Of a DNA stretch of 64,000 nucleotides, positions 1 to 64,000 are shown piece by piece. The DNA comes from Eledone cirrhosa (taxonomy: Eukaryota), in NCBI GenBank assembly GCA_964016885.1, contig OZ024742.1, positions 242,420,001 through 242,484,000 of the forward strand, written 5' to 3'. A program made the translations under genes and the position numbers. Below the pieces are notes generated by a model. The model worked only from the letters and a program-made list of their open reading frames with translations. It ran no database searches and was not told the origin of the DNA. Every line of letters begins with the position of its first letter. Positions within the stretch are counted from its first letter, which is position 1.

Positions 1-129
1 CAATGCAATATATAATACAGAAATAAAATTTAATATATGCATATACACACACACTCACACACATATATATACACACACATATACACATTTACACATACAC
101 ATATTAACACAAATATATATATATATATG

Positions 130-1672
130 CACTATAATAGAATAATCACCCTGACGGTGTGATTAAACAATACTAAAATCAAAAAAATATTGACATTAAA
201 AAACATAAATACTTCCAACGTACCATGCAAAGTCAACATAACATGTATAAAAACATAACGTATACCACAGGGTAAAAATAATACCATAAATAAAATAAAG
301 TATGGTAAAAAAATATATATATGGTAAAGAATATATAATATACACAATAAATAATGAAATATAACAGGTAAATATTTACCGATAAATACCGATAAAATAA
401 AATTAAAATAAATGAGCGTATAGCAAATATACGATAAGAAGTATATAGATATAGGCAATTCAAATACATACAGCAATATAATATTACATATTAATATTTC
501 AACAGCAAACATATAAATCATATTTACTCAATATATTCATCCACACAAGTGACAAAGGAAAGGAAAGACAGACAGAAGCAACAAATTATAAAACAAAAAC
601 AAAAACGCGTAGGCACAACAAACTGCTAGGTGAAAATTAATGATACAAGTCAAATAACTGAATCGAAACCCTTCTTAATTTTAATTAATTTATTAAAAGT
701 TAAATAAACATTATGGTACACTCCATTTGGAACAAATTTTAAGTCACTAATACCGATAGAAATTAAGATATTCCAATAAATGAGCGAAGACATTCATCGA
801 ATATATATTTAATTTCCGTTATGACGACTGACGTTATTCAAAGTAAAGATTCCAATAAAATCTATGGTGGACAAAAAGGAACAGAAAGAAGTAAAACTAT
901 GGAGGACAAGAAGGAACATAAAGATATAATATATATATTCAATAAGGCAAAGATTAAGTGTAGAAAAAAATGAAGTTCATTAACCGTAGATGTAGAAGAC
1001 AAAAATTAAACTATTAGTTAATCAAGGAGACAATAAGATACTCTCCAACTAGGGATGAATATAAAGATAGAAATATATTAGTCGACAAAGGATGAGTATA
1101 AAGATAGAGATATAATAATGGACAAGGGACTAAATAGGCTAAATAAGCTAAAAAAACTAGAAAACTAAAAATTAATAAACCGAAGAAAACTAATAATAAT
1201 AATAACAAACTAAAAAAAAATAAAATGATAAGCAATCCAAACAGCTATTGAATACGAATACGCCACAAAACAATTGTGTTATACATATAACTAAACATCC
1301 ACACACATATACATATTCACAAACAATATATATCTACAAATATACCCACAGATACAAAACCCTATACCCACAGAACCACTCACGTGCTAAACTTTCACAT
1401 ACCAACCATCTCAAGAGAGTGTGTGTATCCATTCGCCAATGATGAAGTATCTACGTCCAGCTATAGAAGACGCCATCCTGTATAGACACCATAACTCACA
1501 GAAAAGAGTAAGAACATACAGAATATAGAAATAAAAAAAAAAATAAAAATAAAAATAAAAATAAAATATAAAATATAAAAAATATCTAGACAAGACGTCT
1601 AATCCAGAATAGTAAAGTGAGATTCAGAAAAATCAACTACCTGAGCTTTTAGGTTTATAATAGAAGAAGGAA
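130..1672 (-). mobile_element. Probable long T-rich 3' UTR of the PLE at 1673-1975
   Basis: Strongly strand-biased tract (A-rich on +) running from the endonuclease stop to the TA/CA tract near 120. Confidence 0.4.
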
Positions 1673-1975
1673 TTAGAGATAGCATGCGGACAGGATGAAA
1701 AGATTTCTATTAAGTAATACATTTTTAGAGAAGATTATACAATGGGTTTCTAGAATGCAAAGATTACAGAATTTAGCGTGGGTGGAATAATGGTTAGAAT
1801 AGGCTACAATCCGCCAATGCAGACTGTACGGTATACCGGTCCCTTTCAAATCCCAAACATGATGCGCCAAAGAAGTTGAGTTTTTAAATTAAATATGTTT
1901 AAAGTTAGAGACATGCAAATTAAACCTCGTTTTAAATGAATTAGAGGTGGAGCCTATATAAGTTTTACAAGATAC
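1673..1975 (-). pseudogene. PLE GIY-YIG endonuclease C-terminal fragment, 5'-truncated at a (TA)n tract
   Basis: Minus frame reads [21 protein letters not shown]..(stop)..TSLAHHVWDLK..WRIV..CNLCILE..LLNR. It has the YIG motif, catalytic R and E, and terminal LN. Confidence 0.8.
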
Positions 1976-2901
<926 letters not shown>

Positions 2902-2902
<1 letters not shown>

Positions 2903-3668
2903 CTAACAGCATTACCCAGCGTTGCCTGGGTAGGTAAAATAATATCTGCTTCGATGAAAAGGTGTTGATCTTAGCGACTGCTTCTCGATAACTCATCTAT
3001 GGCCACACACAGGCCATGCGGGGGAGGGTGGTGATGACCTCTATCATTGAGAAACCCGGGTGACTAACGAAGGGGCATGCTGGAGGAGGGAGTTTCGAAT
3101 TTGAACGAAATCGGTTGAAAATGTGGGAGCTAGAATCGAAAAGGCGGAAATTTGAGCGAAAAGGTGGTATTAAATGTAAAGCCACTTTAAGACGTGAAAT
3201 AATCAGATCTAGCGTAGTGTTAAATTTGAACAAAGTAGGTTGATTAATGTGAGGCTAGAGCCGAAAAAGTGGAAATTTGAGACTAAAAGTGGTATTTTTG
3301 AATATTTAAGCCGCTGCCACGCCGTCCCTGACTAACAAATGCAAAATATAAAGTTATAACAGGATGTCCAATCATAATTTCTATTTTGCTTTAAAGTTTG
3401 AACGAAATCGGTGATAAAATGTGGGATCTAGAGCCAAATATCTTATTTTTCGATATCTAATAAAATGTGACCCCCCCCCCCTATCGATTTTTATCTGCAG
3501 AATGAGCCGGGAATAACAAAAAGATACGCTGATATATGGAAAACTCTCCCCGATGACTAATCTATGAGCCTGTAAAGTTTCATGAAAATCGGCCGTAAGA
3601 TGTAGGCGCCTATAGGTAATACACACACACACACCCACACACATATTAATGTTATATATATACAGATA
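2902..3668 (-). mobile_element. Non-autonomous Helitron-like element
   Basis: Minus strand starts A|TCTGTATATATATAAC and ends with hairpin CCCAGGCAACGCTGGG then TTAG|T (CTRR variant). Confidence 0.6.
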
Positions 3669-3684
3669 TATACACACTCACATT

Positions 3685-3740
<56 letters not shown>

Positions 3741-3742
<2 letters not shown>

Positions 3743-4412
3743 AAAAGAATGAAACGAAATTTCATTTCTCACTCTTAGTACGGCTGGTACTTAGTACGGC
3801 GTGGTTCGGGCTGTTTGTTTACAAACAAGCCCAGCGTTATAATAAATGTTCGGTAAACCCATACGTACATATATATATGTGTGCATGTATGTATATATAT
3901 ATACATACTACTGTACGTCTGTATACATATATGTATGTACGTATACATACATACTTGTATACATATATGTATGTACGTATACATACATACTTACATTTAA
4001 GTACCAGCCGTACTAAGAGTGAGAAATGAAATTTCATTTCATTCTTTTCCATTTATCGTTTTCGGTGCACCCGGCCGACTAACTCACTCGATATGCAAAT
4101 TAGGCTGCTCAGCCGTTAATATACATAAGGAAAGTATATACTTTCAGACGTTCAACCATCTGACAGAAAGGTATACGATGCTGACGATAGCTAATAAGCT
4201 TGAAACTAGTACATCGTTCCTGTGTCAAAAAGGTGACGATGTTTGCCTTAACACTATGCGGCGTGGTTTGGGCTGTTTGTTAACAAACAAGCCGAGCATT
4301 ATAATAAATGTTCGGTAAACCCATACGTACATATATATATGTGTGCATGTATATATATATACATACTACTGAACGTCTGTATACATATATTTATGTACGT
4401 ATACATGCATAA
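3741..4412 (+). mobile_element. Retrozyme-like element family A, locus 1: ~1.3 tandem units plus inverted 3741-3793 segment
   Basis: Unit repeats (CGGCGTGGTT at ~3797 and ~4259); homologous to the 17723, 21139 and 52645 loci; no ORF; contains an HHR. Confidence 0.8.
4175..4217 (+). ncRNA. Minimal type I hammerhead ribozyme, family A
   Basis: ACGATG-CTGACGA-TAGC TAATAA GCTT-GAA-ACTAGT-A-CATCGT: perfect stem I, intact core, palindromic stem III. Predicted GUA cleavage after 4211. Confidence 0.88.
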
Positions 4413-4594
4413 TTATATATATATTAAGGGACCATATGTGATATGTACACACACAAATATATATATATGGTTATATATATGTTTATATACATATATATAA
4501 ACATATATATAGCCATATATATATATATATATATATATGTGTGTATATAAACATATATATAACCATATATATATATATATGTGTGTGTGTGTAG

Positions 4595-4715
4595 TGAAGG
4601 CGTGTGGCTGAGTGGTTAGAGAATTGGATTCGCAATCGTAAGGTTGTGAGTTCGATTCCTGGACCAGGCGATGCGTTATGTCCTTGAGCAAGACACTTTA
4701 TTTCACGTTGCTCCT
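4595..4715 (+). mobile_element. tRNA-derived SINE head
   Basis: A box TGGCTGAGTGG and B box GTTCGATTCC, then TGTCCTTGAGCAAGACACTT body; no tRNA acceptor stem. Confidence 0.75.
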
Positions 4716-5247
4716 TCTACCTGGAGTTGCGACCGATAGGTAGTATTAGCAATTGGAAAGACCAACGGAAACATTGTTCCTTCGGTTCGATTTGACGAAA
4801 GTCGATCGTTCAAAAAAGAAAAAAAAATATGTGTGTGTGTGTACATATCACATATTTTCCCTTAATTCTTGGTGGAGTTGTAAGGGTGATCTGTGGCAGA
4901 TCAGTATTCACAGATTTGGTTGGATATCGACTGTAATTAAAATCGAGCGACGTAGCATCTTACAAAAAGCGATTTTTAGACACACAGGACTAATGAAACA
5001 ATTGTTAATGCTTTGAATAAGTCTATTGTACAGCCGACCACATTATTCTTCACTCATTTACTATTATGACTCCAAGAACCGTTTATCTATGAACTGTTCT
5101 GAATCGGCCACCCGGCTATGGAAACTTTTTGTTGAGTCAAACAAGCCGAAGCGTTAAAACTATCCTCTATATAGTACTCATAACCGTTACTTGGATAACC
5201 TTAAACGATATCTCGTTAACTATATATATATTTATAGAGAGAAAAAT

Positions 5248-5298
5248 GGCTTCTACATGACTAGAACTGTTTCATTCGGGAGAAATCATCAGGAAGCC
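5248..5298 (-). ncRNA. Hammerhead ribozyme, family B
   Basis: rc GGCTTC-CTGATGA-TTTCTCCCGAAT-GAA-ACAG TTCTAGTC ATGT-A-GAAGCC; stem I GGCTTC/GAAGCC. Confidence 0.75.
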
Positions 5299-5449
5299 TG
5301 ATGATTTATACTCTGCTATGTACTGAGAACCTTACTTACTGTGGTTACTTCCGATTGAACCCGAGATAAACATATATATATATATTAAAATAACAGATTA
5401 AAGTTTAAGCAAAGAATCGCTGCTTTCACCCTTAACGGGATCTTCTGGT

Positions 5450-5499
5450 AGTTTCAGAAGATCCCGTTAAGGGTGAAAGCATCGATTTTTGCTTAAACT
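5450..5499 (+). ncRNA. Hammerhead-like motif, family C (CAGAAGA core variant), in an inverted duplication at ~5384-5517
   Basis: AGTTT-CAGAAGA-TCCC GTTAA GGGT-GAA-AGCA..TGCT-T-AAACT, followed by AATAAA. Confidence 0.6.
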
Positions 5500-5720
5500 T
5501 TAATCTTTTATTTTAATAAATATTTGCTCTACGGTTCTTATATATTTGATATATATTTATCCTTATCGAGCCCTCTTTGGATTTTAGTCTTCAAATTTAT
5601 TATTATTACTATATATATATATATAGTGGTAGAATACTGGAAGGTAATATCCGTAGTGGGAGAGCACTCAGTCCATGGGACGAGTTAGGTAGAAGTGGTT
5701 ACACAACAGTTAGTTCACCA

Positions 5721-5763
5721 TACTGAGAACAATTGTTTCACCTCAGCGGATCCTCAGCTCGTA
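5721..5763 (-). ncRNA. Minimal hammerhead ribozyme, family D
   Basis: rc TACGAG-CTGAGGA-TCC GCTGA GGT-GAA-ACAATTGT-T-CTCAGTA; palindromic stem III. Confidence 0.7.
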
Positions 5764-6243
5764 ATATATATATATATCCTTCTTTATTATTTACAAGTTA
5801 CACTTTATAGTGTTATATATACATCCAATCACCTGAAGACACACGATAATATTTAAAAACAAAAAAATTGTTCGCTGGATAAATGTAATGTAGGATACAC
5901 TGTGTCTGGATACTCTACTTGATTAGAGGTGTTAGGCGATTGTTGTTAGACCTTTTTCTTTTGTACTCTTCTCGCTATTTAGACCGAGATTTTATCTGCA
6001 GACATTTGAAACTTCAGCGAGACACACTTGCACCTACACTGTAACAGCCACTTATACACACAAATAAACAAGGATACACACACACGCAATCGCACCCAGG
6101 CGCAGAAGCACACTCAATAACACGCGCACACGTGCGCCTGCTCGCGCAATCACGCATGCATACACACTCTCATGCTCAAACAAACACGCTCACACAAGTG
6201 CTATAATTACAAATGCTCATACACATTCCTTTCCTCGCTCTCC

Positions 6244-6291
<48 letters not shown>

Positions 6292-6637
6292 AATACTCTA
6301 TATTCCTGCCTGACTACCACGTTTTTATTTCTGTTAGTGTTCTGTTTGCCTCGTGGTCTATAACGTTATTTTTTATTTCTCTATTTCTTTCGTTCCTTCT
6401 TTCTTCCTTTTGTTCGTCTTTATTTATTTATTTATTTATTTATTTGCTTTTTATTCCATTGTTGCTCTGAAATATCATCCATCTTGATGTATTTGCTTGT
6501 GGTAAAGTGTGAAAAGGGAATCGTGTGTCCAGGGATTTCAATGCTATTTGCCCATGGTTGTGCTTGGCAAATATTGTCTATTTTACACACATACAATAAC
6601 TAACGCACACAGCTCGCCTTCTCTCTCCTACTCTGCC

Positions 6638-6688
<51 letters not shown>

Positions 6689-7261
6689 GAGAGAGAGAGA
6701 AAGATAATGGACACGAATGTGTATGTGTGGCCATATGTTTATTGTAAGTAAGTAAGAGAGAGAACAGGAGAGGGATACATGAATAAAAAGGATTCTCGCT
6801 GTAACTGAGAGGTTTGTAGTCACTTAGAATCATTTCACGATAGGTGTTCTCGTTCAAAGTAATACATCTTCATAACAAAGTCAGTCATGTGTGTAAATTC
6901 AACATAGAAGCTTCTATTTCAATCACCACAAGAACATTTTGCCTGTGCAGTTATGTTGAACAGGATGAATCTATTTCTTCGATCTTTTGTAAAAGAACAT
7001 AGGAAAGAAAGAGTGCTAATTTTTTTTTCTTTTATTGGCTTCGATATTTTTATCCTAGGCCATACTAGAGCTACCATCTTCTATGTAATAGCTGATTATA
7101 TCGACCTATTACTTATTCTATCAATCGCAAATGTATTAATGTCAAACTGAACATAGGCGGGATTTAAGCTCAGAGCATAACTGCATCCCATAACATGCTT
7201 TGGCAGACTCTGTTCATGCCATTTATCTGCCAAGAACTTTAAGCAAAATAGTAGCGACCGC

Positions 7262-7440
7262 TTTCTGATCCAGCCTGCACAGTGGAAATTTCCGGCGTTC
7301 TTGGGCCCTGGACCGTATGTTACTCATTGCTATCGAAGCAGAGTTGCCTACCCGCAAATGCGAGCCCCACGAGTTGGAGTGGCTGTTCCAGCGCGTCTCC
7401 CTCACTATTCTCTGAGACAATGCCTTCTCCATCCAGTCCA
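7262..7440 (+). mobile_element. CRE-like LINE 3' remnant
   Basis: VEISGVLGP...ELEWLFQRVSLTIL.DNAFSI, homologous to 7761-8003 and 58855-59260. Confidence 0.6.
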
Positions 7441-7739
7441 GTAAGCCAGGACCATGGGGCGGACGGACTTTTAACCTACATTGGTATACTGAAGACAGTT
7501 ACACCAATGTTGTTTTCAATATTTTAATGCTAGAATGTTTTTAACTGAAAAACACTGACTTTTTTCTGTCTTCAGTTATGATTCTATTATTTCACATGTA
7601 GGATGCTCTATCAGAGATATTGGATCCACAAGTGTTTGACATCTAATGTATTAATGAAGGAATAATGGTCGGATATGTAAGTATCAACAGCAACATAGAA
7701 TTGCTAAATGTGTCCGAACACGGAAGAGCTGAACTCCCA

Positions 7740-8075
7740 CTGTCATCGCCTCCATCTCTCTCACCCTCTCCATCTCTCTGTATTATGAGCAAATGGGATC
7801 CCACGTGCTGGCCGCCCCACGGCCCCGGCGGACAGGATGGAGAAGGCGTTTCCCCGGTGGATGGTAAGGGAGATGCGCTGGAAGAGCCATTCCATCTCGC
7901 GAGGTTCACACCTGAGTCTAGCCAGCTCAGCGTCTATGGTGCTAAGTAGGGAGGTAGCCCTAGGGCCATAAACACCAGAAATCTCCACTGCTAGGGGCTC
8001 CACTACAAATCAGTCGCAGAGCGACCGTTACTTGAAGAGTTTGCCCTCCTCAACCCGAACTGCAGCATAACCTGG
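7740..8075 (-). mobile_element. CRE-like (RLE-type) LINE 3' fragment
   Basis: EPLAVEISGVYGP...EMEWLFQRISLTIHRGNAFSIL, a typical C-terminus of restriction-like endonuclease LINEs. Confidence 0.75.
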
Positions 8076-8719
8076 GTTAATCTAATTTATCGATTCTGAA
8101 AAATAAAAACGCAAACTTAACGGAGTCAGAATGTAAAATGCCAAAACTAAATATTTTGCCTATTTTGTTCGATGCTCCGTAAACTCCGACAATCCATATT
8201 TTTTCTGTCTCGTTTTTTTTTTTTGTTTTTGTTTTTTTTTCTGTTGTTGCTGTTTTTTGTTGGTGAGGCATTGATGTCTTGTTTCGTCCATTTCTTCCAT
8301 TTATTTTCCTTCGCAACCATCTCTCATTTCACATAGCCATGTGTACACAATTAAGATACTAATATAGACTTTCACAGTTAATCGCTATTTAGAGGAGAAA
8401 GAGAAAATGATGTCAGACAAATGACGCAATGTGACTTAGCGATTTAATCCTCACTTGGATACACAAGCATAAAAACATTTATAGCTACCGTCAGAAAATA
8501 TTTTACAAATAAATACATAAGTCAAGCTATTATATGTAAAAACTCGTTGTTCTTTTTTAGACAAGTGAGGAGGAACGGGTGGAAGAAAGGCAGATAAAGA
8601 GAGAAGAGGAAAAAGAAAATGAAAGGAAAAAAGAATAATGGCTGAGAGAGAAAAGATGAACTAAAAAGAAAAGAAAGAGAGGGAGAATGATAAAAAGAGA
8701 AAGGACAAAAGATAAACAG

Positions 8720-8906
8720 AATAATTGTTTCTACTTTTGGCACAAGGCCAGCAAATACCCAGTGTATTACTGGTACTTTATTTTATCGACCCCGTAAGGA
8801 TGAAAGGCAGAGTTAACCTCGGCGGGATTTGAACTCAGATCATAAAGGGAGGTAACTCTATGCTTCAAAGCATGGCGTCCGACCCTCTACCGATACTGCC
8901 AATCCA
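8720..8906 (-). mobile_element. tRNA-derived SINE (abundant family S1)
   Basis: rc TGGATTGGCAGTATCGGTAGAG..GAGTTCAAATCCCGCC..GCCTTTCATCCTTACGGGGTCGATAAAA..GGCCTTGTGCC; more than 12 copies in the window. Confidence 0.85.
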
Positions 8907-8919
8907 TAAACAGAATAAT

Positions 8920-9037
8920 GAAAGGGAGAAAGAAAGAAAGAACAGAAGGAAAGAAAGAAAGAAAAAAGGAGAAACGAAAGAAGGAAAGAAATGAAGAAAG
9001 AAAGAAAGAAAAAAGAAAGAAGGAAAGAAATAAGGAC

Positions 9038-9100
<63 letters not shown>
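8920..9100. repeat. (AAAG)n microsatellite
   Basis: Directly visible. Confidence 0.9.
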
Positions 9101-9562
9101 GAACGTTTTCGGTTCGGAAATGCTTTTCTTTGAATATTCATATAGGGGAGGGGAGGTGTTTTTCTTGTTGTTTTTTGGTTTGGTTTTGCCATTTCTTTTC
9201 TTTTCTTTTTTTTTTTTTTTTCTATCGATACTTTTTAATATTAAAGTTTAAAAAAAAAATGTGCAGGCAATTGTGTATTTTAATCTCCATGTTTAAAACT
9301 CTGAAAAGTAATTATAGATTTTGGTGAAATAAAACAAAGCCTTTCATTAATATGTTTGTATTTTTCTTTTATTTCAGATACTAATCAATGAAATGTCTGG
9401 GGGGAAAGGTAGGAGATAAGAGGGAAGATTTTTTGTTATTGCTTTGTTTCTTTTTTACATAACCACTTAGGCGTGAATTCTAATCTAGAAGAAAGAAGCA
9501 TATCTTTAAAAAAAAAACGTTACGTATTCAGTAAAAATGTCAGGCATACAGAAACTCTGTCA

Positions 9563-9890
<328 letters not shown>

Positions 9891-10048
9891 TTAGGTCCGT
9901 CTTCGTATCGGTTTCTTAATGCAAAAGGTGCGTTATATCATTGTAGAGTGTAATTGTATATTTAGAATTAACCGCTAGCCTTTTACTCAGGCTTGCCTCC
10001 CTTGGGTTTTCGAGACAGGGTATATATGTGTATATATATATATATATG

Positions 10049-11086
10049 AGCCACGACCCTCACCCGAGAGCAGCTCGACTCCTTTCTCTCCTTCTTCTGC
10101 TCCTTCCACCACTCCCTCCACTTCAGCACCTCTATCGCCACCACCCACGTCCACTTCTTAGACATCACCGTCGCCTTCGACCCCTCCCACCACTCCCTCG
10201 TCACCTCCGCCTTCTTCAAACCCACCGACCCCCACTCCTACCTCGATTTCACCTCTTCCCACCCTATACACACTAAACACTCTATTCCCTACTCCCAACT
10301 TCTCCTTCAGGATCCGCCGCCTCTGCAGCCGAGATGCTGACTTTGAGTCCCAGGCCCTTTCCCTAGTCAGCCATTTCATCCGCAGAAGCTCCCCCCCCCT
10401 CTCGTCCACACCGCTCTCACCTGCGCCCGTGCTGTCCACCGCTCCACCACCCTCACCCCACGCCACCGCACACCCACCGTCTCCCCTTCCCCATCACCTA
10501 CCACCCATCCACCCTACCCCTCCACCGCCTCTTCCTCCGCCTCCAGTCCGACTCCTCCACCTCCCACATCTTCCCAGCCCCACCACTCCCCTCCTTCAAA
10601 CGCGCACGCAATCTCCGCACCCTCCTCGTCCGCAGCTCCCTACCCCCAACCCACGCTCTCTTCCCCCCCCGTTCCCTTCCCTGTTCCAGACCTCGTTGCA
10701 GCACCTGTCCTCACATCACCAACACCACCACCTTCCAAGGTCCCAACGGCCACTCTCTCTCTGTCCGGCACGCCTTCCGCTGCACCTCCTCCAACCTAGT
10801 CTATGGACTTCGCTGCACGGAGTGTAGCGCAACCTACGTCGGACTGACTGGACATCGCCTGGCGGACCGTTTTACCGAACAGCTCCGGGATATTCGTCTC
10901 GGCGGTAGTTTCCCCATCGCCCGCCACTTTGGCGCCCCTGGACATTCCGCGCACCACCTCACAGTCTGTGTCCTACTCAAATGCCACGAAACACCCGCCA
11001 CCCTCCTCAGGGTCGAACAACGCACCATCTTCACCCTACAGACCCACACTCCCCCCGGCCTGAACTCCCCATCCCTATTCCTTTAG
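10049..11086 (+). pseudogene. PLE pol fragment: RT C-terminus, Cys linker and GIY-YIG endonuclease; frameshifted
   Basis: FLDITV..FFKPTDPHSYLDFTSSHPIHTKHSIPYSQ..RIRRLCS; PCSRPRCSTC; NLVYGLRCTECSATYVGLTGHRLADRF..E..GLN; TAG at 11084-11086. Confidence 0.88.
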
Positions 11087-12218
11087 CCTTCGACCCCCCC
11101 CCCCCCCCCCACACACACACACGTATCCCCCACTAACACCACTAACACACCCCACCTTTTCACCGCTCACCCCACAAGTAACAATACTAACACTCCCACC
11201 CCACCCCCGACCACCCTTCCCCAACTAACAATACTAACATCCCTCCTTTCTTCTCCCCCCTCCCCTTATCACGCACACACCCACCGGTACATATATACAC
11301 ACCCTACTACCACCACTAACCCTCACACCCACACATCCACTCTCACTAGCCCACAACTAATACCACTAACACCCCCCCCCAATCCCACGCACACAAACAC
11401 ACACACCCATTTACACCACCCACTCTACACACCCCACCACCACTGACCCCCACTAACACCCGCATTCAACCCTTTCCCCACCACCAGTATACTAACACCC
11501 ACTAACACCCCCTTCACCACACACACACTCATCCAAACACGCACACACACACCAGTACACTACACTCCCTCCACCGGCCCCCACATCTTTCTCTCCCCCT
11601 CCCCCTCCCCGTTCCACCCACACCCTTTCTCACACACACACACACACATCCCACTAACACCTCTACTAATACACACACCCTCCACACCTCACCTTTCACA
11701 CCTACCCATCCTCTCCCCCGTCCACCGCACCTCCGCAGACACTGACACACCGACTTTCTCCACCTGCCATTCTCCCCAACTGCTGCTATGCCCTGAATCT
11801 ATGACCACCTCTCCGCACACACAGACACAACCCTCCTCCTGCCTTTACCCTCTGACCACTTCCTGTTCCGCGCGCACCCCACATCTCCCCTTTTCCGACC
11901 AACCCAACCACGGATTACACACATTGGACATCGCTCCCACGAATCAACTCCATCACAAGGAAATTACCTGGCATCGCACCACATCCTCTACGGAATTACC
12001 TTAGGCACTTACCCACGGACATACACTAAAAAAAAAAAAAAAAAAAAATGTTTTCCCACACACACGTGCGTACCACCACATATTTACACACTCCGGAATC
12101 CTCTCCTCCCCTCCCTCACCCTTCTGACCCCTCCCCATCCACACACGCACACACACACCGACCTATACCCCACACACACCTTTTCCTGAACATGCAACCC
12201 CGTTCTTCCGCCAACTCT

Positions 12219-12257
<39 letters not shown>

Positions 12258-12504
12258 ACACCTACACACACACCATCTTCAGCCCTCCCCACTCGGACAC
12301 CCCACCTCTCTCTCCCCACTCCACCCGCCACCACCCCTACACGCCCCACACCCTTCCACCACTTGTTTTACTTCATGTTTATTTTTATTTTTATTATGCT
12401 TTTATATTTATTTTCATTTGTACCGTTTCCTCTCACCCCCTTTTTTCTAAATGTCTCTCCCCCACTCCCTTAGACACCCTTGGAACTCTCTTCCCACACA
12501 CTTT

Positions 12505-12540
12505 TCGCCTGAAGAAGGACTTATGCCCGAAACGTCGTTC
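12505..12540 (+). ncRNA. Hammerhead core in PLE pLTR (family F); stem I degenerate
   Basis: CTGAAGA-AGG ACTTATG CCC-GAAACGTC, the minimal PLE-type HHR signature. Confidence 0.6.
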
Positions 12541-12626
12541 CCCACCACCACCCCACTCTCAAGAGCGTAAAACTAATAAACCTTTGTTCGTACTGCCTCT
12601 CTGTTTTGTTCCCGTTCAAGTTTTCA

Positions 12627-12730
12627 CTATATATATAGTGCAAATTTATACGGGAACAAAACAGAGAGGCAGACAAATAAAGGTTTATTAGGTTCACGCT
12701 CTTGAGAGTGGGGGTGGGGGTGGGGGGGAC
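12627..12730 (-). mobile_element. Inverted short copy of the same pLTR 3' end (tail-to-tail); another fragment at 17665-17710
   Basis: Reverse complement of ~12545-12620 across a short TA spacer. Confidence 0.8.
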
Positions 12731-13764
12731 ATATATATACATTTATGCTTTGTGGTTCACCAATGGTTAGAACTGGTCATTCCGTTAAGTTACCTATGAT
12801 GTATTAGTAAGAAAAGCACTCTACGTTACGCAATTTATCCATCGTTGATGTTGAATCCCGTGGCTGGTGCAGTTAATGTATTCATTTGATTAAGATAACA
12901 GGAGGCTGAGCTGGTAATATTCATTTAAAGTTTATTGTTGATAGACTTGTAGATATGCATGTACATAATTGAAGGTAAAATTGAAGAAATAAAAAATAAT
13001 ATGTAATTAAGTTAATTCAAATTAGAATTAAACTAAATCCTTAGTTAGTATTGGATCTTCTGAGTCGCTCAATATTAGATTCCATACGGAATTATAGAGA
13101 GCTAAGGTGTAGATTAATGGTAAATTTTACATTTCGTAGTATATATGTCCCTGTGTAATTATTATGATACAAGAAAAGTATATCGAATGTTAGGCACTGG
13201 GTGAATTTCATGAGGGGGTGGGGAGGCATAATTAAATATATAATCAATGGATGGTAAATCTAAACTATAATAAAGTAAGGAACGCGGGACTGCGTACGGT
13301 TTATAATTGTTTATCCCATAAGTAAAATAATTGGATTACTTTGAATAAATAGTGAATGAATATTACATAACTTATCTACTAAATTTCGTGGCTGTTGATT
13401 AAATATATTTTGTTTATTTAAAGATTCACTTCTTTAAAATTTCTGAATGTCAACACTTCCGGTTGGCCATCGCTTAAATAAACATACTAATTTTTCTGTC
13501 ACTAATTTTCTCCTAATGCAGTTTATATATAATATCGTCTTTTTTAATGTATCATGGATTACGTTACTGGTTAAATAAGACAGTGCAACGCAGTCGTCGT
13601 TCAATTTCTATGCATTATATATTGTCAATTACGATTTTATTTGATGTATCATATCTACATGCATATATACCTGCGTATAATATCAATATAACACTACACA
13701 TGCTAGCAGAAAACCACCCGAAGGTTGGTTTTTCTGCTAGTACGTATAAGAGATAGTGATATTA

Positions 13765-14730
13765 TTTGAACTTACTTACAAGACCACTACAATTGGACTG
13801 TCCAAATACCCTAAAACAACAAACGACTGGATGCAGAAACTCGTTGAAAAATATGAGAGAAGTAAGAAGCTTCACTCTGTCTTGAAGGAGAGCAAAAAAT
13901 ATGCTTCCGATCTTATGATAGTTAGACTAAGGGAATTGTTGCAACTGTTTCTGCTAAGAATATAAAATTAATGCCAAATGTAAAAGGGCAAGAACAATTA
14001 GCATCAAAGTGGAAGCAGTAACTTCTGCATGGCAAATATGTGGCCCGTAGCCCGTAGCAAACAAGCTGATGTTGACCAGAAGCACACCCACCAGTCGCTA
14101 CGTAAATTAGGGCTAAAAACAGAGGGTCAAGGCTTCATCTTAGCTGCTCAAGATCAAAGCTTATTGACACGGAACAACCAGATCAATGTGATGAGACATG
14201 GAGTAAATCCAAATTGCCGATTCTGCAATGATGAGATTGAATTAGTGAACCACTTAATCTCAGGATGTAAAGTTTTAGCACCAGAAGAATACAAATCTAG
14301 ACATGAAAGAGTTGGCCAATATCTACAATGACGTGGTATAAACATCGCCCTGAGGCTGTAACTGAAGGAGAAAAGGTAACGATATTTTAGGACTTTCCTG
14401 AACTCACTGACAACACAATTAAAGCTAATGGACCAGATATTATTGTAAATGACCAACACAGCGAGATCTGTTTATTGATTGGTATGAGCATCAAATGTGA
14501 TCACATTATCACGGCAAGAGAATTTGACAAGCTAAGAAAATAAAAGATTTGTTCATTCAAATGTGGCACCTCGAGGCCATTACAATACCAATGGCTGTAG
14601 GAGCACTGGTATGATCAAAAAAGTAACAGAACAGTATTTGAGAATGGTCCCTGATTTACAATCTCTACAAGAGGCGCAAACAATTGTTTAACAAGTATTG
14701 AGACGAGCACTACCTCTGTGTGAATGATAA
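13765..14730 (+). mobile_element. Decayed R4/Dong-like RLE LINE 3' part
   Basis: EGQGFILAAQDQSLLTRN..CRFC..HLISGC (CCHC knuckle)..RH..; TDNTIKANGPDII (RLE PD motif)..KLRK; multiple stops. Confidence 0.8.
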
Positions 14731-14999
14731 CCCTTCATGTATGTATGTGTGTGTGTGTGTGTGGATAAGTGTGTGTGTGTATGTGTGAGTGTGTGTGTGC
14801 ATGGATATGTTTTTATTTATATGTATCTATATATATATATATGTATATATATGTGTGTGTGTGTATACATATGTATATATATATACATATGTGTGTGTAT
14901 ATTTGTGTATATGTGTACGTATACACATATACACAAATAAACATGCGCATGTGTATGTATATGAATATGTATGCATGTATATGTATGTGTATATTTATG

Positions 15000-15050
<51 letters not shown>

Positions 15051-15094
15051 TAATAAATAAAGAGAAAACAAAAAACAGAAAAAGGAAGAGGTAG

Positions 15095-15167
<73 letters not shown>

Positions 15168-15243
15168 CGAAGGAGTTGTGGTAAGGAACCAGATGGACCA
15201 TAACGCACCAGAGTACACAATACTTAGGGTAGTAGAGTGAGTA

Positions 15244-15354
15244 ATAGGAAAAAATATGACCCCGACGGCAGAGCTCAAGCCGTTTCGACGGCTATTTCTG
15301 AAATAGCCGTCGAAACGGCTTGAGCTCTGCCATCGGGGTCATACTTTTTCCTAT
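15244..15354. repeat. Fold-back of pLTR family E containing the 3' half of a hammerhead
   Basis: Inverted repeat centred ~15299; arm ..TAGCCGTC-GAAA-CGGC TTGAGCTCT GCC(G/A)-TC-GGGGTC; related copies at ~31805-31850 and ~41826-41925. Confidence 0.7.
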
Positions 15355-15396
15355 ATCTGTATATATATATTTTAATATTTTGACATCGTTAGTCAA

Positions 15397-15454
<58 letters not shown>

Positions 15455-15715
15455 TTGAGTAACGATGTCAAAATATTAAAAAAGGAAAGGGTACTATTTA
15501 ATGGTAATGTTGAATAATATGGATATATGCAAGGCCCGGTTTAAACTATATAACGGAAATAGTTGATAGGCTGAAGTTGAACTGGAGCAAATGTAGACAG
15601 GAGGCCGGAAAGTGGGGTAGAAGATCTAATCCTATTTTCCTGTATTGCTTCATAAATATAAATATATATGTTCTAATTTTGTGGAGACACCATCTGTCAC
15701 TCAAACATTTTAGAA

Positions 15716-16006
15716 CAGTCATGGGCAAACTTTGGCCAGCGAAGCTTTCTGAATAACTCGCCTAAGACACCTAAGAGACATCTTTCTGATTTTTTTACCC
15801 TAACTTTTCAGTATTAATTTATCTTTCTATCTTTTTTACGATCGAGGAAAACAACGTGCACGAATTCTGAAGAAACAAATCAAAACAACCTGAGTTACTG
15901 GCCTTTTTTTTAATGTGGGTACGAATGTAAATTAGCGCTGGCAACCTGCGTGATGACGAGCCATATCTCATGCGGCCCGGTTCTCGAAAAATGTTGCACA
16001 TGCCTG
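15716..16006. mobile_element. hAT-type MITE
   Basis: Imperfect TIRs CAGTCATGGGCAAAC / GTTGCACATGCCTG; 8-bp TSD TTTTAGAA / TTTTAGAG. Confidence 0.75.
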
Positions 16007-16840
16007 TTTTAGAGTGTTGATTGAGATTATTTTTTATCATTCATTCATATGGTTTTCGTTTCGACGTGCTTTATAAATTTTGTGGTAGCAGAAAATTTCC
16101 ATATATCGCAGAAGTGATTAATTTTGGGTGCATTTTAATTTGTAGAGTGTTTAGTTTATCAGATTATTTCCTGATTCAAAATAGTCTATCTGTGTGTGAG
16201 TTAGTGGGTGAGGCTTTAATTAAGACATAATAGATTTTAAAGTATTGAAACTAAACACTGATATACGTGCTACATAACGAGGAGGACGAAACTGAAATTA
16301 AACAAATAAAGGAACACTACGTGAGATCTGTAATCTCATACACTGCTAAGCAGTCTTGTGCTTGGCTTGATATTTTAGAATCACACCCGTTATTTTCATT
16401 TCGAATACAAGTCTATAATTCTACGATTTTATCTTATATTTACTTCATCTTAGTGCATTTTCCAGCCCTTCGTTTCTGTTGAAGTAAAATATGTTTTTAG
16501 TTGAGTCTAAATTTCGCCATTGTTGCCTTATTTGTACTCTCAAAACTGATAATAATCTCTACAACATGACTAGAATTTTCTTAATATAATACTTTTATTT
16601 CTTGTTTCTTAAATCAAACAATTTATCAATTAATTTATTGAACTAAGATTGTTAAAAAAGGATTAGATTGATACTAGATTGCATTTGCGTGCGTTAAAAT
16701 AAAAATGGTTGCAGCTGCGCTGAATACATAAATAGAGACAAATGTGGTTACTGCCTTGGGCAGTATTGTTATTGGCTTATTTTTCATACTAACTAATCTT
16801 TCTCTCGCCCCACTGTTTTTCAGTAAACATTCTCTTTCAC

Positions 16841-16931
16841 TACTCTGTCTCCTTTTATTTCTCAGAGGGAACTGTTTTCGCTTTCACCACTCTGTCTCCT
16901 TTTATTTCTCAGAGGGAACTGTTTTCGCTTT
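16841..16931. repeat. Tandem duplication of a ~45-bp unit
   Basis: ACTCTGTCTCCTTTTATTTCTCAGAGGGAACTGTTTTCGCTTT occurs twice. Confidence 0.85.
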
Positions 16932-17616
16932 ATAACGAAATTAACCATTTTAGATTTAAGAAAAAAGTAACACGCAAAAATAGTCTGATAAATGCGTTGA
17001 TATATTATGAATAAGTATGCGGTGAGACAGTTTCATTTTTTGCTGTAGTGGGATTATAAAATTATGTAATTTATGTGTAAAATAACGTTAAAGAAATATG
17101 TCTATATTTGCAACAACTATAAACAGTTTAGTAGAGAGTGTATTTGATTAAACCAACAACCAGTTCTTCATTATTACTTTATTTTTTTCAATCCCAGTAG
17201 GGTGGAATAAAAATTGGCTCCAGTGGGATTTGAACTCATAACGTAAAGGGATATAAGTAAATATTACTAAACAATATTTTTTTTATTTTATTGAAGCTCA
17301 ACTGTGATATATCGCGCTCGATTCATATAGTAACATCTTATATTACGGTAAATTCCAATATATGATATTTTGTAGAATTTATAGAACTGTTTCGTTTTTA
17401 AAGATATCACTTTTTCTGACAACCCGGAATCCGATGCAAACAGAAGACTAAAACCAATGTGTTTTCTTTTTAATCAATATTATTGGTATACTGCGGTCGA
17501 GGAGGATGGTAGAGTCATCAAAGTGTCCGAATGTTTTTCGGTATTGCTCCAGTTCTATTTGTTTTGATTTCAAACCTGCCGAGATGAACGCTGTCATTCA
17601 TCCTTCCGGGATCTAT

Positions 17617-17666
<50 letters not shown>

Positions 17667-17722
17667 GTGAAAAATTCAACGGGAACAAAACAGAGAGGCA
17701 GTACGAACAATATATATATATA

Positions 17723-18165
17723 TAAACGGAAAAAATGAAACGAAATTTCATTTCTCACTCTTAGTACGGCTGTTACTTAAATATATATATGTATACGTAC
17801 ATACATATATGTATACAGACGTACAGTAGTATGTATATATATATATACATACATGCACACATATATATATGTACGTATGGATTCACCGAACATTTATTAT
17901 AATGCTCGGTGTGTTTGTAAACAAACATCCAGAATTAATCCGTACAGTGTCTAGCAACCATCGTTGCTCATTTGTTCAACACTGACAAAGGAAGGCTGTA
18001 CTAGTTTCAAGCTTATTAGCTCTCGTCAGCAACGTATACCTTCCTGCCAGATGATTGAACGTCCTAAAGTATATACTTTCCTTATGCATATTAACGGCTG
18101 AGCAGCCTAATTTGCATATCGAGTGAGTTAATCGGCCAGTGCCCCGGCAGATTAACTCACTCGAT
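17723..18165 (-). mobile_element. Retrozyme-like family A, locus 2: monomer plus short inversion 18144-18165
   Basis: Homologous to the other family A loci; flanked by TA tracts. Confidence 0.8.
17993..18035 (-). ncRNA. Hammerhead ribozyme, family A
   Basis: rc ACGTTG-CTGACGA-GAGC TAATAA GCTT-GAA-ACTAGT-A-CAGCCT. Confidence 0.8.
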
Positions 18166-18243
18166 ATATATATATATATATTTATTTATAACAATGGAAA
18201 AATTATATACATTTATATATATCATTTTTGCATTACCATCGTA

Positions 18244-18340
18244 AGGGGTCTGACGAGCCGCAGATTACAGAGTCGGGATTGATCAATACAGATCGAACCT
18301 TGAGCTGATCAGTGGCGAAACGCGCGTCCTAACCAATAAA
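18244..18340 (+). ncRNA. Hammerhead-like motif with extended stem II (family G)
   Basis: CTGACGA-GCCGC..~50 nt..GTGGC-GAA-ACGCGCGT-C then AATAAA; palindromic stem III; stem I weak. Confidence 0.6.
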
Positions 18341-18379
18341 CGTATTGAAGGAGTAACCAATCGTCCTTCTTATTTTATT

Positions 18380-18435
<56 letters not shown>

Positions 18436-18499
18436 GTGAAATAAAATAAGAAGGACGTTTGGTTACTCCTTCATTACGTTTATTGGTTGGGAACACGCG

Positions 18500-18561
<62 letters not shown>

Positions 18562-18564
18562 ATT

Positions 18565-18615
18565 GGCTTCTACAGGACTAGAACAGTTTCCTTCGGGAGA
18601 AATCATCAGGAAGCC
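18565..18615 (-). ncRNA. Hammerhead ribozyme, family B
   Basis: rc GGCTTC-CTGATGA-TTTCTCCCGAAG-GAA-ACTG..CTGT-A-GAAGCC. Confidence 0.72.
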
Positions 18616-19310
18616 GACTGTCCAAGTAATATGGAGGTAAGTATTTATACATTTTCAGGTGGTGGGAGAGGGTGGAAATATATATATATATATATCAGTG
18701 AAGTACTCAGGTCGATATAATTTCCCCATAAATTACCGGCTTTGTGCCTAAATTAGAAAGTATTATTACGCTACGGTCAAAGTACATACGTAATCTATTA
18801 TAGACACAATATTTATATTATGCTTAAAACAAATGACTCAGAAATGATATATATATGTGTGTGTGTGTGTGTGTTATTGATATATGTTTCAAAATTCCCA
18901 ACTCAGTGGGGTAGCTAATGTACATCGTTCACTCAGACTGTCGGTTGAAGTCCTACCATGTAAATACAATATATTTATTTAACAATGAAAACGCGTCATA
19001 GAAGTGTAGAGAGATTATATCTATAATTTTGTATCATAGTTAAAATTGTTTACTTTATGTAGTGAAGATAAAAACTTGTAGATAACACCTCTCAAAGTAG
19101 AAGAGGTCAGAAGTATATAACAAAGAATATAGCTTTGAAATATGTTCTTTCTTACTATTGACTTTGCAGAACCTTAGGAATCAAACGCGTCAGAACAAAT
19201 AATATTTCAAAAGAAATTATTTATTTTATGGTACTCTCTCTGAACTTTCAATGGTCCTTTAGCATTCAAAATAACCGTGGAATTTTCACGGGTACTACTA
19301 ATATATGTAC

Positions 19311-19413
<103 letters not shown>

Positions 19414-19696
19414 CGGCCTGCCCGCCCAGCCAGTGGGATGGCGTCATCATATGGCTAAAACAGCACGTGCTGTGTCCAGCACGTGAATTGTCGGTCAAGG
19501 TGATCAAGGTGATATATATATATCATATATATAATATTATATATATATATATATGTGTGTGTATGTGTGTGCATACAGGGTGTCCCAAAAATGTATACAC
19601 ATTTTGATTACGTGTACAAGCAATATTTATTAGAATCACGAGGGACAAGTTATCATAATCGGTTTGTAAATCTTAATTTATCCTTTTAATTGATTA

Positions 19697-19775
<79 letters not shown>

Positions 19776-19862
19776 CAAGGTTTTTTATATGAAATCATGT
19801 GTTTAAACAAATATTGTTGGTTGGTTGTTTGTTCTATGTGTGTGTGTGTTTTCATTTTGTCC

Positions 19863-21075
19863 TTAATTGTAAGTTGTGATGTTACTGCTCCACTCATATT
19901 TTCTATTTAATTTTGGTTGTAATTCGTTTATGCTTACTGCCTCTGTAATTTGCCTAAGCATTGCATCTTTTCTGTGTGTGGATTCTATTTTTATTTCTAT
20001 GTTCTCTAATCTACCCCTGTGCTCTATCTTAGCATGTTGGTAGAGCACAGATGATTCTTTATTATCTTGAAGGTCTCGCCAGTGTTCATTTATTCGTTCC
20101 CCTATACTACGAGCTGTCTCACCTATGTACACTATATTTTTGTTTCTACATTGTCCTTCAGTACATCTTATGCTATACACTACATTTCTAGTTTTACAGT
20201 TAATATGGGGGCTTATTTTACAGGTTATACATTTCTTATCTATACATGAGGGTCTTTGGAACGGGTATGTCTTGCTAATAAGTGTTTTTACGGAGGTACC
20301 TGGTCTTTCTACTATCTTAATATTGAGTTTATGTTTATTTAGGGCCATTCTAAATTTGTAGGCTAGTTCGCCTCTAGGTATTTATTGCTATCATACCATG
20401 AGTTTATTCTATTGGCCTTGTTCCTAGTTCTTTCTATTCTATTCCAAAATTTGCTCCTATACAAGGGGCAGGTCCCATTTATGTCATTATTTACCATTTT
20501 TTCCCATTTGGTTCTGGCTCCTCTATACACTCTGATTCTATCTCTCTGATTGTAGCCAGAGAACTGCATACGGTGGATGAAGTGTTGTATGTGTCTCTTT
20601 AGTTCTTCGGGGTTGCACATGCGGGACACATTTCTCATCACCCGTACCAAATCCGCAATCAGTATGTTGATTTTGGTATGGTCCGAAATGGCCGAGTTTC
20701 GGTGGATTAGATGTTTGGAAGTCATGGATTTGGCATAATGGGAATGGAGGATTTGTTTTTGGTTGTTAATGGTATCTAACCAGAGCTTTATGGCTAGTAC
20801 AGGTAATCGATGGTTGGGGTGTCTACTTGGGTAGTCTATAGTAACTCTAATGCTCTGGTGGATGGAGTTTGCTATTTGCTGGATGCTTTCCATTGTGTTT
20901 TTCTCTAGTTCCTGACTGTTCTTTAGTGGGGGTGTCTTAACTACGATGTTTATATCATCTACGTAGCGGGAGTACATTATCAGGGTTAAGCTGTCTTCTA
21001 ATTGTTCTTTAAGTTTTTGTTTAAGTCTACTGTCCCACCATACTATGAATAAGTTAGCTATGTCGCCTGCAATGC
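19863..21075 (-). pseudogene. PLE pol 3' fragment (RT YVDD through GIY-YIG), probably Naiad-type, with an internal frameshift
   Basis: [25 protein letters not shown]..; CIDKKCITC linker; NVVYSIRC..VYIGETARSIGERINEH..RQITEAV..LNRKYEW. Confidence 0.9.
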
Positions 21076-21084
21076 TAACACATA

Positions 21085-21142
<58 letters not shown>

Positions 21143-21369
21143 TATGTATACGTCCATATATATAAGTATGTATACGTCCATACATATATGTATACAGACG
21201 TACATTAGTGTGTATATATATATACATACATGCACACATATATATATATGTACGTATGGATTCACCAAACATTTATTATAATGCTCGGTGTGTTTGTAAA
21301 CAAACATCCCGTATTAAGCCGTAGTGTCTAGCAACCACCGTTGCTCGTTTGTTCAACGCTGACAAAGGA

Positions 21370-21412
21370 ACGCTGTACTAGTTTCAAGCTTGTTAGCTAT
21401 CGTCAGCAACGT
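21370..21412 (-). ncRNA. Hammerhead ribozyme, family A
   Basis: rc ACGTTG-CTGACGA-TAGC TAACAA GCTT-GAA-ACTAGT-A-CAGCGT. Confidence 0.87.
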
Positions 21413-21799
21413 ATACCTTCCTGCCAGATAGCTGAACGTCCGATAGTATATACTTTCCTTATGCATATTAACGGCTGTGTAGCCCAATTTGCATATCGAG
21501 TGTGTTAATCGGCCGGGTGCACCCAAAACGATAAACGGAAAAAATGAAACGAAATTTCATTTCCCACTCTTAGTACGGCTGTTACTTAAATATAAGTATG
21601 TATACGTACATACATATATGTATACAGACGTACAGTAGTATGTATATATATATATACATACATGCATACATATATAAATGTACGTATGGATTAACCAAAC
21701 ATTTATTATAATGCTCGGTGTGTTTGTAAACAAACATCCCGTATTGAGCCCTAGTGTCTAGCAACCACGGTTGCTCGTTTGTTCAACACTGACAAAGGA

Positions 21800-21842
21800 A
21801 CGCTGTACTAGTTTCAAGCTTGTTAGCTATCGTCAGCAACGT
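21800..21842 (-). ncRNA. Hammerhead ribozyme, family A (tandem partner)
   Basis: Identical to 21370-21412. Confidence 0.87.
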
Positions 21843-21972
21843 ATACCTTCCTGCCAGATAGTTGAACGTATACATATATGTATGAATACATATATGTATC
21901 TACGTATACATACTTATATTTAAGTAACAGCCGTACTAAGAGTGAGAAATGAAATTTCGTTTCATTTTTTCC

Positions 21973-22008
<36 letters not shown>

Positions 22009-23718
22009 GTGCACGTGTTTCTGTGTGTATGAATGTTTCTGAGTGTAAGTGTGTGTGTGTGTGTGTGCGTTTTCATAGAGACAAAACAACGTGGGCTATA
22101 TTTGATTCCTATATTCAATAAAGAGATGCACTTGTTTATGTTTTGCTACAAATTTATTGTTAATCTTTCTTTTTGCAATCCTCATTACAACTCGAATTAC
22201 AACGAAAAATAGTTCCATATTCGTCGATTTCACATTTGTGGTTGTTGTTTTTTCGATTATTATTATTTTTGTTGTTGTTGATAATGATGTAGAAATAGCG
22301 AGAGTCGTGGTAAAGGGGGTGCAGTAAATTAAGGTTAGTTAGCTTGTTGTTTGAAAGTGAAACCTTAATAGTTAGCCAATGCTAACATTACTAGCATCTC
22401 AGTTAAAGATATTTTTGATGCTATTTGGCAACTGCTTCGCTTTACATGCTTTGTGTTAATTTATTGCAAAGCTTAACGCTAGAGAAATTCTGCTGAATGT
22501 ATTCTCTAAAGGATTCCCCCATCTGTCTTCTGTGTTAGATAGATAAAAAGCTAATTGCTAATGGTAACCGTAAACAAGAGCTAAATCAATTTCTTTACAA
22601 ATTTAAGGAAAATCTGTAACTAAAAACTTTTAAAGTCCGAAATGCTTGTCAAACATACTAAACCGTGTTGTCTAACTATATACATTCACTCGCATACATG
22701 CAAACATACACACAGACACACGCACGTGCCTACGAACGCATGAACATCCATACAAAAGCTTTATTAGGTATACATTTTTAAATAGCATTTCTTGAGTAAA
22801 AATAACATCAGACTCCTCCGGTGGTAATCATATGACGTGTTTCCTGTTGTCTGGGCAAATGTGCTAACCATTACGGCGAGAAAAGTCTCCACTCTGGCTA
22901 TTTGAAATATTCATGTAGATGTTTATCAACGAACTATCAGATGAGTCATATAGATTTTACTTAGTACCGTGTGACGCCCAACGTAAGGTAGATTATTTTG
23001 AATGTTTCAGAGAGAAAATATACCGTTTCTGTTGGAGGTTGTGTTCACAGGTGTATACGGTATTGGTTATATGAAAAAATTGTTAGTTAGTAATTAGATA
23101 TATTTCATATTTTTCTATGTATCAACTCACGTGCATATTTTAACCGCTGTTCAAACTTTCCTGATATAAACAGACACAAATTATAAAACAAGATCCAAAA
23201 TACGTCAATGTTTCTTTTACTCTGTATCTTCCTTAGGCGTTGAAGAAAAATAATAAGAGAACTGTGGAATGGATGAAAAAATAATTATATGTTTTGGGAG
23301 TTACACTAATGCACACCATAAGTATATGATAAAAACGATCTGAAACATATTTTTATTATTCTATATAAAATATAGCTAAGAGGTGAATAGTTAAATTAAT
23401 AGAAATATATTAAATTATATTCTATGTTGAAAACAAACGAATAACATTGCGAGAGGTCATATTAGTTGTTAGACTGTTGATTTGGGAACCAAAGAGAATT
23501 TAATAGTACAAGAAATTAATTATTCACAAATAGGGTTTTATTAATAAAGATGTATGATTGAAATATTCATATACCCCTTGTTTTATCTAAGAACGCATTC
23601 AAGTAAATATTCATATATGCATATCTACATGCTTATCAAGCAAACAATTGCATGCACATGTAGTCATATGGGTTGCAACTGTCAAATATATGAAAATGTC
23701 ATTGATACTTACATTAAT

Positions 23719-23792
<74 letters not shown>

Positions 23793-24268
23793 TTCGTTTT
23801 TGTATTTGTTGTACAAGATTCTTATCTGAAAACGTGTGTTGAAATGTGGTTTTCTCTTCAATTTATAACAAATTTACAGGAGGTCAGAATGTGTGACGAA
23901 AGAGCTTTGAGAATAAATAAACCAACCAACTGGAAATTTGTAATAAATTGAAGTGAAAACCAACAGGTGCATGTGTTTCTATTGGCAGTATATCCAACCC
24001 AAAGCAAAACAATATATTTACATTCGTGTATCTGTGTATATATATAACATTTTGAGCGCAGGAAATAACTGTGAACACAGCTTAGATAGTCGGATAAAAT
24101 ACCCCATATAGACCCCAGCAGTCGCTACAAAGAATCGTAGTATAATTCTCAAATGCCGAATGGACAATCACTACCATTGAGCCAAAGGATCCCTGAGTTT
24201 TTTCTGTTTGCTTTCAGTCATTTCTTAAGCATTTCAACTCACTTGACTTTCCAATGTTAATTTACATG

Positions 24269-24269
<1 letters not shown>

Positions 24270-24360
<91 letters not shown>
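24270..24360. repeat. (CA)n microsatellite
   Basis: Directly visible. Confidence 0.95.
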
Positions 24361-24362
<2 letters not shown>

Positions 24363-24554
24363 GTGATGGCTGCCCCCTAGTTATTGAGTATGGCCATTTC
24401 ATGATGTAACATTATTAATTATTAACAATTAATGCTATCGTGCAATGCTTGTCCGTTAAGATTTTAAAGTGAGGAAAGACTGTGCACTGAGCCAATCACA
24501 CTTTGAGCGACAGTAGCTATAACCCGAAAAGAAGGAAACATCAACATCTTCGGT

Positions 24555-24950
24555 AACTACTGAGCCGCAGGTTTTAAGTCGGAGTTATCCCAGTTTTTTG
24601 AGTTGCCTTCTCCTAGAAGAATGCCCTGACAAGGCCTAGGTGTCCTTCACTCCCAGTGATTTAACCGCGCGATCGGATATCCAACCCGATTATTTCTATG
24701 TCCCCACGCATTTATACACATATGTATACATGTATATACATATATACATATGTATATACATATTTACACATTTTTGGATGGGTATGAGTTCTTTCGCCCT
24801 TTGTCGGGTATTTTTTTCGACCTGCAGAGTGTCGAAAATCACCTTCCTCGCCAAGTAAACTTGGTGGGGTTGCCGGTTTAGTCGCCGACGATCCAACTAT
24901 GCGACAGGTTGTACTGGGTTACATGTTACCAGTTGCACTCAAGAGTGACA
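24555..24950 (-). mobile_element. Probable RTE-type LINE 5' UTR fragment
   Basis: rc contains CTAGGAGAAGGCAACTC..ACTTAAAACC and CGGCGACTAAACCGGCAACCCC, resembling RTE 5' UTR motifs as I recall them; not aligned. Confidence 0.4.
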
Positions 24951-24967
24951 CGACATACATACATACA

Positions 24968-24998
<31 letters not shown>

Positions 24999-25559
24999 CA
25001 TACATACATACATACATACATACATACATACATACATACAATTTTGTATATATTTAGGGAGTGGTTATGTGTGTGCGTGTGTTGCTGTGCAAGTGTATAT
25101 ATATGTATGTGTCTATGTGCGCATCCGTGTGTTTCTGTATGTTTCATTATTATTACGGGGAAGGATGAAATGGAATTGTTACGAGGGGGGTTATATTGCA
25201 TTTATCGAAGATTTATGCGTATATCTACTAGTAGGCATATCTTTCGACATTTATATGGTCGGAGGGAACATGGCCAGCATATTTGCAGACGACGCTGCCA
25301 GAGAATTGACGCCACACCAAGAAGCTAGATCTTCCTGATCAAAGAGTGGCCCGATCACACATTGACAAATTAAATATGTCTGTCAACAAAAGGACCTATT
25401 GTTTTAGTTATCTCAAAAGATCACAGAGCAGCTGGCCGGCATATATCTCTCTCAAAGGCAGGTGTCGCCAGCTTATGTTCTGAATGCGCTGAAGCAGGTG
25501 AGTTTAAGTGCCATCAAGGTGCTTTTGTTGTTTAGATGAAAGCGTCTATGTTTCACTTT

Positions 25560-26072
25560 CATATAACAAGATTGGTTGAATTGTTACTTGGAAGAGTCTG
25601 ATTTGGTGTGGTTGGAAATATTTGAGCGCCAAACTCGATCCATCTTGTTGCAAGTTGACCATAATTGGAGCTCTCTGGTGGCGAAATCCCTCTCAGAGTC
25701 CATGATCCAGGATCAAGATACCTGAAATCCTCGACTTGCTTGATATCACTGCCGTTTATTGCCTGGATGCTGTTGCCTTCACAGTTTGATATGTACTCTG
25801 TTATATGCCGGCCTCCCTCCCATATCTGTCGTTGTACGTAAGAGGAGAATAAGATTTGCTGGCCACTGCCATCGTAACACCTACGAGGTGGTGTCCCCAT
25901 TAGTGCTTTGGAAACCACAAGAAGCAGTCACTGATAACAGGAGGTGCACGCTCTGCTGCTCCGATGTCATCTCCAGAGATTCTGGTATTCAAATCCAGGA
26001 CTTGGCAACGGCAATGAACGACAGACCCACGTGGAGATCAATTGTTGAGGCCACCAGATGATGATGATGATG
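25560..26072 (+). mobile_element. RTE-like LINE 3' fragment with inverted 5' part and (GAT)n tail
   Basis: Plus strand: LYAGLPPISVVVRKRRIRFAGHCHR..NDRPTWRSIV + (GAT)n. Minus strand 25560-25795: IKQVEDFRYL.GSW..CNKMDRVWRS. Confidence 0.8.
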
Positions 26073-26350
26073 AAAATTGTTGATTTTGTAGTTTCGAGTG
26101 AGTGTATTAGTTCGAATTCTTTTCGTAGTATTTGTTACTGATTGATAAGCTAACACTTAATTTACCTTAAATTATGGGCAGATGTATACATTTGTTGTAG
26201 CTTTTTGGCTTACAGACTGGAACTAGCTGTTGAATTGGAAAGGGCTCAGCCATCGAACCCTGACTCTTTATAGTATAGCCATACTCTACTATCCCAAGTT
26301 TCGAGAACTCTGTTAAGTAATAGTCTAACTGTTTTAAAACTGATTATATG

Positions 26351-26443
<93 letters not shown>

Positions 26444-26596
26444 ATGTATATATATATATATATGTAATAAAATGTTGTAATTTGCTTGAAGCATTGTATA
26501 TAATATATAATGTTGAAAGAGAGAGAAGGCTAAACAATGCAAAATGAACTGTAAGATGAGGTAACGAAAAGTAAGTTACCCGGTAATCTTTGTTTT

Positions 26597-26632
<36 letters not shown>

Positions 26633-26636
<4 letters not shown>

Positions 26637-26735
26637 GATGAGGTAAAAACTGACCTTGCTCACTTACACCTCTCTAAGAGAATGCCACAGGATCGGGATC
26701 TTTGGCACTATGCAGTAATACAGAAGACGCGCCTT
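26633..26735 (+). mobile_element. RTE LINE extreme 3' fragment
   Basis: WDEVKTDL..QDRDLW motif. Confidence 0.55.
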
Positions 26736-26849
26736 CCCTTACATACGAACTTAAACCTACAGTCAGTAGGCACCTCTTAACCCAATATACACCCCACCCC
26801 ACCTACCCCTACTCCATCCTCCCACTTCCGTCCACTCTAAAGTGGTCGT

Positions 26850-27087
26850 GTAGGTGACACGACAAAAAGCACCCAGTCCACACTGTAGAAGACACGGTAA
26901 TATGGCTCCCAGTGCACACTGTCAATGTGGTTGGTGTTAGGAAGAGCACCCAGCCGCCGCAGAAAACTTGCCAGAAACAGTTCTGTATAAGCAAGATACG
27001 GCTACCCGGCCAATCTTGCCTCAAGTGGGACAAACCCGTCCAACCCATGCTAGAAGATGGACGTTAAACAATGATGATGATGATGAT
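26850..27087 (+). mobile_element. SINE/LINE-tail repeat with (GAT)n tail
   Basis: AAAAAGCACCCAG..GTTGGTGTTAGGAAG..CCGTCCAACCCATGC..GGACGTTAAA..(GAT)n, resembling a common octopus repeat (from memory). Confidence 0.65.
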
Positions 27088-27811
27088 ATATATATGTATA
27101 TATATATACATTCATCAATATTTCACTGAATCAAGGTAAGACGTATAAAGACTATAAGGATCAATGTAGTGTTTAAATGAATATCCCATCGAGGCAAAGC
27201 AAAATTTATTTTTCTGGGAGAAGTCTGGTGTCTTATTACATGTTGTTGAGTCAGATATATAAAAACAAATACGACAAGCTTTAGTAATTATTAATTCATT
27301 GCCAAAGGCCTAAATACTATGGGGTCGCCTTTACACAATCATATATTATGACTCCTTTGTCACAAAAATACAACAATTAATTCAATGCAAAAACTTGAAA
27401 TTAACCAACTCACGGAGCTCACAAAGACACGTCTTCACAGTCCGACAACCAATGATAATAATCATTGCTTCTACGTTTAACATAACGCCAGCAATTATCC
27501 CAGTGCATTATTGCTGGTTTATTTTATCTACCCTGTAAAGATGAAAGACAAAGTTAAATTCGCCTTTCATTCTTATGGGGTCGATAAAATAAAGTACCAG
27601 TAATGCACTGAGATAATCGCTGGTCTTGTATCGAAAGTAGAAGCAATTATTATTAATAATAATAATATCACAATGACCACCATCACTACTAATACTACTA
27701 CTACCAATACTACAAGTACTACTGTTACTAATAACATTACCACTATTACTACTCTGTGTGTAACTTCCATGATAAATATATGTGTTTGTGTGTACATGTG
27801 GGGGGGGGGGC

Positions 27812-27844
<33 letters not shown>

Positions 27845-28749
27845 TGTTTTCCTGGTAATTGTCCATCTTCTACATAATTTAATCAATAAATAATTCCTGT
27901 GCCAAATTTACGACCATGCAAGCAACAAAGTGAAATATTTCGTATAAGAAGCTAATGAGTTAATAATTCTTTGCGTGGCTCAGTTAATAACTAAAGTAAC
28001 TGCTAAGTTAACGTTACGACATTTCCACGATGATATTCTGATGTGAACATTCCCAAATAATTAGAGTGTGATAGATGAAAGAAAAAAATTACGATTTGTT
28101 TTATGTTCATGTTTTAGTTTTAGTTTATAGACCATGCTATTAATTTATACATTTTCGTCTTCTATTCTGCCATTTGCTACAAGAGCTAAGTAGACTTAAT
28201 TATGAACTATAACATATCCAATTTTCCAGATTTACCATCTGCAACAAATTATGTACATCTTTATTATTTTTAATTATCCTTATTTTTATTAAGCTCGCCT
28301 CTCTGACGGAGCTGTAGTCATGGGTGCTTAGTATCTGAAATTTTGTCAAGGACTACTTATCGGGGGGAACGTCCTTGTTAACATTCCATAGAGAAATAAT
28401 AAAAGACAACTGAAACGACATTCTAGAGGTAACTCCAGGCGACCACAAGTATCAACTGGCTGGTCTGTTCCGGAAGAATTTCGGTCCATGGTTAATTGAT
28501 GATTCCCAGAATTCTCTGGCATGAACGTGCTACCACTGGACATTGTTAGTTCAGAATAAACACTATGGTTAAGGAAGGCTGTCTGGGAGGTCTTCTCCGA
28601 GATGCAGGCAGAATTACGAATCCGCGGTCACAATCTGTGTTCGAGCATTACTGAGTGATTTTTATTCGAATACCGTTTGTCTCGACGTGCAGGACAGATT
28701 CAATGTGTGTATGTATATATATATATATAAATGTATATATATATATATA

Positions 28750-28906
28750 TGGACTCACTGGAAGAGGAAGAACAAAGTTATCGTATGTTCATGCCCTAAG
28801 GACAGACACTGGTCTGTTGGAGACGCAGGACATGGCAGCGATAATGAGGGACAGAGACCGCTGGAGAGAACTCGTCCGTGGATCTCGGGAATTTTACCCG
28901 CCCTAG
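28750..28906 (+). mobile_element. RTE-like LINE 3' fragment
   Basis: GRGRTKLSYV..DTGL..MRDRDRWRELV. Confidence 0.7.
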
Positions 28907-28907
28907 A

Positions 28908-28994
<87 letters not shown>

Positions 28995-29126
28995 CAAGCA
29001 AAGAAAATTTCAAAGGTACGAAAGATTTCCTGGTGGAAGATCAGGTGTACCCCGGGTTGGTATCCAGTTTCGAGGTGAAGGTCCAATCAGAAAATTCAAC
29101 GAATTTTGAGAGGTCCACGTAAGCGT

Positions 29127-29183
<57 letters not shown>

Positions 29184-29184
<1 letters not shown>

Positions 29185-29336
29185 ATGTATGTAAAAGGTA
29201 AACAGAAATAACAACACAATCGGTACAGTATATGGAAAGTATATATTAGGTTAACGCTTCCTGCTATATCAAGCGTTAACCTAATATATACTTTCCATAT
29301 ACTGTACCGATTGTGTTGTTATTTCTGTTTACCTTT

Positions 29337-29346
<10 letters not shown>
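29184..29346. repeat. Perfect ~76-bp-arm inverted repeat in a TA tract
   Basis: 29184-29259 is the reverse complement of 29271-29346. Confidence 0.9.
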
Positions 29347-29375
<29 letters not shown>

Positions 29376-29449
29376 ATTAAAATACTGGAGCGTGTTGGAG
29401 TTAAACACCCTCTTCGTATTATAGGCCGATAATACTTCTTGTTGCTTTA

Positions 29450-29497
29450 ATTGCCCTGATGAGTCCTTAATAGGACGAAACATTGTTGGCTAATAAA
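29450..29497 (+). ncRNA. Minimal type I hammerhead ribozyme (family H) with polyA signal
   Basis: ATTGCC-CTGATGA-GTCCT TAAT AGGAC-GAA-AC ATT GT-T-GGCTAAT overlapping AATAAA; canonical G10.1-C11.1 pair. Confidence 0.85.
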
Positions 29498-29535
29498 GAC
29501 TTTTGATGTATTGAAGGCTTCTTTGTTTTACTTTC

Positions 29536-29675
<140 letters not shown>

Positions 29676-29856
29676 ATATACACATAAACATATATAAATT
29701 TAATTCAGGTTTAGGCTATTGACAGTCTTAATTACACACACATGCTTGTATATATATATCTGTGTGTGTGTGTGTGTGTATGTATGTGTGTTTCGCACAT
29801 ATATACACTCTGCTCCATTTATATCTACTTTTTCACCTGGGCTATGCCGGGTATTC

Positions 29857-29950
<94 letters not shown>

Positions 29951-30551
29951 TATGTTTGTGCGTATGCGTGTATACATAAAAAGAGAGAGTGAGGTGAAGC
30001 AATGGAAACACATATACAAATATATTTCTAACTCAAGTGCTTCAAATTTACTTATGGTGTTATAGACCTTTTTGTTTTTGATGTTGTTACATAAGTTTGC
30101 ATTTTTGTTGTATTTGCTGGTTGCTTTATACGCTGTTGTTGCTGTTTTTGTCTAGATACATTTAAGTAAACCTGGAACATTCTATTTATTATTTTGACCT
30201 CATGGAGTCCCCATGACTGGCTGAGTCTTCATGAAAATTGAATAGAGTAAATTCATTTCCATATAGTTCTTCAATGAAATGATTGTGTGAGAGAGAAGAT
30301 TGTCGGCAGCTATTTTCCTTAAAAACCAATGATTCCCATTATACTCTGGTGAACATTCCTGTAGACGAGGTACGGTTGAGACAAGATACCGATCAGAAGG
30401 CGAATGAACGCTTCTTTTAGAAACATTAAAACAAACGTCGTTTCATAATGTCGTGAAAAGGAAAACAGAAGGCAAGTTCTATCTTTATCTCCTTCACTCT
30501 TCTCACTCTCTCTCCCTCCCCACCCTCTCTCTCAATACACACACACACACG

Positions 30552-30629
<78 letters not shown>

Positions 30630-30689
30630 AGTATGTTTTGAAGCAGTGAGCGAGTTTGAAATTAAAAATATAAGCTTTGACCGGATTTT

Positions 30690-30801
30690 TGACTAAAGAA
30701 ACTTTTAGCCTGATAGTGGGGTTTAGAACCCTCAGAGAAATGGAAAAAGATTTCTCCGAGGGTTCTAAACTCCACTATCAGGCTAAAAGTTTCTTTAGTC
30801 A
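30690..30801. repeat. Near-perfect ~52-bp-arm hairpin
   Basis: TGACTAAAGAAACTTTTAGCCTGATAGTGG.. mirrored around GGAAAAAG. Confidence 0.9.
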
Positions 30802-31134
30802 TATGTATATATATATATATATGTATATATATACATATGACTATATTTATATATATGTGTGTGTGTGTGTGTATGTGTATATATGTATGTATGTATCCCA
30901 CATGCATGCATATATATCCATACATAACCACGGGCGTACGTGTGTGTGTACACGCACACAAATACATATATACATGTTTGAATATATTAGAAATATAAAT
31001 AAAATCCTGCGGCCGCAACAGTTCGTTTAGCCGGTTGGAAGTGAATCACAAACTTGAATCACAAACTTGAAACAATATTTTACATAATTGAAAGTTTCTA
31101 ATCTGTATAATAACATAATTTGAGCCTATAAACA

Positions 31135-31620
31135 ATAATTGTTTCTACTTTAGGCACAAGGCCAGCAATTACCCAGTGCATTACTGGTACTTTATTTTAT
31201 CGACCCCGTAAGGATGAAAGGCAAAGTCAACCTCGGCGGGATTTGAACTTAGATCGTAAAGGGACGTAACTATGCTGGAAAGCATGGCGTCCGACCCTCT
31301 ACCGATACTGCCAATAAACAATAATGGTTTCTGAATTAGGCATAATTTTGGGAAGCAGGAAGACGATTGAATCGAGCCCAATGTGTTACTGGTGCTTATT
31401 TTATAGACCCCGTAAGGCAAATCTAACCTTAGAGGGATTTGAATTCCGAGCTTATACACAATAATGGTTTCTTATATAGTTACAAGGCCAGCAATTTGGG
31501 GGAAGGGAACTGTCGATTAAATCACCCCAGTGCGTGACTGGTACTTTATTTTATCGACCCCGTAAGGGTGAAAGGCAAAGTTAACATCAGAGTGATTTGA
31601 ACTACGAGCTTATATACAAT
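31135..31620 (-). mobile_element. Tandem SINE S1 array (one full and two partial copies)
   Basis: Repeated TTTATCGACCCCGTAAGG..GGGATTTGAACT. Confidence 0.8.
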
Positions 31621-31714
31621 AATGAATGTATTTAAGGAAACACTAAATAATAATCAAGAAGAGGGAGAGAGATATAGAGAGAAAGACAAAAGTAACTAAA
31701 AAAAAGTAATGGTC

Positions 31715-31749
<35 letters not shown>

Positions 31750-32952
31750 CAAGGAAGCAAGGAAGGTGTGGTAAGATACCAGGTGGACCATAACGCTGAC
31801 TTAGTTCGGATCTAGCTGTCGAAACGGCCGGATCTCAGCCGTCTGGGACCTGTAGTTTGCTTGAAGCATTGTATATAATATATAATGTTGAAAACATCCA
31901 CCGATACTATCTGCATCAGCCATCATTGGGCTCTTTTCTCAAGCAATAATGCACTGCTCCTGATTTGAGGAAAACAGGTAGTCAGGTGAGCGAGTATGCT
32001 GGAGATCTTGATAGCGCTCGGAACAAAAAAGAAGTGGTCGTTCAAATCCTGGTGGGTTATTTTATCTTCCGCTCCTCTGCGTTACGTGTCACGGTGCCTT
32101 GATTTGTGATCGAGGCAATATGTTGGAACTAGAGAACGTGACGCACCAAGCGTCATTATTGATTGATATGAAACAATCTTGAATGTTGTCGTTGTAAAGT
32201 TTGCGCGTTCGAATGCAATGTCTTACATTGCGGTTTCAAATTCAATGATAAATACAAGATAATTTCGTCTATTTCTTATTTAAATGTGTATATATTAGTG
32301 GCAAATTCTTCTTTCTTTTTCACTCTAAACTACGCCAGTTGCAGACTGTGCATTAACATGTGATATCTCTCTCTACAAAGATCGATCACCAGCAGCAGAG
32401 TTCAAAGAGCAAAGATCAAGTCCAGTCCATAAACTGGCATTGTCAAGCCATTGTTTTGGCTGCCGACCTCTGCTTCTCCTACCAGCCAACCTTCCTTCCA
32501 GGCATAACCTACTCAGACCATGAGTTGATCTTTTTATATGGCCGTATAGTTTGAGTACTCTTGACTTGACTTAAATCGCCAGAGAAGGGATCACCGTAAG
32601 GTGGAGTTGCTAAATAAAGTGGGTGTCGATGACTTAATTAACTTTGAAGGATTAATTCCTAATTTCCAAATATGTTGTACTCCTTTCTTTAGGAGTCAAA
32701 AGCAAATTTTGTTTTCTTTCCCCAGTTAAAAGGGAAATGTCAATAAATTAAGAATTATTTGCATGCGACGTTCATTCAGATTCTATTAGCTCACACACAC
32801 ACATTATCATTTTTTCAACTTACAAGGTATGTTTACATGCCTACATATTAGATATGTGGATATATTTATACAAGTTGGTGCAGTCTCAGTTACACACTGT
32901 GTATTTATGCAGATATAACTTTATCATACACTTCGACTACTAGCGCCCCCCT

Positions 32953-33009
<57 letters not shown>

Positions 33010-33017
33010 ATAGAAAA

Positions 33018-33068
33018 GACTTCTACAGGACTAGAACTGTTTCATTCGGGAGAAATCATCAGGTAGCC
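33018..33068 (-). ncRNA. Hammerhead ribozyme, family B
   Basis: rc GGCTAC-CTGATGA-..-GAA-ACAG TTCTAGTC CTGT-A-GAAGTC. Confidence 0.7.
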
Positions 33069-33289
33069 CTGAAGAAGTCGCTTGCCAAAAGGCAGGAACC
33101 CACGTTAGATCGGTGGGAGGGAGATAACTGTGGAAATAATAATAGATTATTCATGTTATTCAGTCCAGAATATAATAGATTAATCATCTTAGACAGTCTG
33201 GAGCTTCGTAATACGTAATAAGCTTTTCCAAACGTGCGGACAACGCGATATGTGTATATATATATATATATATATATCAATTGAAACAA

Positions 33290-33430
33290 CGGAGTTGTCC
33301 CTTTATGGTCTGAGTTTAAATCCCGCCGAGGTTAACTTTGCTTTTCCTCCTTACGAGGTCGATAAAATAAAGCACCAGTAATACACTGGGATAATTGCTG
33401 GCCTTGTGCCAAATGTAGAAACAATTATTT
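33290..33430 (+). mobile_element. SINE S1, 5'-truncated
   Basis: Homology to family S1. Confidence 0.75.
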
Positions 33431-33460
33431 TCGTTTCTTTATTTAGGTTTAATTCTCATT

Positions 33461-33497
<37 letters not shown>

Positions 33498-33732
33498 GTG
33501 CAAAGGGTTCAGTAAGTCCGAAGAAAACTGGTGAGGGTACCAATGTCAGCGCTCGATGCAGAGCTGAGTGTATGTAATAAGAGCAAAGTGGAGGTGTTAC
33601 ATAGGAGATTTATTGCTCAACCTGGTTACAAATGTTTCCCAGGTAGTCAGCTAGTGATCTGGAGTCATCCCAGACCAGACTCCAAGTCTGCCTGATGCTC
33701 AAACAAGTGTTGTCATTTTTGTTGTGTTAATA

Positions 33733-33816
33733 CTGGTCTGAGGATCAGACAGGTTGGAGTCTGGTCTGGGATGACTCCAAATCACGAGCCGGCTGCCTGG
33801 AAACATTTGTAACCGG
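33733..33816 (+). ncRNA. Hammerhead ribozyme with extended stem II (family I), in inverted repeat 33576-33852
   Basis: CTGGT-CTGAGGA-TCAGACAG..GGAGTC..GACTCC..CTGCCTG-GAA-AC ATTT GT-A-ACCGG, then AATAAA. Confidence 0.75.
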
Positions 33817-33866
33817 GTTGAGCAATAAACACCTCCACGTTGTTCTTATTATATATCTATCTCTCA

Positions 33867-33970
<104 letters not shown>

Positions 33971-34269
33971 CGATGACTTGAATAAGTTCTAAGACAGATC
34001 GTATCTCATTTTTCAAATATACATATACATATGAATATACAATGTGATCTACTTTTCGTGGTAGGGTCTATACCGTAGTTAGAACTCAATGTAATCTGTT
34101 AGCAAGTAGTTCAGTGAGACCCAGGTTCCGTGTTTCGCTGAGTCAATTCTTTAAATACAGAGTCTGATATATTAGATATTAGTTTAACAATGATAATAAG
34201 GATATTATAACAAGCCCTGTGATGTTTCTTAATGAAGAAAATATTTGTTTTTCTACTTAGTTTACCAAA

Positions 34270-34388
34270 ATTGTTTCCGAAGAAGACGGTATAATCGAAC
34301 CTATATATTATGTCTGATAGTTCTGTAACTGCTATAGATCAGTCAATATATCAAGATGATCAACCCTCCGAAACGATTGTAAAACAAT
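34270..34388 (+). ncRNA. Degenerate hammerhead with long stem II insert (family J)
   Basis: ATTGTTT-CCGAAGA..~85 nt..GAA-ACGATTGT-A-AAACAAT: 7-bp stem I; core has U4C. Confidence 0.55.
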
Positions 34389-34426
34389 GAAATGAATATG
34401 TAAAATAACTTCGTTATTACTGTTAA

Positions 34427-34471
<45 letters not shown>

Positions 34472-35884
34472 TAAACTTAATTACTCCCTAAGTTATTGTT
34501 TATGTTTTTAGGATATTATAACAAGCCCTGTTATGTTTAGTAATGAAGAAAATATTTGTCTTTATACTTGGTTTAACACAATTATACAGACTCATAAGTC
34601 GAATCCTTTACACAATAAATATGTTGCTATTTTCATTTGCATAATTTTATGCTTCGACTGTTTCCCTGGTTAATTCTGTGATATTATTGCCTCAACATTT
34701 GTTGCTATGTAAGTGAATCATACAATGTGTTATAATATTGAAAGGATGTAGAATGTATTAATGTTGCGTGTCAAGGGTTCTGAATTTAGATAATGATCGG
34801 AATGTTTAGTTTTTTCCACATATTACTCATGTTCTCTGAAAATCACTGAGATAAAAATAGAATTCATTTGGCCAGTATTCTTGAAGCGACGTACGCTAGC
34901 AGTTTCAAGGGATGTGCAATGATTCTGAGGTATTTTGCTTCTCAAATTAAAAGACTAATGAAATCATTCTAAAAATATACAATGTTATTTTTTTTATTTC
35001 ATTAATTTCGTAGTTGTTGGGTGGTCAATCATTTGAAGCATAATGAATACAGCTTTTAAGACATTTGGTTTTATATTTGTTTATTTTGATTAAAAAAAAC
35101 TTTCTTAAAATAGATGTTTTTTGTGGGAGACGTTACTATGTACGTTTTACATAACCGAATGTTGTCTCATTTCTAATGTGTTGATTTTTAATTTCATTAT
35201 TTCTAGATTTATGAAAATGTAGCAAAACATTGAAATAGTTGATGTAAGTACGAATTTTTGGTTTCCTTCGTCATTTTTACACCAAATTTTTCTAAAATCA
35301 ACGGGAAAATCTTAACGTCAAATTTCTCACTAATCGCAACCTAACTGAAGTACATATTGGATAATGTATTTCTAGATAGACTATGCCAAGGCCTAACAAC
35401 ATTACTTGATGATCAGGAATTAAATGTCTTTGATCACATTCAGGATCAAATATGGGCTGACAACAGCAGAAATATCCAACATATTTTTCAAAATTATTTT
35501 TTCGTCTTTTTCCGTTATTTTTGGGAAAAGAATATAAACGTTTTCAAGGTTATTTTATTCCGATAATTATTTAAATATTCTATAAATAAATTTAATTTGA
35601 TGTGTACATATCTCATTTCTGAAATTTAACCATCGGCAAATAATTCTCTTACATGAAGTAATTTATTCTGGCTCTGAAATTCATTATATTTTGGCTGTAA
35701 CAAGACAAAACAGAAAGATGCCACGACAAAACGATTTGGAGTATTTACGTATGACTTGTTACAGTCGGCACAAGGTGAGAAATTTGTATAGATGTACCAT
35801 TGGAGCACCATTATTGATTAGAGGATCCTACCCAACTCCAATTGATGCGTATAGAAATTAATATCAACTCCAAATGTCTTCTTT

Positions 35885-36278
35885 ATCGCTCACTTATTCC
35901 TGGGAGGGTCGTTGGGCAGAGTCGTTAGACACTCCTTCCAGCGGGTCCTGTCAGAAACAGCCATCTCCAACTGATCCGGTTGGATCCCCAAGTGAGACCA
36001 GCCAAGCTCATGGATGTTATCCAGCCATCTTTCTCGGAGTCTACCTTTGGGTCTCCTGTAGGTAGGTTTTGCCTGTAAAATCTGACCAGCGAATCTTTCC
36101 TGAGACATTCCAACCACATGCCGATAGTATCGGAACTGTGATCTTTCAATTCAGTGACTCTCTTATCTCCGAGCTATGCACACTTTCGTGTAAGGTTACT
36201 CCAAAGACCTTTCGGGGGACACCCGTTTTGGCCGCGTGTATTTGCGATCGTATTTTTTCGGTCATTATCCAAGAGTAA
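35885..36278 (-). mobile_element. RTE LINE 3' fragment
   Basis: SWIMTEKIRSQIHAA..GVTLHESVHSSEIRESLN..RRPKGRLRERWLD..DRTRWK. Confidence 0.8.
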
Positions 36279-36284
36279 ACACCA

Positions 36285-36520
36285 AAAGTATCCACCAATT
36301 TTATAGAGTTTAAAGAGAGAACTGTATTTAATCTGTAGTAGCTATTTACATATAGTTGGGGTGAAGTACACACTTTCCCTGCGAATAGAATGCCGTTAAG
36401 AGAGATTCTATTCGTAGCGAAAGTATTAAGCTCTCAATTACCTGAGCACAGCTACATGTAAATAGCTACATGTTCAAGACAATTCTCTCTTTAAACGCTA
36501 TAAAATTCGCGGATACGTTT
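36285..36520. mobile_element. Fold-back MITE-like palindromic element
   Basis: Imperfect long arms (GTATCC..TTTAAAGAGAGAA..GTAGCTATTTACA) with inner GCGAATAGAAT/ATTCTATTCGT. Confidence 0.6.
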
Positions 36521-36761
36521 AAATATTTTCATTTTCTATTCACCCTTACAAATATTTCTCAGATAATTGGTTCTAGATCGTCATTGATGTGATGGACCTG
36601 ACTACACCATCGATGTGCTCCTCAGATGTTTAGACTCAATGAAAACATTTACTTCTGAAGGTCTCCGAACACTGTGACTATATATGTACGCATACACGCA
36701 CCTGGTGCCTTCTTCAGTAATTAACAACATTACTAAATAATTTATATATATATAGAGAGAG

Positions 36762-36843
<82 letters not shown>

Positions 36844-38164
36844 GCGTGGGGGGTGTAGGAATCCGTAGATGGAATAAATATTTTGAAGCCAGTTCGCTAT
36901 GAGTGTGGTCTTGATAAACGCTAACAAGCGAGAAACAGACTGTCGATCACCCTCCCTTTGTTTTTATCGAAAATAAGTAGGTGACATAGTCACTACTTTA
37001 AAACGCATAGGGAATGGTCTTCAAGATGTTTTTAATTAAACATACAGTATATTGCCGAATATTCATATATCTATATATATATATATATATATATTCGAAA
37101 ATGTGTGTAATCCTTGGTACAGTTAGGTATATTAAGACAGGGGGAAGAAAAAATGGCTTCACTTGTGCTTTCAACAAATTTATTTTCTTCACAAAATCAA
37201 AAATGGATTTTTTTCCGGATAAGAAAAAAAAATTTTTTTTCGTAAAAAAATTATTTTATAAATTAAGTTAGGTCTTAGGAGTTTTGGTTAACGTAGGAGG
37301 TATTGTTTCGTTTTTAGAACGACCTTTCACGCTGAGGTGCGCTTGTAAAACTGATGTGTATGTGGTGTGTTGTTCTATATATAGGGATTTAACATGTCTG
37401 TGGTGTGGTGGGGTTTTTTTCCCCCCTTTTAATAAGTTTATGGGTGTAGATGTGTTGAAAAAGTGTTAATAGAAGTAATGAGTTGAGACGATGAGTAGGG
37501 TTGGGTGGGGAGAAATGTAGCAAGTGTGGCCTGCCCCGGTCATTGTCGAAAAATTCCTTTATTCAGGGGATTCCTTTGTGTTGAGAATGGTCACAGGCAA
37601 ATCGCACCTGCCAAGTTTGTAAACAATTATTTTATACATGCATATATTATATACATACATATATACATACATATATGTACACATAAACACATACAGACAC
37701 ATGCACACATATACATACATATACACATATACATATATATATATATATTTACACATATATATATATATATACATATATATACATACATACACTTACACAT
37801 ACACATACAAGTACATACATACACACATACATATATACACATACATATACATACATACATATATATATATGTGTGTGTGTGTGTGTACACACAAGCACAT
37901 AAAGACACATATATAGATACATATATATATATATACATATATATACATACATCTACATACATACATATACACATACAGAAACATACACATATGCACACAC
38001 ATATATACATATATGCACATACATACACACATACACATATATATAGATACATACATATACATACACACACATATAAACATATATCTATATATACATATAT
38101 ATATATATATACACAAACATACACATACATACATATATATATATATACACATATATACACACAT

Positions 38165-38207
<43 letters not shown>

Positions 38208-38418
38208 CACACACACATACAAACATACACACATCCATACATATATATACACACACACACATACACACACCCACATACATAAAACCCACACGTACATACA
38301 TCCATACATACCTACACACATATATGTGTGTGTCTCACCGTTCACTCAGATATGCATGTGTACACATAAGAAGAAGGGGGGGGGGTAGTGAAATGGAATT
38401 TTACCTCCGAGTGTTAAT

Positions 38419-39843
38419 TCATTTTTTCGTGTTCAGTAGTGGTTTAAATTTTTCAATGAAGAATTCTTCTTTATATCTGCGGAAATGTTCGTTATCCGAC
38501 CATATCTTGAAGAAAGGGAAGATTGTGAATTTTCCCTTCCCGCATGATGCAAAGTGTGCGCTACATGTGGTATTTCTGACTGTGGGGTCTTTAATTTGTT
38601 GTTTATGTACCCGGACTCTATCATGTAATTCCGTTCCGGTTTCCCCAATGTAATACTCTTTACACTGTAGACATGTTGCGCAATATATTAGGTTTTTCGT
38701 TTTGCAGTTCATGTTTGCATTGACCTTGAAATTATCATGGTTTTTGAAGGACAACTGTTTGCCCTCTTCGATGAGTTCACAGGTTCCACATCTAGGGTCC
38801 CCGCATTTCGTCACTTGCTTTGATTCCATGTTGGTCGTAAATTTTGCCTTGGTAATTAGTTTTTTAAGGTTGGGTGCTTGGCGTCTGCTATAAATTATCT
38901 GTGTGTTTTTTAAGAGCGCATTCGTTTTGGTAGATTGCTGTAGCATCGGGAGATACTGCTTAGCAGTTTTCACAATGTTGATGTTCCCTGGGTTGTGAGT
39001 GATGATAGCAGGGTTTTCTTTTTTATGTTGTGGGTTTGGTTTTTTCAGTGTTGTTATTGGGATGTTCTTAGCCTTGGAGATGGCTGTGTTGATGAGTTTC
39101 ATCGGGTATTCTTGTTTTTTAAGGAATTTTTTCAGGTCACATAATCTTTTTTCTTGTAGTACGGGGTGTGTTGCTATAGTGCAGATGCTCCTTGCCATGT
39201 TGAAGGGAATGTTCCTTTTCGTATGTGAGGGGTGTGCTGACCGGAAATTTAAGTATTGGTGTGTGTCAGTGGGTTTGCAAAATAGGTCCGTTATGATATT
39301 TTCCCCTTCTTTAATGATGAGGATATCTAGAAAGGGCAGTTCCTTTTCGTTACATTCCATAGTGAATTGTATAGCTTCATGAAGCCTGTTTAAGATCGAA
39401 TGAAATTTTTGTAGGTCTGTTTGGCTTCTGTTCCAGAAGATGAAGCAGTCATCTAGGTAACGTATCCAGTTTTTATTAATGTAGAAGGCGAAGTCGTGAC
39501 TGAATGTTATCTGTAGTTGGGAATATAATTTTGCCTCTAAGTGACCCATAACGAGCGTTGCATATGTAGGGGCCACTTTGGCACCCATGGCTGTTCCTTT
39601 TATTTGTAGATAAAGTTCGTTGTCAAAGAGGAAGTGGTTGTTTTCCAATACTAATTTAAGTCCTTCCAAGATGAATTCTTTGGGGAATCTTTCTGAAATG
39701 TGACTTGAGTGTTTTGTAATCCAGAAGTCCACAGCTTCAATCCCTAGGTCGTGTGGAATGTTAGTGTACAGGCTTATTACATCAAAACTGACTAGGATTG
39801 TATCCTGGTATACTTTTTGGGGGATATAGTTAAGGAATTCCAT
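38419..39843 (-). CDS. PLE reverse transcriptase + GIY-YIG endonuclease (frame open from 40044; part of a disrupted pol)
   Basis: SFDVISLYTNIPH, QIKGTAMG, RYLDDCF, LPFLDILI, KPTDTHQYL, KCGDPRCGTC, NLIYCATC..YYIGETG..R..H; upstream in-frame LRPIIAG; stop at NFYG*PK. Confidence 0.92.
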   Translation of the reverse strand: MEFLNYIPQKVYQDTILVSFDVISLYTNIPHDLGIEAVDFWITKHSSHISERFPKEFILEGLKLVLENNHFLFDNELYLQIKGTAMGAKVAPTYATLVMGHLEAKLYSQLQITFSHDFAFYINKNWIRYLDDCFIFWNRSQTDLQKFHSILNRLHEAIQFTMECNEKELPFLDILIIKEGENIITDLFCKPTDTHQYLNFRSAHPSHTKRNIPFNMARSICTIATHPVLQEKRLCDLKKFLKKQEYPMKLINTAISKAKNIPITTLKKPNPQHKKENPAIITHNPGNINIVKTAKQYLPMLQQSTKTNALLKNTQIIYSRRQAPNLKKLITKAKFTTNMESKQVTKCGDPRCGTCELIEEGKQLSFKNHDNFKVNANMNCKTKNLIYCATCLQCKEYYIGETGTELHDRVRVHKQQIKDPTVRNTTCSAHFASCGKGKFTIFPFFKIWSDNEHFRRYKEEFFIEKFKPLLNTKK

Positions 39844-40044
39844 ATCATCTCTGATGTAGCTTGGAACTTTTTTACATAGGGGTTTGAGTATGATGTCTAA
39901 TAGGTTGCTAAGACGTTGTGTGCTTGAGGCTGGGCCAGCAATAATGGGGCGTAATTTTAAGTCTGTCGGCTTTGGTGCTTCGATGTATGATGTATTTTTC
40001 CCTTTTATGTTGTTTTGGATTTCTATGGATTTGGGAATTTTTGG

Positions 40045-41410
40045 TTATCCATAGAAGTTGCTGGTTTTCATTTCGAAGTTGGTTAGGTAATCTACTTCTT
40101 TTGGTGTTAGGTTGTTTTAGTACTTTGTTGTTAGTTTGCCTATTTGGTTCCTCGATTTCCTTTCTTCGTTTTTACTGATTTTCCTGTAGAAGTTTTCGTC
40201 ATTCAAGTGTGCTAGAACCATATCTGTGTAGTGGTTTGTGTCCATGATGACGATTGCTCACCTTTGTCCGCTTCTTTTATTATTATTGAGGAATCCCTTT
40301 GTAGCTTGTTCAATGCTAGTAGTTGGTCTGTAGGGATGTTGCGTTTGTGTTTCGTCTCGGCCGTATTTGTACTTCCTGATCGGCGAAGGCAGGTTATGTA
40401 TTCCTCCAGGTATGTATCTCTATTTAGCGGGGTTGTGAAGTTCTTTTTGTTTTTCACCAGTGATTCTTCCTCGTATTGTACACCCTGGAAGAATTCTCCT
40501 AAGCGTAATTTTCGACAGTATTCTTCTGTGTCTTTTATAACATCGGCTGTATCTGCTTTCGGAGTGGGAGTGAACTTCAGTCCATTTTCTAACAGTTGTA
40601 TTTCTGGTTGTGTTAATTTCTTGGCTGATATATTGATTATTTTTGGTTCGATTGGTTCTTTCTCGTCAGGTGCCACTTGAAAGGTGGTGCTTTTTTCTTT
40701 TTTTCTTTCATTTGGTGCGAGGCCTCTAGTCGTAAAAAATGGGTGCCATTTGGGATAGGGGTGTTTCTGTTGTGGTGAAACCTTTGGCCCGCCGGAACTT
40801 CATGCCGGTAACTGGTTGGACGATAGACTCTTGCGTGGTTGTTGCTGTATGGGGGTCTGGTTCTTCTGTTGTTTCGTTCAGTATTCATGTGTCTTTGATT
40901 TTGTGTCCAGTAATTGTTCTTGGTGTTATGGCAGTGGTTGTATCTGGTTCTGGTGTTGAGTATTGGGTCCGTATGTAGTTGTGTGTTTGGGGTTACCCAA
41001 TATCTGGTTGTTGTTGGTTTATTGTGTGTGGGTGCTTCATTTCTTGTGTTGTTGTATTTTCCTGAGTTCTGGGGTATCCTATGGGTTTGTTTTCTGGGTT
41101 TTATTTGGTCTTTCCCATAGTTATCTTCATATTCTTGAAGCCATTGAGTTCTTGACTCCAAGATTTTCTTTGATTTTAACTCCTCTCTAGTTGTATCTGT
41201 CTGCCATAGGTTAAGGAGTTTTTCACGTACATTGCTGCTGCTTCTTTTGTTTATTTCCTCTTGGATAGTGGGGTCGCATTTTTCAAATTTCTCTTTGAAT
41301 TTTGGCACTCTTAGGCGGAGTAGGGTGATTTCTGTCTCAAGTGTTTGGAGTGCTATATTTAGACTTGTTGCAGTTTCTTCCTTTGATTCCGATGGTATTT
41401 CTTTAATTCG
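40045..41410 (-). pseudogene. Frameshifted N-terminal part of PLE pol
   Basis: IINISAKKLT..LLENGLKFTPTP..IIIKEADKG (PLE N-terminal DKG motif), split across frames. Confidence 0.85.
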
Positions 41411-41412
41411 GA

Positions 41413-41445
<33 letters not shown>

Positions 41446-41738
41446 CGAGGGTCGGCTGTAATCTTCATAGACTGACCAAAATATACATGCAAGATTTGAA
41501 AGATCTAGTATTAATCCTTCATATTCAGCCTTCGAACTTTTCAGCTAACTCTCTTATATTCTTAATTATGGCTAATCTGATTACGTTAGGGTTTCACCTG
41601 TATACCGATAGGATTATCAGAGAGTCTTGCCTAACACTCTAGAGTAACAAGACTCATTACTTAACCATACTGAAGAATATTATTAAACTCTACTTCATTT
41701 CCGAATACTCATTCTCGAGTCTGTTCATATCATATAAT

Positions 41739-41823
<85 letters not shown>

Positions 41824-42011
41824 CATAGGAAAAGAGTCAGGACCCCGACGGCTGAGCTCCAGCCGTTTAGACAGCTAGATCTAGCTATCGGAAAGGTCAA
41901 AGCTCCGCCGTCGGGATCCTGCCTCCTTTCCTATTACCCACTCTACTTTCCTAAATATTGACTACTCTGATGCGGTATCTTACCACACACTCTTTGTTAT
42001 ATATATATATA

Positions 42012-42595
42012 CTAGCAGTGGTATACGGCGTTGCACGGGATAAGGTATTTTGGAACGAGGGCCGCCAACAGACCTAAACGTGTAAAAACTGCATGCTTGG
42101 ACAATATGTAAAGAAAATAAACCGAATGCTCTGATGGCTGGATATCTTTAAGATTTTCCTCGATTTTCCTCGATTTTCCTCGATGAAGCAGTACAAGTGA
42201 AATAACTCTGAATGCGTTTTAGACCTCACGCCTCAAAAAAGCCCTAAGAAGCTGAAAAAATGAAGATTTTCACCTAATGCGGGCCCTAGGCCATAAAAAA
42301 GTTGCATTTTCTTTGATCACGGTATGCAGAAGAGACTGATTAATACATAGTTACAATTTCAAGGAAATTGGTCTGACGTAACGCCTCAAAAAAACCTAAA
42401 AGACTGAAAAAACGCAGCTTTTCACCTAATGCGGGCCCTAGGGATCAAAACGTTGAATTATTTATGTGCATGACACCTAAAACATAAGTAATACGCATGT
42501 AAAGTTTGAAAAAAATCGGTTCGATACTTCTCGAGTTTTAGGGATTTAAACTCACAGACACACAGACAGACATCCTCAGTTTTATATATAAGGAT
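42012..42595 (-). mobile_element. Non-autonomous Helitron
   Basis: Minus strand A|TCCTTATATATAAAA ... CCCGTGCAACGCCG..CTAG|T; internal direct repeat ~42228-42310 / ~42381-42455. Confidence 0.75.
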
Positions 42596-42679
42596 ATATA
42601 GATATATGTGTGTATGATATGTATATATATCATACACACATATATCATGCGGCGCATGTGGTGTGTGTGTGGGGGGGGG

Positions 42680-42761
<82 letters not shown>

Positions 42762-45700
42762 TTCATCTAAGTATTTAAGTATTCATCCGTTTCACAAACT
42801 GGCTAGCTACCTTTCTCTTAAAAATCAACCGGCGAGTCAGATCCTTACTAACAATAAACTTGTCTTTTCGCGCTGAGCAAATGCCTTAAATTAGGCGACA
42901 ACGGTGTTCTTTAATGCTGCATTAAAATTATTCTTCCCTTTCAAATAGTGTGTGTATGAAAGAGAAAAATAAAGAATCCTTTAGTGTATATAAATGCATG
43001 TATCCGTATGCATGCATGTGTGGTGAAACATTAGTATGTCTGTGAGTCTTTATTTGCATATTCCCAATGTTATTTTAAGAGCACGTTTAAAAACACAAAT
43101 TTCAAACGTGTAATTAAAACTGTGGACACTTCACAAAATCTCAAATTAAGATTTATGGCATTTGCTCCAGATTTATTAACGTAAAACGAAATCGATTTTC
43201 TATTATCATTCTACTCTTTGAAGCTTTTGTATTTATCTTGAGCTTTGATGATCCCGTTGGCCAAATAACTAAACACTAGTATTTAAAGGAGGTTAAATTG
43301 CTTCTAGAAGTAATTTTTTTCTGTCGTGAAAGTGTTTGTATTGAGGAACAATCCGTTCTTTTCGATAATGGCTTGGTTCATAAAAATGATCACAGACTCT
43401 GGAGAGCGAGAAAAAAATCTCCTCTAACATAATAGAAAGTAATTTATTTATGAAGCCATTGCTCTGTGAATACCTTGGATAGAATTTCAATTCTAACAGA
43501 AGTTGGTTATCAAACGTTTGTTTAGTGGACAGTAATTTTGTTCGCACGCAATATATGAGAACAGAGAGTGGGGAATTTGTATGTCAGAACCTCAGACAAT
43601 ACTCTGTAGTAATTTGAGGTTAATTCTACATTTCAACCTTCTCAATTCGATGAAATAAAGTACCAGTGATATACTACGGTGGATATACTTGATCATGTGG
43701 TGCGCCAAATTTTGTTGCTTTGTGCGCATATTGTAAGTAAATAAGTGCAAATGTCAATTCATTAATGAGTTCTAACTGGAGAGAAGAGTCGTACGATCGT
43801 ATTTCGTCAATAGTTCGCTGCTCTACTTTTATCAAGGCATGATACTAGACAATTAACACTGAATTTGTAGCACAACAGGAAAGGGAGAGAGCTTGGAAGG
43901 AGAAACAGAACTGAATAATATACTGAACTAACTGAAATGTTTCAGTACCAATAATGAATCATCTAATAATAGGTTGATAACATTTCGAGGGATATTTCAC
44001 AATATTCCAGATATAACTGGACAACTGTGTTTATAGTGCATTCATAAATCATTATTATACTGGTTCATAAATCATTATTATATTGAATCCATGAAGATTG
44101 TATCGTTCTGGCAGGAAAATATGGGAAACAGAAGATCATTGAAATAATATTAATTAATACTGTCTTTTGATGATCGATTTTACAACAGAATGATGCGCGC
44201 TTCCAAATATTTCCAAATATTTGTATTGTCGTCTCAATGCTGGAAATCATTCATGCAACAATTCCAGCGATCCAAGTTCAATTAGGCTTTTAATTAATTT
44301 TCTATATTGTTTGTAGTTAAATAAAATTGAGTCACCATAATTTAGTGGTGCTATCTGGAGCCAGCAAAGGAAGTATCAGTAACATACGTATCAAGAGGTC
44401 GCCGCCATACACGAACTAAATCATTTGTATCTTATAGATAGGAGTTGAATGAGCAATTCTTATTTCCATAGAGGACGCTTTTTGCCATGATATCAAACAA
44501 TCTTACTACCCTGTCTTGGGTCTAAATAAATTTAATATATGATTTTTATAAAGAAAGGCTAGAAGTGTTAGAGAACTGACGTCAGTTGTTTATTATCCAT
44601 CCGAGGTCATCCGAAGTATGAGACATGTACGTACCATGTTTAGCTATAACCCTTCATTGAAATGTGTGACCTTGTGCCAATGCTAGGAATCAATATTATT
44701 CAAGCTATTGAATTCATCAGAGGCGCCATACGACTCTTCATTCTCAAAAAGCTTCAAGGGCTATTGATCATGCAGGAATCTTCTCATTATTTCTTACACA
44801 AAACTCGATGTTTTCTCTGGTGGTCAGCGAATTGGCTTTGTATTCTGTCATATCTCACATAGAAAACTATTATTGTCAGGAGAAGAACTAGTAACGTGAC
44901 TATAAGTCTTACCATCATTGTAATGTATCAACTATTTAGCTTTTCAAATATTTACGTGCATTTCTATACTACCTGTTGTGCGCAGTGAATCACTTAACAG
45001 TCAGAAAAATCTTTATATGCATTCTATTCTAATATATCGTTACAATAGTTTCCTAATTCTACCATTTTCTCGACACAAAGACCCCTATATAATCTTTGTT
45101 TTACCTTATTGATGAGTTTTATTTTGAGTTTGTTTCATTTATATATTTTTTTGTACATTTATTGCCTTTTTTTATCGCAAATACATGTTTTCATCTCAAA
45201 GGATGCATTCTATTAATCTTAGGTTTTAGAAATTTCACAACACATTTCAAACAGAAAGGGGAAAAGAAAGTATATTCTGATGATCATGTTTTTTTAACCC
45301 ATTCATAAAATATTTTTCGCCTTGTGTTTATTATATATTTTATTTTATTTTGCTATTCGTAATTTTCGATTCTTCAACTATTCTGTCTCCTATGTATTTA
45401 TTATTTTTATCATTATTTATTTTATTTTTTGCTTCTTATAGCCGCAAAAGTTTTAAACTCATGTACATCACTATAACAGAGAAAATAATACGCCTGTTCA
45501 TATACACCTTCGCGCGCGTGGGATGATACATAAGCATATATTAGTTGAATTGCATCGTTCAAAAACATCAAATAAAATTGAGCACGTCTCTTGTAATTCA
45601 GCATTGTTTGGGAGACTTTTTATTAATCAACTTAAAATTGTCTGCACTTAATTAATGATAATCGATTTAATACTGTTAGTATGAAATCGATTTACCAATT

Positions 45701-47299
45701 TATATTGAATTAACTATTTTAACTATGATATTTTAAAGTAGAAATCGAATCAAAGGAACAGAACGTGTTGTAGGAAGATTCAATCTTTAAAACGAAATAT
45801 TATATATACTAAAGGGATAATGTAGCTAATGGTTTCAATTATATCCTCATAATTATCAATAAACATGAGAGAAGTAGGAACTATACAATTTAGATGACCT
45901 TTTTTTAAAATAATAGATCTTGTAATACCCAGAGGATGAAAAGCTTCATAGATTACTCTTATTCTAGTGGTTGTTTGAGAAATTGGCGTTGAATCAATGT
46001 CTCTTCATTATAGATGCTAATACGCTTGGAAATTCATGATTGTTACAACATTAACTTTCATTCCTAATTTAAATTACAGAACACATATGTCTAGTCTAAA
46101 GTAACTTCTATTCTTAAACATCATGGATGGCTTTTTTCAAAATAGAAAGGGCAGCGTCCATAATCCTTTTCATACACTCCGAAACTGTGGGAAAGAACCG
46201 AGGAAGTTTGCCACAGGCCTGACCCGAATGCATACAACAAAGTTAACTTTACAAAAGCACCTTTGTATTATGTTGTGGTGTCAAACTAGGCGCAGTTTTA
46301 AGTCTTCCACATACAAAAATGACTTATGCTAAAATATTATTTTCCTTAGTCTGTGTACAAATCTAAACCCGTCAAGTTAAACGGTCATAGTTAAGTATAC
46401 TGAAGTATAATAAATTATTGGCTATTATTTTATTAACATGTACGCAAGGAGAGGGAAACTAAATTTACCCTAGCAGACCAGATTGCAAAGAAAGAAAACT
46501 AAATATTTTAAACTCTTATGGAACAGTATCATTATATATTTCAGTTACCACTTCATCATTACATCGAACCGTTAGTATTAGCATTGAAGATTCTCCGCAT
46601 AAACATAAAATCTCAGATATCTAGAGACGAGTGAAGAGGCAACGGCAACAAAGATTAGAACCACTTTACAAACAAATTTAAAGTTGAATTTTAGTTCTCA
46701 GTTGAATCTATTCCCTCCTCGTACCTCTTCCCGATACCACATGTCAAAACTCTGGAAATAAACAGGAGGAAGCACAGGAAATGCAGCAATATTTACTTGT
46801 TCGTGTACATTTTTATTCCGAAGTGACAAGTTAAAATATATTCTTTACTATACTTTGATATATGTCTATGTGATACAAATCAGCTTTCTCAACACTTAAA
46901 GTGGCAATATAATAATAATAGTATATATATATATATATATATGTGTGTGGGGGGGGTCTGTGTGTGTGTGTGTATGTGTGTGTGTGTGTGTGTGTCTGTG
47001 TGTGTGTGTGTGTGTGTATGTGTGTATGTGTGTATGTGTGTGTGTGTGTATGTGTGCGTGTGTGTGTGTATGTGTGTGTATATGTATCTATATACTTTAA
47101 AGCTGACGGCCGTATGTAGGTAACAAACTTTCCGCCAAACGGCTGGACCAAACAGCACCAAATTTGCACCATAGATGTAACTTTTTCCAAGTAAGAAAGT
47201 GAGGGTATTTCTGTCTACTGAATTTTGTTAAAAGTAAAGACATTATTTAAATATTCACTTCTTTAAAATGTTCAAATGTCAACACTTCCGGTTATAGGA

Positions 47300-47470
47300 C
47301 ATTCCTAACGTCTTCACAAACCAAAGTACCATCTTCCTGTTTTCTTTCGGTTGCAACGATTTTCGAAATATTTACTTCTGCGTTCACGGATTGATTTTTT
47401 TAGTTTCAGAAGATCCCGTTAAGGGTCGAAGCAGCAATTCTTTGCTTAAACTTTAATCTGTTATTTTAAT
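47300..47470 (+). mobile_element. pLTR family C fragment with degenerate HHR (47402-47452)
   Basis: Homologous to the reverse complement of 53716-53890 and to 5450-5517. Confidence 0.7.
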
Positions 47471-47667
47471 ATATATATATATATAATTATATATTCGTGT
47501 ACAGATATTTTTGCATACACAAAAACAAAATATAAACAAACGTATTTATTTCATGAAAGCACAGACGGCTTATCGTCATTGTTACTGCCGATATGCCACC
47601 CAAAATGTCCTAGCCTGGCCGCAAGATCAGATTTTCCAGAATAAAAACTGTTACTAGAGCAACAGAG

Positions 47668-47776
47668 AGCCTAAACTTCACGATTACCGTCAACAAAGCT
47701 CAGGGTCAAACCTTAAAAGTGGCTGGCCTTCATCTGGGAAAACCATGGTTAATTGTAACTAGGATGTTCTAGGGTG
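47668..47776 (+). pseudogene. Helitron/PIF1 helicase motif V-VI remnant
   Basis: FTITVNKAQGQTLKVAGLHL..(frameshift) HG*L*LGCSRV, matching the AMTINKAQGQT..HGQLYVAxSRV consensus. Confidence 0.7.
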
Positions 47777-49524
47777 AACTAAGGAAAACGAGAGGAAGGA
47801 GAGAAGGAGAAAAGAAACCTACAATGAAACATCTTAAAGTTTACCCAAGCCAAATGTTGTATTTATTAACATTTCTATCTGCAGGTTCTTAGCAAGCTTA
47901 CTGGCGCTTTAATATGGTATTCATATCGTTTTTGATTGATATGGTGCATATATCGCAGCTATTCATATGTTTTAAACATTAGATAACGATTGCTGATGGA
48001 TATTGTATGACAGAATTAGCTGAAAAATATTTTGAATGAACAAATAAAAGAGATATAAAAGAGAGATGTTGGTCGGTTGGTTCCTTCGCGTATCACACGA
48101 AAAAAACGGAAAGTGACAATCGGAAAGTATGTACAGGATTGGGATAAGAGTATATCCATGAAAGTTTATTGATACTAATTTTATAACACCAAAGAAGAAG
48201 AAAGACATACCACGTATGCTATTTCTAGCAGGCTGGGAGTCAACCATAAGGGATTCTTTCTGCGAGTTCGTTGTCAGTGATGATCGTATTTCGCGGCCTA
48301 TGTCTCCGATTCCAACGGTGGATTACACACACACGCGCGCGCGCGCGCACACTCCCACTCACACAGGCACACACATATATATATATACACACACACACAC
48401 ATATATATATACATATACACACACACACACGAACACTCACACACACACACATATATATATATACAAACACACAAACACACACACACACACACACAAACAC
48501 ACACACGCACAATACAGACACACTGTAAACAAGACAATGTAATCAATACAGACGTTTTCTCTTCTGCCGGTCTTCTCTTATCATTTGTTAAACTTGGCTA
48601 AGCTGGGTACCTCAGCTAGAATATTATATTCTCTGGATAGAGTTGTTTGTACACTGCTTGACAGATTTTACTGATTTGTCTTTACATTAGTCTACTATTG
48701 TATTTTTTGCAATGGAGGCTTTTTCTTACATAATATCGAATCTACAAGACTTTGATGTTGTTATTATTTATTTTGAGAGCAATACCTTAACATTGGTATA
48801 AACGACCAGTTACGGTCAGGTTTAAACAGAGAGTGATAAGAGAATTCTGGTTGGATACAGTCGGTTTAAATGATAAAGGGTTAAAGCAAGTGGCAGATAT
48901 AATCTGTGCTATAAGGAGTAAAATATTAATTTAAATAATATTGAAATGTAATAAAGTTTTCTCTCATCATAAAGATATCTAACAATAAACAGGCTAATAA
49001 TTTGATTATCTTAGCCAAAACATAGAGTGCCACTAAGCCAATATTCTTAAATTACATTTTTCAGTTAAAGACTTACTTCAATGTTTTTTAAATATTAAGT
49101 ATTTTGTATAGTAAGATGTTGAAAGTAATGTCGTAAATTTGTTGCATTATCACCACAAAATCCTGGTATAATTCTTTAAATCACACAAATTTGATAAATA
49201 GTTAAACAACAACTGACTTGTATATATATATATATATGTATATATAGAAATGTGTGTGTATGTGTATATATATACACATTCATATATATATATGTATGTA
49301 TGTATATATACATTTATATATTACACAGAAAAAAAGACAATCAGTGTTGCGACGAATGGAATTTATTGTACATATTGCAATTGTTTGTAATATGTCCAAT
49401 AAATTCCATTCGTCGCAACACGGATTCTCTTTTTTTCTGTGATATCATACTCTGCTCTATGAGTGCTTCGAGTGCTCAAACGGCCTACCGCAAACGGACG
49501 CTTTAAGCGTCCAACACCAATTAT

Positions 49525-49651
<127 letters not shown>

Positions 49652-49885
49652 CAACCCGGCTGAACCTCTACAGTAACTCCAAGTTACACTCCCTGGATAT
49701 ATATATATATTATATGTGTGTGTGTGTGTATGTATGTGTATGTATGTATGTGTGTGTGTGTATATACATATATATATGTGTATTTGTATGTGTATATATA
49801 TATATATATGTATATTTGCTCTAGTGTTCTAATATATATTTATATCGAGCCCTCTTGGGATTTTTGTCTTCAAATTTATTATTAT

Positions 49886-49933
<48 letters not shown>

Positions 49934-50197
49934 TTTTTACTGAAAATATCGAATAATGTACACCATTTTACCAGTATCACAAAAATACTGGTCCACCCAC
50001 ACACACATTCTCACACACACACACACATATATACACACACACATACACACGCGTACATTAACATACAAAGAGACATATACACACACACTTCTCCGTATAA
50101 GTCAAGAGCTGAAACATATCTTTTAACATGTTAAAATATCCCCCACACACTTACAGACACATTCCTACTGACCATCCCTCTACCACAAATTACTCTG

Positions 50198-50241
<44 letters not shown>

Positions 50242-50810
50242 ACACACACACTTGTCTTAATAGGCATTAGAACTGTCAACAGGCTGCGGTTCGCACACAT
50301 ATCCCTGCTGACCATTATCACAACAACGAACCTCTTTACTACTACTACACACACACACACACACATATTTGTTTTGAAAGACTTATTTTTCAGTGACTTC
50401 TCAATCAGCCGACACAAACCTACATTTGGCGCAAAATCAATTTTTAACATTCACATGACCTCTACCGACCAATCAAAATTGTTTTGACCACAAGAATTTT
50501 TGTAACACGAATTGGCGCGAAACTTATTTTAATACCTATGGAGCCACTTTTTTCACATAAAAACAGGTATAATCTCCAAAACTAATCAGATTAGAGCAAA
50601 CATCACGGACACTCTATCTCAAATTTATTTTTGAAAAGCATTAGAAATGCGCAACCGGTAAAACTTAAAACCAAAACTGAATAATAACCAATACTATTAC
50701 TAATTTTCACTTATTCCTAATTAAACTATTTTTCACTGGGAACAATTTGTCAGCATTTTCTTTTCCTTTTACCAATATATCATAACTCGTGTGTTACACC
50801 TCTATTCTTT

Positions 50811-50947
<137 letters not shown>

Positions 50948-50952
50948 ATGTA

Positions 50953-51020
<68 letters not shown>

Positions 51021-51229
51021 CATAAGAGTGTGTGTTATTGCGAGTGTGTGGGAGTGATGGTTTTATATGTGTGTGTGGGTGTGTGAATGTGCTTGTAGAC
51101 ACCTGACCAAAGGCATTGTTAGCTTAAGTGAACCTTAAAAATCAGGACCCCCAGAGTGAACCTGTCTATAGAATTATTTCTGCCTTTGTTATTTTAAATA
51201 TAGATTTTAAAGAATTCCCTTTTCTTTAA

Positions 51230-51362
51230 ACCCATGACCTCCACCCATGCAAATCACCACCCTCTCCTACTACCAGAACAGATATAAATACCACCATATT
51301 ACTTGGGCAGCCAGCTTCCTGATGATTTCTCCGGTATGAAACAGTTCTAGTCATTTCTATAT

Positions 51363-51366
<4 letters not shown>
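51230..51366 (+). mobile_element. pLTR family B copy: TATA-like box and HHR lacking the stem I 3' strand
   Basis: TATAAATA at 51283-51290, CTGATGA at 51319, GAAA at 51338; CTGTAGAAGCC deleted. Confidence 0.65.
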
Positions 51367-51459
<93 letters not shown>

Positions 51460-51529
51460 AGAGGTAGAACAGTGGAAGGTAATATCAGTAGTGGTAGACC
51501 ACTCAGGTCAGTGGGACGAGTTAGGTAGA

Positions 51530-51878
<349 letters not shown>

Positions 51879-51891
51879 TTAATATAGAAAT

Positions 51892-51943
51892 GGCTTCTAC
51901 AGGCCTAGAACTGTTTCATTCGAAAGAAATCATCAGGTAAACC
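51892..51943 (-). ncRNA. Hammerhead ribozyme, family B (diverged)
   Basis: rc ..CTGATGA-TTTC TTTC GAAT-GAA-ACAG..CTGT-A-GAAGCC. Confidence 0.6.
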
Positions 51944-52109
51944 GACTGTCAATGTGATATGGTGGTATTTAAATATTTTCTGGTGGTAGGGGAAGGTGGT
52001 GATTGGGATGGCTGGGGTCATTGGCTGATGAATTTAAAGATAAAAATACATAGTGATACAGAATGATACAAATGCAGGCACTCCTAATTTTCAAGGATTA
52101 TTTATTCTA

Positions 52110-52505
52110 AGGGCGGTGGATTGGCAGTATCGGTAGAGGGTCGGACGCCATGCTTTTCCGCATAGTTACGTCCCTTTACGATCTGAGTTCAAATCCCGCC
52201 GAGCTTGACTTTGCCTTTCATCCTTACGGGTTCGATAAAATAAAGTACTAGTAATGCACTAGGTAATTTGCTGGCCTTGTGCCTAAAGTAGAAACAGTTA
52301 TTTATTCTAAGCGGTGGACTGTCAGTATCGGTAGAGGGTCGGATGCCATGCTTTGGTTCATAGAGTTACGGTCCTTGCCATTCTGAGTTCAAATCCCTCC
52401 GAGGTTAACTTTGCCTTTCATCCTTACGCGGTCGATGAAATAAAGTACCAGTAATGTACTGGGTATTTTGCTGGCCTTGTGTCAATAGTAGAAACAGTTA
52501 TTTAT
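52110..52505 (+). mobile_element. Two tandem SINE S1 copies
   Basis: Full heads GGCGGTGGATTGGCAGTATCGG; TTATTCTAAG appears before, between and after the copies. Confidence 0.85.
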
Positions 52506-52759
52506 TCTAAGCAAACAAAGGGTTTTCATTAAGTGGCTGTATTAACATGCTCCGTTAAAGGATGGTGAAGTTTGAAAAAGATGGTCAGATGTTTACAATC
52601 ACATGCACACACGCACATATATATATACAAATATATATATCTATATAAGTTGTAATGATGAAAACGAAATTTCATTTCTCACTCTTAGTACGGCACTTAC
52701 TTAAATGTAAGTATGTATGTATACGTACATACATATATGTATACAGACGTACAGTAGCA

Positions 52760-52815
<56 letters not shown>

Positions 52816-52965
52816 CAGGTACACATACATATATGTACGTATCAGTTTAGCTGACGTTTATTATAACGCCCGCTTTGTCCGGTTGTAAACAAACTGACAG
52901 CCTGAATTTATGCCGTACGGTGTTAAGGCAAACACGTCACCTTTTTGTTCAACACTGACACAGGA

Positions 52966-53008
52966 ACGATGTACTAGTTTCAAGCTTCTTAGCTATCATC
53001 AGCACCGT
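52966..53008 (-). ncRNA. Hammerhead ribozyme, family A
   Basis: rc ACGGTG-CTGATGA-TAGC TAAGAA GCTT-GAA-ACTAGT-A-CATCGT. Confidence 0.87.
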
Positions 53009-53331
53009 ATACCCTTCTGCCAGATGGTTGAACGTTCGAAAGTATATACTTTCCTTATGAAAATTAACGGCTGAGCAGCCTAATTTGCATATCGAGTGAG
53101 TTCAATCGGCCAGGCGCACCGAAAACAATAAGTTGTAATAAAATGAAAACGAAATTTCATTTCTCACTCTTAGTGCGGCACTTACTTAAATGTAAGTTTT
53201 ATTACAACTTATCCTTTTCGGTGCGCCTGGCCGACTGAACTCACTCGATATGCAAATTAGGCTGCTCAGCTGTTAATTTTCATAAGGAAAGTATATACTT
53301 TCGAACGTTCAACCATCTGGCAGAAGGGTAT

Positions 53332-53374
53332 ACGGTGCTGATGATAGCTAAGAAGCTTGAAACTAGTACATCGT
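53332..53374 (+). ncRNA. Hammerhead ribozyme, family A
   Basis: ACGGTG-CTGATGA-TAGC TAAGAA GCTT-GAA-ACTAGT-A-CATCGT. Confidence 0.87.
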
Positions 53375-53599
53375 TCCTGTGTCAGTGTTGAACAAAAAGG
53401 TGACGTGGTTGCCTTAACACAGTACGGCATAAATTCAGGCTGTCAGTTTGTTTACAAACGGACAAAGCGGGCGTTATAATAAACGTCCGCTAAACTGATA
53501 CGTACATATATGTATGTGTACCTGTATGTATATATATATATATGCATGCTACTGTACGTCTGTATACACATATGCATGTACGTATACATACATACTTAC

Positions 53600-53662
<63 letters not shown>

Positions 53663-53715
53663 CATCCATATATATATATATATATAACGATCTATAAATA
53701 TATATATATATATAT

Positions 53716-55300
53716 ATTTATTAAAACAACAGATTAAAGTTTAAGCAAAGAATCGCTGCTTTCACCCTTAACGGGATCTTCTGAAACTAACAAAGTCAAT
53801 CTGTAAACGCAGAAGTGGATATTTAAAAAAACGTTGCAACCGGAGGAAGACAGGAAAGACGATACTTTGGTTCGTGGAAACGTTCCCTGGCAAAGAACGG
53901 GAAAAAACGAATATAATACGTCATTAATAGGAGAGGTGAAAAACAATTACACGCAAAGACAGAACCACGTTTATGGTATAGAAGAAGTCGTAGACTAATG
54001 TTCTCTTAGGTGATTCATAGAGACGTTCTCAGGCAATGAACGGAAAAACGAAGATAATTCGTCATATGTGGACCATGGAGAACAATTGTATGCGAAGACA
54101 AAACCACGTAAATGGTATAGCTGAAATCGTAGACTAAAATTCTAACTAGGAGACCGAATGAATCTCCGCTTCAGAGTTAAGAATATAGTAAACCAGATAG
54201 AAAAATGCGTACAGCAAAAAAAAGTAATATTGTTGGAATATAAACCTTTAAAAATACAGGACAAGAAACTAAAATAAAACTTTAAAAGAATAGGACAAGA
54301 AACTAAGATAAAACTTTAAAAGAATAGGACAAGAAACTAAGATAAAACTTTAAAGAATTGGACAAGAAATAAAAAAATTTACAATAATATTAGTGGCAAA
54401 ATTTTTATTTGTAAAAAATCGAGTTCCACATTCATAGGCTCTGGGTTCCACATTCAGAGGTCGTCGTCAGACCGGGGGGATCATTTGATCCTGGTTTGAA
54501 CACCAATTGGGCCATAACCATACCCCTATTTCATCATTCGGCGACACGCCTCATGTGTCATGCATAATATGAATGGACCCATGGGCCCATGAGCACAGAT
54601 CTTGAGCAGCAGCGGACGGTCTTGTCGTCCCGCTCATCCTTGATCTTGACCAACTCGTCCATCTTCTCCTAGCATCTTGTCCTTGAGTTCAAGTCCGGCA
54701 GTTCAGATGAATGCGTGCCACAGCGTTCTGGTACAGGAAGGGGGAGCAGGAGGACTGGAGGGATGATGGGACAGAGGGAGGGAGGACCGGTGGTTGAGGG
54801 AGGTGCCGTAGTCGGTGGTCAGAGTCGACATCTTGTCCCGGTCGTCTTCTCCATCTTCGTCTGGTGTTGCGGGACCAGAAGTGCATTCTTGGAGGAGACC
54901 TGCAGCTGCATCGGCCAATTCTTCTTGCAATGGTCATTCTGACGGAGCAGAACTGCTGAGCCAACCAACCCCAACCATAACCAACCGCTCAGGGGCAACG
55001 CACAATGAGAGCATGACAATTAATATGCACTAATCAAGAAGATACTGGGGCATAGCACAGGAAACGAATTAAAAAATGTTGTCACTAATATTATTGTAAA
55101 CTCTTTTATTTCTTGTCCAATTCTTTAAAGTTTTATCTTAGTTTCTTGTCCTATTCTTTTAAAGTTTTATCTTAGTTTCTTGTCCTATTCTTTTAAAGTT
55201 TTATTTTAGTTTCTTGTCCTGTATTTTTAAAGGTTTATATTCCAACAATATTACTTTTTTTTGCTGTACGCATTTTTCTATCTGGTCTACTATTTTTTAA
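53716..55300 (-). mobile_element. Composite family C element: HHR-like end (53738-53788), internal tandem repeats, GC-rich insert and inverted duplication
   Basis: ~145-bp duplication at ~53880-54150; 34-bp tandem units; ~54177-54408 inverted at ~55071-55300. Confidence 0.65.
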
Positions 55301-56050
55301 GGCAATGCAAGCAACAACTATCTAATAATTAAATGATCATAGGGAATTACTGACAAGTGATTGACATTTTAAAGTTCTTTTGAGTATAATTGCAATCTAG
55401 TTGAGGCAACTGGCTTAATGACAAAGCTACGTCATTTCTGGATTACCTCCCCTAGCGTCACGCTTACTACTCGCTCCTTGAACACAACATTTATCAGCAA
55501 ACTTTGATTATAAACTTTTTCCCGCTGGACCAAATTTCTAGATTTTTAAGCCAAAAGATGCGTAATGATCTACTGTTCATGCTCATATAAGTTTTATCTC
55601 AGTTAAATAAAGTAGAGCCGCGCTGTACTGTCGTAAACAGACGATTGCCAACGAAAACACGACCACAACAATATTACTAAACGGACTACCGTCCGTTTAG
55701 GATAAAATACAATACAGAGGTAATAGAAATTAAATCAATATTTGCTCTACGGTTCTTATATATTTGATATATATTTATCCTTATCGAGCTCTCTTTGGAT
55801 TTTAGTCTTCAAATTTATTATTATTACTATATATATATATATTTAATACATTAACAGAGAAAGCTTTAAGCGATACTCTGACCAACTCACTTAACAAACA
55901 TTAGGATATACCTAAGCATAATCACAATTAAGTGTTTGGGGTGCTAACTATATAGTATTCCGTGGAAAGTTGGTTGTATTATTTTATGAGACATAATTAA
56001 ATAATTCTATATATATACATATATACATATATATACATATATATACACAT

Positions 56051-56085
<35 letters not shown>

Positions 56086-56137
56086 TACATACACACACAT
56101 ACACATATATACATTCATACATATACACACACATACA

Positions 56138-56198
56138 TGATGATTTCTCCCGAATGAAACAGTTCTAGTCCTGTAGAAGCTATTTCTATATTAAATAT
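56138..56198 (+). mobile_element. Family B pLTR 3' fragment truncated inside the HHR core
   Basis: TGATGATTTCTCCCGAATGAAACAGTTCTAGTCCTGTAGAAGC. Confidence 0.7.
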
Positions 56199-56494
56199 AG
56201 ATATATGCGTTTGCGCACGCGCGCGCGCGCGCGTGTGTGTGTGTATGTGTATACATACATATATATACATTAATATCTGAGTAAAACGTAATGAAGTCTG
56301 CCCTATATGTGTTGTTTACAGTGCGGTTATATTTGAAGACGGTTTGGCATCTCCTTTTAATAGGAATGCTCTTGTTCGCTCGACCATGTAAGATGTACTC
56401 GTCGAGAGATGACATCATAAATTAAGCAAGTCATTACTTAATAATGCAAGGCATTTCATCGGCCATTCAGCGAGGAAGCCTTATTATCCTGAAA

Positions 56495-57335
56495 ACAATT
56501 TTAGTTTCTGATTTAGGCACGATGCCAACAATTTTAGGGAAGAGGAAAGTCGATTAAATCAACCCCGTTGCGTTACTGGTATTTTATATGTTGGACCTCG
56601 TAAGGATAAAAGGCAAGGCTAATTTTGGCGGGATTTCAACTCAGAACGTAAAAGGACGTAACTATATGCCGCAAAGCATGTTGTCCGACGCTCTACCGAT
56701 AATGTCCATACACTTTTCTAATCCGGGAAACAATTATAAAATAAAATATAATAATTGTTTCTACTTTAGGCACAAGGCCAGCAATTAGCCCGTGCATTAC
56801 TGGTACTTTATTTTATCGACCCCGTAAGGATGAAAGGGAAAGTTAACCTTGGCGGGATTTGAACTCAAACCGTAAAGGGACGTAACTGTGCTGCAAAGCA
56901 TGGCGTCCGACCCTCTATCGATACTGCCAATAATGGTTTCTGATTTAGGCACAAGGCCAGCAATTTTGGGAGAGGAGAAAGTCAATTAAATCGACCCCAG
57001 TGCGTGACTAGTACTTTATTTTATGGACCCAATAAGGATTAAAAGCAAAGCTAACTTCGGCAGGATTTGAACTCAGAACATAAAGGGTTGCATCGCTAAG
57101 CTGTGGCGCAAGGTGTCCGACGCTCTACCTATACTGCCAATTCACCATAATAGTTTCTATTTTTGGCACAAAGCCAGCAATTATCCCATTGCATTACTGT
57201 TACTTTATTTTATCGACCCCGTAAGGATGTAAGGCGAAGTTAACCTCGGTGGGATTTGAACTCACAGCATAAAGGGCCGTAACTCTATGCTGCAAAGTAT
57301 AGCGTCCGACCCTCTACCGATACTGCCAATCCACT
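56495..57335 (-). mobile_element. Four tandem SINE S1 copies
   Basis: Four head-to-tail repeats of the ~190-230 bp SINE. Confidence 0.85.
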
Positions 57336-57557
57336 GTAATAATAGCAGTTTGTTCAAGCACGTGGCAAAGTCTGTTATTTTGAAACTTCCAAGCATGAAA
57401 AAAAAGATGAAGTATCCTTGACCCACTTATCTAATATTAATATTTCAGTTTCTGCTGTGCAAGAATATTATTCTTAAGAGTATTGAACAGAAATGTATAT
57501 TAAAGTTTTTAATAAAGACTAAAGTGAAATAACGACGTGTAGCCATTATTAATTGTA

Positions 57558-57955
57558 GGGCGGTGGATTGGTACTATCGGTAGAGAGACGGATGCCATGC
57601 TTCCCACCATAGTTACGTCCCTTTACAGTCTGAGTTCAAATCCCGCCGAGGCTAACTTTAGTTTTCATCCTTACGGGGTCGATGAAATAAAATACCTGTA
57701 ATGCATTGGGGTAATTTCTGGCCTTGTGCCAAAAGTAAAAACAATTATTAATTGTAGGGCGGTGAATTAGCATTATCGATAGAGCGTCAGACACCATGCT
57801 TTGCAGCATAGAGTTCCGACCCTTTACGTCCTGAGTTCAAATCCGGCCAAGGTTAACTTTGCCTTTCATCCTTACGGGGTCGATAAAATAAAGCACCAGT
57901 AATGTACTGGGTGATTGCTGGCCTTGTGCCAAAAGTAGAAACAATTATTAATTGT
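57558..57955 (+). mobile_element. Two tandem SINE S1 copies
   Basis: ATTATTAATTGTA occurs before, between and after the copies. Confidence 0.85.
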
Positions 57956-58091
57956 ATTCCCCGTCACACACTGATTCGAAACATAGATATTACACTATCA
58001 GCATGACATTTTACATCCTGCAATAGTAAATATTGTTAGTTACATGTCCTCCCCTCTTCTCTGCTTCATCATTTAGCATTTATATTACTCT

Positions 58092-58272
58092 AGATTGGCA
58101 GTATCGGTAGAGGGTCGGACGCCATGCTTTCCAGCATAGTTACGTCCCTTTACGATCTGAGTTCAAGTCCCGCCGAGGTTGACTTTGCCTTTCATCCTTA
58201 CGGGGTCGATAAAATAAAGTACCAGTAATGCACTGGGTATTTGCTGGCCTTGTGCCTAAAGTAGAAACAATT
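58092..58272 (+). mobile_element. SINE S1
   Basis: Near-consensus copy. Confidence 0.85.
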
Positions 58273-58488
58273 ATATTTTCAAGGTAAAGGCTCTACCTCA
58301 CATTATCTCACATAATATTGAATCTATGAGATTTTGATATTATTTATTTTGAGCAGCCAGTTACAGCTGGTTTGAACAGAGAGAGGTGAGAGAATTCTGG
58401 CTAGATACGGCCGGTTTAAATGCTAAAGGGTTAAATCATACCCACACGTACACACACACGCACAACGACACACACACACACACACACA

Positions 58489-58574
<86 letters not shown>

Positions 58575-58799
58575 TATATTTTCCAAAAATAGCAATACAA
58601 CAAATATATATATCAATTTCCACTATTTGGCATGATGCGACACTTTTTCCGATTAAATCAACCTATTACTTGACTGCAACTTTATTTTACCATCACTACA
58701 AGAATAACATGCAGTATTGGCTATATTTGGATTTCAATCCAGAACATAAACGAGTGTAATTAGATAACGCAAAGCATGTTTGTGAGTACGAGGATCTCA

Positions 58800-59265
58800 G
58801 TCTTCGCAGCACTGATGTCCATTCCTGTCCCGCTACACTTGGCAGTTCCATCTTAACTGTAGGTAGCAGACCTAGACCGCGGAGATGGCAAGCACCCCAA
58901 CGGAATCACCCTCTTCCCATTCGAAAGTGGTAGATCCCTCATCTGGGATGCCACCTGCTGCGACAAGTTCTCCGCCTCCAACTCAGTCGCTCGGCCCCAA
59001 ACCCCGGCATCGCAGCCCCCTCCCCCCTCTCGCAGGAGAGCGTAAAATAAACAAATACCTGGGTTTGTCCAGCCGCTTCCTCTTCGCACCGGTCGCTGTC
59101 GAGACTTCAGGCATACTTGGACCCCGTACTGCCGAACTCCTCCGCAAGATCGGAGCGTCGTCGGCCTGTCTGCAGCCCCGCGAGGTTGGGTGGCTGTTGC
59201 AGGAGTGTCACTGGCCATCGTCCGGGGGGATGCTTTTGCCGTCTTGTCCGCGGAGCCCAGCACTC
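58800..59265 (+). mobile_element. CRE-like LINE restriction-like endonuclease fragment
   Basis: DLDRGDGKHPNGITLFPFESGRSLIWDATCCDKF..FAPVAVETSGILGP..EVGWLLQ. Confidence 0.82.
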
Positions 59266-59699
59266 CTACCCTCTTTCCCTAGGCCAAAACCCCAATCGCC
59301 ATCCGTCTTCCTCCATCCCCGCTTTTCTGCGACACCAGAGCTCTTGCCACCCCCTCCCTTACCCATTCTTTTTCTTCTTCCTTTCTCTCTTCTTTTTCTA
59401 TATTTCCCTATTCTTTCTTTCATTTTGTTTCGCCTTTCTTTTATTTTTTCTTACTAAATAATTGTTTCTACTTTTGGCACAAGGCCAGTAATTAGCCAAT
59501 GCATTACTGGTACTTTATTTTTTCTTACTAAATAATGTTTGTTTTTTGCTTTTGAATAAATTACTCAGAGGTTCTTACAGAAAAAAAAACTGAGATAGTA
59601 TATACATAGCTTACGATTACTTATTCAATATAGTTAGAAGCTTAGAACAGCTGCCAAATCCACCACGACCACAAAAAAAATTATAAATTGCATATCGAA

Positions 59700-59909
59700 A
59701 CCATGCAACGTGGGTGTCTGAATCTACCAGGGTGCGTACTGTCGCTTCTCTTGTTCATAATCTTCATGAACAGGATAGACATGTGCCACCGAGCTGGAAG
59801 TGATATCATAACTAGTTGGTGTAGAATCAGTCGACTGGAATTTGCAGACGACATGTTACTACTTTACTCGTCGCAAGATCTCCAATATGCACTTGATAGG
59901 TTTTCTTAA
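59700..59909 (+). mobile_element. LINE RT core fragment (RTE-like)
   Basis: GCVLSLLLFIIFMNRI..LEFADDMLL..QDLQYALDRF. Confidence 0.8.
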
Positions 59910-60349
59910 GTTATAAATCTAACGATATCCTTTTACAAAAAGAAAGATACATTATACAATATTTATTGTGAGCTTCGATGTATTGTGTTAATAATTAATC
60001 AAGACTGATATTATTGCAAACAAACCAGACTTAATCTTTTCTTGTCTTACCAAGCATATATTTAACGTTATTGCAAAGCAAGATCTGTCTTGTAATCATG
60101 CTGCCTGGGGTTTATTAATTGTTTAACATTTTTTCATAATGGGAGTTTGAATTGAATTGATATGCAAGTGTTATTCTGGTATCATTTAGCAGTAATGCTC
60201 GAAGAGGTATTTTGCAACTCAAGACATTTACATATATACAAGACCTGGTTCTTAATTGTTTAAGACATTGCTCCTCAAAGATACGAGCAAGTCCACATAT
60301 ATATTTATGACATATATATTGTTTTATTGTAGCTATTCCTTTGTCTTTA

Positions 60350-60455
60350 ATAGAGAAGAGGGCATGCAGAGCTAGGTGGATGCTTTTGACAGCGCAGCTA
60401 CAAAGTTCGGCTCAAAGGTTTACATTGGCAACAGTGAAATTCATTGTCATGCATG
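60350..60455 (+). mobile_element. Very old LINE RT remnant
   Basis: EEGMQS*VDAFDSAATKFG..EI resembles the post-ADD helix of RTE RTs. Confidence 0.4.
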
Positions 60456-63400
60456 TCTTGACCGAACCATGTCGAACAACCATTTATGATATATATCCGT
60501 ACCAATCATAAACTAAGTGGCTAAATCTATTCAGCTTGTTTTAAAATTTACGAATGCTTAGGCTACAGTTATGTGCGAATGCAAGTAATCAATATTATAA
60601 TTTTTGTCATTACCTACTCTTACTAATATGGCTAGAAAGTTTAAGATGTCACGCGGTCTAACCGCATCATCGAACTCATGGCTGACTTTAGTGCTGTTTG
60701 CTTTTTTACAAGCATGCTGACTAAATCTTCAGAGTGCCAGCCCTGCAACATTTCTTTCTGGAGATATTGACTTGCAGATGTTCACATCTTGCTTATCTTT
60801 CAACCATATTATATATATATATAGTACGCCACTGAGTACCCTATCCAAGTAATCACAATACTAGCTACGAGTCTTTCATGAATATCTAAATATCTTTCAA
60901 GTCTTATATTTTTCTAAGTAAACTAGCTATAAACCCCACAATACATATATTACTAATATTACAAAAATGTATCTATGCATATTTCAAAGTACTATCCAGC
61001 TTTTAAATCCAGTTTGAAATACACATCGGTGTAAAACAAATACTTTCACGTTGTTTTCTATTGTCTTTCACAGAGACACAGAAATACTTGAACTTTACAG
61101 GTTATTGAAACATTCAACAATATAATAAAGTCTCGTTTCAGAGCAGTAAACTACATCACCCTTTATGTACGATGATTTTATCCAGATCATCATATATAAA
61201 ATGTGTGTGGTAACTAATAATCGAAATTCTAAACAGAATTTTTAAAAATCTAGCTTACCGTTATATTTATACAGCCCAGCATGTTAGGATAATTCTTCTG
61301 TTACTTTTGTTATTACTTAAATCTGAGAGCTTGTATGCAGTTATGTTGATAAGAATATCTGCTAAAAGTGACATATGATATGAATATAATTCCCTGCGCT
61401 TACGAATTCATCCATATTACAAGGCAGAAAAATGAACTTCGCTCCACTTAAACAAATGCATAGCCCACATTTTTAAAGCAATACATTAATCTTATACAAC
61501 CTCTACTTTGACCCCATCTTTTGCACTATTACATCATCTGAACTATTATTATTTTCCTCGTATTTCTCACGGCATAACGATATGTCTGTGTATTTTTTTA
61601 ATATGTTCCACGATGTATTTATTTTCTGTCGGTTTCGTGTACTTTTGTGACATAGTTTCATGCATTTGTCTACATACTGTGCCCCTACACATTCACAAGT
61701 ATAGACTTATTGCATATTTAAATTTTATCTTCTGAAATTTTTATTTTTTCATTTACTTATTTATTTGGTAATATTCCAAATACTGTAATATGTAGGAAAC
61801 CTGATCTCAAATCACCCATTCTTGCCCAGACTATTTAGTTTTCAAGTCGTACAAATCCTTCCTCTGAAACGACGAGTGTATACCATTGTGTGGGTGTGGC
61901 TGTATATTTATGTATATATAGCCATGCAGGTGTGTGTCTGTAGTTATAATTGTATGAATGTAGCTTTTCTATTTGATGCTGCTCTACCTTGGGAATAACT
62001 AAAGTACAAACTATGATATGCATTTTTAAGATACGTCAATAAAATAATTTCCTTTGTGACCGTATACCTGCGAGACCAAAGAAGCTTCGTCCTAATAATT
62101 CATAAATTTCTTCTGGAATCTTTCCATAATCAGTGCTTGCCTGTTTCGTGTAGTCAATATATCTACTTGAATGAAAGGCGATGGATAACAAAATCGGTAG
62201 TGTGCCGGGCAAAATGCCTAACTGTATTTAGTTGCATTCTTTTGTGTTTTGAGCTCAACTCCTGTAGGTATTGACTTTCCTTTTCATACATCTGAGATTG
62301 ATAATGTTAAGGCCAGTAATATACAGAACAGTGGGTTAAGACACGGTACACGTAACCTTGTGCCAATGCTAGGAATCAATAAGTGTTTTTGCTGTTCCTA
62401 TTTGTATTTTTATTAGTTTTAAGACATTTACAAATTAACCACCTACACTCATATATGTTTCAATCAACATAGAGTAAACTATGGTGTCTCAACATATAAC
62501 TTAAAAGATTTTGCCAGCCAGTGTTATTAAGTTACAAATTACAGGGGCTAATACTGGTCAAAACCTAGCAAAGCCCTCAATGTTATATAACATTACATAT
62601 ATATATGTCTGCGCACGTATGCGTGTGCGCGCGTATGTGTGTGCGCGCGTGCGTGTGTGTGTGTTTGTGCGCGGGTGTGTGTGCGTGCATGTGTGTGTGC
62701 GCGTGTGCGTGTGTATGCGTGTGTGTGTGGTCGTCTGGAATTACATACGTATATATAATTTATACTTAAAAATCTAAAATGTTTATATTCATAATCTCTG
62801 GTTGCTGTAAATCATTAACATAGAGGTATTTCAGTGTTAGTTTGGACTATGTTAGACGCTAATTGAGACAGCCTATGTACTCTGTTGATGAAGTAGCTAC
62901 TAAATGGATATGATGACAAACTTTATCACTGTTATGGACAACTGACGAACTATAATTCACGAAGACTTTCATTAGCTTATACTGGATAATTACATTTTTG
63001 TCAAGAGCATACATCATATAGTTAATTGATGTGTGATACGTGTGACACGCGGGGTGCACATGAAAAAGATCATACGCAGTTAGCTTTGAATATGAGCCTC
63101 GAAGTGGTGCCCGGCGTAATTACCTCCCGAAGTCACAGATTTACTAAGATAGGCAACAGTGCATCCCAATTTTTATGTGACTCGTATACTCGACTCAAAC
63201 ATATGCCAAACATTAAAGTATAGGCGTTGTAAATAGATCTTATGTCTTTATTAGTCCCTACTAGACTAAATAGTTATAGCTACAGGATACTTTATGTTTG
63301 TTTATTAAATATAAATAATATATAGGTGGCAAAGCTACAGTAATGATCCACCCGATTGTGTTTCTTCATTTTTCTTAATAATGCATATTTTGTAAACATA

Positions 63401-63725
63401 CATTATCGAAAGTGTAGATTATCTCGATGAAAATATTAATTCTATAGATGCGGTTCTTAATTGTTAAAATGGCATTAAGTTTCAGTGTGTTTTTTTGTTT
63501 TTGTTTTTTTCATTATAAACATGAACATGGAAGGCGAAACGAAAACATTCTGAATTTACTTTTAGCGTAATTACAAATGGAAATATTTTAATATATACAT
63601 ATATATCTGAGGTATATGATTTTTAATGCGATGAAATACCAATGATGGTTGGCAAATCACTGACGAGGGACTAATTTTATAATATGTAACCCATGTGCAA
63701 CCACGCAGTATTTCTCTTTCTTCTC

Positions 63726-63762
<37 letters not shown>

Positions 63763-64000
63763 ACGATATATTTAATCGATTTCCACGTGCTATTGAAATG
63801 GTGGGTAAATATTATATGGCTGTTGATCGCGAATAGATGGCTATCGTTTATTTATGTATTATTTCTTCATAGGTGCCTTTTAATCTTATAGCCTGGTTTA
63901 ATTGTTTTTTTTTTGTGTGGTTCATTATGCTAATTGGGAGAGGAAATTGAGTGTATATCTTATCGAATGATTCTAAGGACATAATTTATAGTATATATAT

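Follow-up and report, generated by a model that had tools for sequence, protein, structure and literature searches.

A non-coding unit of 430 bp, found at four loci in a 64,000-nt stretch of the Eledone cirrhosa genome (contig OZ024742.1, positions 242,420,001 to 242,484,000, referred to as the window), belongs to a real, abundant and recently active family of non-LTR retrozymes. With a probability of roughly two in three, the unit is a high-copy retrozyme without genes, whose RNA is predicted to cut itself as a dimer and to circularise, and which would be copied in trans into (TA)n by a Penelope-like element (PLE). The retrozyme reading had been proposed in an initial annotation of the window and was supported by the lack of an ORF, the tandem units, a G+C content of 37%, a covarying type I hammerhead, a predicted dimer fold and a self-paired circle.

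The window was searched with a loose hammerhead pattern (CTGANGA..GAAA), which gave 15 matches where 2.45 would be expected by chance, a number that 100 shuffles never attained. Six of the matches belong to the retrozyme family (4181 and 53338 on the plus strand, 18029, 21406, 21836 and 53002 on the minus strand), and all six hammerheads of the initial annotation were located where it had placed them. Those at 21406 and 21836 are identical in core and stems and lie 430 nt apart, and the variants of stem I and the stem III palindrome ACTAGT were recovered as described. Stem I had been said to vary while staying paired, but the copy at 18029 carries a stem I mismatch. Of the head-to-tail arrangement claimed for three loci, a same-strand tandem of hammerheads was found at 21139-21978 only. 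Loci 3735-4410 and 17722-18137 contain one hammerhead each, and at 52645-53605 the two hammerheads stand back-to-back on opposite strands, because this locus consists of two long inverted arms. A junction of unit end to unit start was found in all four loci. The tandem array at 21139-21978 holds 1.65 minus-strand units, but an inverted plus-strand arm at 21874-21978 had been overlooked. The mapped features are as follows, with q for positions along the unit.

21161 to 21590, minus strand: full 430-bp unit of family A (q1 = 21590, q430 = 21161)
21591 to 21869, minus strand: 5'-truncated unit (q152-430), head-to-tail upstream of the full unit, 94.7% identical
21370 to 21412, minus strand: hammerhead of type I, predicted to cut at 21376/21375
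21800 to 21842, minus strand: identical second copy of the hammerhead, predicted to cut at 21806/21805
21376 to 21805, minus strand: predicted cut-to-cut monomer of 430 nt (circular fold)
21531 to 21590, minus strand: initial 60 nt of the unit, a hairpin-containing 'tail' bounded by the two inferred starts of reverse transcription
21874 to 21978, plus strand: short inverted arm, unit end (q386-430) followed by the 60-nt tail (21919-21978)
21132 to 21193, minus strand: 24-bp duplication of the unit 3' end
21087 to 21140, unstranded: (TA)27 tract, end of the long arm
21976 to 22005, unstranded: (TA)15 tract, end of the tailed arm
3735 to 4410, plus strand: subfamily B locus, a tail-only inverted arm (3793-3735), then a partial and a full unit; hammerhead 4181
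17722 to 18137, minus strand: family A locus, q77-430 (0.8 unit) and 60-nt tail; hammerhead 18029 with the stem I mismatch
52645 to 53594, unstranded as a whole: subfamily C locus, two long inverted arms, the minus arm tailed; hammerheads 53002 (minus) and 53338 (plus)

Other repeats were also present in the window. A short repeat with a hammerhead-like core occurs at 5270-5292, 18587-18609, 33040-33062, 51319-51341 and 51914-51936; it has a U-U at the base of stem II, a longer stem III with CTAG in the loop, and TA flanks. A further hammerhead-like repeat lies at 5625-5763 and 51460-51680, with cores at 5736-5757 (minus) and 51617-51638 (plus); the latter copy includes an inverted pair (51520-51680), and the cut site fits the usual pattern imperfectly. 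A lone hammerhead-like core with a canonical stem II is found in a TA-flanked stretch at 29456-29480, next to a perfect inverted repeat at about 29200-29340. A SINE-like repeat of about 200 bp, at 52098-52512, 56500-58290, 8712-8906 and 31124-31620 with several head-to-tail pairs, is presumably an octopus SINE.

The unit is devoid of protein genes, as had been claimed, the longest sense-strand ATG frame being 51 aa with the monomer read circularly. In a genome-wide search, a 31-nt core of the unit gave 24,634 exact matches on both strands of the 3.0-Gb genome and the reversed-sequence control none; the repeat is present at about 25,000 genomic copies. Forty evenly spaced pieces of 9.9 kb (396 kb) contained two loci of families A-C and no exact core, against about three expected, a shortfall due to uneven density or to a sample that is too small. 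With four loci in 64 kb, the window is thus richer than average. Subfamilies A, B and C of the window are 83-86% alike when one unit of each is compared. Family D is a sister family of 468 bp, about 68% alike over the aligned stretch, and its pattern matched the genome 5,328 times, the first 100 places listed all being family D. Family E (L117:300-1950, L066:6300-8500 and L219) has a unit of 310 bp with a similar ribozyme and a tail region in which no likeness was detected. The tandem unit measured 420-540 bp across the arrays compared. Arrays of family A reach 7.3 units, and family D forms very long inverted arrays of 12+6 and 10+10 monomers (L181-L184 and L150; G000:C1:30831000-30843000 and others). 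Contig matches in sequencing runs of other organisms (X4-X6) numbered 4, 12 and 1, too few to place the family there.

In this type I hammerhead, stem I comprises 6 bp, with a 3-nt bulge and a further helix distal to it; stems II and III have 4 and 2 bp. Stem II rests on a U-U mismatch, present at pair 10.1-11.1 in 160 of 161 matches, which came from 85 records, many of them picked via the core pattern; family D has a canonical G-C at this place. The initial annotation had called the ribozyme a minimal type I hammerhead. The minimal hammerhead of PLEs is marked by G10.1-C11.1 in a long helix II and by one additional base following position 9 (PMC4209133); none of these features was present in the unit, with its 4-bp helix II on U-U, and the layout is instead the one described as canonical in that paper. 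The middle pair of stem I (position 3) is U-G in 96 matches, G-U in 46, A-U in 14 and C-G in 2, together 158 of the 161. Among eight sequences of families A-E, 10 of 16 pairs change on both sides, which none of 500 shuffles reached, although the set is small and related and families D and E give most of the changes; 94% of the cells pair and no slid register comes close. Eleven of the 12 core positions are invariant across families A-D, against 176 of 389 positions elsewhere, and every family keeps a self-complementary stem III (ACGCGT in family E, otherwise ACTAGT). By this pattern of change the ribozyme is under selection. In 29 dispersed copies, single changes were not rarer in the core (3 in 12 columns) than elsewhere (80 in 269), and a test of the whole ribozyme gave p = 0.051; most copies therefore look to be decaying.

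Neither the UA in the bulge of stem I nor the AA.A of loop 2 varies, and the two probably form a loop-loop contact. Contacts of this kind in hammerheads are backed in general terms only by the available text of PMC6155905. Rfam gave no match in the window at the gathering score. With family A no hammerhead match appeared even at E 10, the locus yielding chance matches to microRNA hairpins only, and family D scored 37.7 bits (E 8.7e-7) with the full Hammerhead_HH9 model (RF02275), below its gathering score of 52.

Folding was predicted for the lone ribozyme, the dimer and the circle. In the lone ribozyme the core is predicted to be buried, and in two of three subfamilies it was not more stable than shuffled sequence (z -0.1, -2.2 and -1.0). 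In each of five natural dimers, the dimer-active fold is predicted to come within 0-4 kcal/mol of the free minimum and to be 15-19 kcal/mol more stable than a pair of monomer-active folds. The family A dimer has a competing structure at its minimum, in which the two stem II palindromes pair with each other, 2-4 kcal/mol lower than the active fold. Folded as a circle, the cut-to-cut monomer has a predicted energy of -128 kcal/mol with 67% of bases paired (z -6.0, 25 shuffles); AU-rich hairpins probably exaggerate this z-score. A weaker ribozyme is to be expected from the U-U at the base of stem II; an axolotl motif that shares the mismatch showed poor cleavage in monomer form (PMC7229834). Cleavage was absent for eight of nine predicted dimers tested in another study (bioRxiv 10.64898/2026.07.22.740005).

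Monomers were taken from cut site to cut site and compared within and between arrays. The 12+6 monomers of one family D array, on both sides of the inversion, show no differences and share three changes private to the array, with the nearest other array three changes away; in a second, the 10+10 monomers differ by 0.5 on average. The family A array L065 has 2.1 differences inside against 3.6 outside, the subfamily C array L067 none against 3, and both family E arrays none against 2. The older arrays L068 and L116 are not uniform, and the two units at 21161-21869 have no private change in common (2 and 3 private each). The young arrays are best explained by one monomer that was copied many times per event, as would happen on a circle, and the template was probably a self-cut circle. 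A uniform linear parent, later expansion at the DNA level or assembly polishing could also account for the uniformity.

Mobilisation by a PLE from uncut linear multimers, with an idle or late-acting hammerhead and uniform arms that stem from uniform parents, template jumping or DNA expansion, is an unlikely explanation. For the one PLE tested in vitro, the hammerhead was dispensable, mutants inserting like wild type; insertion drew mainly on uncut RNA, and the cut site did not appear as the end of any read (PMC11167929). The absence of a pile-up of 5' ends at the cut site would be expected here too, and long uniform arrays exist as possible parents. However, changes fixed in all units of both arms would then need a bottleneck of one monomer followed by re-expansion, while linear copying with 5' truncation can only shorten arrays, and both the ribozyme and the dimer palindrome have been kept across families that are about 68% alike.

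The anatomy of the insertions was mapped for 129 arms in 80 records, comprising the best whole-stretch matches, the first-listed loci of contig 1 and two window stretches, after removal of five duplicate records. The unit end terminates 57 of these arms and the tail end 60, with 12 ending elsewhere, so that 117 of 129 end at two fixed 3' sites, about 60 nt apart in family A. Records with one arm per strand have one end of each type in 20 of 22 cases. The other 58 records are one-armed (43) or complex (15), with the one-arm and tail-only counts inflated by subfamily C arms that broke into pieces. Two arms were found in 15 of 29 family D records, in every case with one end of each type. The arm ends are mostly followed by (TA)n, in which the insertions sit. 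The tail measures about 60 nt in family A, 62-64 nt in C and about 66-72 nt in D. The 5' ends are truncated and scattered, with one of 83 within 6 nt of the cut site against 2.6 expected, and single arms span up to seven cut sites.

Among the features described for PLEs are partial tandems, a truncated copy in inverse orientation and a tail at just one end (PMC8557442). The tail is reported as unique to these elements; a PLE protein was shown to nick both DNA strands and extend each of them, with reverse transcription beginning at two internal positions of the RNA, between which the tail lies (PMC11167929). By analogy, the layout can be read as one arm per strand with one start site per arm. 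Given this two-armed, tailed, Penelope-type layout, the unit was likely copied by a Penelope-like enzyme; that PLE machinery moves the unit is close to shown by the insertion anatomy. The link to PLEs is stronger than the initial annotation could know, as the PLE tail and inverted arms are present in the insertions themselves. A dispersed satellite that spread through events at the DNA level, its hammerhead a vestige, would account for the tandem layout, the AT-rich, microsatellite-like part and the roughly even decay of dispersed copies. The fixed 3' and scattered 5' ends, the paired inverted arms and the TA flanks are signs of target-primed reverse transcription instead, and the RNA fold covaries, which makes a satellite very improbable.

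Two PLE copies were identified in the window.

19770 to 21085, minus strand: PLE1, a 5'-truncated PLE of autonomous type with the end of the RT and a GIY-YIG domain, separated from the unit by the TA tract
37095 to 41410, minus strand: PLE2, a broken copy with RVT_1 and GIY-YIG and its own 38-nt tail

The PLE1 family has at least 150 matches at 94-100% among those listed, and frames of 1186-1240 aa in seven of the eight stretches fetched; on these figures it is a young family. Its pLTR is distinct, its hammerhead is of minimal type and its tail measures 60 nt. Both PLE1 and PLE2 carry a CX4CX2C linker, which fits Neptune as described in PMC8557442. The window copy of PLE1 is without the hammerhead part of the pLTR at 19770-19860 and its tail looks closer to that of a sister family, PLE1b, possibly through a template switch. 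At 21079-21090, where the (TA)27 tract gives way to PLE1 at its 5' side, about 8-10 nt match the 3' end of the unit in reverse, possibly an aborted start. A third, GIY-YIG-like PLE fragment lies on the plus strand at 10367-11086 and had no Pfam match at E 0.1. The adjoining PLE1 was considered as the owner of the unit and rejected, as the pLTR and hammerhead of its family differ.

The unit could itself derive from an autonomous PLE that is still in the genome but outside the sampled set, either as its pLTR or by a recent internal deletion. In Xenopus, retrozymes match PLE pLTRs in 24 of 57 families (bioRxiv 10.64898/2026.07.22.740005). A PLE2-related family (L085:980-1600, L234:2400-3014) has a pLTR hammerhead which shares the U-U stem II base and the palindromic stem III of the unit and is a lead for the origin of the retrozyme. 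The pLTR of an autonomous PLE had been named with the initial annotation as the case against it. With four PLE protein queries, no PLE frame was found joined to the unit at any of 282 cores of families A-D in 122 records, out of about 30,000 cores and with less than 1.5 kb of upstream sequence in some records. For three of the 282, a PLE frame stands on the same strand no more than 1.5 kb upstream, each time with the PLE's own hammerhead and a TA tract in between. Upstream of full units stands another unit and not an ORF. No homology was found between the unit and the pLTRs of PLE1, PLE1b and PLE2, the matches to PLE1 and PLE2 being confined to microsatellite-like DNA. An origin as pLTR or deletion derivative is improbable on this evidence, and the independent movement of the unit is clear whether or not there is a parent.

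The partner PLE was not singled out by tail likeness, tail length or two fusions. Alignments of the tail region to PLE1, PLE1b and PLE2 gave a best p of 0.035 in 15 comparisons, which is not significant. The ends of family E show TGTCT and TTCCAAT at about the spacing of the PLE2 ends, a likeness that is not significant either (p 0.11). Tail length was rejected as a fingerprint of the partner: family A and PLE1 share 60 nt and PLE2 has 38, but family D has about 66-72. Two loose-end motifs for a parent PLE had no match in the genome, and degenerate hammerhead patterns returned only families A-E among the first 100 places listed. Two of 93 PLE 5' ends, one of PLE1 and one of PLE2, join a retrozyme with no TA in between. 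In these fusions (L055/L241 at G000:C4:221456400-221459300, and L128/L242) arrays stand in line with 5'-truncated PLE1 and PLE2, and no retrozyme remainder was seen beyond the PLE; a template switch and an insertion that deleted the retrozyme end explain them equally well.

The family was compared with known systems. The metazoan non-LTR retrozymes of coral, mussel and axolotl (PMC7229834) are likewise ORF-less tandems of a few hundred bp with a GC content below 50%, a type I hammerhead, a self-paired predicted circle and PLEs in the same genome. The axolotl motif Amex2 has the U-U at the base of helix II, as in family A, and needs the dimer. Circular RNA was demonstrated for those retrozymes, whereas the circle is predicted from sequence here; the PLE tail, paired inverted arms and TA targets described here are absent from the account available in that paper. 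Vertebrate retrozymes (bioRxiv 10.64898/2026.07.22.740005) are also non-autonomous and PLE-dependent, in mostly short and some long arrays. In that study, whose available text includes no molluscs among the sampled genomes, the link to PLEs consists of co-occurrence and pLTR homology and expansion by unequal crossover is proposed, whereas the link here is the insertion layout and no parent pLTR was found.

PLEs with an endonuclease (EN+; Penelope/Poseidon and Neptune) have partial tandems, an inverted 5'-truncated arm, a tail at one end, microsatellite targets and a hammerhead in the repeat, as found here (PMC8557442, PMC11167929, PMC4209133). They differ in having an RT and GIY-YIG frame, of which the unit has neither part, in a tail reported as 30-40 nt against the 60 nt or more of families A, C and D, and in a minimal instead of a canonical hammerhead (PMC4209133). 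Plant LTR retrozymes have a type III hammerhead in LTRs, in contrast to the type I topology and tandem units found here. In the literature searched, chiefly open-access, no report of an octopus or squid retrozyme, or of retrozyme insertions with PLE tails, was found, though supplements may hold such motifs.

The preferred reading, a self-cutting and circularising retrozyme copied by PLEs, can be set out as a series of steps. Transcripts across tandem copies would be cut as dimers via the palindromic stem III, releasing monomers of 430 nt. By analogy with the retrozymes of PMC7229834, these may be closed into circles by a host ligase of the RtcB type. A PLE protein supplied in trans would nick both strands at a (TA)n target, by analogy with the PLE of PMC11167929, and reverse transcription from two internal sites, one per strand, would give one arm without and one arm with the tail. 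A reverse transcriptase running round the circle would produce arms of several identical units. How animal retrozymes spread is still a proposal in the texts available, with PLEs suspected and circles put forward as templates (PMC7229834; bioRxiv 10.64898/2026.07.22.740005).

A wider and tentative reading, put at well short of even odds, is that families A-D, with about 30,000 ribozyme copies, and family E are old, protein-free circular RNA parasites without a surviving parent, which may recruit a PLE by RNA shape and not by sequence and undergo rolling-circle copying on both nicked strands at once. If this is true, the arrays preserve direct genomic traces of reverse transcriptase running round circular RNA and copying it into animal chromosomes. 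The genome contains young PLEs with long frames and an in vitro PLE assay exists (PMC11167929), so the questions of the enzyme and of the circle are directly testable, family D being probably the best material for bench tests. The families add tens of thousands of candidate self-cutting RNAs that are missed by Rfam's own thresholds, and this family gives an unusually clear genomic footprint of how animal non-LTR retrozymes move.
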